64,000 bases of DNA from Nitrososphaerota archaeon (lineage in GTDB: Archaea > Thermoproteota > Nitrososphaeria > Nitrososphaerales > Nitrosopumilaceae): assembly GCA_028867755.1 (NCBI GenBank), contig JAGWFT010000001.1, positions 1-64,000 on the forward strand. Direction: 5' to 3'. Of the stretch, positions 1 through 64,000 are shown piece by piece. The stretch's first letter is position 1. Each line of letters starts with the position of its first letter. Both the position numbers and the translations under genes were made by a program. The notes under the pieces are model-generated. The model was not told the origin of the DNA. It was given only the letters and a program-made list of their open reading frames with translations, and made no database searches.

Positions 1-1
1 A

Positions 2-1372
2 TATACTGATCCGGAGGTTATTGAAGTAGATAGAAATGGAAACATAGTATGGTCATTTCACTTTTCAAATACACCGTATGTGAGTGATCCAAAGTATAAT
101 GATATTAGAGGAACTGACTGGGGATACTGGACACATACAAACGAAGCTCTTCGACTACCTGACGGTTCTACTTTGATAAGTCCAAGAAATTTCAATATGG
201 TCATAATAGTTGACAAGGATGGCAAAGTTCTCCAAACTTATGGAGATACTTGTTCAAACTGTAAGAATAATTCTACTCAGAACAATAGTTGTGGAGGTAC
301 TAGTGGCAGTGGTGGTATGAGTGGAGGAATTGGTGGCAGTGGTGGTATGAGTGGAGGGTTGAGTTGTGCAGGTATAAACACATTTGCTCAGGTAAGTCCA
401 AAGGTGAATTACTTTTCTGGACAACATAGTCCAATTCCTCTTCCAAATGGAAACTTACTATTTGGTGAGCCAGGGCCTGGAATAGCTGTTGAATTTAACA
501 CTACAACAGACAAAATAGTGTGGCAATGGCCACATGGTGGAAGGCATAGTGGAGTATGGATAAACATACGAGGTGTTGAAAGACTTCCAAATGGAAATAC
601 ACTTGTGTCTGATTCAAATGGCAAAATATTTGAGGTTACTAGAAAGGGAGATATTGTATGGGAGTTGGATTGTACCTGTTACAATCCTAATGGTAAACCA
701 GATCAGTGGCCATTCTTTCAAGCAGAACGAATAAGCTACATGCCTCCAACTTTCACCGTTAAGGATCCTAGCCAAGGTCAGGTTTACAGTGGGGATGTTC
801 CGTTCAACATCACAGAGGGATATGATGTCAGAAAAATTTCTTACAACATCATGGACAATTCAAACAATACGTGGATTGTCCAAAATCAAACGGCACTGGA
901 GAATACATTCAAAGACTCATTGGATCCTCCAACAAAAACATTAGGACCTAGTTCACTAACTCTATCAAGTGGCAGTTATACACTAAGACTGATAGCTAGC
1001 AGTACAGGTTTTGGGTACAAGGATTTTGTTGATCTGAAAAGAATCAACCATGTAACTGAAGACATACAGTTTACTGTAGGGCAATCAATGCAGCAAATAC
1101 CTTCTTGGATTAAGAACAATGCCAAATGGTGGTCAGAGGGTTCTATGGGGGATTCTGATTTTGCAAAAGGTATGCAGTATCTAGTTCAACAGGGAATAAT
1201 CACTGTGCCACCAACGACTCCGGCCTCTCCAAATCCATCTCAGGGCATACCTAGTTGGGTTAAGAACAATGCAAAATGGTGGGCTGAAGGACAAATTCAA
1301 GACTCTGAATTCATCAAAGGGATACAGTATCTAATTGAAAATGGTATTATCAATATACAGCCAAAATCCTAA
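2..1372 (+). CDS. Arylsulfotransferase (ASST)-like beta-propeller surface protein, 5'-partial, with two C-terminal Trp-rich thaumarchaeal repeats
   Basis: Frame 2 is open from base 2 (YTDPEVIEVDRNGNIVW...), so the gene starts before the window. Repeating blades (IVDKDGKVLQTY, RLPNGNTLVSD, FEVTRKGDIVW), ASST-like HTN / SPRN / GQH motifs, and two IPSW(I/V)KNNAKWW repeats at the C-terminus. Confidence 0.75.
   Translation, partial: YTDPEVIEVDRNGNIVWSFHFSNTPYVSDPKYNDIRGTDWGYWTHTNEALRLPDGSTLISPRNFNMVIIVDKDGKVLQTYGDTCSNCKNNSTQNNSCGGTSGSGGMSGGIGGSGGMSGGLSCAGINTFAQVSPKVNYFSGQHSPIPLPNGNLLFGEPGPGIAVEFNTTTDKIVWQWPHGGRHSGVWINIRGVERLPNGNTLVSDSNGKIFEVTRKGDIVWELDCTCYNPNGKPDQWPFFQAERISYMPPTFTVKDPSQGQVYSGDVPFNITEGYDVRKISYNIMDNSNNTWIVQNQTALENTFKDSLDPPTKTLGPSSLTLSSGSYTLRLIASSTGFGYKDFVDLKRINHVTEDIQFTVGQSMQQIPSWIKNNAKWWSEGSMGDSDFAKGMQYLVQQGIITVPPTTPASPNPSQGIPSWVKNNAKWWAEGQIQDSEFIKGIQYLIENGIINIQPKS
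303..357 (+). repeat. 30-bp-period tandem repeat encoding GSGGMSGG twice
   Basis: gtggcagtggtggtatgagtggagg at 303-327 and again at 333-357. Confidence 0.9.
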
Positions 1373-1601
1373 CCGTTCAAGTCTACAGAAAGTAATTCTA
1401 AAAAATAAAAAATTAAGGAAAGGAGTTTTGCAGCTACTCCGGTAAGCTTACTGCCCATTTTGTGTCAATTTTCTCCAACAAAATCACAAATCCAAATCCT
1501 CGGGGGCACAAGAAACCCTCGGTCCATACACTTTTCAACAATTGCAAGCACAATAGGTGTGACATACAAAAAACAATATACATCCACTATGAATAGTTAC
1601 A

Positions 1602-1973
1602 ATGATGAAAGTATTCGGTGGAAAAGCAGCAGCAGAAGACTACATGTCAAACCATACCTTGACCTTTTCAACACCAGAGTTGACCCTGATGAGATTTGCA
1701 TTCTGGCTCAGCGATATGATTCCAGATCCCAAAAATCCCGGACAGCAGATGCCAAGAATTATGGCGTTTGTTGAAGAAAAAGATTTTGCGCCAGTTGCCG
1801 TAATAGATGATGACAAGTTTGTTCCAACAGGTGCTGTCAAGACCATGAGCGGTGGACTATATGGAAGTGTAAATGCAGAGGCTGGCCCTGATTCAAAATT
1901 CTGTTCTGAATGCGGTACAAAACTTTCAGTAAATGCCAGATTCTGTACAGAATGTGGTGCAACACAAGAATAA
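1602..1973 (+). CDS. Zinc-ribbon domain protein
   Basis: 123 aa with C-terminal FCSECG...FCTECG double CxxC. Confidence 0.8.
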   Translation: MMKVFGGKAAAEDYMSNHTLTFSTPELTLMRFAFWLSDMIPDPKNPGQQMPRIMAFVEEKDFAPVAVIDDDKFVPTGAVKTMSGGLYGSVNAEAGPDSKFCSECGTKLSVNARFCTECGATQE

Positions 1974-1977
1974 TTTA

Positions 1978-2499
1978 CTAGACTTTATTTCCACATTTGG
2001 TGCAAAACTTGGCAGTTAATTTTAGTGGAGAACCACAAGAGCCACATGTTGGACCTGTTGTAGATTCTTTTGGTAACAAAGATGGATCTGGTGTAGGCAA
2101 CACTCCAGGTGTTGAAAAAGCCGATGCTGCAGATATTATAGAAGGAGGACGCCCTGCTCCCGGCAAGGTTGCAGCTGTAACTTGAGATGCTTGGCTTGAG
2201 AATCCCATTCCGCTTGGCATCGTACCGCCTTGTGATGCACCCAAGGCTTGCCCTCCAGCCATTTTGTCAAGTGCTTTTTTTAGCTCAAAAATTACTTTGA
2301 CTGAAAGAAACTCTAGAGCAGAATATGCAACTACATAATCTCCTAACTTTGCAAAGAATTCCTTGTCAGATAATTTTCCTTGCTTGTACGTGCCATTTGC
2401 ATCAAGAAATGACTCATAGTATCCTTGTGTATCGTTGAGTAAATTTTGCAGTTTATCAAATAATAGGGTAAGAGTGTCTACTTCTCCACCAAATGACAT
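1978..2499 (-). CDS. Zinc-ribbon domain protein with helical N-terminal domain
   Basis: 173 aa with C-terminal CGSCG...FCTKCG; convergent with the previous gene. Confidence 0.8.
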   Translation of the reverse strand: MSFGGEVDTLTLLFDKLQNLLNDTQGYYESFLDANGTYKQGKLSDKEFFAKLGDYVVAYSALEFLSVKVIFELKKALDKMAGGQALGASQGGTMPSGMGFSSQASQVTAATLPGAGRPPSIISAASAFSTPGVLPTPDPSLLPKESTTGPTCGSCGSPLKLTAKFCTKCGNKV

Positions 2500-2567
2500 G
2501 TGGACTGTTTGCTCTGACCGATATTAATTATTTTAGATCGAAAAAAGATGTAGATGAGGTTTTGTTT

Positions 2568-2900
2568 CTAGACTTTTTCAAGAGCCTTGTCTATCATTGT
2601 CTTATAAGACGACTTTGACGCGGCTCCCACCTGCTGTGCAACAATCTGGCCTTTGTTAAAAAGAGCCAGTGTCGGTATGCTAAATACGTTGTACTTTGAT
2701 GCAAGCTCATTGCTCTCGTCAACGTTTACCTTGACAAAGTTGACCTTTCCTGCATATTCGCCTGCAAGTTCTTCAACGACAGGGCCGACCATCCTGCATG
2801 GACCACACCATTCAGCCCAAAAATCTACAAACACTGGAACCTGAGAATGCATTACCTCTGTTTCCCAGTTTTTTTCGTTAACAGGTTTTGCTTTATCCAT
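2568..2900 (-). CDS. trxA: Thioredoxin
   Basis: VDFWAEWCGPC active site, FSIPTL cis-Pro motif, 110 aa. Confidence 0.97.
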   Translation of the reverse strand: MDKAKPVNEKNWETEVMHSQVPVFVDFWAEWCGPCRMVGPVVEELAGEYAGKVNFVKVNVDESNELASKYNVFSIPTLALFNKGQIVAQQVGAASKSSYKTMIDKALEKV

Positions 2901-2942
2901 ACTTTATTAAAAGATAGTATCCCTAAATATATTGAACGATTT

Positions 2943-4241
2943 TTACCAGCGACTTCTTAGGCCGTAATAGTTTCTATCGCCATATCTTCGCCTTCCATCA
3001 TTTCTTCCATCATCTCTTCCTTCACGTCTTCCACCACCATATCTTCTTCCTCGGTTCTCATATCTGCCGCCTCCATAACCTCTCCTTTGGTGTACTTCTC
3101 TTTTCAATGGATCAGGGATCTTTACCTCAATCCCAAGCTCTTTGTTTAGATCTCTCATGGTAACTTTGGTTTGCCTTGAGATTGCTTGGAAATCTCCAAT
3201 TGATGAATATGACACTAGCGTAATGGCCCTGCCCTTTGCACCTGCTCTTGCTGTTCTTCCTATCCTGTGGAAATATACCAAGTCATGACTTGGCACGTCA
3301 TAGTTTACAACTAATGCAACCTCTGGGACATCAATTCCTCTTGCTGCAACATCGGTTGCTACAAGAATGTCTGCTTTTCCTTTTCGGAACATGTACATGG
3401 CTTTGTCTCTCCTAAATTGTGACATGTCTCCCTGAATTGACACTACATTGAATTTGGATTTTTCAAGATCATGTGCTACTCGTCTTGTTCTTTCCTTAGT
3501 AGAACAAAATACAATGGTTTGGCCTGTCGTATTTTCTTTGATGAACTTTAAGAGAAAATCCAATTTCTCTCTGTCTCGTATTACTAAAAAGGCCTGCTCA
3601 ATTCCCTCACCGCTGAGGTCATCAGAATCAATGAAGATCTTCTGTGGGTTTCGCATGTATTTTTCTGCTAGCATAAGTATCTCTGGAGGCATTGTTGCAG
3701 AAAACAATGCAGTCAGATGCTCCTTTGGAACAAGATCCAAGATGAATCGTATATCATCAATAAAGCCCATGTCAAGCATGGTATCAGCTTCATCAAGCAC
3801 TACATACTTGACATTTTTTAGCTTGACTGAGCCTCGTTTTATGTGGTCGATTAGTCTACCTGGTGTTGCGACTACAATCTCGACCCCTCTTTCTAGTTCA
3901 TTGAACTGTACGTTGATGCTTTGTCCACCATAAATTGTAACATATCTTATACTGGAATGTTTTGAGAATCTTTGAATCTCACCTGTTATCTGAACTGCTA
4001 GCTCTCTTGTTGGTGCAAGTATCAGTGCTTGTATTCCACCCCTTGGTACAATTGTTTGTATAATTGGTAACGAAAAGGCCGCAGTCTTTCCGGTTCCAGT
4101 GTGTGCTTGTCCTATGACATCTTGGCCTGACAGCAACACCGGTATTGAAGCTGCCTGAATTGGAAATGCTTCATTGAATTGTATCTCACTTAGCGCTGTT
4201 AGTATTGGATTCTTTATCCCTAGTTCTTCAAATTTTGTCAA
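2943..4241 (-). CDS. DEAD-box RNA helicase
   Basis: Q motif, AHTGTGKT, PTRELA, TPGR, DEAD, SAT, ARGID, HRIGRTAR; RG-rich C-terminal tail. Confidence 0.97.
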   Translation of the reverse strand: MTKFEELGIKNPILTALSEIQFNEAFPIQAASIPVLLSGQDVIGQAHTGTGKTAAFSLPIIQTIVPRGGIQALILAPTRELAVQITGEIQRFSKHSSIRYVTIYGGQSINVQFNELERGVEIVVATPGRLIDHIKRGSVKLKNVKYVVLDEADTMLDMGFIDDIRFILDLVPKEHLTALFSATMPPEILMLAEKYMRNPQKIFIDSDDLSGEGIEQAFLVIRDREKLDFLLKFIKENTTGQTIVFCSTKERTRRVAHDLEKSKFNVVSIQGDMSQFRRDKAMYMFRKGKADILVATDVAARGIDVPEVALVVNYDVPSHDLVYFHRIGRTARAGAKGRAITLVSYSSIGDFQAISRQTKVTMRDLNKELGIEVKIPDPLKREVHQRRGYGGGRYENRGRRYGGGRREGRDDGRNDGRRRYGDRNYYGLRSRW

Positions 4242-4467
4242 GTTTAATCATCATCTTTTTTTATTGAAATGACAGAGAAGTGTTGTTATTAATTTCCGTC
4301 ATTATTTTTGTTTAACTTTCCAATCTGGCTCTATTAACTCTTTCCAAATTATTGAAAAAAATCGCATTATTTTTTAAAATTGTACAATCTGTATGGTCAT
4401 TGGTATGAGAGATTTGGTCAACCAACGCGACATACATACTTAAATGAGTTTTAGATAGACTAGAGTT

Positions 4468-5187
4468 ATGAGCAGTGAATTTCGCCTAAAAAAGCTCAGA
4501 GGATCTGGCGGATACATCATGGCAAACGTCAACGATGACCAACAAAGAAAAGGAAATCTTGGTGGGCCAGATCTATTTTTGGCACCTGTTGGTAGGCTTG
4601 ATTCTGAAAAGATTACAAAATATTATTGCAACACCTGTGAAAAAGAGTACGAAGGCAGTCCCAAGGTGGATTATGAAACGCCAAATGAAACAGTTGCAGA
4701 AAACTTGGTTCTTTTGGAGAAGGGGCAATACATTTGCATCACCTGTGGGTCAGTTCTTGCTGAATACAGAAACTTTAGCAAACCAGACGAAAAGGCAGAT
4801 GTCGGTGCTGCAAAACCAGAGATAGCATCACAAGACATGTACTTACCATCAGCAGGCTCTGTTCCGCAACAATCACTTCAATCATCAGGCACATCAGGAG
4901 TAAAATCATTTAATTCGATTACAGGACTTTCAGTGTATGATTCTGAGGCAAGAAGAGTTGGTGTTGTAAAGGAGATTGGTGTTCAACCAGGGCAATCAGG
5001 TATAGTTCTTGTTGTGACAAAAAATGACGGTTCAAATGTAACGATAAGATGGGACGAGGTTAGAAAGATAGGCGAGATTGTTCTTCTTGGAGGAGAGCTG
5101 ACAAATGATGCATTCAAGTGCAGCAAGTGTGGAAATTCTAATACTTCTGGCTCAAAATTCTGTGAAAGTTGTGGCAATAAGCTATAA
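4468..5187 (+). CDS. Conserved thaumarchaeal protein with Zn-finger, PRC-barrel-like domain and C-terminal zinc ribbon
   Basis: CNTC/CITC pair, GLSVYDSEARRVGVVKEI (PRC-barrel-like), CSKC...FCESCG end. Confidence 0.75.
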   Translation: MSSEFRLKKLRGSGGYIMANVNDDQQRKGNLGGPDLFLAPVGRLDSEKITKYYCNTCEKEYEGSPKVDYETPNETVAENLVLLEKGQYICITCGSVLAEYRNFSKPDEKADVGAAKPEIASQDMYLPSAGSVPQQSLQSSGTSGVKSFNSITGLSVYDSEARRVGVVKEIGVQPGQSGIVLVVTKNDGSNVTIRWDEVRKIGEIVLLGGELTNDAFKCSKCGNSNTSGSKFCESCGNKL

Positions 5188-5243
5188 GTAGAAATACATT
5201 GTTAAGCAAGATTTATCTTACGAGTTTAAAGGACAAAATATAA

Positions 5244-5879
5244 TTGAAAAAACGTGCTGCATCGAGTTTTGCAAAAGATATCATAATTGTTGTCATCGGT
5301 ATTGCAGTAATATGGGTAGGATTGAGAGTAACATTTGGCACTGAAAATCCGTTTTATGTTGTATCAAGTGGAAGCATGGTGCCAAACCTAAACGTGTTTG
5401 ATGTAATAGTTGTCAACGGAAACCTTCCTTATGAGCAGCTCAAGGTAGGAGACATTATTGTTTTCAATAGACCTGTTACACATGATAAGGTAATAGTTCA
5501 TCGAGTGGCAGAGATACTTAGTCAAGATCCTCGTATAATCAGGACAAAAGGAGATGCAAACCCTGGCTCCATACCTGGAACTGACTTTCCAATATCAAAG
5601 GTAGACTATATTGGAAAAGTGGTTTATGTCATACCGCAGATAGGATATGTTACTAGAATTCTTACGCCTCCAATCAATTATATCATAATAGCAGTAATAG
5701 TTGGAGTCATGATTGTAAAACAATTTGGCAAATCAAAACCTGAAACAAGTGGAACTTCTTTTAACGACAATCCCCCAAGCTCTGAGACTCCAAGTACATT
5801 AGACAAGATTGAAACCCAGACAGATAATGAGTACACTAAAGCTCATGATTCAGACAAGGAACCAGAAAAGAAAGAATAA
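5244..5879 (+). CDS. Signal peptidase I (S26, Sec11/SipW type)
   Basis: N-terminal TM, VVSSGSMVP (Ser), IVHRV (His), TKGDAN, second TM helix. Confidence 0.93.
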   Translation: MKKRAASSFAKDIIIVVIGIAVIWVGLRVTFGTENPFYVVSSGSMVPNLNVFDVIVVNGNLPYEQLKVGDIIVFNRPVTHDKVIVHRVAEILSQDPRIIRTKGDANPGSIPGTDFPISKVDYIGKVVYVIPQIGYVTRILTPPINYIIIAVIVGVMIVKQFGKSKPETSGTSFNDNPPSSETPSTLDKIETQTDNEYTKAHDSDKEPEKKE

Positions 5880-5886
5880 TTTTCGT

Positions 5887-7395
5887 TTATTTTGCAGTGC
5901 TTATCTTAAACACTCTTTGGAAATAATCTGATTGTTCTGGGGAAGGCTCAACATCCTCTTTTACATTTGCCAAGTTCTTGGCAAGTTGTTTTTTGTATTC
6001 AAGTTGCATCTGTCTTGCAATCTGGATTCTTTGTGCTTGTGGCGAGCCTGCTCCATGCATCGATTCTGTTAGGTATCCTACGGCGTTTCTTCCAAGAGTC
6101 ATGTTCTCTATCAATCTCAAGATTCGCATCCTATTTTCAACGTCTACGCCCTTACGTCCTTTTAGATATTTTTTCAGTATTGGACCTGTCTCGGGATTTC
6201 TAAAGTCTTTTTCAGACGGGAGTGTAACCATAAGACCACCTGCTATATCCTGTGCGAGTCTTCCTATCTCATATGGGAATCTTGTGACATTGTGCTTGCA
6301 TACGTTTGCCAGCATGTCGTCATTTAACCAGTTGCCAGACTTTGTGCGATGTGCTTGGTATGATGACGATATACCAGCTGCGTATATTGTCTCGTTTAGA
6401 TGAGTCATCTCTACAAGTTTGTCTCTAATGTGAGATACATTTGGAATTCCGTTATAATCAGCAATTGCTGCAGATGCTCCAATCAGTACATCTCCAAGAC
6501 CTGTCTTGCAGACATAGCTTCGTCTATGATAACAAGTAAATCTCTCAACTAGCATTGATGCAAACTCATACTCGCCATTCATAAAGACATGTTCCCATGG
6601 AACAAAGACATTATCAAAAATTATCATTGCTTCCTGACCAGCAAATTTGGAGTTGCCAGAGTCAAGATCGCCTTCTTCCATACTTCGCGTATCACATGAC
6701 TGTCTGCCGTAGATGTATGTTATTCCCGGTGCATCTGCTTGCACTGCACCAACTACTGCATAGTCACGGTCATTTTCCTGCAACCTCATTGTTGGCATGA
6801 ATACTATCCAGTGTGAATTGATACAGCCAGTCTGGTGGGCTTTGGCACCTTTAACAATAATTCCTTTGTCATTTTTTTCAACTATATGCAAAAAGACATC
6901 TGGGTCTTCTTGTTCATATGGTGCCTTACTCCTGTCTCCTTTTGGATCAGTCATGGCACCCCCAATTACAAAATTTTCTTTTTGAATCATCTTGATGAAA
7001 TCTACCAGTCTCTTGTGATAATCTGTTTTATGCTTCTCATCAATTTCAAAAGTAACAGAATAAAGCGAGTTCATTGCGTCCATTCCAACACACCTTTGGA
7101 AACAGGTGCCTGTTAGTTGCCCAAGTTTTCGTTGCATCTTGTTTTGGTTTACGAGATCTTCTGGGCTCTCCACAATATGCAGGAATCTGTTTACTTGCTG
7201 TCCGCTAAGGGATGATTTTACACTGCCAAGATCTCCTTCATGTACTGCCAAGTCAAAAGTCTCTGCAACTGCATTAATCGACGGACGAATCATTGGGTGA
7301 TCTACAGGCTCTTTTACAAGTTCTCCAAAAAGGTAAACCTTCATCTTTCTACCCCTAAGACTTTGTATATATTCAGCACCCGTCTTAATTGGCAT
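5887..7395 (-). CDS. abfD: 4-hydroxybutyryl-CoA dehydratase (3HP/4HB cycle)
   Basis: 502 aa; TCFQRCVG Fe-S Cys motif, AMTDPKGDRS, HRRSYVCK, HGAGSPQAQ; adjacent to an ADP-forming ligase as in N. maritimus Nmar_0206/0207. Confidence 0.96.
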   Translation of the reverse strand: MPIKTGAEYIQSLRGRKMKVYLFGELVKEPVDHPMIRPSINAVAETFDLAVHEGDLGSVKSSLSGQQVNRFLHIVESPEDLVNQNKMQRKLGQLTGTCFQRCVGMDAMNSLYSVTFEIDEKHKTDYHKRLVDFIKMIQKENFVIGGAMTDPKGDRSKAPYEQEDPDVFLHIVEKNDKGIIVKGAKAHQTGCINSHWIVFMPTMRLQENDRDYAVVGAVQADAPGITYIYGRQSCDTRSMEEGDLDSGNSKFAGQEAMIIFDNVFVPWEHVFMNGEYEFASMLVERFTCYHRRSYVCKTGLGDVLIGASAAIADYNGIPNVSHIRDKLVEMTHLNETIYAAGISSSYQAHRTKSGNWLNDDMLANVCKHNVTRFPYEIGRLAQDIAGGLMVTLPSEKDFRNPETGPILKKYLKGRKGVDVENRMRILRLIENMTLGRNAVGYLTESMHGAGSPQAQRIQIARQMQLEYKKQLAKNLANVKEDVEPSPEQSDYFQRVFKISTAK

Positions 7396-7417
7396 GTCAG
7401 CTATACCCTCTCAAAGT

Positions 7418-7426
7418 AATATAAAT
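7418..7426 (-). promoter_or_regulatory. Probable TATA box of the dehydratase gene
   Basis: TTTATA on the minus strand (7420-7425), about 24 nt before the ATG at 7395, in a 53-bp intergenic gap. Confidence 0.5.
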
Positions 7427-7448
7427 ATTATAATAAAGGTACTCGGTC

Positions 7449-9554
7449 CTACGCAAGACCGATTCTTACATCTACCACTTTGCAGCCCTTGCCCTTTTCA
7501 AACACAAGAACTGGGTTTAGGTCAAGCTCTTTTATCTCTTCAAAATCGGTGACAAGCTGAGAAATTTTCTGGATGCATTCTGATAACTTTTGCACATCAG
7601 ATGGCTTTTCGCCTCTTACACCCTGCAACAACTTATTTGTCTTGATAGACAAGATCATCTCATCTGTTTCCAGATCAGTAGTCGGTGCTATTCTAAAAGT
7701 AACATCTTTGAGAACCTCGACGTAGATTCCTCCCATTCCAAACATTACGACCGGTCCAAATCCTGGTTCCTGTTTTGAACCAATGATTGTTTCCTTGCCT
7801 CCCTTTATCATCTCTTGAACCAAGACTCCTTTGATTATCGCTTTCTTGTCATATTTTTTTGCGTTCTTAATTATCTCCTTGAATGCTGTTTTTACTTCTT
7901 GTGGGGTCTTCATTCCAACCTTTACTCCACCTGCATCAGATTTGTGAATTATTTGCGGCGATGCAATCTTCATCACAACTGGATATCCAATCTTTTTTGC
8001 TGCAGCAAGTGCCTCTTTTTCTTTTGTAGCAAGAATGCTTTTTGGGAGAGGGACTCCATACGCCTTTAAAACTTCTTGACCTTCCTCTTCTAGTAAATTC
8101 TTTCTTCCATCTGAACGTACCTTGGCAAAAATTTGCTCTACCTTTTTCTTGTTTGCCTTAAATTCCTGAACCTTGCCTTCTGTTGTCTGCGACCAATGCG
8201 TGAATCGTAGCATGGCCTTTAGTGCCCTTATGGCGCTTTCTGCATACTTGTAATGAGGAATACCGCCTTCGGCAAGTATTTCCTTGTTCTTTATTCCCTC
8301 ATCTAGCCCCATAAGACTGGCCAGAATGGTTTTGTTGTGTTTCTTTGAGACGTTTACTATGACCTCTGCTAGTTTGTTATAGTCTAGCGTTGCTGAAGGA
8401 GTACACATTGCAATTACAGAGCCGACATTTTTGTGTGCAAGAACTAGGTTTAGCACGTGATCAAACCTGTTAAAATCTGCATCACCTACAATGTCAACTG
8501 GATTTCTTGATGTGCCCCACGGCGGAATTACTGCGTTAATCTGTGGCCTGATGTCCTCGATACTTGCCATCTTTATTCCAAGCTTTGAGCATGCATCTGT
8601 TGAAATAATTGCAGGTCCTCCTGCGTTTGATACTATTACTAGATCACCTTTTGTTGGAAGCGGTTGTTTTGAAAATGCTGTAGCGTAATCGAACAGCTCT
8701 TCCATGGTATCAACTCTGATTGCTCCTGCCTGTGTGAGAAGAGCATCATAGATTTCATCAGAACCCATGAGTGCGCCTGTATGCGACATGGCAGCTTTTG
8801 CACCTTCTGGACTCCTACCTGACTTTAAAACAAGAACTGGTTTTTTAGCTTGGCTTAGCCTTGTTATTTGTTTACATACTTTGAGAAACTCACGTCCATT
8901 TGCCATGTCTTCAAGATACATGACAATGACCTTTGTTTGATCATGTGTTGCCAACATCTTTAGCATATCAACCTCGTTGAGGTCCACTTTGTTTCCCATA
9001 CTGATAACAGCTGAAAATCCTATTCCTTGTGCACTTGCATCTTCTACCAATGCGGCACAGATTGCACCACTTTGTGAAACTAGTGCAATTCCTCCAGACT
9101 TTGGAGTTATCTTAAGAAAAGTAGAATTCATCATTGTCTGAGGAGCCAGATTCATGACTCCAAGACAGTTTGGCCCTATTATCCTGATGTTGTACTGTTT
9201 TGATATCTCTGCCAATTTTTGTTCAAGTTTTGCTCCCTCTTCGTTTACTTCCTTGAATCCGGCAGTGATTACGATAGCACCCTTGATTCCCTTTTTTCCA
9301 CACTCTTCAAGAACAGTAGGCACGACGTCATTTTTTGTTACCACCACTGCAAGGTCTACTTGCTCTGGAACATCTAGAACACTCTTGTAGGCTTTTTTAT
9401 CAAAGACTGTTTCTCGAGTTGGGCTTATTGGAAAGATCTTGCCGGTATATCCTTTGAGAATGTTTGATGTGATTGCACGGCCCACACTGCCTTCTTTGTC
9501 TGATGCACCAACTATGGCAATTGATTTTGGGGAGAGAAAGAGAGAATCAGTCAT
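7449..9554 (-). CDS. ADP-forming acyl-CoA synthetase, probable 4-hydroxybutyrate-CoA ligase
   Basis: CoA-binding N-terminus (IAIVGAS, IGPNCLG, SQSGA), SHTGA phospho-His, ATP-grasp C-terminus (HKSDAGGV, LDLNP); synteny with abfD. Confidence 0.92.
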   Translation of the reverse strand: MTDSLFLSPKSIAIVGASDKEGSVGRAITSNILKGYTGKIFPISPTRETVFDKKAYKSVLDVPEQVDLAVVVTKNDVVPTVLEECGKKGIKGAIVITAGFKEVNEEGAKLEQKLAEISKQYNIRIIGPNCLGVMNLAPQTMMNSTFLKITPKSGGIALVSQSGAICAALVEDASAQGIGFSAVISMGNKVDLNEVDMLKMLATHDQTKVIVMYLEDMANGREFLKVCKQITRLSQAKKPVLVLKSGRSPEGAKAAMSHTGALMGSDEIYDALLTQAGAIRVDTMEELFDYATAFSKQPLPTKGDLVIVSNAGGPAIISTDACSKLGIKMASIEDIRPQINAVIPPWGTSRNPVDIVGDADFNRFDHVLNLVLAHKNVGSVIAMCTPSATLDYNKLAEVIVNVSKKHNKTILASLMGLDEGIKNKEILAEGGIPHYKYAESAIRALKAMLRFTHWSQTTEGKVQEFKANKKKVEQIFAKVRSDGRKNLLEEEGQEVLKAYGVPLPKSILATKEKEALAAAKKIGYPVVMKIASPQIIHKSDAGGVKVGMKTPQEVKTAFKEIIKNAKKYDKKAIIKGVLVQEMIKGGKETIIGSKQEPGFGPVVMFGMGGIYVEVLKDVTFRIAPTTDLETDEMILSIKTNKLLQGVRGEKPSDVQKLSECIQKISQLVTDFEEIKELDLNPVLVFEKGKGCKVVDVRIGLA

Positions 9555-9603
9555 TTTAACGAGATGGTTTCAAATGGTTATGTATAATAAGTTACCGAGA
9601 TCG

Positions 9604-9960
9604 CTAGCTTCCTAGCATCTTTCCTGCCATGTTTTCCTTTCTTGGAATCCATACTATCTTCAAGTTCTCATATTTGACAGCAAGTTCCCAGGCTTCCATT
9701 GCAAGCGTGCGTAACTCATTTTTATTTATTGCAAATTCATGATTTAACTGCGATACCGTGTTTTTAGAATCACTATAAATTGTTATATCTTCAGGCGAAC
9801 TTTGATATTTTTTCAGCGCTGCAATTATTGCCATATATTCTGCCTCATTGTTTGTTATGCCTGGCTCTTTTTTATAAAACGACTCGCCAGTCTCCTTGAC
9901 AAAAAATCCAAACCCAGAATCTGGCCCTCCTGAGCCATCAACAAAAATACTAAGAGGCAT
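9604..9960 (-). CDS. rnhA: Ribonuclease HI
   Basis: IFVDGS, TNNEAEY, IYSDS, WIPRKEN motifs. Confidence 0.9.
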   Translation of the reverse strand: MPLSIFVDGSGGPDSGFGFFVKETGESFYKKEPGITNNEAEYMAIIAALKKYQSSPEDITIYSDSKNTVSQLNHEFAINKNELRTLAMEAWELAVKYENLKIVWIPRKENMAGKMLGS

Positions 9961-10140
9961 TTTTGTACAACCTCATTAATTTCACACTAGAATTTACAAT
10001 AGATGATTGGTTTGACAGAGACTGGACAACAATGCAAGAAATTACAGACATCACTATAAACTTGAGCAAAATATTTTTGCCAAGCTTGAAATATTTTCGT
10101 TTCACAGATTTTATTTATTCTAGTTACAAATAAACTAAAT

Positions 10141-10425
10141 CTATTGCATTGTTATTTTCAAAAGTACCAGAATTCCCGCAAGCTCTGCTGCATGTACTGC
10201 CAAAAGATATGGCAAGAGTGCCGCTGCATAAAGTTCCATCATTGAGAAATATGCGTAAACTGTTATTATGTTGTGTAGAAAAAGCAAACCCGCAAAAAAT
10301 ATCATCCCCAAAGGAAGTTGGGCCTTTGTTTTTGAATACATCTTGCCAAAGACTCCCATAAGGATACCTAGAACTACCATGTTGGCTCCGGAGACAATTG
10401 TGCTTGCAGTCATTATTAGTTCCAT
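10141..10425 (-). CDS. Small membrane protein (about 3 TM)
   Basis: 94 aa, hydrophobic throughout, directly downstream of a wHTH regulator. Confidence 0.75.
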   Translation of the reverse strand: MELIMTASTIVSGANMVVLGILMGVFGKMYSKTKAQLPLGMIFFAGLLFLHNIITVYAYFSMMELYAAALLPYLLAVHAAELAGILVLLKITMQ

Positions 10426-10450
10426 GTAAGAAAAATCAACCTTGCAAAGC

Positions 10451-10753
10451 TTATTTACTTTTTTCCAATTTGGTTACAATTTCGTCAAATGCGACCAAGT
10501 TGACCTCCAAAAATGTAGATATAAAGTAAGTAGCGCCATATTTTTCTCCTACGCGTGTTATGAGGTTATTTTTTTCAAGCACTCCGATATGGTGCTGTAT
10601 TGCCTTGTAATCAAGACCCAACTCTTTTGCCAATTGGTTGGCATTTAGAGGCCTTTCACGTATGACAGAGATTATCCTCATCCGGTTAGGTCCTCCTTTT
10701 GAGCCCATGAATACAAACCAGAGAAGACGTTTTGCATATGGGTCTGCGGGCAT
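10451..10753 (-). CDS. ArsR-like winged-helix transcriptional regulator
   Basis: RMRIISVIRERPLNANQLAKELGLDYKAIQHHIGVLEKNNLI helix-turn-helix plus wing; divergent from copA. Confidence 0.88.
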   Translation of the reverse strand: MPADPYAKRLLWFVFMGSKGGPNRMRIISVIRERPLNANQLAKELGLDYKAIQHHIGVLEKNNLITRVGEKYGATYFISTFLEVNLVAFDEIVTKLEKSK

Positions 10754-10851
10754 TGTATGCCTTCGTGTACCCTATCTAATTAAAACATCTTCTTGGTTTT
10801 TAACAATTGTAAAGTTCAGGCATTAAGTATGATACAAAATCAGTTAATTGT

Positions 10852-13275
10852 ATGGAACAAAGATCATTGAAAAAAGCTGTGTTGAAGATAGGCGGCATGC
10901 ATTGTTCTGGGTGTGTTAGCTCGATACAACAATCTGTATTACATCTCAGGGGAGTAGAAAAGTGTGAAGTTAATTTGTTATCAGAAAAAGCAGTCATTGA
11001 GTATGATCCTGAACAATCTGGGGTTGACAGCATTGAAGACTCGATTTGCAAGATGGGGTACAGAGTAATTTACTATGATGCTACATTTGTTCTAAGTGGG
11101 CTTGCTGATTTATCAGATGCTCATATGCTAGAGAGTGAGCTGGACAAAGTAGATGGAGTAAAACAGGTTTCTGTAAATTATGGCAACAGCCATTTGTCAT
11201 TGCGATACAACCCAGAAATAATTTCGCTTGGAGACCTTAGACAAAAGATATCGCACCTTCATTATACCATAGTAAGCGAAGATCTTACAGTATCTTCTGA
11301 ACATGTTGAATCTGCCAACTTGAAAAAATATTTTCTTGTATCACTAGCACTTGCAATTCCTGTAATACTTTACAGCTACCCAGAAGTTTTCAAAATTATT
11401 CCTTTTTCAAAAAGTGACTTGGCTGCATATATCATGTTTGGGTGTGCCACAATCATACAGTTTGGTGCTGGCAGTAGGTTTTACCTTGGAGCATATCGCA
11501 TAGCAAAGCTACACTCTGCCAACATGGACACACTTGTTGTCACTGGCACAACAGCCGCATATCTTTTTAGTGCAACAAATCTTTTTCCAACACCAAACTG
11601 GCAACACTTTGCGTTTGATGCATCATCTGTAGTGATTACTTTTATCTTGCTTGGGAAATATCTTGAGAACAAGACCAAGGCAATAACCTCTGGCACCATA
11701 CGCAAGTTGCTTGAGATACAGCCAAGAACTGCAACAGTGAGAAGAGACGGTATTGAAGTCGAGGTATCAGTTGATGACATAAGGCAAGATGAGGTCATTT
11801 TAGTAAAACCTGGCTTGAGAGTACCCACAGATGGAACGGTAATTGATGGCAACTCTTCAGTGGACGAGTCTATGATAACTGGGGAGTACTTGCCGGTAAG
11901 GAAAAAAGTTGGCGACAGTGCAATAGGTGGTACAATCAACAAGGATGGGATACTTGTCATCAAGGCTGTCAAGGTAGGACAAGATACACTGCTTTCTCAG
12001 ATAGTCAGGATGGTAGAAGACTCGATATCTACCAAACCTCCTATACAGAGACTTGTTGATCTTGTGGCAGGAAGATTTGCTTTTGCAGTAATGGCAGTTT
12101 CTGCTGTTACATTTTTTTTGTGGTTGGAGTTTGGTTTGGGAAACATACATCTTGCTTTGATTCCTGCAGTGTCAATACTTGTAGTGGCATGCCCCTGTGC
12201 ACTAGGCCTTGCAACCCCTACTGCAATAATGGTGGGTGTCGGAAAAGGCGCCCACAACGGTATACTGTTTAAGAAAAGTGAGACATTTGAGATTCTTGAC
12301 AAAGTAAGTGTTGTTGTTTTTGACAAGACTGGCACGCTGACACATGGAGAGCTGTCTGTTACTGATGTGATACCACTAGATAGCACAACTGAATCTCAAA
12401 TCATTGTAACAGCAGCATCAATTGAAAGATATTCTGAGCATCCAATTGGACTTGGAATTGTAAAAAACAGCAAAGAGGTTGGTGTGACTCTTTACGATGT
12501 CTGCGATTTTTTGTCTAGTCCCGGACTGGGAGCCAGTGGCAAAGTAGGAGAGAACAATGTACTAGTAGGCAGCGTCCAGTTTGTGGAACAAAAGGGAGTT
12601 GATCTAGAAGATTCAAAAAGTATTATCAAAAAGATTCAGGAGGAATCAAAAACAGTTGTTGCAGTTTGCATCAACTTGAAACCTGTTGGGCTGATAGCAC
12701 TACAGGACACACCTCGTTCCGAGTCAGGTGCAGTAGTTGACGTGCTGAGGAAAAAAGGCATATGGCCAGTAATGCTCACAGGCGATAATGAGATAACGGC
12801 AAGGGCCATTGGAGCAAAGATAGGAATTGACAAAGTAATTGCAAATGTATTGCCACAAGACAAGTCACGCATCATAAAAGAACTGCAAAAAGAAGGAAAA
12901 ATAGTTGCAATGGTTGGAGACGGCATAAATGATGCACCTGCCCTCAGTCAGGCAGATGTAGGAATTTCTTTGGGCTCTGGCACAGATGTTGCATTAAAAG
13001 CTGGAAATATCATTCTTGTGAAAAACAATCTTTGGGATATCATCACTGCCTTTGATCTTGCAAAAAGAACTGTAAGAAAGATAAGGCAGAACATTGCCTA
13101 TGCCTTTGCTTATAATATTATACTTATTCCACTGGCAGGACTAGGCATGTTGTATCCTGCACTAGCTGGTGCTGCTATGGCTGCATCTTCTGTATCAGTG
13201 ACGACAAGCTCCCTTTTGTTAAAAAGGTGGAATCCAAAGAAAAGACCACAAATTTACATAACTGGCATGACATAA
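10852..13275 (+). CDS. copA: Cu(I)-exporting P1B-1 ATPase
   Basis: GMHCSGC HMA domain, TGE, ACPCALGLATP, DKTGT, SEHP, GDGINDAPAL, YN and MAASS transmembrane Cu ligands. Confidence 0.96.
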   Translation: MEQRSLKKAVLKIGGMHCSGCVSSIQQSVLHLRGVEKCEVNLLSEKAVIEYDPEQSGVDSIEDSICKMGYRVIYYDATFVLSGLADLSDAHMLESELDKVDGVKQVSVNYGNSHLSLRYNPEIISLGDLRQKISHLHYTIVSEDLTVSSEHVESANLKKYFLVSLALAIPVILYSYPEVFKIIPFSKSDLAAYIMFGCATIIQFGAGSRFYLGAYRIAKLHSANMDTLVVTGTTAAYLFSATNLFPTPNWQHFAFDASSVVITFILLGKYLENKTKAITSGTIRKLLEIQPRTATVRRDGIEVEVSVDDIRQDEVILVKPGLRVPTDGTVIDGNSSVDESMITGEYLPVRKKVGDSAIGGTINKDGILVIKAVKVGQDTLLSQIVRMVEDSISTKPPIQRLVDLVAGRFAFAVMAVSAVTFFLWLEFGLGNIHLALIPAVSILVVACPCALGLATPTAIMVGVGKGAHNGILFKKSETFEILDKVSVVVFDKTGTLTHGELSVTDVIPLDSTTESQIIVTAASIERYSEHPIGLGIVKNSKEVGVTLYDVCDFLSSPGLGASGKVGENNVLVGSVQFVEQKGVDLEDSKSIIKKIQEESKTVVAVCINLKPVGLIALQDTPRSESGAVVDVLRKKGIWPVMLTGDNEITARAIGAKIGIDKVIANVLPQDKSRIIKELQKEGKIVAMVGDGINDAPALSQADVGISLGSGTDVALKAGNIILVKNNLWDIITAFDLAKRTVRKIRQNIAYAFAYNIILIPLAGLGMLYPALAGAAMAASSVSVTTSSLLLKRWNPKKRPQIYITGMT

Positions 13276-13282
13276 TTGTCAC

Positions 13283-13702
13283 ATGCCATACAAGATTGAT
13301 GAAATCGATACTGCAATACTTGAATCACTTTTCAAAGACGGTAGAAAGTCATTCAGGCAGATATCACGTGAGATAAAGGTCAGCACGCCTACCGTAAAGA
13401 CACGATACCAAAGGCTTGTAGACATTGGGCTTGTCAAGGGAGTTTTTCCAACACTAGACATGGACAAGATAGGAAAAAAACATTCAGAGACGAATAATTC
13501 AAGGGAGCACAAGTTAAAACTTGGAAATAATACTCTAGTAAAGCTGAGTTGTGACTATTGTCAGGGGCCTGTTACCGGCAAACCCATTGCATTCAAGTTT
13601 GCCAACTTTGAGAGATTTTTTTGCTGCAGATCATGCAGAACATTGTACAGAGAAAAATACAGGGGCAAGATTTCGTCGATATCTTCACGTCACAAGACTT
13701 GA
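13283..13702 (+). CDS. AsnC/Lrp-type HTH regulator with C-terminal TRASH metal-binding domain (CopR/CopT-like)
   Basis: DEIDTAILESLFKDGRKSFRQISRE HTH; CDYC...FCCRSC TRASH pattern; 7 nt after copA. Confidence 0.88.
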   Translation: MPYKIDEIDTAILESLFKDGRKSFRQISREIKVSTPTVKTRYQRLVDIGLVKGVFPTLDMDKIGKKHSETNNSREHKLKLGNNTLVKLSCDYCQGPVTGKPIAFKFANFERFFCCRSCRTLYREKYRGKISSISSRHKT

Positions 13703-13754
13703 ATTACACACAAATAGAATAACCGATAAATTAGATTACATACTAGTGAACTTG

Positions 13755-14633
13755 ATGCTAAACTACGATTATCCCCTGTACAGGCCACCATCAGAGGGCA
13801 AGTCACTGATTTTTCAGGTAACACTTGGATGCTCGTTTAACGAGTGTTCATACTGTGACATGTATAGAACAAAAGAATACCAGGAAAGACCATGGGAGGA
13901 AATAAAGATGGAAATTGATCTTGCTGCAAAGCACATGGCAGGCACAAGTAGAATATTTCTTGCAGACGGAGACGCACTGAATTTATCAACAGAAAACATG
14001 CTCCAGATTCTAGATTACATACGAATCAAGTTTCCAAATCTTGAACGCATCTCGTGCTATGCCATGCCAAAAAACATTTTAGAAAAATCTCCAGAAGATT
14101 TGAGAAGACTTTACGATGCGGGACTTACGATGTTTTACATTGGGATAGAGACAGGCTCGGATATCATACTCAAAAAAATAACAAAAGGCGCAACCAGCCA
14201 GACAATCATCAAAGCATGTCAAAAAGCAAAAGACTCTGGGTACACTATATCATGCATGGTAATTCTGGGCCTTGGCGGGAAAAATTATTCTAAACAACAC
14301 ATCGAGGACACTGCAAAAATTCTAAACGTTACATCACCCCATTACGTTGGGGCCCTTACTTTACATCTTGATGGAGCAATACGCGAAGAATTTCTTACCA
14401 AGTTCAAGGAACCTTTTCTGATGATCGATGATGCCGATGCACTAGATGAGCTTGAATTACTTGTAAGCAAGATAGACCCCAAAGCTCCGGTGGTTTTCCG
14501 AGCAAACCATGGCTCTAATGCATATCCAATAGGTGGAACATTTCCCCAAGAAAAAGAACAGATGCTGCAAAAAATTACGTATCTTAGAGAACATCCGGAA
14601 TTGTGCAGACCAGCAGGCTTTAGGGGATTCTAG
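13755..14633 (+). CDS. Radical SAM protein
   Basis: YRPPSE...GCSFNECSYC cluster motif, FLADGDAL, GIETGSD. ATG at 13755 is preferred over the track start, which overlaps the TRASH gene. Confidence 0.9.
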   Translation: MLNYDYPLYRPPSEGKSLIFQVTLGCSFNECSYCDMYRTKEYQERPWEEIKMEIDLAAKHMAGTSRIFLADGDALNLSTENMLQILDYIRIKFPNLERISCYAMPKNILEKSPEDLRRLYDAGLTMFYIGIETGSDIILKKITKGATSQTIIKACQKAKDSGYTISCMVILGLGGKNYSKQHIEDTAKILNVTSPHYVGALTLHLDGAIREEFLTKFKEPFLMIDDADALDELELLVSKIDPKAPVVFRANHGSNAYPIGGTFPQEKEQMLQKITYLREHPELCRPAGFRGF

Positions 14634-14765
14634 AGATATTACAGTTAACAGCCAACACAGTTATGAATGCAGTTTGCAAGAAACGCCAGTGCAAGAGACA
14701 CTAGGTCTATCATTTAACATAGATGGTCATCAGCATGTATAAAAAATTAATGCAGATTCTCTTGC

Positions 14766-15353
14766 TCAATTTTCCACTGTAAAGTGGTTGATCGAGACAT
14801 GGCCCCACTCGTCGTCTCCCACTATAGTATACACTCCTGGTGTTAGTGGTTGGAATTTCTGTCCTTGATAGAATCCGTTAAACGCAATATGAGATTGTAG
14901 TGTAACTTGATAGTTGGTCGAATTATAAGTCTCAATTGTTGCCTTGTTGCTTGAAGGCTCAAAGACATAGTCTACTATACCAATTGTCTTGCACATGTAA
15001 ACGCCGCTCTGGTACAATGGCAGACGTTTGCCATCAGTCATGTTCTCAATTGAATAATTTCCCTGAAAAAGGGCCATACCAAATGGCAGGTGGAATAGAC
15101 ATGGCTTGATGCTCCATTGTTTTACAGGCCAGTTATGTTGTGGAATAAGTGTCAATGTATCTGGAGACGTGTTGGCAAGTGCAATGTCCATTGCAATCCC
15201 TTGCCCTGCCTTTATCTCAGTAGAGTTTACAGATACAGCAAGAGAGAGCACGGATGGTGGAGTATTCTCAGAGCTAGATTGTTGTGGCAGGTTGAACATG
15301 TGTGGGGAGAGCAATGCAATTATTCCAATTGTTACAATGACACCAATTCCCAT
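14766..15353 (-). CDS. Membrane-anchored or secreted hypothetical protein (start may be AUA at 15386)
   Basis: N-terminal hydrophobic anchor, beta-rich body with two Cys, ends GVYTIVGDDEWGHVSINHFTV. Confidence 0.75.
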   Translation of the reverse strand: MGIGVIVTIGIIALLSPHMFNLPQQSSSENTPPSVLSLAVSVNSTEIKAGQGIAMDIALANTSPDTLTLIPQHNWPVKQWSIKPCLFHLPFGMALFQGNYSIENMTDGKRLPLYQSGVYMCKTIGIVDYVFEPSSNKATIETYNSTNYQVTLQSHIAFNGFYQGQKFQPLTPGVYTIVGDDEWGHVSINHFTVEN

Positions 15354-15382
15354 CGCTGCAATGATGTAAAGATTTAGTGGTT

Positions 15383-15877
15383 TTATTTTCCTCCACCCAC
15401 TCTTTGTTTCATGCCGCTCATACCTCGGCTAGATACCATACCATAGAAAATTAAAAGTGAAGCAATGCTTGCAGCAAGCACAAGTCCTGATGCTGGAAAC
15501 TCTGGCACAGGAGTTGTGGTAGATTTGCTTTGAGTAATAACAAACCCATTGATTCTAGTACTTGCTGTTATGTTCAGGTTTCCTGGAGAAGCTGAAAGTG
15601 GAACCTTGAACTGGAGGTTAAAGTTTCCATTTTGGTCAGACTGTACGGTTCGAATAAGGATAAGATTTCCCTTTGCATCTTTTACTTGGATGGCAACAAG
15701 CTGTCCTGGAGCTCCTTCATTGACAATGCCACTGAGATTTACCGTATCTCCCGGTCCATATGCATTCTTTGATGTGTTAATTGTGATTGACTCGTTGTCT
15801 AGCTGTGCATAGGAGCTAGGTATAGCAAACGCTACCAGAGACAAGGTAGCAATTGCAACTAGTGAGCTTGTTTTCAA
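15383..15877 (-). CDS. PEF-CTERM sorted surface protein with one Ig-like domain
   Basis: TTG at 15877 gives the signal peptide MKTSSLVAIATLSLVAFAIPSSYA; ends VPEFP + TM helix + basic tail. Confidence 0.82.
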   Translation of the reverse strand: MKTSSLVAIATLSLVAFAIPSSYAQLDNESITINTSKNAYGPGDTVNLSGIVNEGAPGQLVAIQVKDAKGNLILIRTVQSDQNGNFNLQFKVPLSASPGNLNITASTRINGFVITQSKSTTTPVPEFPASGLVLAASIASLLIFYGMVSSRGMSGMKQRVGGGK

Positions 15878-15887
15878 TTTGCCATAC

Positions 15888-18500
15888 CTACAAGAGTCCA
15901 ACAAAATACGATAATTCATGTGATTCTGATGTGCCTCCTTTATTTGGCCAGTCTGTTAGTGCGTCTGCATATATGCTGGCAAGACCTGTTGAGGACTGGG
16001 TAGGCACATAATATGGAAGTACCACCTCCGAAGTTCCTGGATTTAGCGTGTACTTGGCTGAGCTTGTTCCCAGTGTGTTTAGGTTAGAGTCAAAGAGATT
16101 GATAGTTACAAGAGTTGGTGCTGCATAGCCTGAGTGGATGTCAACTCTAACAAAGCCACTCTGGCCTCGGGTAAATGTTGATACTGAATTTCCATTCTGA
16201 TCTGTTGGCTGGACAGATGTTATTTGGATACCACTTGAATTGGTAGAGTTGTTCTCCAAGTTTGCAATACATGGGTTTGTTCCATTAACAACTGCCAGAT
16301 CCCCATTACTGTCAAAACATGACTGTACATTGCTGTTTGCAAGGCCATACTCGACGTTGAGGTTGTTGTTTATCTGTACAACCTGTGCATGGTTTACTGC
16401 TGCATAGTTGTCAAATGTTTGTATTGCTTGGTCCAAGCTTCCGCCGTTATCAAGCACATTTTGCATGGCAGCATTTGCGGCAGAGACTCTTTGCTTCATG
16501 AAATTAAATTCTCCCTCAAATACTCCTTGTGTACGGTTATCAGGTATTGTAGAAAGGAAGGAAGCAAATGCTGCGTTTGGAGTGGTAGCTGCATTAGACT
16601 GCTGGAGTGCTGTCAGGTCTTGCTTGAGCTTGCTTGCTGCTGCTAGTCTTTGCTGTTGTACTAATTCGTTGTCAATTTTTACAGCAGTTTCGTTTCCGAG
16701 TATATTTGCTACTTGTTGTTTTGATGTCTGGATCTCTTGCAGTATTTTTTGCGCCATAGGATCATTTTGGAGCGCTGGACCAAGAAGGGTGGTAAACTGC
16801 GTAACATTTCCTGAGTTGACTGTATTAGATGTGATACTAGAATTTAATGCGTTTAGATTTAGGCTTACTAGGGCAATCGACTTGTCTCCAATGTTTGCTG
16901 CAGTACCGTTATGATATGCAAGCGCTAAAAGTTGTGCTTGGGCAGGACTCATGAATGTCATGCTGTCATTTTGTATAGCAACACCTAGTGTAACCAGTGC
17001 CTGATCATTTGTCATCTTGGCTGCTACATTTGATACAAGAGTGGTTCCATTCAGGTTTTGTGGATGTACGGTACAAGTTTGTGGAGGAGATGGCTTGTAT
17101 GATACTGGAAGCGTGGCAGGATCTTCTAGACTAGCTGAGAGACATGATTCTGTTGTAAGAGGTGTGCCTCCGTTACTTGGCCAATCAGAATACGCGTCAG
17201 CAAATACATCTGCAGTTCCCATTTGGGCATTAGGAGGTATAAAAAATGATAGCGTCATCTGAGAATCTCCTGGATTTATTGTGGATTTGACAGATGCTGT
17301 GCCAATACTACTCTGGTTAGTGTCAAAGAGATTCAGAGTGAGAAGTGTTGGCATTTTCTCGCCAGAAGATATAGAGACCTGGACAAAATTATTTTGGCCT
17401 TTTTTTATCATGGAGACTGGATTTCCCTGTTGGTCAGTTAGTTGCACTGAATCTATTGAGATTCCGTGAGTTTTGATCACGCTGAACTGTGTGGAAGTCG
17501 TATAGTTTTTGCCATCAACTAGTGCTGTTGCAATATCTTGGTAAACACCTATCTGGAAATTGGACGGGATCTTAAACTGTAGCTGCGCTGTACCGTTCTC
17601 GTCTGTAGTTATTGTTCTTGATACAATATCAGTTCCTGTGGGGTCTGCAATTGCAAGTGCGACATTTTGCGAGATTATCCCAGGCAATGATACTTTTAAT
17701 GTTACAACATCGCCATAAGCATAATACGTTTGGTCACTAGTTAGCACGAGCGATGCAGGCAAGATTGGGGTGCCTGTATATACAGTTGCAGAAGATGCTG
17801 CACTGGAACTAGTTGTGTTAGAGTTGTTTATTATTCCTGAGATAACAATGCTTGGCGACTGGACTGACCCAGCACTCGATGAGGACGATGAGCTGCTTGT
17901 TGTGGAGGATATTGAGGAACCATAACCCGAACCTGATGTATCAGAGCCTGATGATTCTATAGGTGCTGGACTAGGCGATGATTCTGAGCTTACCTGCGGA
18001 ATACTTTGACTGGTAGCATTGGTGCTAGTCGAGTTAGATGTAGTCACTGCCACATTATTGTTTGTCTGTGTTAAGTTTTGCTTGGAGCTAGAACTTGTTG
18101 AGTTTGATTGTGTCGAGTTTGAACTGCTAGCAGTATTTGAAGAAGTTACTGTAGAGGTGGTGGAATTTGTATGAGGCGTTGTTGCATTAGAAGTTCCAGT
18201 GTTGTTGCTTGTCACATTTGGTGTATTGTTAGAAGTTTGTGGTGGTGTGGTGGTGCTATTCGTAACTGGTACACTGTTGGAAGTTTGTGGTGGTACAGAT
18301 GTGCTATTTGTAATGGATGTACTGGTAGTATAGTCAGTAAACACCAAGGTAGAAAATGCATTCTGTGGAACAAAAAAGACTGCAGAGATAGAAATAGCGA
18401 TAAATATCGTCAAGGCAAGGTTTCTCCCATATACAGAGGCAGTATTTTTCCAAGTTGCTAGACGTTTTCTGCCAATGGTAAATCGATTAAAATTCCTCAT
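15888..18500 (-). CDS. Large exported protein: Ser/Thr linker, Ig-like domains, helical core and duplicated C-terminal-type Ig domain
   Basis: 870 aa; signal or anchor helix, about 190-aa S/T/N-rich tract, two similar domains GISIDSVQLTDQQGN...DWPSNGG and GIQITSVQPTDQNGN...DWPNKGG. Confidence 0.85.
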   Translation of the reverse strand: MRNFNRFTIGRKRLATWKNTASVYGRNLALTIFIAISISAVFFVPQNAFSTLVFTDYTTSTSITNSTSVPPQTSNSVPVTNSTTTPPQTSNNTPNVTSNNTGTSNATTPHTNSTTSTVTSSNTASSSNSTQSNSTSSSSKQNLTQTNNNVAVTTSNSTSTNATSQSIPQVSSESSPSPAPIESSGSDTSGSGYGSSISSTTSSSSSSSSAGSVQSPSIVISGIINNSNTTSSSAASSATVYTGTPILPASLVLTSDQTYYAYGDVVTLKVSLPGIISQNVALAIADPTGTDIVSRTITTDENGTAQLQFKIPSNFQIGVYQDIATALVDGKNYTTSTQFSVIKTHGISIDSVQLTDQQGNPVSMIKKGQNNFVQVSISSGEKMPTLLTLNLFDTNQSSIGTASVKSTINPGDSQMTLSFFIPPNAQMGTADVFADAYSDWPSNGGTPLTTESCLSASLEDPATLPVSYKPSPPQTCTVHPQNLNGTTLVSNVAAKMTNDQALVTLGVAIQNDSMTFMSPAQAQLLALAYHNGTAANIGDKSIALVSLNLNALNSSITSNTVNSGNVTQFTTLLGPALQNDPMAQKILQEIQTSKQQVANILGNETAVKIDNELVQQQRLAAASKLKQDLTALQQSNAATTPNAAFASFLSTIPDNRTQGVFEGEFNFMKQRVSAANAAMQNVLDNGGSLDQAIQTFDNYAAVNHAQVVQINNNLNVEYGLANSNVQSCFDSNGDLAVVNGTNPCIANLENNSTNSSGIQITSVQPTDQNGNSVSTFTRGQSGFVRVDIHSGYAAPTLVTINLFDSNLNTLGTSSAKYTLNPGTSEVVLPYYVPTQSSTGLASIYADALTDWPNKGGTSESHELSYFVGLL
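18232..18314 (-). repeat. 48-bp-period tandem repeat (16-aa TNST..PPQTSN unit)
   Basis: gaagtttgtggtggt at 18232 and 18280, each followed by gtgctatt(c/t)gta. Confidence 0.8.
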
Positions 18501-18676
18501 ACTCTAACACCCAAAATATCTTCGTAGAGCAGTGCCCGTAATTCCCAAACTTCATGGCATCTTGTCTGTAAATAATGTATAATGGATTGCGACACTTTGT
18601 TAAGGAACAAAGTTAACGATGATATAAAGATTAGACAGGAATCATACTACAATATACAAGTTTTCAGTATACAGAA

Positions 18677-19594
18677 TTATCGTACTAGTTTGAGTCCTTC
18701 GCTTGTTATCCATTTTGCCTTATCTAATGCGAATCTGTTATTACATTTTACACATATGTAATCATGTGCTGGTTCTGGAAATTTATCTCCACAATCATTG
18801 CATATGTAGTAATTGTCAATTGCTTTATAGTCTACACCAAGTATTTTTATTTCCTTTCGACATTTAGGACAAGTATTATTTGTGTATGATTCATCTATGG
18901 ATACATTGCCACACTTGAAATGCTCAATTAGTTTTCCTTGTTTAAAATTAGAACTTTTGCAAGAAGGGCAGTAAAAATTCATAGCAATTCTCATAGAATT
19001 ACATTGGTTACATGTGATCTCTTTGATATCTTCTATTCTCTGTATTCTTCCTTCAGACTCGAGTTTTTTTACATATTCTTTGACAACCTCGACTTTTGTG
19101 TCTGAATATTCTGAAAGCCTCATCACACTAATTCTAGTAGACATTTTTAGAAAAGATTCTATTTTCTGTCCATGATCAAAAGTCTGTTTTTCAATATCTG
19201 GCTCTTCTTCTTCCAGAGTCTTGATGACATTTTTTAGATTTTCATATCGTATTGGCTTCTCTACATATTGATATGCACCATCCCGTAAAGCTGCTTTGAT
19301 CTGTTCTTCATTTTTTGCGTCAGCAGTTTCTATGATGATTCTCGTATCAGGCCTTATGCTAAGTATGTTTGACATTATTTCATTTGCAGTCATGTCGGGA
19401 AGGTGATAGTCAAGAAAGACAACTGGCACAATTCCTTTGTTTACCAGATCAGAAAATGACTGTATTCCAGCCTTTCCTGTATTACACGTATGAACATCGT
19501 GATAATCTAGTTTCTTTAGAAATTCATGGATAAGCATGGATATGGCAAGACTATCTTCTATTATCAATATACTATTTTTTTTGTTTGGCATCAT
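18677..19594 (-). CDS. Response regulator: REC + wHTH-like + Cys-rich (TackOD1-like) output
   Basis: IIEDS, FLDYHLPD, IETA, VEKP receiver residues intact; C-terminal CNQC, CPSC, HFKC, CPKC, CNDC, CVKC. Confidence 0.88.
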   Translation of the reverse strand: MMPNKKNSILIIEDSLAISMLIHEFLKKLDYHDVHTCNTGKAGIQSFSDLVNKGIVPVVFLDYHLPDMTANEIMSNILSIRPDTRIIIETADAKNEEQIKAALRDGAYQYVEKPIRYENLKNVIKTLEEEEPDIEKQTFDHGQKIESFLKMSTRISVMRLSEYSDTKVEVVKEYVKKLESEGRIQRIEDIKEITCNQCNSMRIAMNFYCPSCKSSNFKQGKLIEHFKCGNVSIDESYTNNTCPKCRKEIKILGVDYKAIDNYYICNDCGDKFPEPAHDYICVKCNNRFALDKAKWITSEGLKLVR

Positions 19595-19677
19595 AACGTA
19601 TTTTGAATATACACTATATTACTTTTAGAGCATAAATGTAATAGAAATATGACAACAGATATTCAAGGAGTACAAGA

Positions 19678-21633
19678 CTAGTTTATTGCATGTATCTTAA
19701 TCAAATATTCCACAGTATTGACAAACTCTTGGCCAGAAATTAGGCCAGACGACCACCACATTGCATCGTATTTTAGCCAATTTGGAAGAATCTTTAGTTC
19801 TGCATTAGGTGTTACACTTTTTACGATATTTTGTTTTATCATAGATTGCATTGTCTTGAGAAATTCGGAATTAGATACATTATTTTGAGACCATGATTGT
19901 GCACCGTATTTTACCCATGAGGGAATTGCAGATGAATTGCTAGTCTGATTGTTAATTGCATATGAGTTTCCAGTCTGATTATTAATTTCACTGATTTTGA
20001 CTATTTGGAATCCTGCAGTACGAATCATGTCTATCAAAGCCCCTAGTTTTTCTGTCTGTGAAGAGTCTGGAGAATTTATTTTGATTGTATTATTTGCAAG
20101 TGCATAATCTTGAAAGTTTAGAGTTACAACTGCAAACCCATGACTTTGCATACTAGTTTTGATCTGAGACATTATCATATCATTTGTCATGTATTGCAAA
20201 GTTCCGTTTTCTAAATGATAATAACCGGTAAAGACAGTAGCTGGGATGTTTTGGATTTTACCTGAAAAAGCTGCAGGCACGGTAACATCAGAAATAGAAC
20301 TAACATAATTAATTCCATTATCCTGCATGGCAGGAAAAGTATCTTGATTTACCTTTCCATATGGAGGAACAAAGATTGTGGATGTTGCGCCAAGAACTGA
20401 TGATATTTTGTTTTTAGACTGTTCAAGAAGTAAGGCTTGATAAGATTCATCATATGAAGTGAAATCTTCAAAACTCCATCCATTTATTCCAATGTCAATT
20501 AATCGGTTATCTGAATTTATTTGATTCTTGATACTGTTTGTCAATTTGGAATCATTACCAAATGCATTGGAAATTATACCCAAAGTCAAATCTGCATCTT
20601 TTTGTTTGAATGTGTCCAATATTCCGGTCTGAACACTATCCAGCCAATAATCTTGGATATTATCTAGCCTGAATGCCACACAGTTACAGTTTATGGCTGT
20701 TGATTTTGGAGCAGAAGGAGCAGGTACGATGACTGTGTTTTGGTTTCTTACCATACTGAAATTAAGCTTGGTGCCATCAATTGTAACGCTAGAATCTGAC
20801 CACTTTGAGTTATTTTTGAGATCTATTACGTGAAAAACATAATCACCAACTTTTAGATTATAGAAATATGCTTCGCCTTTAGCATCAACTGGAGACTGGG
20901 AAACTAGGTTTCCATCGCTATCTAACAAATTTACCACAAGAGTGCCAGCTAAAGGCTGGATAGTTGAGGATTGATTATTGTACAACTTTACTGTTACCAA
21001 ACTATTAACTATCGATGGCCAAGGCGTGACAACAGTGATCTCTTGAGCTATTCCAGGAAGTAGAAAAACAGGAGAATGAGAATATGAGAGAGTTTTACCA
21101 ATTTTTACATTAGCTACATAATAATCGCTTTGATCAATGGTGGGAGATATCCAAGATCTCAGGGTTTGTCCTTTTGCATCAGTAGTACCTGTTGCCCAAG
21201 TTTTATTGACATCTGACTTGATTTCAACAGTTGCATTTTCTACAGGAGTGGCTTTGTCATTGTATAATACATTTACACGCATGCCTCCAGACAGCGGAAT
21301 GCTGACATCTAGATTTTGTTGCAATTGTTCAAGATCTACATAACGTACTGCAGCATGCATATCATTTGCATATACTTCAACTTTGTATTGGTGTCCTAAA
21401 GGAAGAGACAGTATATTGAAAGGATTGCCTGTGATTGATGATATTTCTCTGTACGGGGTCGCATTGGTATCTTGATAAATTTTTATTGAGATTGGCCAAT
21501 AATCTGCTCTATCGCCGTTGGTGTAAGTTATATTGACTGCAATTGAGCCGGATGTTTCGGCATAAGCTACAAAGTAAAATGAGCCCAAGACAAAAACAGA
21601 AAGTAGGGCAACAAGGAAACGTCGTTCTATCAT
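19678..21633 (-). CDS. Exported polysaccharide-deacetylase (CE4/NodB)-fold protein with N-terminal beta-sandwiches and C-terminal Trp-rich repeats
   Basis: ATG at 21633 overlaps the GT2 stop (ATGA); signal peptide; VAFRLDNIQDYW, FVPPYG; metal ligands appear lost. Confidence 0.82.
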   Translation of the reverse strand: MIERRFLVALLSVFVLGSFYFVAYAETSGSIAVNITYTNGDRADYWPISIKIYQDTNATPYREISSITGNPFNILSLPLGHQYKVEVYANDMHAAVRYVDLEQLQQNLDVSIPLSGGMRVNVLYNDKATPVENATVEIKSDVNKTWATGTTDAKGQTLRSWISPTIDQSDYYVANVKIGKTLSYSHSPVFLLPGIAQEITVVTPWPSIVNSLVTVKLYNNQSSTIQPLAGTLVVNLLDSDGNLVSQSPVDAKGEAYFYNLKVGDYVFHVIDLKNNSKWSDSSVTIDGTKLNFSMVRNQNTVIVPAPSAPKSTAINCNCVAFRLDNIQDYWLDSVQTGILDTFKQKDADLTLGIISNAFGNDSKLTNSIKNQINSDNRLIDIGINGWSFEDFTSYDESYQALLLEQSKNKISSVLGATSTIFVPPYGKVNQDTFPAMQDNGINYVSSISDVTVPAAFSGKIQNIPATVFTGYYHLENGTLQYMTNDMIMSQIKTSMQSHGFAVVTLNFQDYALANNTIKINSPDSSQTEKLGALIDMIRTAGFQIVKISEINNQTGNSYAINNQTSNSSAIPSWVKYGAQSWSQNNVSNSEFLKTMQSMIKQNIVKSVTPNAELKILPNWLKYDAMWWSSGLISGQEFVNTVEYLIKIHAIN

Positions 21634-23093
21634 ATTCCCACTCGATCCACGCTTGTCCAAGTCATTTCCTTTCTAAATAATTGCTCAAACACAGCTCTAA
21701 TTAAAAGAAAATCAAGTATCTGCTTGAATCCTAGTACCAGAAATACTCCGTAGAGAATCAATTTTGGATCTTCATTATCCATCCTAACAGCCAATGCTGC
21801 TTGGAGGATCTGTAAGACTGAGAAGATAGCAAACACCTCAAGAACAAATATCCCGCCCCCAAAAATTGCGGTATAAGCTGCAGTACCAAGTGTAATGAAC
21901 CCAACAAATGGCATGACAACACTTGAGAATACCATGTATGGAAAGACCAGTCTTTGCAAAAGGCCAAATCGTGGGTTTAACAATGCGTCTGAGTGCCTTG
22001 AGAAAACTTGGAGATTTCCACCATACCATCTCTTTCTCTGTTTGTACAAGTTTTTTATGTTCTCAGGAGCCTCTGTGAACGCGACTGCTTTTGTGCTGCC
22101 AGAGATAGTAAGATTTGTCTTTAAAATCTTTAGTGTAACATCAAAGTCCTCTACAAGCGTGTCTTTATGATAATTTCCAATCTCTTCTAAAACAGTTCTT
22201 TTGAAGGCCCCCAAGGCTCCTGGTACTACTGATATTGAACCAAATACATCTAGTGCTCTTCTTGCAATCTGAATGCCTGCCACATATTCTATTGCTTGGC
22301 AAAATGTGAGCCAGTTTTTTCTATTTCTTACTTTGATGTTTCCTGCAACTGCTGCCACATCCTTGTTCATAGAAAATCCTTTAGCCAAGTGAGTTAATGA
22401 GTCCATTCCAATTATTGTATCTGCATCTACCACTACAATAATTTCCCCCGTTGCATAAGCAAGTCCAAAATTAATTGCACTTGCCTTTCCCCCATTTTCC
22501 TTGTGTAATGCCTTGATCTGTTTTTTGTATTTGTTTATTATTTGAAATGTTTTGTCTTTGCTTCCATCATCTACTGCTATGATCTCTTTATCTGGATATT
22601 TTGTTTCAACAAGTGCTTGGATTGTTCTTTCTATGACTTTTTCTTCATTATACGCAGGGACAATTACTGTTAATCTTGGATATGAATTTGGCTCTAATAT
22701 CGTATTTTCTTTGTATTTACCATACAATGCTAACGGCACAAATAACAATGTGTTCCAAAAAGTAAGTGTCAGGCCCCAGAGTAAAATTGCCTTTACTATA
22801 GATTCTTGCAGGGAATAATTGTCAAAGCCAACAGCAACTCCAAGTGCAATAGGCGCGGTAATGAGAAAAATGAGAAAAAACGATGGAATTTTTTTTCCAT
22901 ATCTGAGTCGTGAGGTAAACCTTCCTTGCAAAGTCATAATCTGATATACAACAACAGCAGAACCAAGACCAATTGCCACCATGCTTATGATCGAGAGTAG
23001 CTGGTATGCCATAACCAAAAGAACTCCAATTATGGCCATTGTTATTACTATTAGTACTGGGTCAAAATGGCGCACGTTTGTCATACTAGCCAT
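21630..23093 (-). CDS. Processive GT2 glycosyltransferase (PgaC/IcaA/cellulose-synthase-like)
   Basis: VPAYNEE, DDGSKD, GGKA, DADT, PGALGAF, VEDFD, QRKRW; TM helices at both ends. Confidence 0.92.
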   Translation of the reverse strand: MASMTNVRHFDPVLIVITMAIIGVLLVMAYQLLSIISMVAIGLGSAVVVYQIMTLQGRFTSRLRYGKKIPSFFLIFLITAPIALGVAVGFDNYSLQESIVKAILLWGLTLTFWNTLLFVPLALYGKYKENTILEPNSYPRLTVIVPAYNEEKVIERTIQALVETKYPDKEIIAVDDGSKDKTFQIINKYKKQIKALHKENGGKASAINFGLAYATGEIIVVVDADTIIGMDSLTHLAKGFSMNKDVAAVAGNIKVRNRKNWLTFCQAIEYVAGIQIARRALDVFGSISVVPGALGAFKRTVLEEIGNYHKDTLVEDFDVTLKILKTNLTISGSTKAVAFTEAPENIKNLYKQRKRWYGGNLQVFSRHSDALLNPRFGLLQRLVFPYMVFSSVVMPFVGFITLGTAAYTAIFGGGIFVLEVFAIFSVLQILQAALAVRMDNEDPKLILYGVFLVLGFKQILDFLLIRAVFEQLFRKEMTWTSVDRVGI

Positions 23094-23225
23094 ATCTTAC
23101 TTGGGGCAGATATATGGCGTTTTGATCAATATTGTTTTGCCTGTGAAATAACAAGAACTTCGGATATACAGTTGCAATTAGATGAATTTAGAGAAATTTC
23201 GTAGGTTCCATGCCCTATGTAGGAA

Positions 23226-23299
23226 TGGGTCCACAGGGATTTGAACCCTGGATCTTCGCCGTGTAAGGGCGACGTCATAACCAACTGGACTATGAACCC
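23226..23299 (-). tRNA. tRNA-Val(UAC)
   Basis: Reverse complement GGGTTCATAGTCCAGTTGGTTATGACGTCGCCCTTACACGGCGAAGATCCAGGGTTCAAATCCCTGTGGACCCA; stem TCGCC/GGCGA, anticodon TAC, no encoded CCA. Confidence 0.97.
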
Positions 23300-23599
23300 A
23301 AGCAAGCTCCAATTTAAAATGCATATAAGTCTAAGTGAATGAATGATGTGCCAAGTTTCTGGTTAAACTTGGAATTTCTGTTTTATCCAAGCTCAACATT
23401 TTCTATTTCAAAAAGTTGTTCTAGCTTTTGTATCGTCTTGCACTTGTGTAATGTAAAACAATCATACATTTTAATTCTGGTGTAGTTTTAATGATTGCAA
23501 TTAATTGTTAAGTGTTTTGATGTTCTAGTTTTTTAGAAACAGTAAAATATTAAAAACTATGTTTTGTATATTTATTGTACCGGATTTGGCAGTCTAATA

Positions 23600-24137
23600 A
23601 TGAAAAAAATTATCAAGAAACCTTACTTTTAGGATAAAAGAAGCAAACGCTAATCTTCTGGAAAAAGAGGCAAGACAAAAGGAGATATCTCTCAATACAC
23701 TGGTAAATCAAATATTTATCATGCATGTTGACTGGCACTCAAATGCTGGCAAAGCTGGGTTTTTATCTGTCAGAAGATCCTTGCTTCAAGAATTATTGAA
23801 ACAATATTCTGAAAAGAACATTTCCAACATTGCAAGACGTGTTGCAAAAGACACTACAAAAGACATTGTATTACTTTTAAGAAAGCAATACAACACTAAA
23901 TCATTTTTAAGTGTAATAGAAGCCTCTATCAAGGCATCAAATTATTCATACCAACATGAAATCAATGACACAGTGCATACTTTCATAATTCAGCACGACA
24001 TGGGAAAAAAATGGTCCATTTACCTAGCCGAGCTTTATCAATCCATGATAGAAGAGCTTGATGCAAACCGTGTAGGCTATGATCTGACTGCCAACACAGT
24101 TTCATTTTCAATAGATGAAAAATTCAGCTTAAAATAA
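23600..24137 (+). CDS. Ribbon-helix-helix regulator fused to a thaumarchaeal C-terminal domain, apparently frameshifted just after the ATG
   Basis: The frame of the 23721 ORF is open back to 23604 and reads KKLSRNLTFRIKEANANLLEKEARQKEISLNTLVNQIF (RHH pattern). The ATG at 23600 is followed by A7 and is out of frame by one base. Confidence 0.7.
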
Positions 24138-24287
24138 ATGCAAATTCAGCATTTTATGGATTTCATTTGTGGGTACTTGACACTTGCATCATAAAGTTAT
24201 TCAAAAATATCCAAAAATTTCTAAATCAAGTTCAGATATAGCAACCTTCAATTGTTCTAAAAACTGGTTCTCAGGTGAATCTATAGC

Positions 24288-25301
24288 ATGACAGAGGTGG
24301 TCTTCTTTACAAGCCCAATAGGATTGGGGCACGCAACTCGCGATATAGCAGTTTCACAATATCTTGAAAGCATTTCAAAAAAATTTGTAAGCGGTGCAGG
24401 TGCACACAGGCTGCTTTGTGAATATGGGTTTGATTCTGACAACCTCTATAATCCACCTCCATTTCAAATCAAAGATGGCAAGCTTCACAGTCCACTCAAG
24501 TGGTTTTTTGGTTATCTCTCATACTACAAAGAATGTAAGAAAATCGCATCTCAAGTAATAGAAAATGAGAGGCCTAGATTAGTGGTAAGCGATGAGGATT
24601 TTGCATCACTTGTAATAGCGCAAAAGCAGAAGATAAAGACCATTCTTGTAACTGACATCTTGGAAACAAAATTTGCAAAAGGAATGAGCTCTATCATTGA
24701 AAAAAAGATGAACCAGTCCATGAAAAGTATCATACAAAAATGCGATCTTGTTATTATACCAGAAAACGGCCAGGATGATTCTAACATAGTAAGAGTTGGG
24801 CCAATAGTTAGAGACACCACAGAATCTCGTGAGCAGCTACGAAAAAAATATTCTTTTGGCAGAAAGACTGTTGTTGTAAGCATAGGGGGAACTGACTTGG
24901 GAAAATTTTTAATTGAAAAGGCCATAGAGGTGTTCAAAAAGAGCAACCTTGATGCAGAACTTGTGATAGTTTCTGGGCCTTTGCTTCAAATGGAATCAAC
25001 ACCATACAGAAATCTTGGATTTGCAAGCAGTTTGCATGAAATAATATTTGCTGCAGACTTGGTGATATCACTTGCAGGAAAATCTACCATAGACGAGTCA
25101 AGGCATTATGGCACGCCTGGAATCTTTATTCCCATAAAGGGTCATTTTGAGCAAGAAGCCAATGCAAAAGATGCTGGGTATTCTTTTGATGATATTTTTA
25201 GATTGAAGGAACTGATTGCAGAAAAAATAAATGAAAAAAGAGTGCCAGAGCCTTTTCACGGTGCCAAAACAGCTGCAGAGTTGATAAGAAAATTTGTCTA
25301 G
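24288..25301 (+). CDS. GT-B glycosyltransferase, GT28/MurG-like
   Basis: SPIGLGHATR N-terminal motif, VSIGGT, ISLAGKSTIDE, GHFEQEANA. Confidence 0.85.
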   Translation: MTEVVFFTSPIGLGHATRDIAVSQYLESISKKFVSGAGAHRLLCEYGFDSDNLYNPPPFQIKDGKLHSPLKWFFGYLSYYKECKKIASQVIENERPRLVVSDEDFASLVIAQKQKIKTILVTDILETKFAKGMSSIIEKKMNQSMKSIIQKCDLVIIPENGQDDSNIVRVGPIVRDTTESREQLRKKYSFGRKTVVVSIGGTDLGKFLIEKAIEVFKKSNLDAELVIVSGPLLQMESTPYRNLGFASSLHEIIFAADLVISLAGKSTIDESRHYGTPGIFIPIKGHFEQEANAKDAGYSFDDIFRLKELIAEKINEKRVPEPFHGAKTAAELIRKFV

Positions 25302-25474
25302 TTATTTTTTTGAAAATCTATGCAGCCGGTTATTTCCTTACACAACTCTTCGTTGTGAACAAGCCCCATTTCTGGTAGATATTGAAGTATGTGGTTCGTG
25401 TTCTTATCCTTGAAGAGTTCGCCTTGCTCAATGCTCATAATGAATACCCCTTTAGCATGGAGCCAAGTGCTCAA
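25298..25474 (-). CDS. Small hypothetical protein (58 aa, below the track cut-off)
   Basis: TTG...TAG ORF MSTWLHAKGVFIMSIEQGELFKDKNTNHILQYLPEMGLVHNEELCKEITGCIDFQKNN; its stop overlaps the GT28 stop (CTAG). Confidence 0.55.
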   Translation of the reverse strand: MSTWLHAKGVFIMSIEQGELFKDKNTNHILQYLPEMGLVHNEELCKEITGCIDFQKNN

Positions 25475-25569
25475 TTTTTCCTATTAAGGCATGCGTAGAA
25501 ATCATTCTAATTTGCCATGAGACTGTCTCATGTGCTTGTGTCATTCAGCCAAACTTTATAGAAGGTTCA

Positions 25570-27003
25570 GTGAGATGTAATCAAGTTTTGCAGAATCTTA
25601 TTGTAGCAAAGTTTGGAGGAAGTGCGGTAGGAATAGACGGTGTACTCATACCTACTATAATTAAAAGAATTAATGAATTAAAAAAAGACTCTAAAGTGAT
25701 TGCAGTATTTTCTGCTCCTCTTACAATATACAACGGAAGGCAAAGATCACTGACAGATATTGCACTTGAGCTTGGACAAAAGTCAGAAAGCGGTACTGTT
25801 GTAGATGTGGAAGAACTACGCAAGCCATACCTGAAGATTCTTGCTCTTGTGGACAAAAAACTTCACGAAGAATGCAAAAAAACAATCGAAACATTCTTGG
25901 AGAAAGCGTCTGCATCCCTTAAAGAAGCGCTGCAAAAAAAGGAATTTGCAGACCATACAAGGGCAAGAGTGCTTGCGTACTCTGGCGAGATATTGATGTC
26001 TAATGTTATGAGCTATGTATTGAAAAGCACTGGCATGAGATCAGATGTTGTAAGTTTTGACATGTGGCCCATTGTTACTGATAAAAATATCGAGTCTGCT
26101 AACTTTCTTGCTACCCAGTCATTACAAAATCTAACACAGGTTGAATCTTTGCTTGAGCGAAACGATGTGATATCAATTGGAGGATTTATTGGAAAGACCA
26201 CTGACGGCTTGGAAACAACCTATGAGCGAGGTGGCTCTGATAGGACTGCTGCAGATCTTGGAATTTTATTTAGCAAGAGATACAACACCAAGATTGATTT
26301 TGAAAAGGACAGTGCAGTACTATCGGCAGATCCACGCGTTGTAAAAGAGGAGCTTGAATACATAACTCATCTCTCATACAACGAGGCACGAATTGCAGGC
26401 ATGTTTGGAATGAAGATACTTGATCCCATTGCGATAAAGGAGATAGTTGAGAACGGAGTAGACATGCCAATCATAATAACTGACATGGGCAACCCCAGAA
26501 AGATTACAACAATAGAGAGAAGGCCTGGAGACAAAAACGGTCATCCTCTAAAGATAGTGACGGGTAAGAAAAATTGCGCCATACTAAGAATGGAAAGCAA
26601 ATCTTCCCAGAATCTTTTTGACTCACTTGAAAAGGACAGGAGATACAGCGAGTTTGTAGTATTATCGCCATTTACAAAAGATGACATCGAGTTTACAAGA
26701 ATTCTCTTTTTAGATGGAGATTATGTAAAGCGAAATGAAAGATATGTCTTGGCCTTTGACCCTCTTGCTACAATCACCTACAACAGGGGAGTCATTACCT
26801 TGATTGGTGACGAGATGTGGCGCGTACAACAGATTGCATCAAAGGCAAGCTCAAGAATTGGTGAGGCCGGCCTTAACATTCTCAACATGGATGCCCAAGA
26901 AGAGACATCACGGATCATCATAGTTACAGAGGACAGCAGCGATAACATAGAGCGGGCAATACGTGCAGTCCACGCAGAGAGATCAAAAATAAAATTTGTG
27001 TAA
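25570..27003 (+). CDS. lysC: Aspartate kinase
   Basis: VAKFGGSAV, SGE, RGGSDRTAA, SADPR, LSYNEA, ACT-like C-terminus. Confidence 0.93.
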   Translation: MRCNQVLQNLIVAKFGGSAVGIDGVLIPTIIKRINELKKDSKVIAVFSAPLTIYNGRQRSLTDIALELGQKSESGTVVDVEELRKPYLKILALVDKKLHEECKKTIETFLEKASASLKEALQKKEFADHTRARVLAYSGEILMSNVMSYVLKSTGMRSDVVSFDMWPIVTDKNIESANFLATQSLQNLTQVESLLERNDVISIGGFIGKTTDGLETTYERGGSDRTAADLGILFSKRYNTKIDFEKDSAVLSADPRVVKEELEYITHLSYNEARIAGMFGMKILDPIAIKEIVENGVDMPIIITDMGNPRKITTIERRPGDKNGHPLKIVTGKKNCAILRMESKSSQNLFDSLEKDRRYSEFVVLSPFTKDDIEFTRILFLDGDYVKRNERYVLAFDPLATITYNRGVITLIGDEMWRVQQIASKASSRIGEAGLNILNMDAQEETSRIIIVTEDSSDNIERAIRAVHAERSKIKFV

Positions 27004-27035
27004 TATGCCAAAAATCTAGTCAAAAAAGAAAACTT

Positions 27036-27110
27036 TTACTTTCTTCTCTTTCTGCGTGCAGCCCTTTGATCTGCCTTTCTCATATGCTTGCCTTTTTTTC
27101 GTGCTACCAT
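27036..27110 (-). CDS. 24-aa highly basic peptide
   Basis: ATG...TAA ORF MVARKKGKHMRKADQRAARRKRRK with TATA-like sequence about 15-25 nt upstream. Confidence 0.55.
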   Translation of the reverse strand: MVARKKGKHMRKADQRAARRKRRK

Positions 27111-27328
27111 GATTGGTTGTACGATATAATATGGATATATCTTGTTGTGTTACTGTATATTATAAAATTTGAAACAGGGAAAAATCATTTGACATCTACA
27201 AGCCTTTACCTGTAGAAGTCAAACTGGGTTTGTTCTTGGGCCTTTTATCTAGAATCAGCCCGGCGTTACCCAAAACACGCGCTAATGTATAGTACATCAA
27301 GGAAATATTTAGAGTTGATCTATATAGA

Positions 27329-27538
27329 TCAAGTATATGCACTGCCTACTGCCATCAATACGAGGGCTGCACCAATGAATGCATACCACTTGAAGTTTCT
27401 CTTATTCATGAACATGTTCTTTGGGGCCATATCCTCATCTCTCATTGTTGATATGCGTGCCTTTCTCATCTCAAATCCATTTCCAGCCAGACCAATGATT
27501 AGTAATGCTGCAGAGGCAAATGAGAGTATGTAGCTCAT
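27329..27538 (-). CDS. Small two-TM membrane protein
   Basis: MSYILSFASAALLIIGLAGNGF...WYAFIGAALVLMAVGSAYT; start could be 27553. Confidence 0.7.
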   Translation of the reverse strand: MSYILSFASAALLIIGLAGNGFEMRKARISTMRDEDMAPKNMFMNKRNFKWYAFIGAALVLMAVGSAYT

Positions 27539-27649
27539 ATAATAATAAAGCATGTTTACCACATTTAAAGAAAACCAATATTTTTGAACCAAGATCTGTT
27601 ATGAAATCTTGTATTAATTCTTAAATTACCAAAGCCTTACCCAATTCAT

Positions 27650-28564
27650 ATGAAAGAGCAGGGTAAGATATGGATGAATGGAAAGCTTGTTCCGTTCAAG
27701 AATGCAAAGGTCCACGTACTTACTCATGCATTACATTACTCAACTGCAGTCTTTGAGGGAATAAGATGTTACAAGACAACAAAGGGTCCTGCAATTTTTA
27801 GGCTTCAAGAACATGTTGATAGGCTATTCAAATCTGCAAAGATGTATTCCATGAAAATTCCCTATTCAAAAAAAGAAATTTCTGATGGTATAATCAAGAC
27901 CGTACTTGCAAGTGGACTAAAAGAATGCTACATCAGGCCCATTGCATACTATAGTTATGGTGTTCTTGGTTTGACACCGACTCCAAACAAGATAGATATT
28001 GCAATAGCATGTTGGGAATGGAATACTGGCGAATCAAGTGCTGGCAAGACACGCGGTGCAAGATGCAAGGTTTCAAGCTGGCTTAGAATTGATTCCAGGT
28101 CTCAGCCAATGCAGGCAAAGGCTGCATCAAACTATGCAAATGCTGCACTTGCAAGAGTAGAAGCTCTAAAAGATGGATACGATGAGGCAATAATGCTGAA
28201 CTATCACGGCAAGGTCTCAGAGGGAAGCGCTGAAAATATTTTCACAGTAGACAAGGGCGAGATAGCTACGCCTCCGCTAAATTCTGGAATCTTGGATGGA
28301 ATAACAAGGGACAGTGTAATCAAGATAGCAAGATCTGAGGGAATCAATGTCATTGAAAGAGAGATTGGTAGGGATGAGCTGTATTCAGTAGACGAAGTTT
28401 TCATGACTGGTACTGCTGCCGAGGTCAAGTCTGTTACAGAGATTGACAATGTGCCAGTAGGAGACGGCAGGCCTGGAGAGATTACGCGCAAACTACAGGA
28501 TGCATTCTATGAAGCATCTAGGGGAAGAGACGATCGCTTCATAGACTGGCTTACTGCAATATGA
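27650..28564 (+). CDS. ilvE: Branched-chain amino acid aminotransferase
   Basis: LHYSTAVFEGIRCY, RLQEHVDRL, AKAASNY (PLP Lys), EGSAENIF, LDGITR, FMTGTAAE. Confidence 0.96.
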   Translation: MKEQGKIWMNGKLVPFKNAKVHVLTHALHYSTAVFEGIRCYKTTKGPAIFRLQEHVDRLFKSAKMYSMKIPYSKKEISDGIIKTVLASGLKECYIRPIAYYSYGVLGLTPTPNKIDIAIACWEWNTGESSAGKTRGARCKVSSWLRIDSRSQPMQAKAASNYANAALARVEALKDGYDEAIMLNYHGKVSEGSAENIFTVDKGEIATPPLNSGILDGITRDSVIKIARSEGINVIEREIGRDELYSVDEVFMTGTAAEVKSVTEIDNVPVGDGRPGEITRKLQDAFYEASRGRDDRFIDWLTAI

Positions 28565-28616
28565 CCAAAAGAAACTTTCTGAAAGATTAATACTGCCTGC
28601 ACAAGATCGTGATTTT

Positions 28617-28790
28617 ATGGTACTCTCAATGGTGGACCAGCACAAGCCCAAGTGCTATCTTTGCAGTAGCGTATTTGAAAACATTGAACAATTAAGAAGA
28701 CACCAGGAAGCTGACCACAAGGACTTTGTAGAATTCCACAAGAGAGCAGATGACCATTCCCCTGCACCAGGAGATGTCACAGTATTTTAG
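28617..28790 (+). CDS. C2H2 zinc-finger microprotein (57 aa)
   Basis: MVLSMVDQHKPKCYLCSSVFENIEQLRRHQEADHKDFVEFHKRADDHSPAPGDVTVF; C-x2-C-x12-H-x4-H with F and L at canonical positions. Confidence 0.8.
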   Translation: MVLSMVDQHKPKCYLCSSVFENIEQLRRHQEADHKDFVEFHKRADDHSPAPGDVTVF

Positions 28791-28795
28791 AAGAC

Positions 28796-28951
28796 ATGTG
28801 TACCAGTCCTGATGCGGAACCTATCTGTTGGTTTTGTAAAAAAGGCCGTCATGATGAGTGCATGGGAAAGATTCCAACAGATGCAAGATCAGAGGGACCT
28901 CATGACTGTACCTTTGACACAAAACTAGTTGACTGTCAGTGTTCCCACTGA
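28796..28951 (+). CDS. Cys/His-rich microprotein (51 aa)
   Basis: MCTSPDAEPICWFCKKGRHDECMGKIPTDARSEGPHDCTFDTKLVDCQCSH; 7 Cys, 3 His; 5 nt after the C2H2 ORF. Confidence 0.7.
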   Translation: MCTSPDAEPICWFCKKGRHDECMGKIPTDARSEGPHDCTFDTKLVDCQCSH

Positions 28952-28979
28952 ATATCAAATCTTGAGAATTTACAAAAAA

Positions 28980-31900
28980 TCATCTGAACGGTATTGGGTC
29001 TATGCCCATGTGACTTGTATTTCCAGTAGTGCTCATCATTTCATTATCTATCAGATACTGCACTGCCTGCACAAACTCTTGGTCCGAGATGGCTCCTTCT
29101 GCCCAAAACCTTGCATCATTTTTTACCCATACCGGAATGGTCTCAGATGATGATACAGTACCTTCCTGCTGCGGCACTGTTATAATTCCATCTTGCACCA
29201 AGTACTGCACCCCCACCAAAAAGTTCTTGTCATTTATCTTTCCGTCAGACCACCATTTTGCATTGTTTTTCACCCAGACTGGGACTGGCATCTTGTCTTG
29301 TAACAGATTTGGGCTCAAAGACAGCGTCTGGTCTTTTACAGTACCTGGAGTGTTAGTTGCAACAAGATCTGAGAAAGTAGAGTTTGCCTTTTGTGTGGAT
29401 ACAGAATCTGTCACCCGGAATGCACCAACTATCTGCGTGTCCTGCTTGTAGGCTTCCTTGTCCCATGTTCTTATAATAAGATTTGACGTGTCCATGTGGT
29501 TTGCAAATATAATCTCAAAGTCAACTTGTAGTTTATTGTTCACGGTATTGGTGTTAATGTTGACTGACTTGACAAACCCGTCTGGGTCTGTTACCGTTGT
29601 TGTTCCACCATCATATGCTATTATGGTATTGGCATCTGATATCTGGAGATCGCTTCCATGCAGATTAGAAAACAGTGAGACTCCTTGCACGTCATCAGGC
29701 CCATAGTTCTCGTATATCAGCAGTTTTAGACTAGCTGGCTTTCCCACATGAAACGTTGATGTTGGAATGGTATCAGTGTAATTTTCTAGCTTGAAGCCCT
29801 TGCCGTCAATGGTAATAGGATACTCGTCTGATGCAAACTGTGTACCTGATAGTGTGGGTGCTGTAGGAGCATTGTTTGCCCCAAGGATTGCAAGCGCTGC
29901 AATCACACCGCCGATTGCAAACTTGGACGTGTGATCGTCTTGCGCACTTGCCAGAAATAGACACGACGAGAGCTGCGTTACCTGCGTTGATAGCTGGTCT
30001 CCGCTGTCTGCAAATGTTCCGTCATGCTGCCTGTCGTGAAAGACTGAGACATTTGGTATTCCGTTTGTAAATGTTATCTGCTGTGATACAGGCAGGTTCT
30101 TGTTTGCTGTATTGATATCATCGCATGTAAACTCGAATGAAAAAGTACACTGTGCACCAGTACTGCATGCCCCGTTTTGCAGTGAGATATCAACTGGCGT
30201 TCCAAGAAATTGTAGTGTAGAGCCTGCAGCAGAACCGGAAGGTGCTGTTGTGGGAGCTGTAGTCTTGGTATAAGTTACAGTCTGGGCAGTATTTGACCCG
30301 ATTGTTGTCTGGGCTACGATGCCAGACGGCAGTGTGATAACTGCAGTTCCACCTCCTGCCACTGGCACTGCTACTGTAAATGTGCCAAAGCTTCCAGAGA
30401 GCGGTGGCGATACAGAAGTTGATGCAGAAGACGGGGGCGAGGTGTTGCTAGTAAGGCTGTCAGAGCCTGTCCCATGTACTGTTACTATAGTAGTACCAAT
30501 TACTGCAGGGTTGCTACCATCTACTGTATTTATTGTAACATTGAACAGGCTTGGTGTTATCCATGTTCCAGTATATGTCGCAGACCCAAGTGATGGGGTA
30601 AAGGAAAATATGTTTTGCACCTCTGTCTGGCTCACAGTACCTGTACCTCCTGGCTCATTTGTTGGTGCTGAGAATCTAATCAGTAGTGTGTCACCTGCAT
30701 GAAATGTTGTGGCACCATTGGCAGGATCGTTTGCCACAAATGCTGTGATAAATGGTATTGGTGGAGATGAGAAGCTGCCAGAAAGTACCGGAGATGGATT
30801 TGTGGAAACTTGTGCAGTGGCAGCAGCATTTGCAAGACCCGAGTTTGCAATTGGTGTGAATACCAGATTGTTTGATACTGCAACAGGTCCTCCACTTGAG
30901 CCTGCTGTTATTACAAGTGTTGATGGGTCTGACCATGTTCCGGTAAAGTCTGTGCCAAGGTTTGCAGGACACGTGTTGCCAAGAGTAGACGAGCATGAAA
31001 ACAGCAAGTTGAAATTTGCAGGCGTCACACTGTTCTGCTTTCCGCCAAACTTTTGGTTTGTGGGCTGTGAGAAGTGAATTGTTATACTGTTGCCGCTAAA
31101 AAATGTCGTTCCAGAACTTCCTGCAGCAACTATAGATGATATCCTGGGTGATACTCCTGCAGTTACTTGATCTGATACTGCAAGTGATTCTGACAAACTA
31201 GCAGAGGAGGGATTGGATGACACTGTGATTGATGTGGTGTATTCTACTACACGGTTGTTGTTACCGTCAGCCACCCACAGATTGCCAGAAAAGTCAAATG
31301 ATATATCATTTGGAGTATTTAGGCCTCCCTGAGATGCGACAGCTGTATTGGTGGTAAACTGGTTTGTACCGGCAGTCTGTCCTATCTCTAGTGCTGCATT
31401 ATTTCCATCAGAACATGACGATGTAGTACAGGTGTATTCCAGTACCCTGTTGTTGTTATCGTCAACCACCCACATGTTGCCAGAATGGTCAAATGATATG
31501 GAAACTGGAAGATTAAGACCGCTCTGGGTGGTGACACCTGTACTTGAAGTAAACTGGGTTGCACCGGCAGGCTGGCCTAGCTCTAATGCCGCATTATTTC
31601 CATCAGCACATGACGATGTTGCAGTACAGGTGTACTCTAGTACCCTGTTATTCTTAGAGTCAACCACCCACATGTTGCCAGAAGAGTCAAAGTCCATAGT
31701 CTCTGGATTATTCAGGCCACTCTGGGTGGTAGCAGCTGTATTTGAAGTAAACTGGCTTGTACCAGCAGGCTGGCCTAGCTCTAGTGCCGCATTGTTGCCA
31801 TTAGTACATGATGATGTTGCTGTGCATGTGAACTCTAGTACCCTGTTGCTGAAAGTGTCAGCAACCCAGAGGTTGTCAGAATGGTCAAATGAGAGAGCGA

Positions 31901-34900
31901 TTGGATTGCGAAGACCACTCTGGGTTGTGACAAAATTATTTGTAGTAAACGCAGTACCGCTTGGCTGGCCTAGCTCTAGTGCTGCATTATTTCCATCAGC
32001 ACATGACGATGTTGCAGTACAGGTGTACTCTAGTACCCTGTTATTTTTTTTATCAACCACCCACAGGTTGCCAGAAAAGTCAAACGATATAGCAACTGGA
32101 CCAGAAAGACCACTCTGGGATATGGCAGATGTATTGGTAGTAAACTGGTTTGTACCGGCAGACTGGCCTAGCTCGAGCGCCGCACTTGGATTACTTGATG
32201 CAAGCGAGGCCTTGGTGTACTCTAGTACCCTGTTGTTGCTAAAGTCAGCCACCCACAGGTTGCCTGAAGTGTCAAATGAGAGAGCCTCTGGATCATTTAG
32301 GCCATTCTGAGATATTGCAGAACCGCCAGATGTAAAACCACTCTGACCTATTACAAGTGAAGCTGACTGTCCTGTTGTAAACGGAACTGTAGTTATTGCA
32401 ATGACTCCTGAATTGTCAGTTGCCTTTGCATTTATGGTGTGAACTCCGTTTGATAGACTCGATGTAGTAAATGTCCACGATGTTGTGCCAGTAGCAAGTG
32501 AGTATGTGCCACCATCAACTGAGACTTCTACTTTTTGTACGCCAGACGCCGTGTCAGATGCAGTTCCTGACACTGTTACGGTTGCTGTTGTGAAGAGCTG
32601 CGTGTTTGTAGGCGATGTGATTGCAATCAGAGGTGGTGGTGGGTCTCCCTCAGCTATATTGGTTCCTGTAAGTGATGATACCGGAACTGTGCCGCAGACC
32701 TTGGTACCTGTTGTGGATACAATACTAGTAGCACTAACCCATGCACTTCCGTTCCAGTATTGTAGTATGGTGGATGCATCGGCATTGGAATCGTTGATGC
32801 ATATCTGCGCATTTCCATCTGTAACTCCACATGATACCTGCACATCGCTGAAGACCTGGCTTACAAGAGTTGATGCCCCAACTGTGCTGTCTTGCAAGCC
32901 AAGCTGCTCTGTATTGATACATAATGGTGTGTTGTTTGATGCAGCTGAGCCGCTTATCGTTACCTTTACACCTGTTGTTGAAGTCTGGTCTGATGTTACA
33001 CCTCCTGATGTGATGCTTGTAGTTACACCTGTATTTGCAAGAACATTTTTGTTATACTCTAGTACCCTGTTGCTGAAAGTGTCAGCAACCCAGAGGTTGC
33101 CAGAAGAGTCAAATGAGAGAGCCTGTGGACTATTGAGACCGCCCTGAGATGCAACAGCTGTATTTGTAGTAAACTGGCTTGTACCAGCAGGCTGGCCTAG
33201 CTCTAGTGCCGCATTGTTGCCATTAGTACATGATGATGTTGCTGTGCATGTGTATTCTAGTACCCTGTTGTTGTTAGAGTCAGCTACCCACATGTTGCCA
33301 GAAGAGTCAAATGAGAGAGCAGTTGGGGAGTCAAATCCGTTTGCAGATACAGAACCTCCTTGATCTGGATTTCCCTGATTAAAACCAGATTGCCCTAATA
33401 CCACAGTAGCTGCTTCGCCTGTAGTAAATCCACCCCCCTTTGGAAATTCCACTACACGGTTGTTTTGATCTTCTACAACCCATAAGTTACCGGCTGAATC
33501 AAATGCAAGACCAGGAGGTTCCCTTAATCCAGTTGCAGCTGAAGAACCTCCTTGATCTATACATTCGCCAAGACCGTTACCGACGAGGTTGTTTCCTAGC
33601 GATATAGTTGCAGCCTCACCATCAGAAGATGATGTAAATCCAGAACCCTTTGGAAATTCCAATACACGGTAGTTACACTTATCTGCCACCCAGAGATTAC
33701 CCGATGAATCAAATGCAAGACCAGTTGGAGTAGAAAGTGAACTTGCAGTATCACCGTTCAAACCTCCACCTTCATTTTCAGTCCCATGCATAAAGTCAGC
33801 CTGCCCTAATACTACGCTAGCAGCTTCCCCACTTGTAAACCCAGTACCCTTTGGAAATTCTAGTACGCGGTTATTCCCACCATCTGAGATCCATAGATTT
33901 CCTGAAGAGTCAAATGAGAGAGCAGTTGGATTACTAAGACCGCTCTGGGTGGTGGTACCAGTACTGGTAGTAAAGCTTGACTGGCCTATAACTAGAGTCG
34001 CATTTGGATTGTTGGATGCAAGCGAGGCCTTGGTGTACTCTAATATCCTGTTGTTGTTAGCGTCAGTCACCCACAGGTTACCAGAAGAATCAAATGCCTG
34101 AATACTTGGACCATGGAGACCGCTCTGGGTGGTGGCATGTCCACTGGTAGTAAAGATTGGCTGTCCTATAACTAGAGCTGCATTTGGACCATTGGATGCA
34201 AGCGAGGCCTTGGTGTATTCTAGTATCCTGTTGCTGTTTTTGTCAGCCACCCACATGTTGCCAGAAGAGTCAAATGAAAGACCATGTGGAAAATTAAGAC
34301 CGCTCTGGGTGGTGACACCTGTATTAGAAGTAAACTGGCTTGCACCGGCAGGCTGGCCTAGCTCTAGTGCCGCATTGTTGCCATTGGCACATGATGATGT
34401 TGCTGTACATGTATACTCTAGTACTCTGTTGTTACTACCGTCAGTCACCCACAGGTTGCCAGAAGAATCAAATGTCAATGACTGTGGACTATTAAGACTA
34501 CTCTGGGTGATGGGAGATGAAGCAGTGGAAGTAAACTGGCTTGTACCAGATGTCTGGCCTAATTCAAGTGTCGCACTGCCGCCATTAGTACATGATGATG
34601 TTGCTGTACATGTATACTCTAGTACTCTGTTATTGTTTTGATCAACCACCCACAGGTTACCTGAAGAGTCAAATGAAAGACCATGTGGAAAATTAAGCGA
34701 ACTTGCTGATATTCCACCATCGTTGGTATTGCCTGTAGTAAACCCATGTGCATTTGTCTGGCCTAGCTCCAGTGCCGCATTTGGATTGTTGGATGCAAGC
34801 GAGGCCTTGGTGTACTCTAATATCCTGTTGTTACTACCGTCAGTCACCCACAGGTTGCCAGAAGAATCAAATGCAGAACCGGTTGGACCATTGAGACCAC

Positions 34901-35072
34901 TCTGGGTGGCGATAGCTGCGCCGGTACCAAAGAGTGGTTGCCCTATCTCACTGTGTGCATTTTGACCGATAACAAATGCATGCGAGTCTTGAAAATGTAA
35001 AAATACCAAGACAGGAACCAAGACTGCAAGTAAGAACAGCTTGCTAAAATTTTTAATCAATTTGGCAGCCAT
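28980..35072 (-). CDS. Giant NHL-repeat surface protein (2030 aa)
   Basis: Signal peptide; 10 + 6 repeats of FDxSGNLWVxDxxNNRVLEY; Big-like ITSP..VTVSGTASD domain; two similar beta domains; two C-terminal PVWVKNxAxxW repeats. Confidence 0.93.
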   Translation of the reverse strand: MAAKLIKNFSKLFLLAVLVPVLVFLHFQDSHAFVIGQNAHSEIGQPLFGTGAAIATQSGLNGPTGSAFDSSGNLWVTDGSNNRILEYTKASLASNNPNAALELGQTNAHGFTTGNTNDGGISASSLNFPHGLSFDSSGNLWVVDQNNNRVLEYTCTATSSCTNGGSATLELGQTSGTSQFTSTASSPITQSSLNSPQSLTFDSSGNLWVTDGSNNRVLEYTCTATSSCANGNNAALELGQPAGASQFTSNTGVTTQSGLNFPHGLSFDSSGNMWVADKNSNRILEYTKASLASNGPNAALVIGQPIFTTSGHATTQSGLHGPSIQAFDSSGNLWVTDANNNRILEYTKASLASNNPNATLVIGQSSFTTSTGTTTQSGLSNPTALSFDSSGNLWISDGGNNRVLEFPKGTGFTSGEAASVVLGQADFMHGTENEGGGLNGDTASSLSTPTGLAFDSSGNLWVADKCNYRVLEFPKGSGFTSSSDGEAATISLGNNLVGNGLGECIDQGGSSAATGLREPPGLAFDSAGNLWVVEDQNNRVVEFPKGGGFTTGEAATVVLGQSGFNQGNPDQGGSVSANGFDSPTALSFDSSGNMWVADSNNNRVLEYTCTATSSCTNGNNAALELGQPAGTSQFTTNTAVASQGGLNSPQALSFDSSGNLWVADTFSNRVLEYNKNVLANTGVTTSITSGGVTSDQTSTTGVKVTISGSAASNNTPLCINTEQLGLQDSTVGASTLVSQVFSDVQVSCGVTDGNAQICINDSNADASTILQYWNGSAWVSATSIVSTTGTKVCGTVPVSSLTGTNIAEGDPPPPLIAITSPTNTQLFTTATVTVSGTASDTASGVQKVEVSVDGGTYSLATGTTSWTFTTSSLSNGVHTINAKATDNSGVIAITTVPFTTGQSASLVIGQSGFTSGGSAISQNGLNDPEALSFDTSGNLWVADFSNNRVLEYTKASLASSNPSAALELGQSAGTNQFTTNTSAISQSGLSGPVAISFDFSGNLWVVDKKNNRVLEYTCTATSSCADGNNAALELGQPSGTAFTTNNFVTTQSGLRNPIALSFDHSDNLWVADTFSNRVLEFTCTATSSCTNGNNAALELGQPAGTSQFTSNTAATTQSGLNNPETMDFDSSGNMWVVDSKNNRVLEYTCTATSSCADGNNAALELGQPAGATQFTSSTGVTTQSGLNLPVSISFDHSGNMWVVDDNNNRVLEYTCTTSSCSDGNNAALEIGQTAGTNQFTTNTAVASQGGLNTPNDISFDFSGNLWVADGNNNRVVEYTTSITVSSNPSSASLSESLAVSDQVTAGVSPRISSIVAAGSSGTTFFSGNSITIHFSQPTNQKFGGKQNSVTPANFNLLFSCSSTLGNTCPANLGTDFTGTWSDPSTLVITAGSSGGPVAVSNNLVFTPIANSGLANAAATAQVSTNPSPVLSGSFSSPPIPFITAFVANDPANGATTFHAGDTLLIRFSAPTNEPGGTGTVSQTEVQNIFSFTPSLGSATYTGTWITPSLFNVTINTVDGSNPAVIGTTIVTVHGTGSDSLTSNTSPPSSASTSVSPPLSGSFGTFTVAVPVAGGGTAVITLPSGIVAQTTIGSNTAQTVTYTKTTAPTTAPSGSAAGSTLQFLGTPVDISLQNGACSTGAQCTFSFEFTCDDINTANKNLPVSQQITFTNGIPNVSVFHDRQHDGTFADSGDQLSTQVTQLSSCLFLASAQDDHTSKFAIGGVIAALAILGANNAPTAPTLSGTQFASDEYPITIDGKGFKLENYTDTIPTSTFHVGKPASLKLLIYENYGPDDVQGVSLFSNLHGSDLQISDANTIIAYDGGTTTVTDPDGFVKSVNINTNTVNNKLQVDFEIIFANHMDTSNLIIRTWDKEAYKQDTQIVGAFRVTDSVSTQKANSTFSDLVATNTPGTVKDQTLSLSPNLLQDKMPVPVWVKNNAKWWSDGKINDKNFLVGVQYLVQDGIITVPQQEGTVSSSETIPVWVKNDARFWAEGAISDQEFVQAVQYLIDNEMMSTTGNTSHMGIDPIPFR
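31591..34832 (-). repeat. Dispersed identical intragenic blocks in the NHL gene
   Basis: 85 bp identical at 31746-31830 and 33168-33252; 62 bp at 31591-31652 and 31984-32045; 57 bp at 33999-34055 and 34776-34832. Confidence 0.88.
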
Positions 35073-35422
35073 CCATTATAGCAAAAATTGATGCAAAAAT
35101 AATTCCAAAAACTTTCAGTAACTACAGGCCTGACTGATTCCACCCACAACCATCCTTGAAAACAGGATTGATTATTACTATATAATTCCACCGAGATGCC
35201 ATAAAGTTACATGTAATTTTTTTATTTTTTTGATATAATTATCTAATTATCTCATGTGAATCAAAGAGTTTTGTAATTTTTATATTGTTTTATCGCATAT
35301 CATTTTGAGTCACTTTGTGATTTAGTTTGATTTAGCTTCAATCATTACAACTAAGCTAATTGTGATACAATAAGCTAGTTTGTTGAAGATTGGTAATATG
35401 CAGTCCTGACATCTAATACTGT

Positions 35423-35695
35423 ATGCTTCAAAGCTTAGACCAGCCAAAACAAAAGATGCTTGAAAGAGCCTACGTTATGATAACATGCGAGAGCGGCTGC
35501 GAGCAGCGTGTTGCAGAGCAACTAAAATCACTTGACGGAATAAAAGAGATTGCAAGCACAATAGGAGCGTATGATATCGTAGCAAAAATCGAGGTACCGA
35601 CAACTGAAGCTCTAAGAGAGCTGATAGCGCGAGGAATTCGAAAGATCTCAAGGGTTCATGCTACTACCACAATAGTGTGTGAACCATATTTTTAA
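35423..35695 (+). CDS. Stand-alone Lrp/AsnC ligand-binding (RAM) domain
   Basis: AYVMITCE...TIGAYDIVAKIE...IRKI..V..TTT; no HTH. Confidence 0.85.
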   Translation: MLQSLDQPKQKMLERAYVMITCESGCEQRVAEQLKSLDGIKEIASTIGAYDIVAKIEVPTTEALRELIARGIRKISRVHATTTIVCEPYF

Positions 35696-35978
35696 TTTTT
35701 TAAAATAATACAATTCTAAAATATTTCAAGAAATAAAAATTTACATTCTGATCTTTTTGAAGACCTGTCTTGTGATACACTAGATAATTTTATGTCAAGA
35801 TGAATTATTGGACAAGTTCCAAAATGGAAGGATAATTTGAGCAATAGTTCCAGCCATTTTATTATAAAGAATTACGAGTATATACCATGAGCAAATTCTT
35901 TGGATAGAAAAAACCTCCACTCACTGCAATGGAACCCTACAGCTTTTAGTAGGTGACAGTTGCTTTGGAGTGGCAAGA

Positions 35979-36491
35979 TCAGTGGTGAAGTACCATGTAC
36001 GATTCCACAAAGGCAGCAACAAGTAAAAGTGCTACAACTATTCCTATCTCTATAGAAGAATTCTTTATTTCATGTCTTACGTTTCTTCGCCTAACTAATG
36101 TTGATATCAAAATAAGACTTCGTGACATACCTATTGAATAAGCAACAAGCTCCATCATCCCGAAAGGAGATACAAGAAAGACTGTGAGTGCAGATATGTG
36201 TAGACCGCTTTGAGAGATCAAGGCATTAAACGCAATCCCGGTGGATAATGCGATGTAAATCCCCCATGCCACTCCAAAGCCCGGTACAAACATTGGCAAG
36301 GCGTCTGCCAGGTTGTGAACAAATATGCCAAAGGTGTCAATTCCCTCTGTTGCACTCTGAAACTCATCAAGAAAATTTTTAGCGTCCTCATCTGACATTT
36401 TGTAAACACTGCCAATCAAATATGATGCCAAAAAGACACCAACAAAGATTGCAAAAAATATGGCTCGTATTTTTTTAGACACATCTGCCAA
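35979..36491 (-). CDS. SpoIIM-family membrane protein
   Basis: IFVHNL..ALPMFVPGFG, PFGMMELVAY, LLVAAFVES. Confidence 0.8.
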   Translation of the reverse strand: MADVSKKIRAIFFAIFVGVFLASYLIGSVYKMSDEDAKNFLDEFQSATEGIDTFGIFVHNLADALPMFVPGFGVAWGIYIALSTGIAFNALISQSGLHISALTVFLVSPFGMMELVAYSIGMSRSLILISTLVRRRNVRHEIKNSSIEIGIVVALLLVAAFVESYMVLHH

Positions 36492-36625
36492 TTGGAAATA
36501 TTGTATTTTAGGGTACTGCAGATGCAGTATTTTTGGATTTGAGCAAATAATCGATGATAATTACAATCTTGTTAAATTCCATTTGCCAATTTTTAAGTAT
36601 TACATGATTTCATACCACTCGTAAT

Positions 36626-37177
36626 ATGGCAGATTATGACTTGCTTACAGTTGTAGGCCAAATTGGTTCTATTGGTACTGCAATTGGAACAATAGCACTG
36701 GTCTTTTTGTTCTGGAAAACAATTCAACAACTCGAAGAAACAGTAAAGCTAAGCAAGATACAGGCAAATTACAGGTTCAGGCCATGGGTTGGTCCATTTA
36801 ACCGCATAGAATTTCTCTCAAGTACTGCAGATGGGCATGATCAATTTTCTATAACGGTAAAAAATTATGGCGAGATTCCATCCTCATCTGTTATAGCAAA
36901 ATACGTCATGAAAAATGAATTGCCCAAAAGAGAAGTATCCAAGTCAAATGATGTCACAAGCTTTAACTTGGGACCTTTGTTGCCAAACATGGAAAAGCGC
37001 TACTGGTTTTTCATTGACTCTGATCTAATCAAAAAGGCAAAGGCAGGAAGCGCTCAGATCTTTACCTTGCTTTATTTCCAGTATGAACATCTGGGAGGAA
37101 ACAGCGGTTATGGCTTGATTAGCAGATATGACAGCATGACAGATTCGTTTGTGCATGTTGACATGTGGATTGACTAA
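36626..37177 (+). CDS. Single-TM hypothetical protein
   Basis: N-terminal TM, short coiled segment, RPWV...ITVKNYGE beta domain. Confidence 0.75.
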   Translation: MADYDLLTVVGQIGSIGTAIGTIALVFLFWKTIQQLEETVKLSKIQANYRFRPWVGPFNRIEFLSSTADGHDQFSITVKNYGEIPSSSVIAKYVMKNELPKREVSKSNDVTSFNLGPLLPNMEKRYWFFIDSDLIKKAKAGSAQIFTLLYFQYEHLGGNSGYGLISRYDSMTDSFVHVDMWID

Positions 37178-37195
37178 AATTAGCAAGATACAAAA

Positions 37196-38395
37196 TTACC
37201 ATTCGATACGAAAGGTCTGGCCCTTTGTTATCTCCTCTATTGGCCATCTTATAATACTGGTATTTCCATCCTGTCTTATTACTCCCTGAATGTTTGCTTT
37301 TTTCTTTTCCTCTGTTTCTTGATTTATCTCATATAATGTAGGCTCGTGCACAGAGTCGTCTATTGGATATTCCACCTTTAAAACCAATTTTTGGCAGTTA
37401 ATTAGAAATGCATTCTCAAAATATCTATTTGGTTCTTCCACATCGTACTCCATTATGTAATATCTGCCAGGTTCATCTCTTAACACAGGTCGATTAAACT
37501 GTGTCGTAAATTCCTTCTGATATAGCTCATCCACACTAACACTTGATATCTTTAGCTCTCTGTTATCCTCGTCATAGACTTGAATATTTAGATCATTTAT
37601 GGAATTTTTTGGAACATCGGTTGCTATGCCATGCAGTACATTGTAGATTGGATCATTTGATGCGTTTCTAATTTCATATACCCTTTTGTAGTGCACCATC
37701 ATGGTTTTTGGGTCTTTTATTGACAGGTTGACTTCTACAAAGGGATAAAGTGTTGTCTTGATTTGTTGGATATATTCTTCCATCTTGCTTGCAAGAGCAG
37801 CACCTTTTGTAGGATGCTTGGAGTTTCCAAAGCCATCGCCATATGCAGAGTACACCAACATGCTCTTGCCATGTTTTAGCACAAAATCATGAACTGGTTT
37901 TATTTCCTTTAGATATTCGTCGGACAATTCGTGCAGGCTTTCTGCCAAGGTGTTGCTTAGCAGTATGTGATTTTCATCACCAAAATCCATGACTCTTCTT
38001 GCAATTATTAATCCAGGCCCCCAGATGTTCTTGTTTCCTTGAATATCATTTACGACAAATACGTTTCCACTATGCAGCCCAATTCTGACCTGAACTATTT
38101 CTGATGGAATCTTGGCCTTGTTGTATTCTGCTAGTTTTTTTTCTAACTCTATGGCAAGCCTCAACGGCAGTTCTGGCCCCTGCAAAAAGCCAATTGCCAT
38201 GCCATCACCAGTAGGAAGAATCAGGAGAGAGTCTTCTGAGATTGTTTTATACGCCTCACATTGTGCGATGGTCTTGTTTAAGACCTCGATTTTTTTCATC
38301 TGAGTCTTGGTAGACATGGCTGGATCGGACAGCCCAACAATATCTACAAAAAAGAAGTTAGCATGAATCAGGTTTAGGTTAGTTTTGAGGACCAT
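37196..38395 (-). CDS. Class III nucleotidyl cyclase-like protein with C-terminal beta-rich domain
   Basis: FFVDIVG, TGDG, VRIGLHSG, NIWGPGLIIARRV, ILLS; about 185-aa beta-rich C-terminus. Confidence 0.85.
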   Translation of the reverse strand: MVLKTNLNLIHANFFFVDIVGLSDPAMSTKTQMKKIEVLNKTIAQCEAYKTISEDSLLILPTGDGMAIGFLQGPELPLRLAIELEKKLAEYNKAKIPSEIVQVRIGLHSGNVFVVNDIQGNKNIWGPGLIIARRVMDFGDENHILLSNTLAESLHELSDEYLKEIKPVHDFVLKHGKSMLVYSAYGDGFGNSKHPTKGAALASKMEEYIQQIKTTLYPFVEVNLSIKDPKTMMVHYKRVYEIRNASNDPIYNVLHGIATDVPKNSINDLNIQVYDEDNRELKISSVSVDELYQKEFTTQFNRPVLRDEPGRYYIMEYDVEEPNRYFENAFLINCQKLVLKVEYPIDDSVHEPTLYEINQETEEKKKANIQGVIRQDGNTSIIRWPIEEITKGQTFRIEW

Positions 38396-38672
38396 CTAAG
38401 TTAAGAGTGCAATTTCATAGTACACAGCCACACTATACCCCCAGCACTATGAAACAGTCTTCTAGTATATAATTAAAACCCAGCCGCTATTCGATATTTT
38501 ATTTAAAAAATTTGCAAATTTAAAATGAATTTGTTTTATTTAGAAACTACAATAAACTAGAGTATATTCATTAAAACTGGTTTGAAGACATATTCATAGC
38601 TTAGCTGAGATGTCAAATATTTAGCTATACCTAGAACCTAACATAATATCACATCAAGAGGAGATAGATACC

Positions 38673-39260
38673 ATGTCTGTAATTGATTTTCTATCAGTAC
38701 CATTTAGGTACATTGATGCACTTGAGCATAAACAGCACATATTGCTTTTTTATGAAGACCCAGAATACGCAAGGCTAGTCGAGTTTAGATTCATAAAAAA
38801 CGGTTTACAGAGTGGCGAGCAATGCATCTATGCTACTGAAGAAGACTCTGGTATGATAGTTTTAAAATTGCTAAGCTATGGTGTTCCATTGCATCTCTTT
38901 CAAACTGGAAAATTACGAGTTGTACAGATACGTGACACATACGGAGGATACGATGAGATATTGAAAAAATGTAGAGAAGATATGCATACAATACTAGATG
39001 ATCTTATTTCTCCATATAGGATAGTCTCAAGAATTGTTCCTAATGTGGAGACACTTGATGGAATTTCAGTAGAGATGAAACTTGAAAAAGAAACACATTG
39101 TCACTTTGATAATTTTGGAGGCTCGTTGATGTGTCCTTATGACATATCAAAAATAGAACCCAAAAAAAGAAAAGAGTGGATAAGGGAGCTTCAAGAGATG
39201 CACCATACAACCATTTATCTTCCAAAATCTGGCCAAGGCGGGGTTTTCTTTCCCTCCTGA
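38673..39260 (+). CDS. Stand-alone MEDS sensory-domain protein
   Basis: HILLFYED...FIKNGLQSGEQCIY..., LMCPYD...HHTTIY pattern. Confidence 0.78.
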   Translation: MSVIDFLSVPFRYIDALEHKQHILLFYEDPEYARLVEFRFIKNGLQSGEQCIYATEEDSGMIVLKLLSYGVPLHLFQTGKLRVVQIRDTYGGYDEILKKCREDMHTILDDLISPYRIVSRIVPNVETLDGISVEMKLEKETHCHFDNFGGSLMCPYDISKIEPKKRKEWIRELQEMHHTTIYLPKSGQGGVFFPS

Positions 39261-39276
39261 CTTTATGGATAAGAAT

Positions 39277-40083
39277 TTATTTTCCTAGCTTTAGCTCTTT
39301 GAATGCGCCTGCCTTTTTCCAGCAGTCATCAAAATAATCAAGACACCATTCATGAAATGCAGCATCATTCCCAAAAAAGCCCTCACTCATGTCAGCCTCT
39401 CCATTAACAGTTGGAAACATGAGCAGCGCATCTTTCTCGTTGAGAATTATTATGGTGCTTACATTTTCTTGCATCTTTCTTTCAAGCTTTCCTTCATCTA
39501 TGAGTTTTTTAAAGCCAAACTTCTCAAAGATTTGCTTTCTTTCTTTTGGGGTTATGACAGATTCTGATAGGATGGAATGCATCTTTACTCCGCCATTTAT
39601 CTTCTTTACAAGCGGCTCTACTAGGTCTGCAGTGTAGGGAATCTCAACAAGTATGTTGCATAGGTACTCATCTGCATTGTGATGTATCTCCTTCCATTTT
39701 TCTAGTACCTTTACAAAGCCCTTGACATGCTCACAGCTTTCAAGGGAGCCTATTCTTTGAGTATATTTTTCTGGCACGTCGCCAAAATTGTGGCCTTTGA
39801 AATATTTTTTATTGTTTGATAGAAACCTAATTGACGGTATTTGCGAGCAGACAATCTTTCCAAAAATTGTAATGTTGTAATTGCCATCTGCTTCTTTTAT
39901 AATAAGATCTGCCTTGGCAAGTCTCTCAAAGTTTCTATAAACCTCAGGCACTGTTGCACCAAGTTCTTTTGCTATTGTAGAGACCTTTGTTCTTTGATTG
40001 TATAGTTTGGACAATATTGCAAGCCTTTGTTCACTTGCGAGCTCTAAAAAATTACTTGCCATATCCCCATATTCCCCCTTCAT
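39277..40083 (-). CDS. ArsR-type wHTH regulator with C-terminal DUF1724-like domain
   Basis: LASEQRLAIL..L....VSTIAKELGATVPEVYRNFERL; ends FHEWCLDYFDDCW. Confidence 0.82.
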   Translation of the reverse strand: MKGEYGDMASNFLELASEQRLAILSKLYNQRTKVSTIAKELGATVPEVYRNFERLAKADLIIKEADGNYNITIFGKIVCSQIPSIRFLSNNKKYFKGHNFGDVPEKYTQRIGSLESCEHVKGFVKVLEKWKEIHHNADEYLCNILVEIPYTADLVEPLVKKINGGVKMHSILSESVITPKERKQIFEKFGFKKLIDEGKLERKMQENVSTIIILNEKDALLMFPTVNGEADMSEGFFGNDAAFHEWCLDYFDDCWKKAGAFKELKLGK

Positions 40084-40379
40084 AGTCTAGTTATGAAAAG
40101 ATGGGATTCTAAAGGTTACTTGTGAAATAGTTTTGCTGCAAACTTAAACTATGACTCGGGCCAGTTTGAACCGCATTGAGTACAGCCCCCTCTATATCCC
40201 TTGTATGCAGGTACAAATTTAATAAAAGCCTGTGAGCCACATCCCAAACACTCTACCTGTCTTTTCATGTAATTATCATACAGTTAGTACCATAATAGGT
40301 AGATTCTGTATTGAAGCTAAATACTTAGCTATGACTGCAAGCAGCCTCAATATGGTATATCATTGTATTATAGTACCAT

Positions 40380-40667
40380 ATGAAAAGAGATGAGGAGTAC
40401 TGTCTTTCGCAATTGCAGCGAGCCTATGTGCTGATAATTTGCAAAAGTGGTACTGAGCAAGGTGTACTTGAAGAATTAAAATCGCTTTATTTTGTTAAGG
40501 AAGTTGCCAAGACATTTGGCAGGTGTGATATTTTAGCAAAAATTGAGACAAAAGACATAGGGGAACTAAGAGGGGTTATAGACTTTAAGATACGAACGAT
40601 TCCAGAGATTGAGAGTACAACCATCTTGATGTGTATGAAACCTTTTTCAGAATTTCTTTTTGCCTGA
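40380..40667 (+). CDS. Stand-alone Lrp/AsnC ligand-binding (RAM) domain
   Basis: AYVLIICK...TFGRCDILAKIE...IRTIPEIESTT; paralogue of 35423-35695. Confidence 0.85.
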   Translation: MKRDEEYCLSQLQRAYVLIICKSGTEQGVLEELKSLYFVKEVAKTFGRCDILAKIETKDIGELRGVIDFKIRTIPEIESTTILMCMKPFSEFLFA

Positions 40668-40693
40668 ATTGAAATTTGTCTAGTTTATAGTAG

Positions 40694-40784
40694 CGGGTCT
40701 AGTGGGATTTGAACCCACGACATAGGGATTTCTCTGAAAGAGAGCATAAGAGTCCCTCGCTCTACCTGGCTGAGCCATAGACCC
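40694..40784 (-). tRNA. tRNA-Lys(CUU) with a 17-nt intron at 37/38
   Basis: Acceptor GGGTCTA/TAGACCC, anticodon stem AGGGA/TCCCT, loop CT-CTT-A|A, intron TGCTCTCTTTCAGAGAA at 40730-40746, T-loop GGTTCAAATCC. Confidence 0.95.
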
Positions 40785-40840
40785 GCAAAATAGCAGACGC
40801 TAAATTCGTTATTTAAACTTGATTTGAAAAATAAAGTAGT

Positions 40841-41437
40841 TTAATTCTTGACTGTTTCTGTTTGAGAATATTTTTCCAGTATTTTTGTCAATACTGTTGA
40901 AACTGGAGCGTTGTTCATCTTTTCTTTTTCTTCGAGTAGTCTTCGGTATGCATCAAGTGTGATATATACTGGAATTGAACCATTGCCTTCAAGTAATCCT
41001 CTAACTTTGTAGAGAGCAGTTTCCATTCCCTTTTCTGCAGTTTTTGCAAACTTGATCTTGTTGAGAATTCCGCCTAGAGGTCCAAATGGCATTTCATAGT
41101 TTACTGTCATGGTAACACGGGTTGATTTCTCACCTAGTTCCTTGAATTCAACTGAAATATTCCATGCCTTAAATGGTCCTTTGATCATTTTAGCAGCAAT
41201 CTTTTGCTCTTGGACAAACTCAGTTGTCTCACAGTCCCACTCTAGTCTCTTGCCATCAAAGTCACCTATTACTCTAAAGGTTGTACCTACGCCCATTCCT
41301 GCTTTTACATCCATAGGAACTACTGTCATTCCTACTCGCTCTTCGAATTGGTCAGAGATGTGCTCTGGTCTTGCAAAGTATGTAAAAACATTCACGGTCT
41401 TTTCTTTGATATCTATTGATTTACTAACAGTGGTCAT
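40841..41437 (-). CDS. SRPBCC/START-fold protein with C-terminal RHH-like extension
   Basis: VSKSIDI...VFTYFARPE...helix-grip pattern, then IPVYITLDAYRRLLEEKEKMNNAPVSTVLTKILE. Confidence 0.8.
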   Translation of the reverse strand: MTTVSKSIDIKEKTVNVFTYFARPEHISDQFEERVGMTVVPMDVKAGMGVGTTFRVIGDFDGKRLEWDCETTEFVQEQKIAAKMIKGPFKAWNISVEFKELGEKSTRVTMTVNYEMPFGPLGGILNKIKFAKTAEKGMETALYKVRGLLEGNGSIPVYITLDAYRRLLEEKEKMNNAPVSTVLTKILEKYSQTETVKN

Positions 41438-41601
41438 ATATGGGGCAATCTTTTTGAACTTGATTTAAAGCTTTTGCTAATTTTCAAGGATCGAGATGCA
41501 CTGTAACAAAAACTTGGCATCTTGGAATAATAACAGATTACCATTAAAGTGTAAAACAAGATCTAGTAATATATTGAAGAAAACCCTATTGGAAAAGGAC
41601 A

Positions 41602-42165
41602 ATGATTAGTTTTCGATTTCTAGTTGTTATGTTTGCGCTAGGATTGGTTCTCTCCCCCATGATACACTATGCAAGTGCTCATGAGGATCTCAACTCTGGA
41701 GACGAATCAATTGGAAATTATGAGATACAGGTGGCAACAGATCCTGAGATCCCGTCTGCAAATCAGCCCTTCAAGCTAAGCTTTAGGGTTCTAAACCACG
41801 AGTCAGCTTCTAACTTGCTAAATTCATTTGACACCAAACTAAGCGAGGTTGATCATTTTAGGATGGGAGTTAGAATTTATTATAACAACGAGTTGGTATC
41901 TACAATTCCTGTACAAGACTTTAAGGGAGGAGAATGGTCTACCCAGTACATATTTCACGAGTCTGGAAATCACGTCGTGTTCGTTGATCTATACGATGTT
42001 GGGCCCGCCGGCCAGCCTCTAAACTTTGTATATAACATCAGCGTTCTTGATGTGTTCGGACCATTGTTCCAGTATATCATCTCGGCAGGAGGCATGGCAT
42101 GCTTTGTCTTGCTTGGGTGGATAGTAATTACAAGAAGAAGAGTAAAATCTAGACCGAAGTCTTGA
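41602..42165 (+). CDS. Exported Ig-like protein with C-terminal TM anchor
   Basis: Signal peptide ending YASA|H, beta-sandwich (P.IP.ANQPFKLSF...YIFHESGNHVVFV), TM plus basic tail. Confidence 0.78.
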   Translation: MISFRFLVVMFALGLVLSPMIHYASAHEDLNSGDESIGNYEIQVATDPEIPSANQPFKLSFRVLNHESASNLLNSFDTKLSEVDHFRMGVRIYYNNELVSTIPVQDFKGGEWSTQYIFHESGNHVVFVDLYDVGPAGQPLNFVYNISVLDVFGPLFQYIISAGGMACFVLLGWIVITRRRVKSRPKS

Positions 42166-42595
42166 TTGTTGCACCACGAGAGAGCTTGAATGCATAAAGT
42201 GTTGTAAGCAGAGTCATTGCAAAAAGCAGGATGCCAATGCCGTTGTGAATTGCAACTATTGTTGCCTTGAGTTGTGTGTTAATCACAATTGCTCCAAGAA
42301 ATATTTGGGATATTGCAAACACTGCTGCAAGTGTTCCTGTGATTCGAAGATTTCTGTGAGAGCCTACAACTTTCCAGCTTGCAATTGCAGTAGCTATTAT
42401 CATGACACCAGTTGCTGCAGCAATCAACCTATGGGTCCATTCTGTTAGGTATTCTGCAGAAGGCAAAAATCCACTAGGACACAATGGCCATTCGGGGCAC
42501 GCCAGTCCCTGTCCACTTGATTCAAGATATCCTCCAATGAACATTAGACAATAAAGAATTACTAGAGAAGCAAGTGCGAGATACTTGAAATACAT
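42149..42595 (-). CDS. ctaA: Heme A synthase, short (half-size) type
   Basis: GLACPEWPLC, EWTHR, HNGIG; 148 aa; last gene of the cox operon. Confidence 0.9.
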   Translation of the reverse strand: MYFKYLALASLVILYCLMFIGGYLESSGQGLACPEWPLCPSGFLPSAEYLTEWTHRLIAAATGVMIIATAIASWKVVGSHRNLRITGTLAAVFAISQIFLGAIVINTQLKATIVAIHNGIGILLFAMTLLTTLYAFKLSRGATIKTSV

Positions 42596-42596
42596 T

Positions 42597-43613
42597 TTAC
42601 TTTTCTACGATAAAGTGTCCATCCATTCCAAGAGCTGCATGTCCTGGGACAGTACAGATGTAATGGTATAATCCTGGAGTTCCTGCTACAAATGTAACAT
42701 CACCACTCTCGCCTGGCTTCATTGGGCTGTCGGCAGTCTTGTATGCCGCATCCCAGACAACTCCGCTTGGGTTGTTTGGATCTGTTACTATGCCAAATGC
42801 ATGAAATACCTTGCTTGGATTGGTCACATGGATTGTGACTGTATCGCCAGAGTGTACCTCGATGTCTGGGTTTGTTCCTGTACCACCTGTTCCATTAAAG
42901 CCATATTTTGAAAAGTCAGAACTGACATCAAAACTAAGTGAGAATGATTCTTTTTGTCCATTTGCTGCTGCAGTGCCGCCAGTTCCTGCTTGGATGCTAG
43001 AGCCACCACCGCTTCCTCCTCCTACGACAATCTTTCCTTCCATACCAAGTTCACGGTGTCCTGGAACTGCACAGATGTAATAATAAGTGCCAGCTGATGC
43101 TGGAATAAAGGTAACAGTGCCGCTCTGTCCTGGCTTCATTGGGCTGTCGGCAGTTGCAATTGTTGTACCGTCAATTGCAGGTCCCGGACCACTTGTGGAT
43201 GCAGTAACTGCAAATGCATGAAATGACTTGCCGCCGTTTGTAACAGAAAACACAATCTTGTCACCAACATTTGCGTCGATCTCTGGATCAGATCCTTGGG
43301 CTCCCGAAGGTGCGTTAAAGCCGTACTTTGAAAAATCAGGCGACTCTACAAATTTTAATGAGACATCAATCTCTTTTCCTGAAAATGTTCCTTGTGTAGA
43401 TGATGGACCACTGCCTGTCTGGGCCGAAGCTTGTTTTTCCATCTGTTCTTCTTGAGTTTTACCTGCATTTGGCAAGTAAGAGTTCCAATAATCATAATGT
43501 GTGAAAAATAGAGCTGCACCTATCACTTGAACGCCGATAATAATTGCAAGCATCTTTCCAAGTCTTCTAGATGATGTCCTATAGATTTGTGCATCGTGTT
43601 CGTTATGGCTCAT
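42597..43613 (-). CDS. Membrane-anchored di-cupredoxin (two type-1 Cu domains)
   Basis: ATG 1 nt after the coxA stop; TM helix; HAF...YYYICAVPGHRELGM and HAF...YHYICTVPGHAALGM. Confidence 0.92.
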   Translation of the reverse strand: MSHNEHDAQIYRTSSRRLGKMLAIIIGVQVIGAALFFTHYDYWNSYLPNAGKTQEEQMEKQASAQTGSGPSSTQGTFSGKEIDVSLKFVESPDFSKYGFNAPSGAQGSDPEIDANVGDKIVFSVTNGGKSFHAFAVTASTSGPGPAIDGTTIATADSPMKPGQSGTVTFIPASAGTYYYICAVPGHRELGMEGKIVVGGGSGGGSSIQAGTGGTAAANGQKESFSLSFDVSSDFSKYGFNGTGGTGTNPDIEVHSGDTVTIHVTNPSKVFHAFGIVTDPNNPSGVVWDAAYKTADSPMKPGESGDVTFVAGTPGLYHYICTVPGHAALGMDGHFIVEK

Positions 43614-43614
43614 A

Positions 43615-45162
43615 TCAGTATCCCGAGTGGCCACCGTGTGGGTTCTTTGCCGCTACTGGATAGTAATACTTGCCACCAAGTCCCCATGGATCGTCCATGT
43701 TGGCTGGCTTGCCTTTTGCAGAGTAGTATATCAACGAGGCCAAAAATACCGCAAAGCTTGCTCCAAGTATCCATGCACCAACTGATGCAATCTGGTTTAG
43801 CTGTGTCCATGATGTAAATTCTGGTGGATAATCATAGATTCTTCTTGGCATTCCCTCAAGTCCAAGCAGGTGTTGTGTAAAGAATACTTGAACAGTTCCC
43901 CAGAACATTCCTATAAAGTGAACGTTTGCCCACTTTTCGCTGTACATTCTTCCTGTGATGTATGGGAACATGTAGTATACCATTGCTACAAATCCAAATC
44001 CAATTGTTCCTGTGAGGAACAAGTGCATGTGACCTACTACCCAGTAGGTTCCATGTGAGATAAAGTCTAGTGGCATTGCAGAGTTTAGCACACCGCCTGC
44101 ACCTGCAGAGAAGAATAATGCAATTCCACCAACTGCAAATTTCATTGGAGCTGCAAACTTGATTCTGCCTCCCCACATTGTTGCAAGGAAGTTAAAGACG
44201 TGCATTCCAGATGCTGGAACTGCGGCTAGAGTACCAATCATAAAGACAACTTTGGTTGTAAAGTCCATTCCAGTTGAATACATGTGATGCCCCCAAGATG
44301 CAAAACCTATGATGCCAAGCATTACAAATGCAAATACACCTGATGCCTGACTGTACAGTGGCTTTCTTGAGAACCGTGGAATAATTTCATACATCATTCC
44401 AATTGCTGGAAGTAAGAAGATGTACACCTCAGGATGGAACGTGAACCAAAACAGGTGCAGGTATGCAATAGGGTCTCCACCTGCAAATGGATTGAAAAAT
44501 CCTGAGATTCCAAGTCTGTCTGTTAGCATCATGATAAGTGCTGCTGCATAAGTTGGCATTGCAACTATTGTCATAAGCGAAACTGTAAGCATCGACCATG
44601 CAAACAATGGGACTCGCCTCAATGGAAGGTCTGGGTGCTTGCACTTGAGGATTGTTACAACAAAGTTAATCGATGATAAAATTGATGATATGCCAAGAAT
44701 CTTCATGCCAAATATGAACATGTCTGCAGCCGGACCAGGTGCTCGAATTATAGAGTATGGGGCGTATGAAACCCAAGTTGTGTCTGCAAATCCAAGCCAG
44801 AGCAATGCGCCACCAACTGGGTTCATCCAGAATGCGATTGCATTTAGTTTTGGATACGCCATGTCTTTGTATCTGACCATGATTGGAACCAAGATGTTGC
44901 CAATGCCGTTTGCAACCGGAAGTGCAAACAAGAAGAGCATTGTAAGACCATGAACCGTAAATATTCTGTTAAATGTTGCCGAGTCTGATATTAGGACACC
45001 TTGGCCTGGGAAGAACAAGTGTGTTCTGATTATCATGGCCAAGACTCCGGCCATAAACAAAAATGTAAGACCTGTTATTGTATATAGATAACCTACATCA
45101 GTGTGATGTGTTGAAAACATTATCTGCCAGACTGGTCTTGGTTTTTGAAGTTCTAGTACCAT
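43615..45162 (-). CDS. coxA: Heme-copper oxidase subunit I (A-type)
   Basis: TVHG, WFTFHPEVY, WGHHM, GHMH, GMPRR. Confidence 0.97.
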   Translation of the reverse strand: MVLELQKPRPVWQIMFSTHHTDVGYLYTITGLTFLFMAGVLAMIIRTHLFFPGQGVLISDSATFNRIFTVHGLTMLFLFALPVANGIGNILVPIMVRYKDMAYPKLNAIAFWMNPVGGALLWLGFADTTWVSYAPYSIIRAPGPAADMFIFGMKILGISSILSSINFVVTILKCKHPDLPLRRVPLFAWSMLTVSLMTIVAMPTYAAALIMMLTDRLGISGFFNPFAGGDPIAYLHLFWFTFHPEVYIFLLPAIGMMYEIIPRFSRKPLYSQASGVFAFVMLGIIGFASWGHHMYSTGMDFTTKVVFMIGTLAAVPASGMHVFNFLATMWGGRIKFAAPMKFAVGGIALFFSAGAGGVLNSAMPLDFISHGTYWVVGHMHLFLTGTIGFGFVAMVYYMFPYITGRMYSEKWANVHFIGMFWGTVQVFFTQHLLGLEGMPRRIYDYPPEFTSWTQLNQIASVGAWILGASFAVFLASLIYYSAKGKPANMDDPWGLGGKYYYPVAAKNPHGGHSGY

Positions 45163-45220
45163 AAAGTTCCCTCTATCTTTTCAAATGTTTTTGCTGTAAA
45201 TAAAACGTTTTTGGTTATTT

Positions 45221-45646
45221 TCAAGACTTGTCATCCTCCACCACAAGCGATCCTCTCATGTTATAGTGCAAAAGACCGCAATACTCCCTGCATTGTATAG
45301 GATAGGTTCCTGCTGTGTCTGGTGCAAACCATGCATGGTTTGTGTGGCCTGGGACTGCATCTTCGAAGACCACCCAGTCTGGAATGTTAAATGAGTGCAT
45401 TACGTCTCTTGAATAGATCTCAAAGACATATGCATGGCCTTTTTTGACATGCAATGTGCTGATTTCTTTTGTACCATCTGCATGCTCAAATGACCAGAAC
45501 CACTGCTGACCTGTTACCTTGATAACCTCGGCATCAGCCGGGACATCCTCAACTGCTTTTTGGACTATCCAAGAATCTACACCGACATATATCAAAACTG
45601 CAATTACTATGGCAACAAAGACCCACTCTGCTGTGTCATGACCCAT
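45221..45646 (-). CDS. coxB: Heme-copper oxidase subunit II, CuA domain with one TM
   Basis: VTGQQWFW, DVMHSF, CREYCGLLHYNM CuA motif. Confidence 0.95.
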   Translation of the reverse strand: MGHDTAEWVFVAIVIAVLIYVGVDSWIVQKAVEDVPADAEVIKVTGQQWFWSFEHADGTKEISTLHVKKGHAYVFEIYSRDVMHSFNIPDWVVFEDAVPGHTNHAWFAPDTAGTYPIQCREYCGLLHYNMRGSLVVEDDKS

Positions 45647-45955
45647 CTAATGACCCTCCTCTTCGTAGCTCCCAGATGTCGGATCCTCAAGATGCTCCCA
45701 CTTGGTAGGACTCTTGTTCTTTGGGTTTGATTCTCGAAATCTCCAGACAAGCCAGATCATTGTACCTGATACTATGGCACCGACTGTAAATGCTGCAGTG
45801 GTCATTCTGAAGAACTCGTTCCATACCTCTGCCCTTAGGTTGATGTATTGTTTTGCAGATGTCTGTTGTGCAAGTTGTGCATGTGCAAAGTGCAACTGGG
45901 AGACCAGAGCCACAGCAACTAATGTTATAATGGAAATAGCAATGAGAGTTTTCAT
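45647..45955 (-). CDS. Small membrane protein leading the cox operon, like the N-terminal TM part of subunit II
   Basis: Signal-like N-terminus, WNEFFRMTTAAFTVGAIVSGTMIWLVWRFRE helix; abuts coxB. Confidence 0.7.
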   Translation of the reverse strand: MKTLIAISIITLVAVALVSQLHFAHAQLAQQTSAKQYINLRAEVWNEFFRMTTAAFTVGAIVSGTMIWLVWRFRESNPKNKSPTKWEHLEDPTSGSYEEEGH

Positions 45956-46063
45956 TGGCTGTTTTCACGTGCGCTCCACTTTCTATTTAAGCGTTTTGAA
46001 GATTGTCAGCGATCAATTGTCAAGTTTTTAGGACATGCATAATTACTACGATCTTTTAGGAAA

Positions 46064-47176
46064 TTATTTTATTATCTGTTTTTGTGATAGATATGTTAGC
46101 ATATCGCCAAATTCTTGCCTTGATATCTCTTTGTTTGATAGCCACAGGGCAGGCTTTTCAACCCATTGTGGTATGCTGTTTCCTTTCATATCAAAATCTT
46201 CAAGTAGGTTTTCTGTACTATTGTAGTCTTGAGGATACATAATCCAGTTTGCAACGTCGTCTGATAATGTTGTAGGGTCATCTTTTTGTAGCAATAATAG
46301 CATTTCTTTGCTTATAAGAAGATGATATTCAGGATAACAGTTTAGCATGGTATAGTTGTTTTTATGATAAAAATTCCAGTCATTACAGGATACATCATAC
46401 TCGAATCTTGAGTTGTCTGGATTCCAACCAAATCCATTTTTGATATCAACGTTGGGGTAGCCATGACCGTGTACTAGCGTTATAGTGTTGTTGTTATAGT
46501 TTACAGTTACCCGTGCATAAAGTGCATTAGGATAGAGAAAAACGACATCTTTGTGACTAGTTATTGCATCAAACTCTTTTTGCGTAACGTATTCGTTGTG
46601 CAGTACTATGACTCGTTTGTATTGCTTTAAAATATCTGGATTTTTATCAACATCTTGGTCCTTGACATATGGATAATCAAGCAACTTTAAGATCAATCCC
46701 CCAATGATGCTTGATGCCTGAACGCCATTTACTTTGTCAGGTATTGGTACTGTCAGGCAACTGGCATCACATTGTTTGCTGTAGTAATAGTAGAAACCGT
46801 GATCCCCATATGCAGCTTGGGTAAAACTTGGATAGATGAACACAATGTCTTTTGATTTATTTGCCAATCCTATATGCGAATACAGATCACTGAGCTCAGG
46901 CTTTAATGACAATGAAAGTGATATTTGGTTTCCTTGGTTGTCGTATGTTGGGACAATATTGAAAAGCATTCTATCAGATGGAATTTGTAAAACCTGTTTT
47001 TGTCCTTCTGAGTTGGAGACAATCTCCAGATAGCCCTGTGTTTGATTTTGTACATTGAATGCATTTGTATAAGCATATTCTGGAGTCTGCGCAATAGCTA
47101 CATTTGGTATCATTGAAAATAACAGAGCAGCAAAAAGAAATACAGATAACTCTAGTTTGTGCCCGTACAACCCCAT
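46064..47176 (-). CDS. Exported hypothetical protein with a C-terminal Trp-rich repeat
   Basis: Signal peptide; FTQAAY, CDASC, VLHNEYVT, LYPNALYA; ends IPQWVEKPALWLSNKEISRQEF..MLTYL..KQII. Confidence 0.8.
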   Translation of the reverse strand: MGLYGHKLELSVFLFAALLFSMIPNVAIAQTPEYAYTNAFNVQNQTQGYLEIVSNSEGQKQVLQIPSDRMLFNIVPTYDNQGNQISLSLSLKPELSDLYSHIGLANKSKDIVFIYPSFTQAAYGDHGFYYYYSKQCDASCLTVPIPDKVNGVQASSIIGGLILKLLDYPYVKDQDVDKNPDILKQYKRVIVLHNEYVTQKEFDAITSHKDVVFLYPNALYARVTVNYNNNTITLVHGHGYPNVDIKNGFGWNPDNSRFEYDVSCNDWNFYHKNNYTMLNCYPEYHLLISKEMLLLLQKDDPTTLSDDVANWIMYPQDYNSTENLLEDFDMKGNSIPQWVEKPALWLSNKEISRQEFGDMLTYLSQKQIIK

Positions 47177-47349
47177 GATGCTGTATATGTTCAGAGTATT
47201 TGGGTTTTTAGAAAGTGGGTGTTATGTGGATATGTATCATATGAAAAAATTTGAAAACTATGATATAGGTTAAGAAAAATGTATGCTGAAATTTAATGTT
47301 AATAATAGAAGATATCTATTTGATAACTTTCGTTAGGAGTTTATTTTAA

Positions 47350-47369
47350 TAAAAAGGAAAAAGGGGAAA
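47350..47369 (-). terminator. Pyrimidine-rich archaeal terminator tract of the S-layer gene
   Basis: TTTCCCCTTTTTCCTTTTTA on the minus strand, about 30 nt after the stop at 47398. Confidence 0.55.
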
Positions 47370-47397
47370 GTTAGTTGTTTTTGTTTGTGTATCTAGT

Positions 47398-50300
47398 CTA
47401 CTGTACTGTGATCGTTGTACTCAATGGTGGCGACAGTGCGTTTGGATTGTCAATGCTCTGCCATACAAAGATTTGAGCAGTGTATGTGCCAGCTGCTGAC
47501 GGAGTCCAAGACTGTGCCGGGTTGAGTGATTGACCTGCAGATAGTGTACCTGTGATCCATGAGAGTGATACAGTCACGCCGTTGCCATCCTGTATTTGTA
47601 CAAGATATGCAAATGGCTGATCAGTATTCTGGCCGTTTGCCAAATCAGCAGTCACTTGGATCTGCTGACCGACTTTGACGTTACCAGTGATTGCGTTACC
47701 AAACGAGTCAACTATTCTTGGGTTGGTAGCCGGCGCTCTTTCGAGTGGAGGCACAACTGTTCCAATGAATGTTGTCGCGGTTAGACGCAACTGATCGCTT
47801 GGTGTGTATGGCGGTGGCAAGGTTCTATCCTTGTATTCGCCAGTTACTGTGTCACCTTCTGAAACGTGCAACCTGTTTCCGGATGAACCGAAGTTGGTTG
47901 TAAAGTACACAGTACCTTGGAAGATACCGGTATCTTGGCCTGTCTCTGTCATGGTGAGTTTGATACCACCTGAATCAGAGTCTGACCACACGTTGGTGTC
48001 GAATTTATCGATAGCCTTTGGATTGAGGTTCATGTCTGGGTCTACGATTTGCAATACTCCTTGACCGTTAGCTGGGTAGCTTGACTGCAACCATGAGATT
48101 TCACCAATGTTCCATCTGATTAGAGCAGAACCAGTTACTGTTTGATCTCTTGTGAATTCAAACGATACTGATACGCCGTCAGAATCTTCTGCTGGTAGGA
48201 ATCCGTCAGTTGGACCACATTGAGTACTAGCTGAGCAGGTTCCTGCCAAATTGCCAATGTTTCCAGTTGGATTCTGACCTGGGTTTCCGCCATCAACACC
48301 ACCAACGCCTTTTAGATTGGCATCGCCTGTGAGGATGACATAGCCAGTAAAGATACCTGTGTCTACTCCGGTCTCAGTTAGCGTGTAGTAGATTTGGTGG
48401 CCTCTTGTAGAGACAATCACGTTATCTTCTCCGCCATTGTTACCGATAGTATCAATCAGGTTTGGATCAAAGTTGTGATCTGGTGCGACTACGGTTATAT
48501 AGACACGATCAGTCCAGGTGTATACCTTCTGGTCGAGTTCAACTGTTGCACCAAAGTTAGATGTGTAGATTGTCAGCTCAATGTCTTGGCTGTTGCTACC
48601 CACCGTTTTGGCACCTGCTGGACCCCAGTCAGTATATTCTAGGTTGATCTGTTCGCCTCTTTCAAGTTGAGTGGTACCAAGTTGTTTTGGAATCTTGATA
48701 ACTGATTGGAAGATGCCTGTGTCTTTACCTGTCTCTACAAATGTTGAGGGCTTGGCATCAAAGGCTGCCTGTTGACCACCGAGTTGGCCCATGGTACCCT
48801 TGAATGCATGCGAATCCCACTCAATTAGATCAAGTGGTAAAGTCTCAGCCTGTTGTGAGTCTAGGTTAAAGTCTGGTTCTACCAAGGTTAAGATCATGTC
48901 TGAACCTATGATGTAGACAGACTTGTCTGATTGTAGTACACCGTTTCTTAAGTCAAATGTTGCAGAGTCTGTAACAGTTTGTGGTTTGCCCGATGAGTCA
49001 CTCTGATCAAAGTATGTCACAGTGAGTACATCACCCTGTCTTACACAGTAATTCATGACTGTTGGATTTGCTGTAACACCGTTTTGTGTGTTAGCAACCA
49101 CAAGAATTCTGTTTTGGATAAGGTTACTAAATCCAGAGCCTCCACTGATGGTTTGGTCCCAGTTATCTACCTGTGGACAATCGTTGTTACCTGCTACTGG
49201 AGCAGGGCCGTCAGTCAATTCTATTGGAAGATCTGTTTGGAAGATTCCAGCACCTGGTGTAATCTCTTGCATTGGACCAAGATCAGGCACAGAGTTCCAT
49301 GTAGGACTATTCTGTGGTGGTAGCTGAGCTGCTCCAATATCAATGATGTGACCTGGTGTTTTAGTTGGGCCTCCAGCAGTTGCCAATAGTACTGATTGAC
49401 CAGATCGTGAGATCTGGAATGCCACTGGACCGTGTGTCAGTGATGTCTGTGTTCCTACAAGGGTTCCCATAACACCTACGTTGATGAAATTGGTTCCTGT
49501 AGCTGCAGTGGTATAGTCTGGGTCATTGACTCTTGTGTGTACAAGGACTTTGCCTTGTGGCAATACGTTTGTACTGATGAGTCCTGTTCCAGATACATCC
49601 CTATGAAGTGGGAATACACCTGACTGGCTTGCTTTTCCTTGTACTGTAGCTGGATTAAAGCTAGCTGTACCTGCAGTGGCACCGACAGTACCAAATGGTA
49701 CTGGGTACACAGATTTGTCTAGTTTAACTGAACCAGTGTTACCTCTTATACCAGCATTATCTGATATCTCTACTAGCTTACCAGATTCATCACGGAAGTC
49801 AACATAGTTGACCTTCATGTTTTGGCCGTTGGCTACGACACCTTGTATAGTACCACTAAGATTCTGACAAATTTGGTCTGGAATCTCGAAGGTACCTGTG
49901 AAGATGCCTGAGCCGGCAGCAGTTTCAACTAATGTGAATCCTGTTGCTGCAAAGCCTCCTGGGGCTCCTAGAGGTGTTAGACCACCAGTAAATGTTGGAC
50001 AGGTGGCAGTTCCAGCAATACCCGGAATGACTGTGTTAGTCCATCGGATGTCTTGCTGGCCAAATTGTATATCAAGCATTCTGCCAATTGCTTGGCCGTT
50101 TGAATACAAACCAAGTCCAGACTTACCGACTGTATCGGTGGCTGGATCTATTGGGGCTCCTCCTGTTGCTGGTGCGACTGTGTTGTATATTACAACCAAG
50201 TCGTTGTTGGTGTTAAGATCTGGATCGTTAACTGTAACTGTTACAGTGTCTCCTACCTTGTATGTCTTCTGGTCAAATGATACAGTTCCAGAGTGAGTTG

Positions 50301-53211
50301 GGATATCTTGCTGTGCAGATACCTGTACGTTGACACCATCAGCACCTAAATCAAAGTAGGTTATCTGTGGTGCTCGTGCCTCAGACTGGAGCATATCTTG
50401 GATTGCTGGGAACAGAACATCGTGATTGATTGTTCTCAATTGTGAGTATGTAGCTGGATCAAGTATATTCACTTGGTTGAGCATCAAGAACTGTGTAGTT
50501 CCTGTGAACACACCAGTGTTGTCACCTGTCTCTTCAAGCTCCCATCTGTAAACTCCGTTGTTGATTCTCTGAGTATTGTCAGTACCGTCACCTACGATAC
50601 CAATTGAGAAGAAGTCAGTAACCATAGGTATTCCTGTGGTTTCCGATGCTCCTCCGCCAATTGGGAAGTTAGGTAAGGTAAGTGTATTACCAACACCTGG
50701 GATGGTGAATACATACAAGAATCCAACGACATCGTTTGGTGACTGCGTTGCAGCTTGGAAGATTCTTCCGTTAACTACTGAGCCACTATCAATTACACCT
50801 GGTGTGTAAAAGTCATTGGCAAATGCAGTTTCACCGTGTGATGCCAATAAGTTAGCTGGTACTGGTTGTGTACCGTTTAGGTTCACAAAGTCCTCTAAAT
50901 TAGTGTCATTTACAAGAGAGAAGCCTACTACACCGTTACCTAGATTTGCTAAGCTTGGTGCAGCGCCACCTACGAGGTTATAGAATGTTGTCGCACCTGT
51001 AACGGGGTTCCTAACGTTATTTGCTGGACCGTGTATCAAGTATATGTTTACACTTGATATCGGTGTACCAGTTGCACCGTTGAGGCTAGTGAAAGACCTC
51101 AAGTCAAAGTTAAGGAAGTTGAAACCATGGAATCTTGTGACTGGATTCGCGCCGCCAGCGGCGTTTCCGCCTCTTGGGTCGTTAATCGTGTTCAACAATT
51201 GTTGCATAGTTCCACCCGTATCAACAAGTATACCACCGCCGCTCTGGAGGGTCAAAAGAGCTGTTGGACCAGAGAATGCTGGTAATACTCTATTACTAAA
51301 TTGCTCATCTACTCCCAGATCTGGGTCTGTAGCTGAAGTCAAACTAGTAAAGCTAGTAAATCCAGCGAAGCTGACACCTGGCACTACGTGAGTAGTATCA
51401 CCAGGCGCTGGTGGTGTCAATTGGATAAGGCCGTTTCCGGCTGTACCTATATGTCCACCTGCGACGAGGTTAAAGTTGGGTGATAATGAAGTTGGATCAG
51501 ATGCCCCGGTAAGACATGTTGGACATCCTGCGTTCAATGAGAACGGAGTTCCAAGCTTCATTGTGCTAATTCTTAACACATTGGAGTCATAGTCATTGAG
51601 ATGTTCAGTTAGTTTGCTGTTCCTGTTTTGATCCATATCAGTAAGTGTTACTGGAATTCTTTGTCCTGATGCCCATGTTCCATTGGTTGCAGTCATTGTG
51701 ATTGAACCAAATGCAAAGCCGCCTACGATACTTCCAGATATGTCATTATATTTGAAAGTGGCAGACTGGCCTCTAATGGATCCTTGTGCAGGATATGCAC
51801 TACCAGTCGGAGGAGATTCCTCTGATGGTGAGAGTGTTACAATTCCTGCAATTCTTGCACCATCCCAGTCACCGAAGACACCAGTGTTTACACCACCCTG
51901 TTCAGCAAATGTAATCATCTCAGAACCTTTAGCCAAGTTTAGGCCGTTGTCCTGGACTTGTAACGGAGTACCTCTTGTACCGGAGTTACATTGATTTGCT
52001 AGACCAGAGTTACAGACAAGTTTTTCTCTTCCAAAGTTTTGAAAGTCTACAACTCTCACGCCTTGGGCGGTTGGGTTGAATGTGAACTTGCCGTTGTGGT
52101 TAAAGTTGAATGATGTAAGGTTACCAATGAGGTTCTGCATTGCAGGTGAAGCTGCTGGTGCACTTGGCATCAAGGTTGCTCCCCCGACACCGCCTGTTAT
52201 ACCGTCAGCACGTGCGTTTGCATTTCTGTCAAATGCTTGATAATACAATGTATTGTTATTTGCATTTGCACCCCATGTCCATACATCATCTTCTGTTGGG
52301 TCTACGTTTAGCTGTGGATCGTTCATTGTCAAGAATACTTGGGTGTTCTCTGGATAGGATGTTCTATCCGGAGTAACTGTGATCAGGTTGCTTGGAATTC
52401 TGTCAAAAGTCAGGTTGACGATTTGATCGCCACCTGCTGCTGAGTAGTCAACGACTACTGTTTGTGGAATTCCAGAGAAATCGTATAGCTGTATAACTGG
52501 CCAGGCTGCTTGAAGGTTCGTAGATGCTGCAAATCCAGCACCGCCACCGTTTAATGTCTTGTTCTCTCGAACTACATTTTGAACAGATGCAGTGTCTGTG
52601 TTTGCGGCATACGAGTTACTAGTAAAGGTACACACGTTATTCAATGTACCAACGGTTGTAATTCCGAATGGTGAGATTGGATTAACGGTACCTGCTACGT
52701 TAGTTTCAGATGCATTACCTAGTAGTGCTCCATTAAATGGATTTCGTGCAACTGTAAAGCCCTTGGTATCTGTCATAGTCCAGCCGGATCTAAGGCCTGC
52801 TGCGTTAGAGGTTGGACCACAGAAATAACCAAAGTTAAGACCTTGACCACCTACTGGTGCGGTCTTGCCTGCAATTTCAGCTTGATTTCTATCAGCAAAG
52901 TATCCATACCAGTTACCGTCTGTACCCTGTGCCATTCTCAGTCTTTTACCACCGATGGTTACGATAGGTTCACCATATTGTTGGTCGATCCTGTTTATGT
53001 TAGGATCAGATACCACAACTTGGATTACCTGAGGACCAGCAAAGTAGTTATTGTACTGGGAATTTTCGGCAGAGACAAACAAGTTTGGATGTGAAGCTAC
53101 TTGAGCGTGTGCTGCTGGCATTGCGTTTGGCAATGCAAATGCAGCGGTGCTCAGAAGTAGGATCGTTAATAGTGATAGACTAGTTACTTTACGTAATATG
53201 TTGTTGTACAT
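47398..53211 (-). CDS. Main S-layer protein (Nitrosopumilus Nmar_1547-like)
   Basis: 1937 aa; signal peptide; LFVSAENS..NYFAGPQVIQVVV.DP start, RMAQGTDGNWY, repeated (L)xETG.xTG.FxG and D(K/Q).vY Ig modules, C-terminal DSFGN...VSLSWITG...IFVW domain. Confidence 0.9.
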   Translation of the reverse strand: MYNNILRKVTSLSLLTILLLSTAAFALPNAMPAAHAQVASHPNLFVSAENSQYNNYFAGPQVIQVVVSDPNINRIDQQYGEPIVTIGGKRLRMAQGTDGNWYGYFADRNQAEIAGKTAPVGGQGLNFGYFCGPTSNAAGLRSGWTMTDTKGFTVARNPFNGALLGNASETNVAGTVNPISPFGITTVGTLNNVCTFTSNSYAANTDTASVQNVVRENKTLNGGGAGFAASTNLQAAWPVIQLYDFSGIPQTVVVDYSAAGGDQIVNLTFDRIPSNLITVTPDRTSYPENTQVFLTMNDPQLNVDPTEDDVWTWGANANNNTLYYQAFDRNANARADGITGGVGGATLMPSAPAASPAMQNLIGNLTSFNFNHNGKFTFNPTAQGVRVVDFQNFGREKLVCNSGLANQCNSGTRGTPLQVQDNGLNLAKGSEMITFAEQGGVNTGVFGDWDGARIAGIVTLSPSEESPPTGSAYPAQGSIRGQSATFKYNDISGSIVGGFAFGSITMTATNGTWASGQRIPVTLTDMDQNRNSKLTEHLNDYDSNVLRISTMKLGTPFSLNAGCPTCLTGASDPTSLSPNFNLVAGGHIGTAGNGLIQLTPPAPGDTTHVVPGVSFAGFTSFTSLTSATDPDLGVDEQFSNRVLPAFSGPTALLTLQSGGGILVDTGGTMQQLLNTINDPRGGNAAGGANPVTRFHGFNFLNFDLRSFTSLNGATGTPISSVNIYLIHGPANNVRNPVTGATTFYNLVGGAAPSLANLGNGVVGFSLVNDTNLEDFVNLNGTQPVPANLLASHGETAFANDFYTPGVIDSGSVVNGRIFQAATQSPNDVVGFLYVFTIPGVGNTLTLPNFPIGGGASETTGIPMVTDFFSIGIVGDGTDNTQRINNGVYRWELEETGDNTGVFTGTTQFLMLNQVNILDPATYSQLRTINHDVLFPAIQDMLQSEARAPQITYFDLGADGVNVQVSAQQDIPTHSGTVSFDQKTYKVGDTVTVTVNDPDLNTNNDLVVIYNTVAPATGGAPIDPATDTVGKSGLGLYSNGQAIGRMLDIQFGQQDIRWTNTVIPGIAGTATCPTFTGGLTPLGAPGGFAATGFTLVETAAGSGIFTGTFEIPDQICQNLSGTIQGVVANGQNMKVNYVDFRDESGKLVEISDNAGIRGNTGSVKLDKSVYPVPFGTVGATAGTASFNPATVQGKASQSGVFPLHRDVSGTGLISTNVLPQGKVLVHTRVNDPDYTTAATGTNFINVGVMGTLVGTQTSLTHGPVAFQISRSGQSVLLATAGGPTKTPGHIIDIGAAQLPPQNSPTWNSVPDLGPMQEITPGAGIFQTDLPIELTDGPAPVAGNNDCPQVDNWDQTISGGSGFSNLIQNRILVVANTQNGVTANPTVMNYCVRQGDVLTVTYFDQSDSSGKPQTVTDSATFDLRNGVLQSDKSVYIIGSDMILTLVEPDFNLDSQQAETLPLDLIEWDSHAFKGTMGQLGGQQAAFDAKPSTFVETGKDTGIFQSVIKIPKQLGTTQLERGEQINLEYTDWGPAGAKTVGSNSQDIELTIYTSNFGATVELDQKVYTWTDRVYITVVAPDHNFDPNLIDTIGNNGGEDNVIVSTRGHQIYYTLTETGVDTGIFTGYVILTGDANLKGVGGVDGGNPGQNPTGNIGNLAGTCSASTQCGPTDGFLPAEDSDGVSVSFEFTRDQTVTGSALIRWNIGEISWLQSSYPANGQGVLQIVDPDMNLNPKAIDKFDTNVWSDSDSGGIKLTMTETGQDTGIFQGTVYFTTNFGSSGNRLHVSEGDTVTGEYKDRTLPPPYTPSDQLRLTATTFIGTVVPPLERAPATNPRIVDSFGNAITGNVKVGQQIQVTADLANGQNTDQPFAYLVQIQDGNGVTVSLSWITGTLSAGQSLNPAQSWTPSAAGTYTAQIFVWQSIDNPNALSPPLSTTITVQ

Positions 53212-53239
53212 AGTTATTGTATTTTTTGCAAGATTTATG

Positions 53240-53247
53240 ATATATAA
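53240..53247 (-). promoter_or_regulatory. TATA box of the S-layer gene
   Basis: TTATATAT on the minus strand, about 29 nt upstream of the ATG, consistent with a short or absent leader. Confidence 0.6.
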
Positions 53248-53384
53248 GCATAATGGACGATTTGTTCAGTTTTTGTGTGAATACAATTTTATTTTGAATT
53301 CATGAGATGAAATCATAAATAATTTGCATAGTGGCATTGCAGATTTTACAATTTAAGCCATTTTTTGGTGATCTTTGGAAGATC

Positions 53385-54260
53385 TTACTGCCTTTCCCGC
53401 ATTAGTGTTGCCATGGAAAACAGTATTACTGCAGTTACACAGAGTATTGTTCCAACAAGAAATAAAATGATTGATGCCATAAGTGAGCCCAAAAAGATAA
53501 CCTGCCTGTTAAGATATGCGTCAAGGAACTGGTAGCCAATTATGGAACCTGTAATGATTAGGATAATCCCTGGAAATCCGTAAAATGGAATCGGGTGTTT
53601 TACTGAAATGAACTTTAGTGTGTTCATCAATACTGCAATTCCGTGCGGCACAGGGCTTTGCGTTGATGTGTCATCGCCATATGATATAGTGATTGGAACC
53701 TCGGCAAGACTCAGACCCTTGTTTGATATTTTTAATAAAATTTCAGTTGATACTGACATGCCAGTCTCTGTGGGATGGATTGATTCTATTGCTCGCTTTG
53801 AATATGCCCTGAACCCAGACTGGGCATCGCTTACTTTGAAATCTGCCCCAAAGTTTGCAGCCGATGTTATTATCTTGATTCCTTGCTTTCGGTATCCTGG
53901 AATGCCAGATGCCTTGTCCAAAAATCTTGAGCCTATTACAACATCGACATTGTTTTGTTGTAGTGTGTCAAACAAGAGCGGAATTTGATCAGGGTCATGC
54001 TGCCCGTCACCATCTATTGTTATCATGGTATCAGCACTTTCCTGTCTTGCCCTTTCAAATAATGTAATAATTGATGAGCCATATCCTTCATTTTTTTTGT
54101 GCGAGATTACAGTTGCGCCGCTTTCTTTTGCAATCTTTGCGGTATCATCAGTAGAGCCATCATCGCAGACAATTACCTTGTCTGCGTGTTTTAGCGAGCG
54201 CTTTACTAGATCTCCAATTGCCTTTTCTTCATCGTATGCTGGAATACAGACAAGTTTCAT
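53385..54260 (-). CDS. GT2 polyprenol-phosphate glycosyltransferase (DPM1-like) with C-terminal TMs
   Basis: ATG at 54260 overlaps the upstream stop (ATGA); IPAYDE, DDGSTD, DGDGQHDP, GSRF, DAQSGFRAY. Confidence 0.9.
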   Translation of the reverse strand: MKLVCIPAYDEEKAIGDLVKRSLKHADKVIVCDDGSTDDTAKIAKESGATVISHKKNEGYGSSIITLFERARQESADTMITIDGDGQHDPDQIPLLFDTLQQNNVDVVIGSRFLDKASGIPGYRKQGIKIITSAANFGADFKVSDAQSGFRAYSKRAIESIHPTETGMSVSTEILLKISNKGLSLAEVPITISYGDDTSTQSPVPHGIAVLMNTLKFISVKHPIPFYGFPGIILIITGSIIGYQFLDAYLNRQVIFLGSLMASIILFLVGTILCVTAVILFSMATLMRERQ

Positions 54261-55168
54261 TTCTTGAAAATATTCTGTATCCATTGTTCTAATGTAGTTT
54301 CCGGTTGCCAGCTAAGCAGTCTTTTAGCTAGAGAGATATCAGCTTGGCTTGCTCTCACGTTTCCTTGCTGCTCTGTCTCAAATACTGGCATAAGATTCTT
54401 TTTTGAGTATTTTATGAAAAGATTAGCAAGATCAAGAATTGATACTGTAACACCAGAGCCTACATTTATGAAAACAGAGCCTGTCTTTTTTTCCATTGCA
54501 AATATAGTTACCTGCGCTATATCATCTACAAAAACAAAGTCTCGCAATTGTTTTCCATCACCTTCTATTACAGGCGGTTTGTTTGCAGTTACGTTTTGGT
54601 AAAATTTTGATATCACACCAGCTTGCATACTGGAATTGCTTCCATACACGTTATAGTAACGCAGTCCAACAATGTCGTGTTTTGTGCCATATTTTTCTGC
54701 CAGCAGTTCTGCCTTTAGCTTTGTGATGCCATACGGGTTTATGGGCTCTAGCTTTGCAGACTCGGGAGTTGGTATTGCCTTTGTATCTCCATAGACACCT
54801 GCACTACTTGCAAATACAACCTTGGTGCCAGTCTCGTGCGCTACATCGAACACATTTTCTGTGCCGTGTACATTGACATCAAAATATTTTTTTTCTTTTG
54901 TGTATGATTCTGGAACTGATGTAAGTGCTGCATGATGAAATATTCCGTCCTTTCCTGCAATAACTTGCCTAAGCTCTGTACCATTACAAATGTCAACGTT
55001 GTGAAACCGTATTTTGTTTTTAATCTCAGCCAAGTTTTCCAATCTTCCAACAGAGAGATTGTCAACGATATCCACTCTGTGGCCTTGCTTGACCAATAGC
55101 TTGGCAAGATGGCTGCCGATAAATCCTGCACCGCCTGTTATGACATAATCCAATAGATGGCCTGTCAA
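54257..55168 (-). CDS. NAD-dependent nucleotide-sugar epimerase/dehydratase
   Basis: ITGGAGFIGSH, HHAA, ASSAGVYG, PYGITK (YxxxK), LRYYNVYG, RDFVFVDD; start may be TTG at 55153. Confidence 0.93.
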   Translation of the reverse strand: MTGHLLDYVITGGAGFIGSHLAKLLVKQGHRVDIVDNLSVGRLENLAEIKNKIRFHNVDICNGTELRQVIAGKDGIFHHAALTSVPESYTKEKKYFDVNVHGTENVFDVAHETGTKVVFASSAGVYGDTKAIPTPESAKLEPINPYGITKLKAELLAEKYGTKHDIVGLRYYNVYGSNSSMQAGVISKFYQNVTANKPPVIEGDGKQLRDFVFVDDIAQVTIFAMEKKTGSVFINVGSGVTVSILDLANLFIKYSKKNLMPVFETEQQGNVRASQADISLAKRLLSWQPETTLEQWIQNIFKK

Positions 55169-55186
55169 GTTATCAGAACATAAACC

Positions 55187-56842
55187 CTATCGTTTCAATT
55201 CTATACCAGTTATGAAGCTGGTTCCATCTGACAAACTAAAACTGGTCTTTTGTATATTGAGGCTATTTTTTTCTGCATAAGTCTTAATGTAATTAAGATC
55301 ATCGCAGATCGGTTTTTGTTCAAAAGTTGGTTGCAAACAATTGGGAAAGCTTGGATAGGAGTAGACTAGAAAAACATAGTTTGACCTCAAGTCCAATGAA
55401 TTTACCTCTTGCATTGGTTCTCTGAATTTATTCAACTCGTCGCTTTGTGGAAGTGTCCAACGCATTACTACAGGAATAATTTTTCCATCTGAATAAAATG
55501 GCATTACTTTGGCAGTAAAAAAGTCTAGTGAAACTGGTTTCAAGTTATTTTGCAGTACATATGAATTTATTTTGTTATATACCTGGTCTGTTTGTGCAGT
55601 GGAAGAACTACCCATGACGTCAAACCCAGAAATTAGTGTAGTAATCTGCGTTAATCCTATTAGCACAATTGCAATCAATATCAAATGATTTATGGTAGTT
55701 TTGCTTCTTAGTTGTGATAACATAATGTCCAACCCCCTGCCAATTGACAAAAATAAAAATGGCAAAATAATTGATATTTGAATGGACAAAAACTCTGATA
55801 TGGTAAACATGCTTGCTACAAATATTCCCAGAATTAGAATCAGGATTGAGCCAATCTGTCGCGAACCTTGTTTTCTCTTACAGATATAAAGTATCAAGGA
55901 AATAGTTGTAATTGCAAAAATAATAGAAAATGCGTAATTTACTACATCAAAGTGTGAACCAGAATTATAAAATAAAAATACTACTCCTGGTTTTGACAGG
56001 AAACTGAAAAGGTCATTTGAGCGCATCATAGCATTTCCTAAAAAGTTGGTGTTAGAGGCATGGTGGTATTGGGAATTGTTTCCAAGTAGCACATCAGCAG
56101 CAAATGACACAGGTGACTGGGTAGGACTCAGTACATATCCAATTATCAGATGACTAAAGCCAAGAATCAAGGCCACTGACAATGTGATTACAAATTTTTT
56201 GTCAAACTTGATTTTTTTAATCCAGAGTGGAATAGTAGCAAGTAATCCAATAACAATCCACACAAACCAGAGATACTCATAAACTCCAATACCCACAAGA
56301 AAAAGCGAGGCAAAAAGATACAGGGTTTTCTTGTACTTTAGGTAACGCACGCCAAAAATGACAACAAGCAAGGCTACACAGAGATCAGTCCAATCATACA
56401 ACGATGACTGACGCGAATAGAAGACAAAGGAGGGAAGTATCGATAAGAGTGAAGCTCCTATCATGCCTGTATTTTTTGAAAATATTTCCTTGCCGCAATA
56501 ATATGTCAAAACTAGAACTGCAATTGCTACTGCAAGCTCGTAGATTCGTACAGCCGCTACATTTATTCCAATAAAATAAAGAAAAGGAACCGTGAGATAG
56601 GTTGCCAATACGTTTCCATTGTAGTGTTGCCATGCAACTGGAAATTGTCCTAAATGTGCCCCCCACTGTCTAGAATAGTGATAAAGGTCTGAATCGTGAG
56701 AAGATATCAGCGATGTTGCCATTATGAAAGGTGACGTTTCGTCAGCCCACAGCGGGGGCAGAAAAAAATCGTATGTGTGTAACATTATTGTAATCAAGCT
56801 GATTACAAGAAGAAAGCAAAACTCTGAACTTTTAAAAAACAT
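55187..56842 (-). CDS. GT-C membrane glycosyltransferase (ArnT/PMT-like)
   Basis: LWADE loop after TM1, about 11 TM helices, soluble C-terminal domain. Confidence 0.8.
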   Translation of the reverse strand: MFFKSSEFCFLLVISLITIMLHTYDFFLPPLWADETSPFIMATSLISSHDSDLYHYSRQWGAHLGQFPVAWQHYNGNVLATYLTVPFLYFIGINVAAVRIYELAVAIAVLVLTYYCGKEIFSKNTGMIGASLLSILPSFVFYSRQSSLYDWTDLCVALLVVIFGVRYLKYKKTLYLFASLFLVGIGVYEYLWFVWIVIGLLATIPLWIKKIKFDKKFVITLSVALILGFSHLIIGYVLSPTQSPVSFAADVLLGNNSQYHHASNTNFLGNAMMRSNDLFSFLSKPGVVFLFYNSGSHFDVVNYAFSIIFAITTISLILYICKRKQGSRQIGSILILILGIFVASMFTISEFLSIQISIILPFLFLSIGRGLDIMLSQLRSKTTINHLILIAIVLIGLTQITTLISGFDVMGSSSTAQTDQVYNKINSYVLQNNLKPVSLDFFTAKVMPFYSDGKIIPVVMRWTLPQSDELNKFREPMQEVNSLDLRSNYVFLVYSYPSFPNCLQPTFEQKPICDDLNYIKTYAEKNSLNIQKTSFSLSDGTSFITGIELKR

Positions 56843-56922
56843 AGATATTCTTGAAGCGCGATATTAATAAAACACTATTCTTGTGGTTAGGCTATGAATA
56901 GACTAAATCTAGTCATTGTTTA

Positions 56923-58209
56923 TTATATTTTTTCCAAGATCTTGTCATATTCCCAAGGGCCACACTTTGTCTTGGATATCTTTACAGTTCCACTTTTTTG
57001 CAGTTCTCCTATGACATGTATTGCAAACGGTAGCGCACCTGTTGCACCAGGCGAGTTGTAGTTTAGTATGTGGATTGATTTTTCTCCTTGTTTTATTACC
57101 GCATCTGGTACAAACTTGCCTGCGCTGTCAATTACTGATGCCCTTACTCCTGCCGTACCTCTAGTATGAAACTTTGACTGGTCTACCTTTGGGAGAAATT
57201 CCCTTACGCGATTGATCATCACTGTCTTTGATACAGAAGAGAGAAACTCTCCTGACGCAAGCGAGAGAAACTGGGAATCAAATAGCATCTTTGCAGCACC
57301 AGACAAGAGCATCTCTACAATCTTTGATGGAAACTCTTTGATGTTTTCTGTAAAATTATACCCATAAGGGCTGAAGACTGGCACTGCATTTGGTCCCACC
57401 TCGCAGCGCCCATCATGTCTTACAATCCAGTGCGGGTCAAGAAATGGATACTCGGGATGCTTTGGAACTGAATAGACTGAGACTTTGGTTAGGTTGTTGT
57501 AAATATTGTCTGCCTGCCAGTACTCACCGCGAAAGTGAATGTCGGTAAGATCTTGTGCCACACCCATTGCATGAGCAATATCAATTGACATCCCGCCTGC
57601 TGCGTTTATAATAAAATCTGTTTGTATGGTGCCAGAATTTGTTTTTATTTCAAGGAAATCTTTTCTGTCTTTGATCTCTTCTGCCCTTGTACTTAGCAGA
57701 AAACTGGCACCACTTTGTTTTGCGTCTTCCATAAGTGAAGATGTAAACTTGCCATAGTCTACTGATGCATCTTTTGTACAGAAAATTGCCTTTTGACAGT
57801 GTACCTCTGGTTCCTGTCTTGACACTTCAGAGCTGTCTAAAAGTTTCAGCTCTTCTTTTTTGAGTCCGTTTTGCTCACCCCATGACATGTATTTTTCAAG
57901 TCTCTTTGTTCCCTCTTCGTCAAGAGATACCTCCAGTACTCCATCTCTTTTGAATGGCAAGTTTTTTTGCTTTGCATATGTCTCCCACATCTCAAAGCCA
58001 AGCGCTGCTGCCTTTGCAAAGAACTTCTTTTTTTGCGGGTCATAAAGAAATGGTGCATGAACCTTTCCTGTGTTTCTTGAACTGGTATGAAATGCAACCT
58101 CTTGTGCCTGCTCCAGCACTAGAATATTTTTGTCTGTCACATGCGATAGAAAATATGCAAGCGAGGTTCCTAAAATTCCGCCTCCAACTATTGTAATGTT
58201 AGATTTCAA
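56923..58209 (-). CDS. FAD-dependent oxidoreductase, L-2-hydroxyglutarate oxidase (LhgO)-like
   Basis: IVGGGILG, HTSSRNTGKVHA, FRGEY, PFLDPH, GPNA, AGVRA, YNSPGATG. Confidence 0.88.
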   Translation of the reverse strand: MKSNITIVGGGILGTSLAYFLSHVTDKNILVLEQAQEVAFHTSSRNTGKVHAPFLYDPQKKKFFAKAAALGFEMWETYAKQKNLPFKRDGVLEVSLDEEGTKRLEKYMSWGEQNGLKKEELKLLDSSEVSRQEPEVHCQKAIFCTKDASVDYGKFTSSLMEDAKQSGASFLLSTRAEEIKDRKDFLEIKTNSGTIQTDFIINAAGGMSIDIAHAMGVAQDLTDIHFRGEYWQADNIYNNLTKVSVYSVPKHPEYPFLDPHWIVRHDGRCEVGPNAVPVFSPYGYNFTENIKEFPSKIVEMLLSGAAKMLFDSQFLSLASGEFLSSVSKTVMINRVREFLPKVDQSKFHTRGTAGVRASVIDSAGKFVPDAVIKQGEKSIHILNYNSPGATGALPFAIHVIGELQKSGTVKISKTKCGPWEYDKILEKI

Positions 58210-58850
58210 TTACTTTCTTATCTGGCATTATATTCATAGATGTTTTGATTGGATTGTGTCGATATCTTGCAACTACAAATAGTTTTTGCAAGTAGATCCT
58301 TGGTTATAATGGTCTTTCTTATAGTATTACATCAACAGGTCATAGAGTTCTTTTTTTACTCTCTTTATGATCTAATCGTTGACTCTGCCAAAGCTTCGAA
58401 TGGCGATAGATTTTTCCAAGGTAAATCTGATACTTGCCTTTATTCTGTTGGCTTTGGGAGCAAGTTTTACGTCAAGATTACTTAAAATCAAGTGTAAAAT
58501 TTAGTTTTTGGAGATTAAAGGAATAAAAAGAAGTTTTCGAGTGATACTTACATATTCTACATTTTTCCACTCTTTCTTGTTTTGTGTTCACAGTTACATA
58601 CAACTCATGTCTGTGCCCACGCTTTTTGTAGCGCCTGATTCGCAGTGTCACGCGCCTAAATGGTCTTATGTTCCTGCTACTTCGAACGCTTATTCTTCCA
58701 TGCATTAACTCATGGCGATCATCTTGTCAACCGTGTTTTCACATTTAAGAATTAAGATACATTTGTCTAGTCTTGAAGTTAATTTCAAAGTGAATTTCAG
58801 ATATGGATTCTATGGTAAAATTTAATTTGTTTTACGATATATAGAAAACA

Positions 58851-59315
58851 ATGAAAATTAAATGGCTAGGATTGTTGATTGTAGCAATATTTGCAGCATC
58901 TTCTTCTTCTAGTCCTGTGTGGGCTGCATTTGATACTGATGGTAACTATTACTGCAATGCAAGCAACTTGCCACTAGAGGAGACAATCTACAAGTCATCT
59001 GTTGCAAAGATAGACAGCGAACTTGAATCATATCTCTCGCTAAACCCAAGTGCATCAGACCAAGAACTTCACAGCTATCTTATATCAAATCCTGATGTAG
59101 TTGGGCCATATTCTGTTATGGAACAGTCAAAGGCATGTCTGCAGTCAAACGGAATCACACCTGGTGCGGTTGCAGCTCCAAGCTCGCTATTGCTTGAGGT
59201 ATTTGCAGCACCAGAATTTGGCGTGATATCCGGATTGATCTTTGTTGTTACACTGACAAGCGTTGTCGTACTTCAAAGTAGATTAAACAAGTCTATTCTT
59301 CTAAAGAATTTTTAG
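58851..59315 (+). CDS. PEFG-CTERM surface protein
   Basis: Signal peptide, small helical domain with two Cys, APEFG + TM + basic tail. Confidence 0.82.
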   Translation: MKIKWLGLLIVAIFAASSSSSPVWAAFDTDGNYYCNASNLPLEETIYKSSVAKIDSELESYLSLNPSASDQELHSYLISNPDVVGPYSVMEQSKACLQSNGITPGAVAAPSSLLLEVFAAPEFGVISGLIFVVTLTSVVVLQSRLNKSILLKNF

Positions 59316-59890
59316 GGTGCTGCTTGGCCCCAGCCTCTTTGTTCCAACATCGACATGACACTCTGGCTTACGCATGCAGGTCTTGAATCAAATTTGTTCA
59401 GCATCAGATAGTATCCTAATGCGCACTTGACATTGGCTGGTGCAGTTCCTGATGCTACTTGTTTTGCAGGCGATGGTGTTGGAGCTGGTGGTGGGACAGT
59501 GGCTGTATGGCCCATTTCATTTACCATACCATTTGTCATGGTTCTGTTCATGCCTGTCATGGTACCATTTTCCATCTTGTTTGTCATGGTGCCATTTGTA
59601 ATCTTTGTCGCAGTTACATTTGCAGAGATGCCTATCTGTGTTGTCATGGCTGGTATTCCAGTACTGTTTGCGCTCTTAGACATGGTGCTGTTTGTCTTTG
59701 TGGCATTTTGTCCTCCTGCGGTATAGACCTCGCCTGGCTTGCATGGATGGTCACCGCAGATCTTGGTACATGGGTATGATGCAGAGCATGGTGTGCCTCC
59801 TCCGGCACCTGCCATCTGGGCTGATGCCAGGCCGTATCCTACAGTAGAGCTTGCAAGTATGATTGATAATATGATTGGAGCTAGCTTCAT
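59312..59890 (-). CDS. Exported Met/Thr/Asn-rich protein with Cys-containing end domains
   Basis: Signal peptide; CSASYPCTKICGDHPC; Met-rich linker; PAKQV..G..P.NVKC...RPACV...RGWG domain. Confidence 0.82.
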   Translation of the reverse strand: MKLAPIILSIILASSTVGYGLASAQMAGAGGGTPCSASYPCTKICGDHPCKPGEVYTAGGQNATKTNSTMSKSANSTGIPAMTTQIGISANVTATKITNGTMTNKMENGTMTGMNRTMTNGMVNEMGHTATVPPPAPTPSPAKQVASGTAPANVKCALGYYLMLNKFDSRPACVSQSVMSMLEQRGWGQAAP

Positions 59891-60164
59891 GGTATACCAT
59901 CTAAGAAGTTTGAACAGATAAACCTTGAGATTTGTTCTTACTTTATATTCTTAAAAAGAAGTCAGAACTAGGCAGTTTTTCTGCTATTTCTTTTTTGTAT
60001 GCATGAACCTATTGAGCGTCTCTTTTGGCGATATGGTCTCAAGATATCTATCTGTCATGAACATATCTTACAAGGGGTTGTAAAGGGCATCAGTATATCG
60101 TGACAAATGACAAAGAACTAAAGAAAGCCAGTACATAGGCCAACAACTTGACAGCACCTCATCC

Positions 60165-60359
60165 TCATAACCAGTGCTTGTTTGCATTGATGTATATTTT
60201 CACGAACCACTGCAAAAATGGCATCTCGTCATTTATCAAATTGGACCTTTCAAGCACCTTGTAGTATTGGTGCCGTTGTGCATACTGTATGTTTAGCATA
60301 GGATATTTGCCTTCATCGAGGATGCAGTTCATCATCAGTATGCCAAATGTTTGTCTTTT
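60165..60359 (-). pseudogene. Probable C-terminal remnant of a Fic-family gene
   Basis: Frame reads KRQTFGILMMNCILDEGKYPMLNIQYAQRHQYYKVLERSNLINDEMPFLQWFVKIYINANKHWL, resembling the segment after the Fic HPFxDGNGR motif; in-frame TGA at 60360-60362 and no catalytic motif. Confidence 0.55.
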
Positions 60360-60409
60360 TCATACCACACCAAGTTGTTTAAATTTCCAATATTGACACA
60401 AAACAGCAG

Positions 60410-61780
60410 ATGAAATATCATACGATAATTGCAATTTTGATCTTTTCATCTATCTTGTGTACCATAATATTTCAAAATGCCAACGCATTGGAAATAGAAC
60501 TACGCAACAAGAAAGGTGAGCTTGTATACTCTGAGAAAAACATTGCAGGGTATTCTTTTGAGATTGGGCCATGGGCAGCACCACTTGTTATCACAAATGT
60601 AATTTTATTTTCATTGGTGTTTTTGTATCATAAAAAAATTCTTCCAAGTATCATTAGGAAATTAATCATGATGATCTTCAAGTTTGAGATCTCACGAAAA
60701 GTTGCGTTTGTGTGTCTTGCAGTTCTGCTAATAATGTATGTTGGTTTTAGTGTCAATAGGCTTCTCCAGCCCCCTGACCAGCTACCTGATTATCCCTTGT
60801 TTTTGCAGCTGACCAAAAATTGGAAAGGAGCTATTTCTTCAGACTATGCTGTGAATGTTAGGTTTGTTCTATCTTCAATATCATATTATTTCCTAGGAAA
60901 TGTTAGAATAGTTCCATTTCTTGAAAGCATTTCACTTCTTTTGTTATCTTATTATTTTACAGCTCAACTTTCAGAAAAGAGATTTGCTGGAATAATATCT
61001 GTAGTAATTATTCTACAAAGTAATCTTTTTTGGCAATATGATACTACTCCTACTGAAGATAATGCGTGGACACTTTTCTATCTTCTTTCGCTTGTACTTA
61101 TCGCCAAAAGACAACAATATCTTTCTCCAATAGCATATGTTCTATCATTTTTCTGTAAGCCTTTAATAGCTATCTTTATTCCCTTTACCTATTATTTTAT
61201 TTATAGATCAGAAAATTCTAAAAAGGAAAAAATTCGGATTTCCATTTTCTATGCTGTTGTAGTAATTTTACTTTTATTAGGCATTATGACTTTGTTTACA
61301 GGAGCTTTTACAGGTCCAGGTGTGCAAGAACGTGGACTCAAAATTCATATAGAAAATTTCCTTCCTGAATTTGCTATACTCGGAGATTATCTAAGATCTG
61401 ATGGTTTGGTGCTTTTGTTTCTGCTACCACTCGTTGTGGGGTTATTTAATGCAACAAGAAAGAATGTACTTCACGCAGATTCATTCATGTTTCTTATTTT
61501 TGGCATACTATCTTCAGGACCGCTTCTTGTAACATTCACCGGAACTAATGATGAGCCTTACAGATATGTTCCATTAATTATTTATTTTTCAATTGGAGTA
61601 GGACTGTTGTTATCAAACAAATTTATTGATTCTTCCGTCCCTTCTAAAAATCGTCCTTTATCTACTCTAGTTTTTCTTGCTTGTATTGTTATAGTTCTTT
61701 ATAGTCTTTTCTTGGCATTCTTCCCAGGATTTTATTCAGGACCTGTAACTAAACACTATATTACTGATTTTGGAAGCTAG
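60410..61780 (+). CDS. Polytopic membrane protein, GT-C-like
   Basis: 456 aa with many TM helices; QLPDY loop, YDTTPTED, RYVPL. Confidence 0.7.
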   Translation: MKYHTIIAILIFSSILCTIIFQNANALEIELRNKKGELVYSEKNIAGYSFEIGPWAAPLVITNVILFSLVFLYHKKILPSIIRKLIMMIFKFEISRKVAFVCLAVLLIMYVGFSVNRLLQPPDQLPDYPLFLQLTKNWKGAISSDYAVNVRFVLSSISYYFLGNVRIVPFLESISLLLLSYYFTAQLSEKRFAGIISVVIILQSNLFWQYDTTPTEDNAWTLFYLLSLVLIAKRQQYLSPIAYVLSFFCKPLIAIFIPFTYYFIYRSENSKKEKIRISIFYAVVVILLLLGIMTLFTGAFTGPGVQERGLKIHIENFLPEFAILGDYLRSDGLVLLFLLPLVVGLFNATRKNVLHADSFMFLIFGILSSGPLLVTFTGTNDEPYRYVPLIIYFSIGVGLLLSNKFIDSSVPSKNRPLSTLVFLACIVIVLYSLFLAFFPGFYSGPVTKHYITDFGS

Positions 61781-61930
61781 TATTGCAGTAAATCTTACTT
61801 TTCTTGAGTAGTATATCTCTAGATATGTACTTGTTGAGTTACCGACTGTTGAAGTATAGATTGTTATTAACAAATATCAAGAATTGCAAATAGTAAAAAG
61901 CTACAATTATCAGATTAATTTAGATGGAAA

Positions 61931-62623
61931 TTGACAAGAATGATTGAGCAAGCATCCTCTACAAATAGGAGTTTTCTTTCGATAAGAAAGATACTAGATG
62001 AAAAACATTTATCTCATAAATCTAGTACAATTTTCACGTTAGCCAAATACTATATCAAATTAAAGATTGGCGAGCTTACAAAGCAAGTATATCGTATTGG
62101 AAAAGAAAATGTTTTAGATATTCCTCTATTCGATAGGAATAAAAATATTTACAATTTTCTGGATATAACCATTCGTAACTTTATTAAAAAAAATTCATTA
62201 CTACCTAACGTTATTGATCCTACCAAAAACCAAGGATACGAACATGTTGGTTTTGGTGTCTTTTTAGCAAGATTATTAGGCGATTCCCTATTAATTACAC
62301 AGGGGGGAGCTAGTTTTTACTTTTCAACGTCAAAAAAAGAAGACATGGTACTTTCCATAACTTTTTTTTCAATTCCAAAAATTTCTGGTACTGTTAAATT
62401 TGAGGATAGCAAGATAGCAGACTTTAAGATACCAAGTATAACACAACGTACCATCACATTGCAAATTAGTAAAGACTGGCTACGAGATACGACTTCAAAA
62501 ATAACAATATCGACTAATGAGTTTTGGTCACCGTATTTTTTTGATAAAAAATTTTATCACATTCCTGTAGGAGTTGGAATTAGAAAGATTATACTCTATT
62601 CAAAAGATCAAATCAGTGATTGA
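61931..62623 (+). CDS. Hypothetical low-GC protein with a beta-sandwich C-terminus
   Basis: 230 aa; ends FWSP.....IPVGVGIRKIIL, like carbohydrate-binding-type sandwiches appended to glycosylation genes. Confidence 0.55.
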   Translation: MTRMIEQASSTNRSFLSIRKILDEKHLSHKSSTIFTLAKYYIKLKIGELTKQVYRIGKENVLDIPLFDRNKNIYNFLDITIRNFIKKNSLLPNVIDPTKNQGYEHVGFGVFLARLLGDSLLITQGGASFYFSTSKKEDMVLSITFFSIPKISGTVKFEDSKIADFKIPSITQRTITLQISKDWLRDTTSKITISTNEFWSPYFFDKKFYHIPVGVGIRKIILYSKDQISD

Positions 62624-63786
62624 CACAGGGACTCAAACCTTTGATTTAGTAATTTGAGATCGTATACATTAAGAACTTTTTCTCTTCCTTTTATTCCTAA
62701 TTTTTCTCGTAGTTCTTTATTGTTGGCTAACTTTTCTATCGCTTTAGTCAATTGAGAGTTGTTACCAAAGTCAACTAGTATACTATCTATACCATCACTA
62801 GCAACTTCTCTGATTGCTTCTATGTTACATCCTATTACTGGCTTTGAACATGCCCATGCTTCAAGATAGACAATTCCAAGCGAGTCACTTCTAGATGGCA
62901 TTGCAAATATATCACAGTCATAGAAAACATTTTTCTTTATCTCATCAGAAACCACTCCCAAATCATGGATATGTTCTAAGAATTTTTTTTCTAATTTTTT
63001 TACATATTCAACATAGTCTGGCATCGATGGTCCTATGAGAACTAGTTCAATATCCTTCTTCTTATTCCAGCAATTCTTCAAGGCATCAATTAAACTAATA
63101 GTACCCTTATCAAATGATTTTGCACCAGCGGATAAAATAATTATTGCTCGTTCCGAAATTCTAAGTTTTACTCTGATGTTTTCTTTTGGTCTATTCCATA
63201 ATTCCATGTTCAACCCAGGAGGTATTATTTTTATTTTTTCATCATTGATTTTGTATTTTAGCAGGGCAATCTTTTCTACATTAGTATTGACAATTATCGC
63301 ATCGGCGTCACATAGCATTCCTAGCCTTAACCCTGTAAAATACAATTCGGGATATTGTAGGTGTATGTGTGGAACAATAATGATAGGAATCTTGTTATTT
63401 TTGGCAGCTATGTAAGCTGGTATTATGTGATCATATGGATATGCTGTTGCAATCACCAGATCGTATGAAGAACCAATATTTGCCAATTCCTCCCACATTT
63501 GAGGACAAAATGGACCAGGTATTGAAATCGGAAATGCAAAGTCATACATTTTCCTATCAATTTCTGATGGCGTAACAATTTCAAATCGTTTTACTTCATA
63601 TTTTTTGTTATCAAATGATCCTACTTTTTTTGCTTTTGGATCCCAAAATGACTTCAGTTCAAGAGAGTTAGTAGTAAATACCGTAATTTTGTGATTGTTA
63701 GAAAGATAATCCAATATACTTTCGATTGATTTTTCCGAACCACCAATGGCTGGACTAAATCGTTGCACTACACATAAAATTTTCAA
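62608..63786 (-). CDS. GT4 glycosyltransferase
   Basis: PAIGGSE, IIPPG, PSRSDSLGIVYLEAWACSKPVI (ExxxxxxxE-type motif, with D). Confidence 0.9.
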   Translation of the reverse strand: MKILCVVQRFSPAIGGSEKSIESILDYLSNNHKITVFTTNSLELKSFWDPKAKKVGSFDNKKYEVKRFEIVTPSEIDRKMYDFAFPISIPGPFCPQMWEELANIGSSYDLVIATAYPYDHIIPAYIAAKNNKIPIIIVPHIHLQYPELYFTGLRLGMLCDADAIIVNTNVEKIALLKYKINDEKIKIIPPGLNMELWNRPKENIRVKLRISERAIIILSAGAKSFDKGTISLIDALKNCWNKKKDIELVLIGPSMPDYVEYVKKLEKKFLEHIHDLGVVSDEIKKNVFYDCDIFAMPSRSDSLGIVYLEAWACSKPVIGCNIEAIREVASDGIDSILVDFGNNSQLTKAIEKLANNKELREKLGIKGREKVLNVYDLKLLNQRFESLCQSLI

Positions 63787-63975
63787 ATCTTATCAAAATA
63801 ACAGCTAATGATGTGATATTTCAGTTTTCAGTATGAAAAATTAGTCATCTTGCCACTTATCCCTTGGATTAGTGCAGTTTTAATCTATGAACACCAAAGT
63901 TTTAAAATGAGGCGGGAGATTAAAGTATATGATTACAAGAGATTTATTGGGGTTCGCTGAAATTGTGAAAAGATT

Positions 63976-64000
63976 TTGAACAAAATACTTGTTACAGGCT
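63976..64000 (+). CDS. Start of a probable NAD-dependent epimerase/SDR gene, truncated by the window end
   Basis: TTG AAC AAA ATA CTT GTT ACA GGC = MNKILVTG, the first strand of a Rossmann fold; sugar-gene context. Confidence 0.5.

Follow-up and report, generated by a model that had tools for sequence, protein, structure and literature searches.

Microscopy has revealed biofilms and extracellular polymers in ammonia-oxidising archaea (AOA), while the synthase, the polymer and the control circuit are all undefined (PMC12448741; PMC11561398). In an acid-habitat ammonia-oxidising archaeon, six co-oriented genes bring together a GT2 synthase, a CE4-fold protein, a response regulator and three surface proteins. 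Do these genes form a single regulated matrix system, as an initial annotation proposed, or do separate modules meet here? Within the window (the whole 64,000-nt stretch of DNA analysed), all six ORFs were confirmed on the minus strand at the coordinates first given for them, in a block flanked by housekeeping genes:

GT2: 21630-23093, minus strand; 487 aa, predicted processive membrane synthase, PgaC/IcaA-like
CE4a: 19678-21633, minus strand; 651 aa counted from ATG, predicted secreted pseudo-deacetylase
REC-TackOD1 regulator: 18677-19594, minus strand; PF00072 and PF18551 matches
S870: 15888-18500, minus strand; 870 aa, genus-specific large envelope protein
PEF178: 15383-15919, minus strand; 178 aa, small exported MG2/Ig-like protein
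M195: 14766-15353, minus strand; 195 aa, N-terminally anchored, family unassigned
tRNA-Val(TAC): 23225-23300, minus strand; found with ARAGORN, borders the synthase module as context only and is not a component

The coupling of GT2 to the CE4-fold gene was also confirmed, the two sharing a 4-nt overlap (ATGA) at the GT2 stop. CE4a is separated from the regulator by 83 nt, the regulator from S870 by 176 nt and PEF178 from M195 by 29 nt, and S870 and PEF178 overlap by 32 nt. TATA-like AT-rich stretches can be picked out by eye in the 83-nt and 176-nt gaps. The tRNA gene lies 131 nt upstream of GT2. A genomic island at this tRNA was considered and rejected because the window contains no att-like repeat of the tRNA 3′ end, and the lack of an integrase in the flanks of the six-gene block also counts against it.

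Comparison with relatives points to two separately inherited modules that probably just abut in this genome, one a putative exopolymer synthase unit (GT2, CE4a and the regulator) and the other a neighbouring envelope set.

The GT2 synthase and its CE4-fold partner

GT2 matches PF00535 (E 3e-33). Its best NCBIfam family is PgaC_IcaA (TIGR03937; 216.8 bits over profile positions 35-392 of 407), with other curated families far behind (XrtG-associated GT2, the second best, at 115 bits; NodC, 79; CelA, 55). The placement near PgaC/IcaA holds at the level of best curated family, but the score is below the equivalog cut-off of 422.3 and GT2 falls in an archaeal clade apart from the two bacterial PgaC sequences included in a small tree, whose long branches to NodC and BcsA leave the bacterial sister family unresolved. 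HasA was omitted from this tree because its plasmid copy has no annotation as an intact CDS. Approximately four N-terminal and three C-terminal membrane helices flank the GT-A domain, and the processive motifs (D176, D223/D225, E315-D316 and Q352-R353-x-R355-W356) are invariant across 30 aligned orthologues. The top Foldseek matches of the AF2 model (pLDDT 82.7) are hyaluronan synthases (TM 0.63-0.65) and BcsA (TMq ~0.6), and structure comparison of the model extends the fold of channel-forming synthases to the whole protein over >420 columns. Motifs and predicted fold together identify GT2 as a processive synthase, and its substrate may be UDP-GlcNAc, which would give a PNAG- or chitin-like chain. 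Searches with Pfam and NCBIfam profiles found no PgaD/IcaD-type small membrane partner among the neighbouring ORFs at the locus, whereas the annotated bacterial pgaC loci compared do carry pgaD.

CE4a clears the cut-off for PF01522 (37.2 bits against 23.1). The predicted protein has a signal peptide and three beta-sandwich domains in addition to the CE4 barrel, which is degenerate (approximately residues 318-556), with a double helical-hairpin repeat at the C-terminus. In the barrel, N325, N384, F388 and N506 occupy the positions of Asp, His, His and His in CE4b, a canonical paralogue that retains its catalytic residues in FRMDD, HGWNH and LHPQD and is encoded on a separate contig of this genome (G000:C35:268673-270115). 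As judged from these alignments, CE4a lacks the metal triad and catalytic His, a loss common to all genus orthologues aligned, and the analogy to an active synthase-deacetylase pair such as pgaBC or icaAB, drawn in the initial annotation, therefore fails for the adjacent gene. A sequence search of solved structures with CE4a returned no match. The barrel of its AF2 model (pLDDT 81.6) does match CE4 structures with TMt of 0.7-0.77, the BA3943 pseudoenzyme among them. In four other genera, the protein downstream of GT2 has tandem CE4 domains; Asp-Asp and two of the three His are retained in the first, whereas the second is degenerate. The pairing itself is conserved family-wide. GT2 and CE4a occur together in all nine genus contigs first examined, CE4a follows GT2 at each GT2 orthologue locus subsequently retrieved from the same family, and G007 encodes both in a single 1054-aa ORF (in a fragmented MAG, and lacking the last 77 residues of GT2).

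Linkage and proposed role of the REC-TackOD1 regulator

The third gene encodes a protein matching PF00072 (59.9 bits) and TackOD1, PF18551 (91.1 bits, gathering cut-off 32). Its translation contains the REC acidic pair E13-D14, phospho-acceptor D62, T90 and K113, and the receiver is followed by a wHTH-like segment, placed before the first CxxC, and by three Cys4/HisCys3 zinc sites. The TackOD1 ligands C195, C198, C209, C212, H225, C228, C242, C245, C265, C268 and C281 are invariant and C284 is near-invariant. Among solved structures, a profile of TackOD1 proteins matched receiver domains only, and the TackOD1 part gave no usable match in the protein atlas. The function of this domain has been called obscure, with an association to type IV pilus loci noted (Galperin et al., 2018; PMC5847659). 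The same work catalogued the REC-wHTH-TackOD1 architecture and noted a similar Cys insert in PriA (Galperin et al., PMC5847659). At 91 bits, the present regulator clearly belongs to this family (PF18551/arCOG06883), and both its REC-TackOD1 architecture and its Cys pattern follow the published description; however, the consistent neighbour found here is a processive GT2 rather than the type IV pilus loci of that study.

This linkage recurs widely. A TackOD1 gene lies ≤3 ORFs from GT2 in 31 of 53 loci picked on GT2 similarity alone, covering 13 of 16 genera and five of seven families. The two genes are co-oriented in other families with a spacing of -26 to +110 nt, the regulator is 44-46 nt upstream of GT2 in G017, G257 and G250, and in two additional families (G030, G025) the GT2 found paired with TackOD1 is more divergent. 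The genes also co-occur, with TackOD1 present in 104/109 GT2-positive compared with 79/291 GT2-negative genomes. Within the genus, the two genes are present together in 14 genomes and both absent from 16, with TackOD1 alone in one, and the regulator is not adjacent to GT2 in 13 of 18 loci, lying ~21 kb away on the same contig in four of these. The locus regulator is the only TackOD1 gene above the cut-off in this genome; in the 1.64 Mb searched, it and the single GT2 orthologue are 2 kb apart. The suggestion that a phosphorelay-type regulator is tied to the synthase and its CE4-fold partner is thereby borne out across genera and families, and regulated polymer synthesis is supported as a reading of these three genes. 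The window contains no histidine kinase near the regulator. Several kinases are found genome-wide, some of them on short contigs, and the sole case of a kinase adjoining the regulator is G257 (unpublished), in which HK, canonical CE4, RR, GT2 and CE4a are encoded in a row.

The regulator and synthase are genetically linked, so how might one control the other? An unlinked histidine kinase could phosphorylate D62 and so switch the synthase, and the route judged most likely is direct binding of REC-TackOD1 to GT2 as a cytoplasmic regulatory subunit. The synthase module could also be as proposed with TackOD1 acting as a DNA-binding transcription factor, phospho-REC unmasking the wHTH and zinc ribbons to activate or repress the GT2-CE4a promoter. 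The wHTH-like segment is just as compatible with a transcription factor, and the catalogued architecture and PriA-like Cys insert (PMC5847659) are in keeping with this role; regulators are often encoded next to their targets, and the spacing of 44-46 nt seen in three genomes resembles that of an autoregulated operon. However, no conserved operator was found on comparing the regions upstream of GT2 in the window and in G209, which are poorly alignable outside the tRNA and contain weak inverted repeats only. The GT2 start/stop overlaps and the membrane-anchored TackOD1 forms (N-terminal hydrophobic segments occur in some partners, L059 and L061) also suit a subunit better, and we regard transcriptional control as a serious but somewhat unlikely alternative.

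A candidate machine for matrix polymer synthesis

With the regulator as a synthase subunit, GT2 would polymerise a nucleotide sugar at the inner membrane face and thread the chain outward through its own channel. CE4a, translationally coupled and exported, would be anchored to the surface through the double repeat at its C-terminus, and there it may bind or guide the nascent chain without deacetylating it. Deacetylation would be left to CE4b, which is unlinked in this genome. More generally, we tentatively propose that TackOD1 may be a dedicated control subunit of archaeal processive synthases, a counterpart of PilZ/c-di-GMP or PgaD, wired to a phosphorelay in Nitrosopumilaceae and, in other lineages, to different sensor modules or Ras-like GTPases, with the dead CE4 as an obligatory extracellular co-polymerase or guide.

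It is also conceivable that GT2 makes no secreted matrix polymer but serves envelope glycosylation or the synthesis of short NodC-like oligosaccharides, CE4a being an unrelated surface lectin. NodC-type enzymes have the same motifs as GT2, Q(R/Q)xRW included, yet their products are short oligomers. The module is present in only 13 of 30 sampled genus genomes, and polysaccharide genes were not induced in AOA biofilm transcriptomes (PMC12448741). However, the modelled fold is that of channel-forming synthases along the whole protein, the NodC score of 79 bits compares with 217 for PgaC_IcaA, and the obligate pairing of GT2 with a CE4-fold protein, including the single-ORF form, argues for a polymer that is handled extracellularly. 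A role outside matrix synthesis is consequently improbable.

The synthase module has counterparts in several characterized systems. As in PgaABCD of E. coli and IcaADBC of Staphylococcus, a processive GT2, for which theirs is the best-matching curated family, is genetically coupled to CE4-fold proteins, and an extracellular partner would act on the polymer. Unlike these systems, GT2 belongs to a separate archaeal clade below the equivalog cut-off, the locus has no PgaD or IcaD gene, REC-TackOD1 stands in place of c-di-GMP control, of which there is no sign, and the adjacent CE4 is degenerate with its active paralogue unlinked. BcsA-PilZ, similar in fold (TMq ~0.6), shows how a cytoplasmic regulatory module can gate a GT2 that forms a channel, although there the c-di-GMP-binding PilZ is part of the BcsA chain, whereas the candidate gate here is a separate zinc-ribbon phospho-receiver protein. 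BA3943 of Bacillus anthracis (PDB 7bkf, 6hm9) likewise has a CE4 fold with a disabled catalytic site, but it comes from another lineage with other substitutions, and CE4a adds the three beta-sandwich domains, a surface-anchor repeat and coupling to a synthase. In NodBC a GT2 with the same motifs adjoins a CE4 gene; however, GT2 scores only 79 bits against NodC, whose products are short oligomers, and NodB is an active cytoplasmic deacetylase.

The module offers specific candidate genes for the synthesis and control of AOA biofilm matrix, with orthologues in other genera of the family. It places TackOD1, an orphan output domain, in a concrete functional setting, and shows a natural case in which a pseudo-deacetylase has been kept next to a synthase. 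Within the genus its presence is patchy (approximately half of genomes, and all-or-none with TackOD1), as for an accessory trait, which could separate surface-attached from free-living lineages. If TackOD1 is indeed the control subunit and the CE4 protein the guide, this would be the first exopolysaccharide machine to be defined in AOA.

The neighbouring envelope genes

S870 is Ser/Thr/Asn-rich in its N-terminal third, with the remainder globular and rich in beta-sandwiches, and its matches to MG2 and Wzt_C are both below cut-off. It is annotated at source as a hypothetical or beta strand repeat-containing protein. An identification as a named S-layer protein was attempted and dropped, as no correspondence could be established between S870 and the S-layer loci published for Nitrosotalea (PMC4836417). 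PEF178 was first described as a PEF-CTERM Ig protein. A signal peptide and a sorting-like C-terminus, in which a PEF motif precedes a hydrophobic stretch and basic tail, are visible, but neither the PEFG-CTERM model (TIGR04296; 13.5 bits, cut-off 25) nor MG2 (30.6 bits, cut-off 32.8) is matched above threshold. The best exosortase-family match in the genome is also below its cut-off (19.4 against 25.7 bits).

Are these proteins the dedicated scaffolds of the polymer, so that all six genes constitute one regulated matrix system? The genes are co-oriented with short gaps, a soil metagenome relative at ~95% identity independently retains all six in the same order, and S870 also adjoins GT2 in G001. 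However, each of the 22 genus genomes searched contains both S870 and PEF178, whether GT2 is present or not (G012, G013, G018 and G020 lack GT2), and S870 was found in none of 16 other genera. A PEF178 homologue follows S870 in every locus examined, and S870 is syntenic with its left flank in G017, G018 and G001 independently of GT2. In G017, S870/PEF178 and GT2 are on different contigs; in G001, GT2 is divergent from S870, in inverted arrangement, with no regulator in between. Conversely, the closest GT2 relative, G209 (82% identity), keeps GT2-CE4a-RR without S870/PEF178. The AT-rich stretches in the 83- and 176-nt gaps, noted by eye only, also speak against a single unit. Since S870 and PEF178 are kept without GT2 and are unlinked or inverted in relatives, the six genes are not conserved together as a unit, and a single system with dedicated scaffolds is very improbable.

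S870, PEF178 and M195 instead appear as a genus-specific set inherited apart from the synthase; in the two-module reading they would be a core envelope set of the genus, present regardless of the synthase and its neighbour rather than its component. In one subclade, two genomes (this one, G000, and G001) have both modules side by side, and with the six genes of the soil relative a lineage-specific functional tie is therefore conceivable. M195 has no Pfam or NCBIfam match; in the Atlas it falls among hypothetical archaeal clusters only, with BsuPI and Big_14 (Ig-like) as leads. It is syntenic with PEF178 and a radical-SAM gene in G017, G018 and G001.

The locus and its genes

TackOD1 is named in a single paper found, in which its function is called obscure and pilus loci are mentioned (PMC5847659), and papers on AOA biofilms describe EPS and no synthase (PMC12448741, PMC11561398). 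To this the window adds a Nitrosopumilaceae form with a pseudo-CE4 partner, a predicted split of CE4 domains into active and dead, an all-or-none pattern of GT2 and TackOD1 inside one genus, and a module clearly separable from the adjoining envelope-protein genes.

The window genome (1.64-Mb assembly, completeness 99.95%) carries amoA, and Nitrosotalea is the source name on close homologues of its proteins; the stretch was matched in mine-drainage and soil metagenomes. The six minus-strand reading frames of the initial annotation were all borne out with their domain calls, as was the coupling of synthase and CE4 genes, whose stop and start codons overlap in ATGA. Housekeeping genes flank the block on both sides.

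Features of the six-gene block
One flank: Cu P-type ATPase, TRASH regulator, radical-SAM protein
14766-15353 (-): M195, 195-aa protein
15383-15919 (-): PEF178, 178-aa protein
15888-18500 (-): S870, 870-aa protein
18677-19594 (-): REC-TackOD1 (PF18551) response regulator
19678-21633 (-): CE4a, CE4-fold protein, 651 aa
21630-23093 (-): GT2, PgaC/IcaA-like membrane synthase, 487 aa
23225-23300 (-): tRNA-Val, 131 nt upstream of GT2
Other flank: GT28-like protein, amino acid kinase family protein (which we read as aspartate kinase), class IV aminotransferase

The regulator consists of REC and TackOD1 domains with receiver residues E13-D14, D62, T90 and K113 all intact. A PEF-type tail is visible in PEF178, as initially described, but its PEFG-CTERM score is under the cut-off, as is the best match among archaeosortase-like proteins in the window genome.

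The GT2 synthase and its CE4-fold partner

PgaC_IcaA was by far the top curated model for GT2 (217 bits, about half of the equivalog cut-off), followed by the XrtG-associated GT2 family (115), NodC (79) and CelA (55). D176, D223/D225, E315-D316 and Q352-R353-x-R355-W356 are invariant across 30 orthologues, and the AlphaFold model (pLDDT 82.7) places a GT-A domain between membrane helices, approximately four on its N-terminal side and three on its C-terminal side. Structurally the model is most like channel-forming synthases, namely the hyaluronan synthases of Chlorella virus and Xenopus (TM 0.63-0.65) and BcsA. In a small tree, with PgaC, NodC and BcsA sequences annotated in plasmid and E. coli records as references, the enzymes of Nitrososphaeria group with a haloarchaeal homologue in a clade of their own, apart from the two bacterial PgaC sequences, but long branches block finer placement. 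Because of its motifs, fold and model matches GT2 is predicted to work like a processive synthase, and the sub-cut-off score and separate clade argue that it is not a PgaC/IcaA equivalog. We infer the sugar it uses, and likewise the nature and length of its product.

Several GT2 variants were seen elsewhere. L029 and L044 (from G015 and G228) cluster with another genus (g25) rather than their own, a hint that transfer or paralogy has occurred inside the family. One genome (G158 L066:3282-9149 (+)) encodes a protein of ~1950-2030 aa in which a C-terminal processive GT2 is fused to a DM13 domain and arrays of NHL/SGL beta-propellers, with a convergent REC-TackOD1 gene 13 nt past its end; similar long frames occur in G288, G219, G227 and G169. 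Another (G088 L053:7992-9842 (-) and 9958-11928 (+)) has two divergent GT2 paralogues, each ~50% identical to the window GT2, at a locus that also holds one CE4 protein and one REC-TackOD1. The Halorussus halophilus plasmid NZ_CP044524.1 (L089:2449-5410 (+)) carries a GT2 homologue (37% identity); overlapping genes ahead of it encode a hypothetical protein of 145 aa and a DUF2334 (CE4-like) protein, and a comparable three-gene layout is therefore present outside Nitrososphaeria.

CE4a and its orthologues were aligned with a second, canonical paralogue, CE4b, which lies divergently upstream of GT2 in many genus genomes and, in the window genome, in unrelated context on another contig (G000:C35:268673-270115). 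CE4b keeps the motifs FRMDD, HGWNH and LHPQD, where CE4a has FRLDN, NGWSF and LNFQD; N325, N384, F388 and N506 of CE4a replace the metal-binding Asp, two His and the catalytic His, a loss conserved across the genus. Given these replacements, the pairing of synthase with deacetylase first proposed is not supported for the adjacent gene, and CE4a appears to be a pseudoenzyme for which we infer a polymer-binding role. Four other genera of the family have, downstream of GT2, a protein with two tandem CE4 domains, the first retaining Asp-Asp and two of three His and the second degenerate as in CE4a; in this genus and one other, each domain has its own gene. In the CE4a model (pLDDT 81.6) a signal peptide and three beta-sandwich domains resembling Gram-positive pilin domains accompany a barrel and a pair of C-terminal helical hairpins. 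Among the CE4 structures that the barrel matches (TMt 0.7-0.77) is BA3943, a described CE4 pseudoenzyme. The double hairpin repeat (~85 aa, PxWxK..A..W..G.IS..EF), for which Pfam returned no match, occurs in 22 places in the window genome, usually ending large open frames (among them the window's 2030-aa NHL protein), and probably serves in surface anchoring or sorting.

C-terminal double repeats in the window
1091-1351 (+): CE4a-type repeat
19681-19941 (-): repeat of CE4a
29046-29288 (-): CE4a-type repeat

Linkage to TackOD1 regulators

The GT2-CE4a pair was present, in that order, in 9/9 genus contigs first examined and in all orthologue loci of the same family that were added afterwards. 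At G007 L028:8376-11540 (-), GT2 (residues 3-410, without the last 77) and CE4a read as one 1054-aa frame, which may reflect genuine gene fusion or, in this 170-contig MAG, an artefact of assembly or a frameshift. In the window genome a single TackOD1 gene scores above cut-off, and it lies 2 kb from the single GT2 orthologue. Of 53 loci picked solely for GT2 similarity, 31 (13/16 genera, 5/7 families) have a TackOD1 gene no more than three ORFs from GT2. Outside Nitrosopumilaceae the TackOD1 protein is without REC and its gene is directly upstream of GT2 and co-oriented (spacing -26 to +110 nt), preceded in G034 by a Ras-family GTPase; in two further families (G030, G025) TackOD1 is paired with more divergent GT2s. 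In a 400-genome class sample TackOD1 was found in 104/109 GT2-positive vs 79/291 GT2-negative genomes, and within the genus 14 genomes have both genes, one TackOD1 only and 16 neither, counts that are descriptive as related genomes are non-independent samples. In four genus genomes the regulator, though not adjacent, shares a contig with GT2 at a distance of ~21 kb. Recurrence of this linkage across families seems hard to ascribe to chance.

The TackOD1 protein would act as a regulatory subunit of GT2, a role favoured because of start/stop overlaps with GT2 and membrane-anchored TackOD1 forms (L059, L061). Alternatively it may be a transcription factor, given a wHTH-like segment in the regulator.

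In G257 the order is histidine kinase (HAMP-PAS-HisKA-HATPase), canonical CE4 (TFDD, HxxxH), regulator, GT2, CE4a. Unpublished genomes underlie this cluster, the regulator-GT2-CE4a order in G017 and G257, and the S870 synteny in G017; the linkage is found independently in genomes not flagged unpublished, G250 (regulator-GT2-CE4a) and G209 (window order). Three short contigs of the window genome (C56, C93, C104) carry PAS-domain histidine kinase fragments 51-58% identical to the module-side kinase of G257. The cognate kinase of the window regulator may lie on an unassembled piece.

In G209, whose GT2 is closest (82% identity), ribosomal and translation genes and tRNA-Gly (L037:4801-4874 (+)) come after GT2, CE4a and the regulator, so that a tRNA borders the trio on the regulator side there and on the GT2 side in the window; no att-like repeat of the tRNA-Val 3' end was found in the window. 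Within the genus the trio has three or more distinct genomic contexts, which suggests a relocating cassette.

The neighbouring surface-protein genes

Orthologues of the globular part of S870 occur in 22/22 genus genomes and 0/16 other genera, and a PEF178 homologue follows S870 every time. S870 is present without GT2 in G012, G013, G018, G020 and the unpublished G010. A syntenic block (CoA-ligase, RNase H, (Cu-ATPase, TRASH), radical-SAM, M195, PEF178, S870) is shared by G017, G018 and G001: in G017 it is on a different contig from GT2, in G018 GT2 is absent, and in G001 GT2-CE4a and S870 are divergently oriented, without an intervening regulator. A soil relative (~95% identity) retains all six genes, a match of within-species depth. 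Gene order thus upholds the recurring GT2-CE4a and TackOD1 linkage but separates the surface-protein genes, and the initial reading of all six as one system is not sustained. Because of these layouts, the GT2-less genomes, the G209 flanks and the within-species match, the arrangement is best read as a recent juxtaposition of two modules. S870 itself is long, with a Ser/Thr-rich N-terminal part of varying length (open frames 720-1200 aa), and is a candidate major envelope or S-layer-associated glycoprotein.
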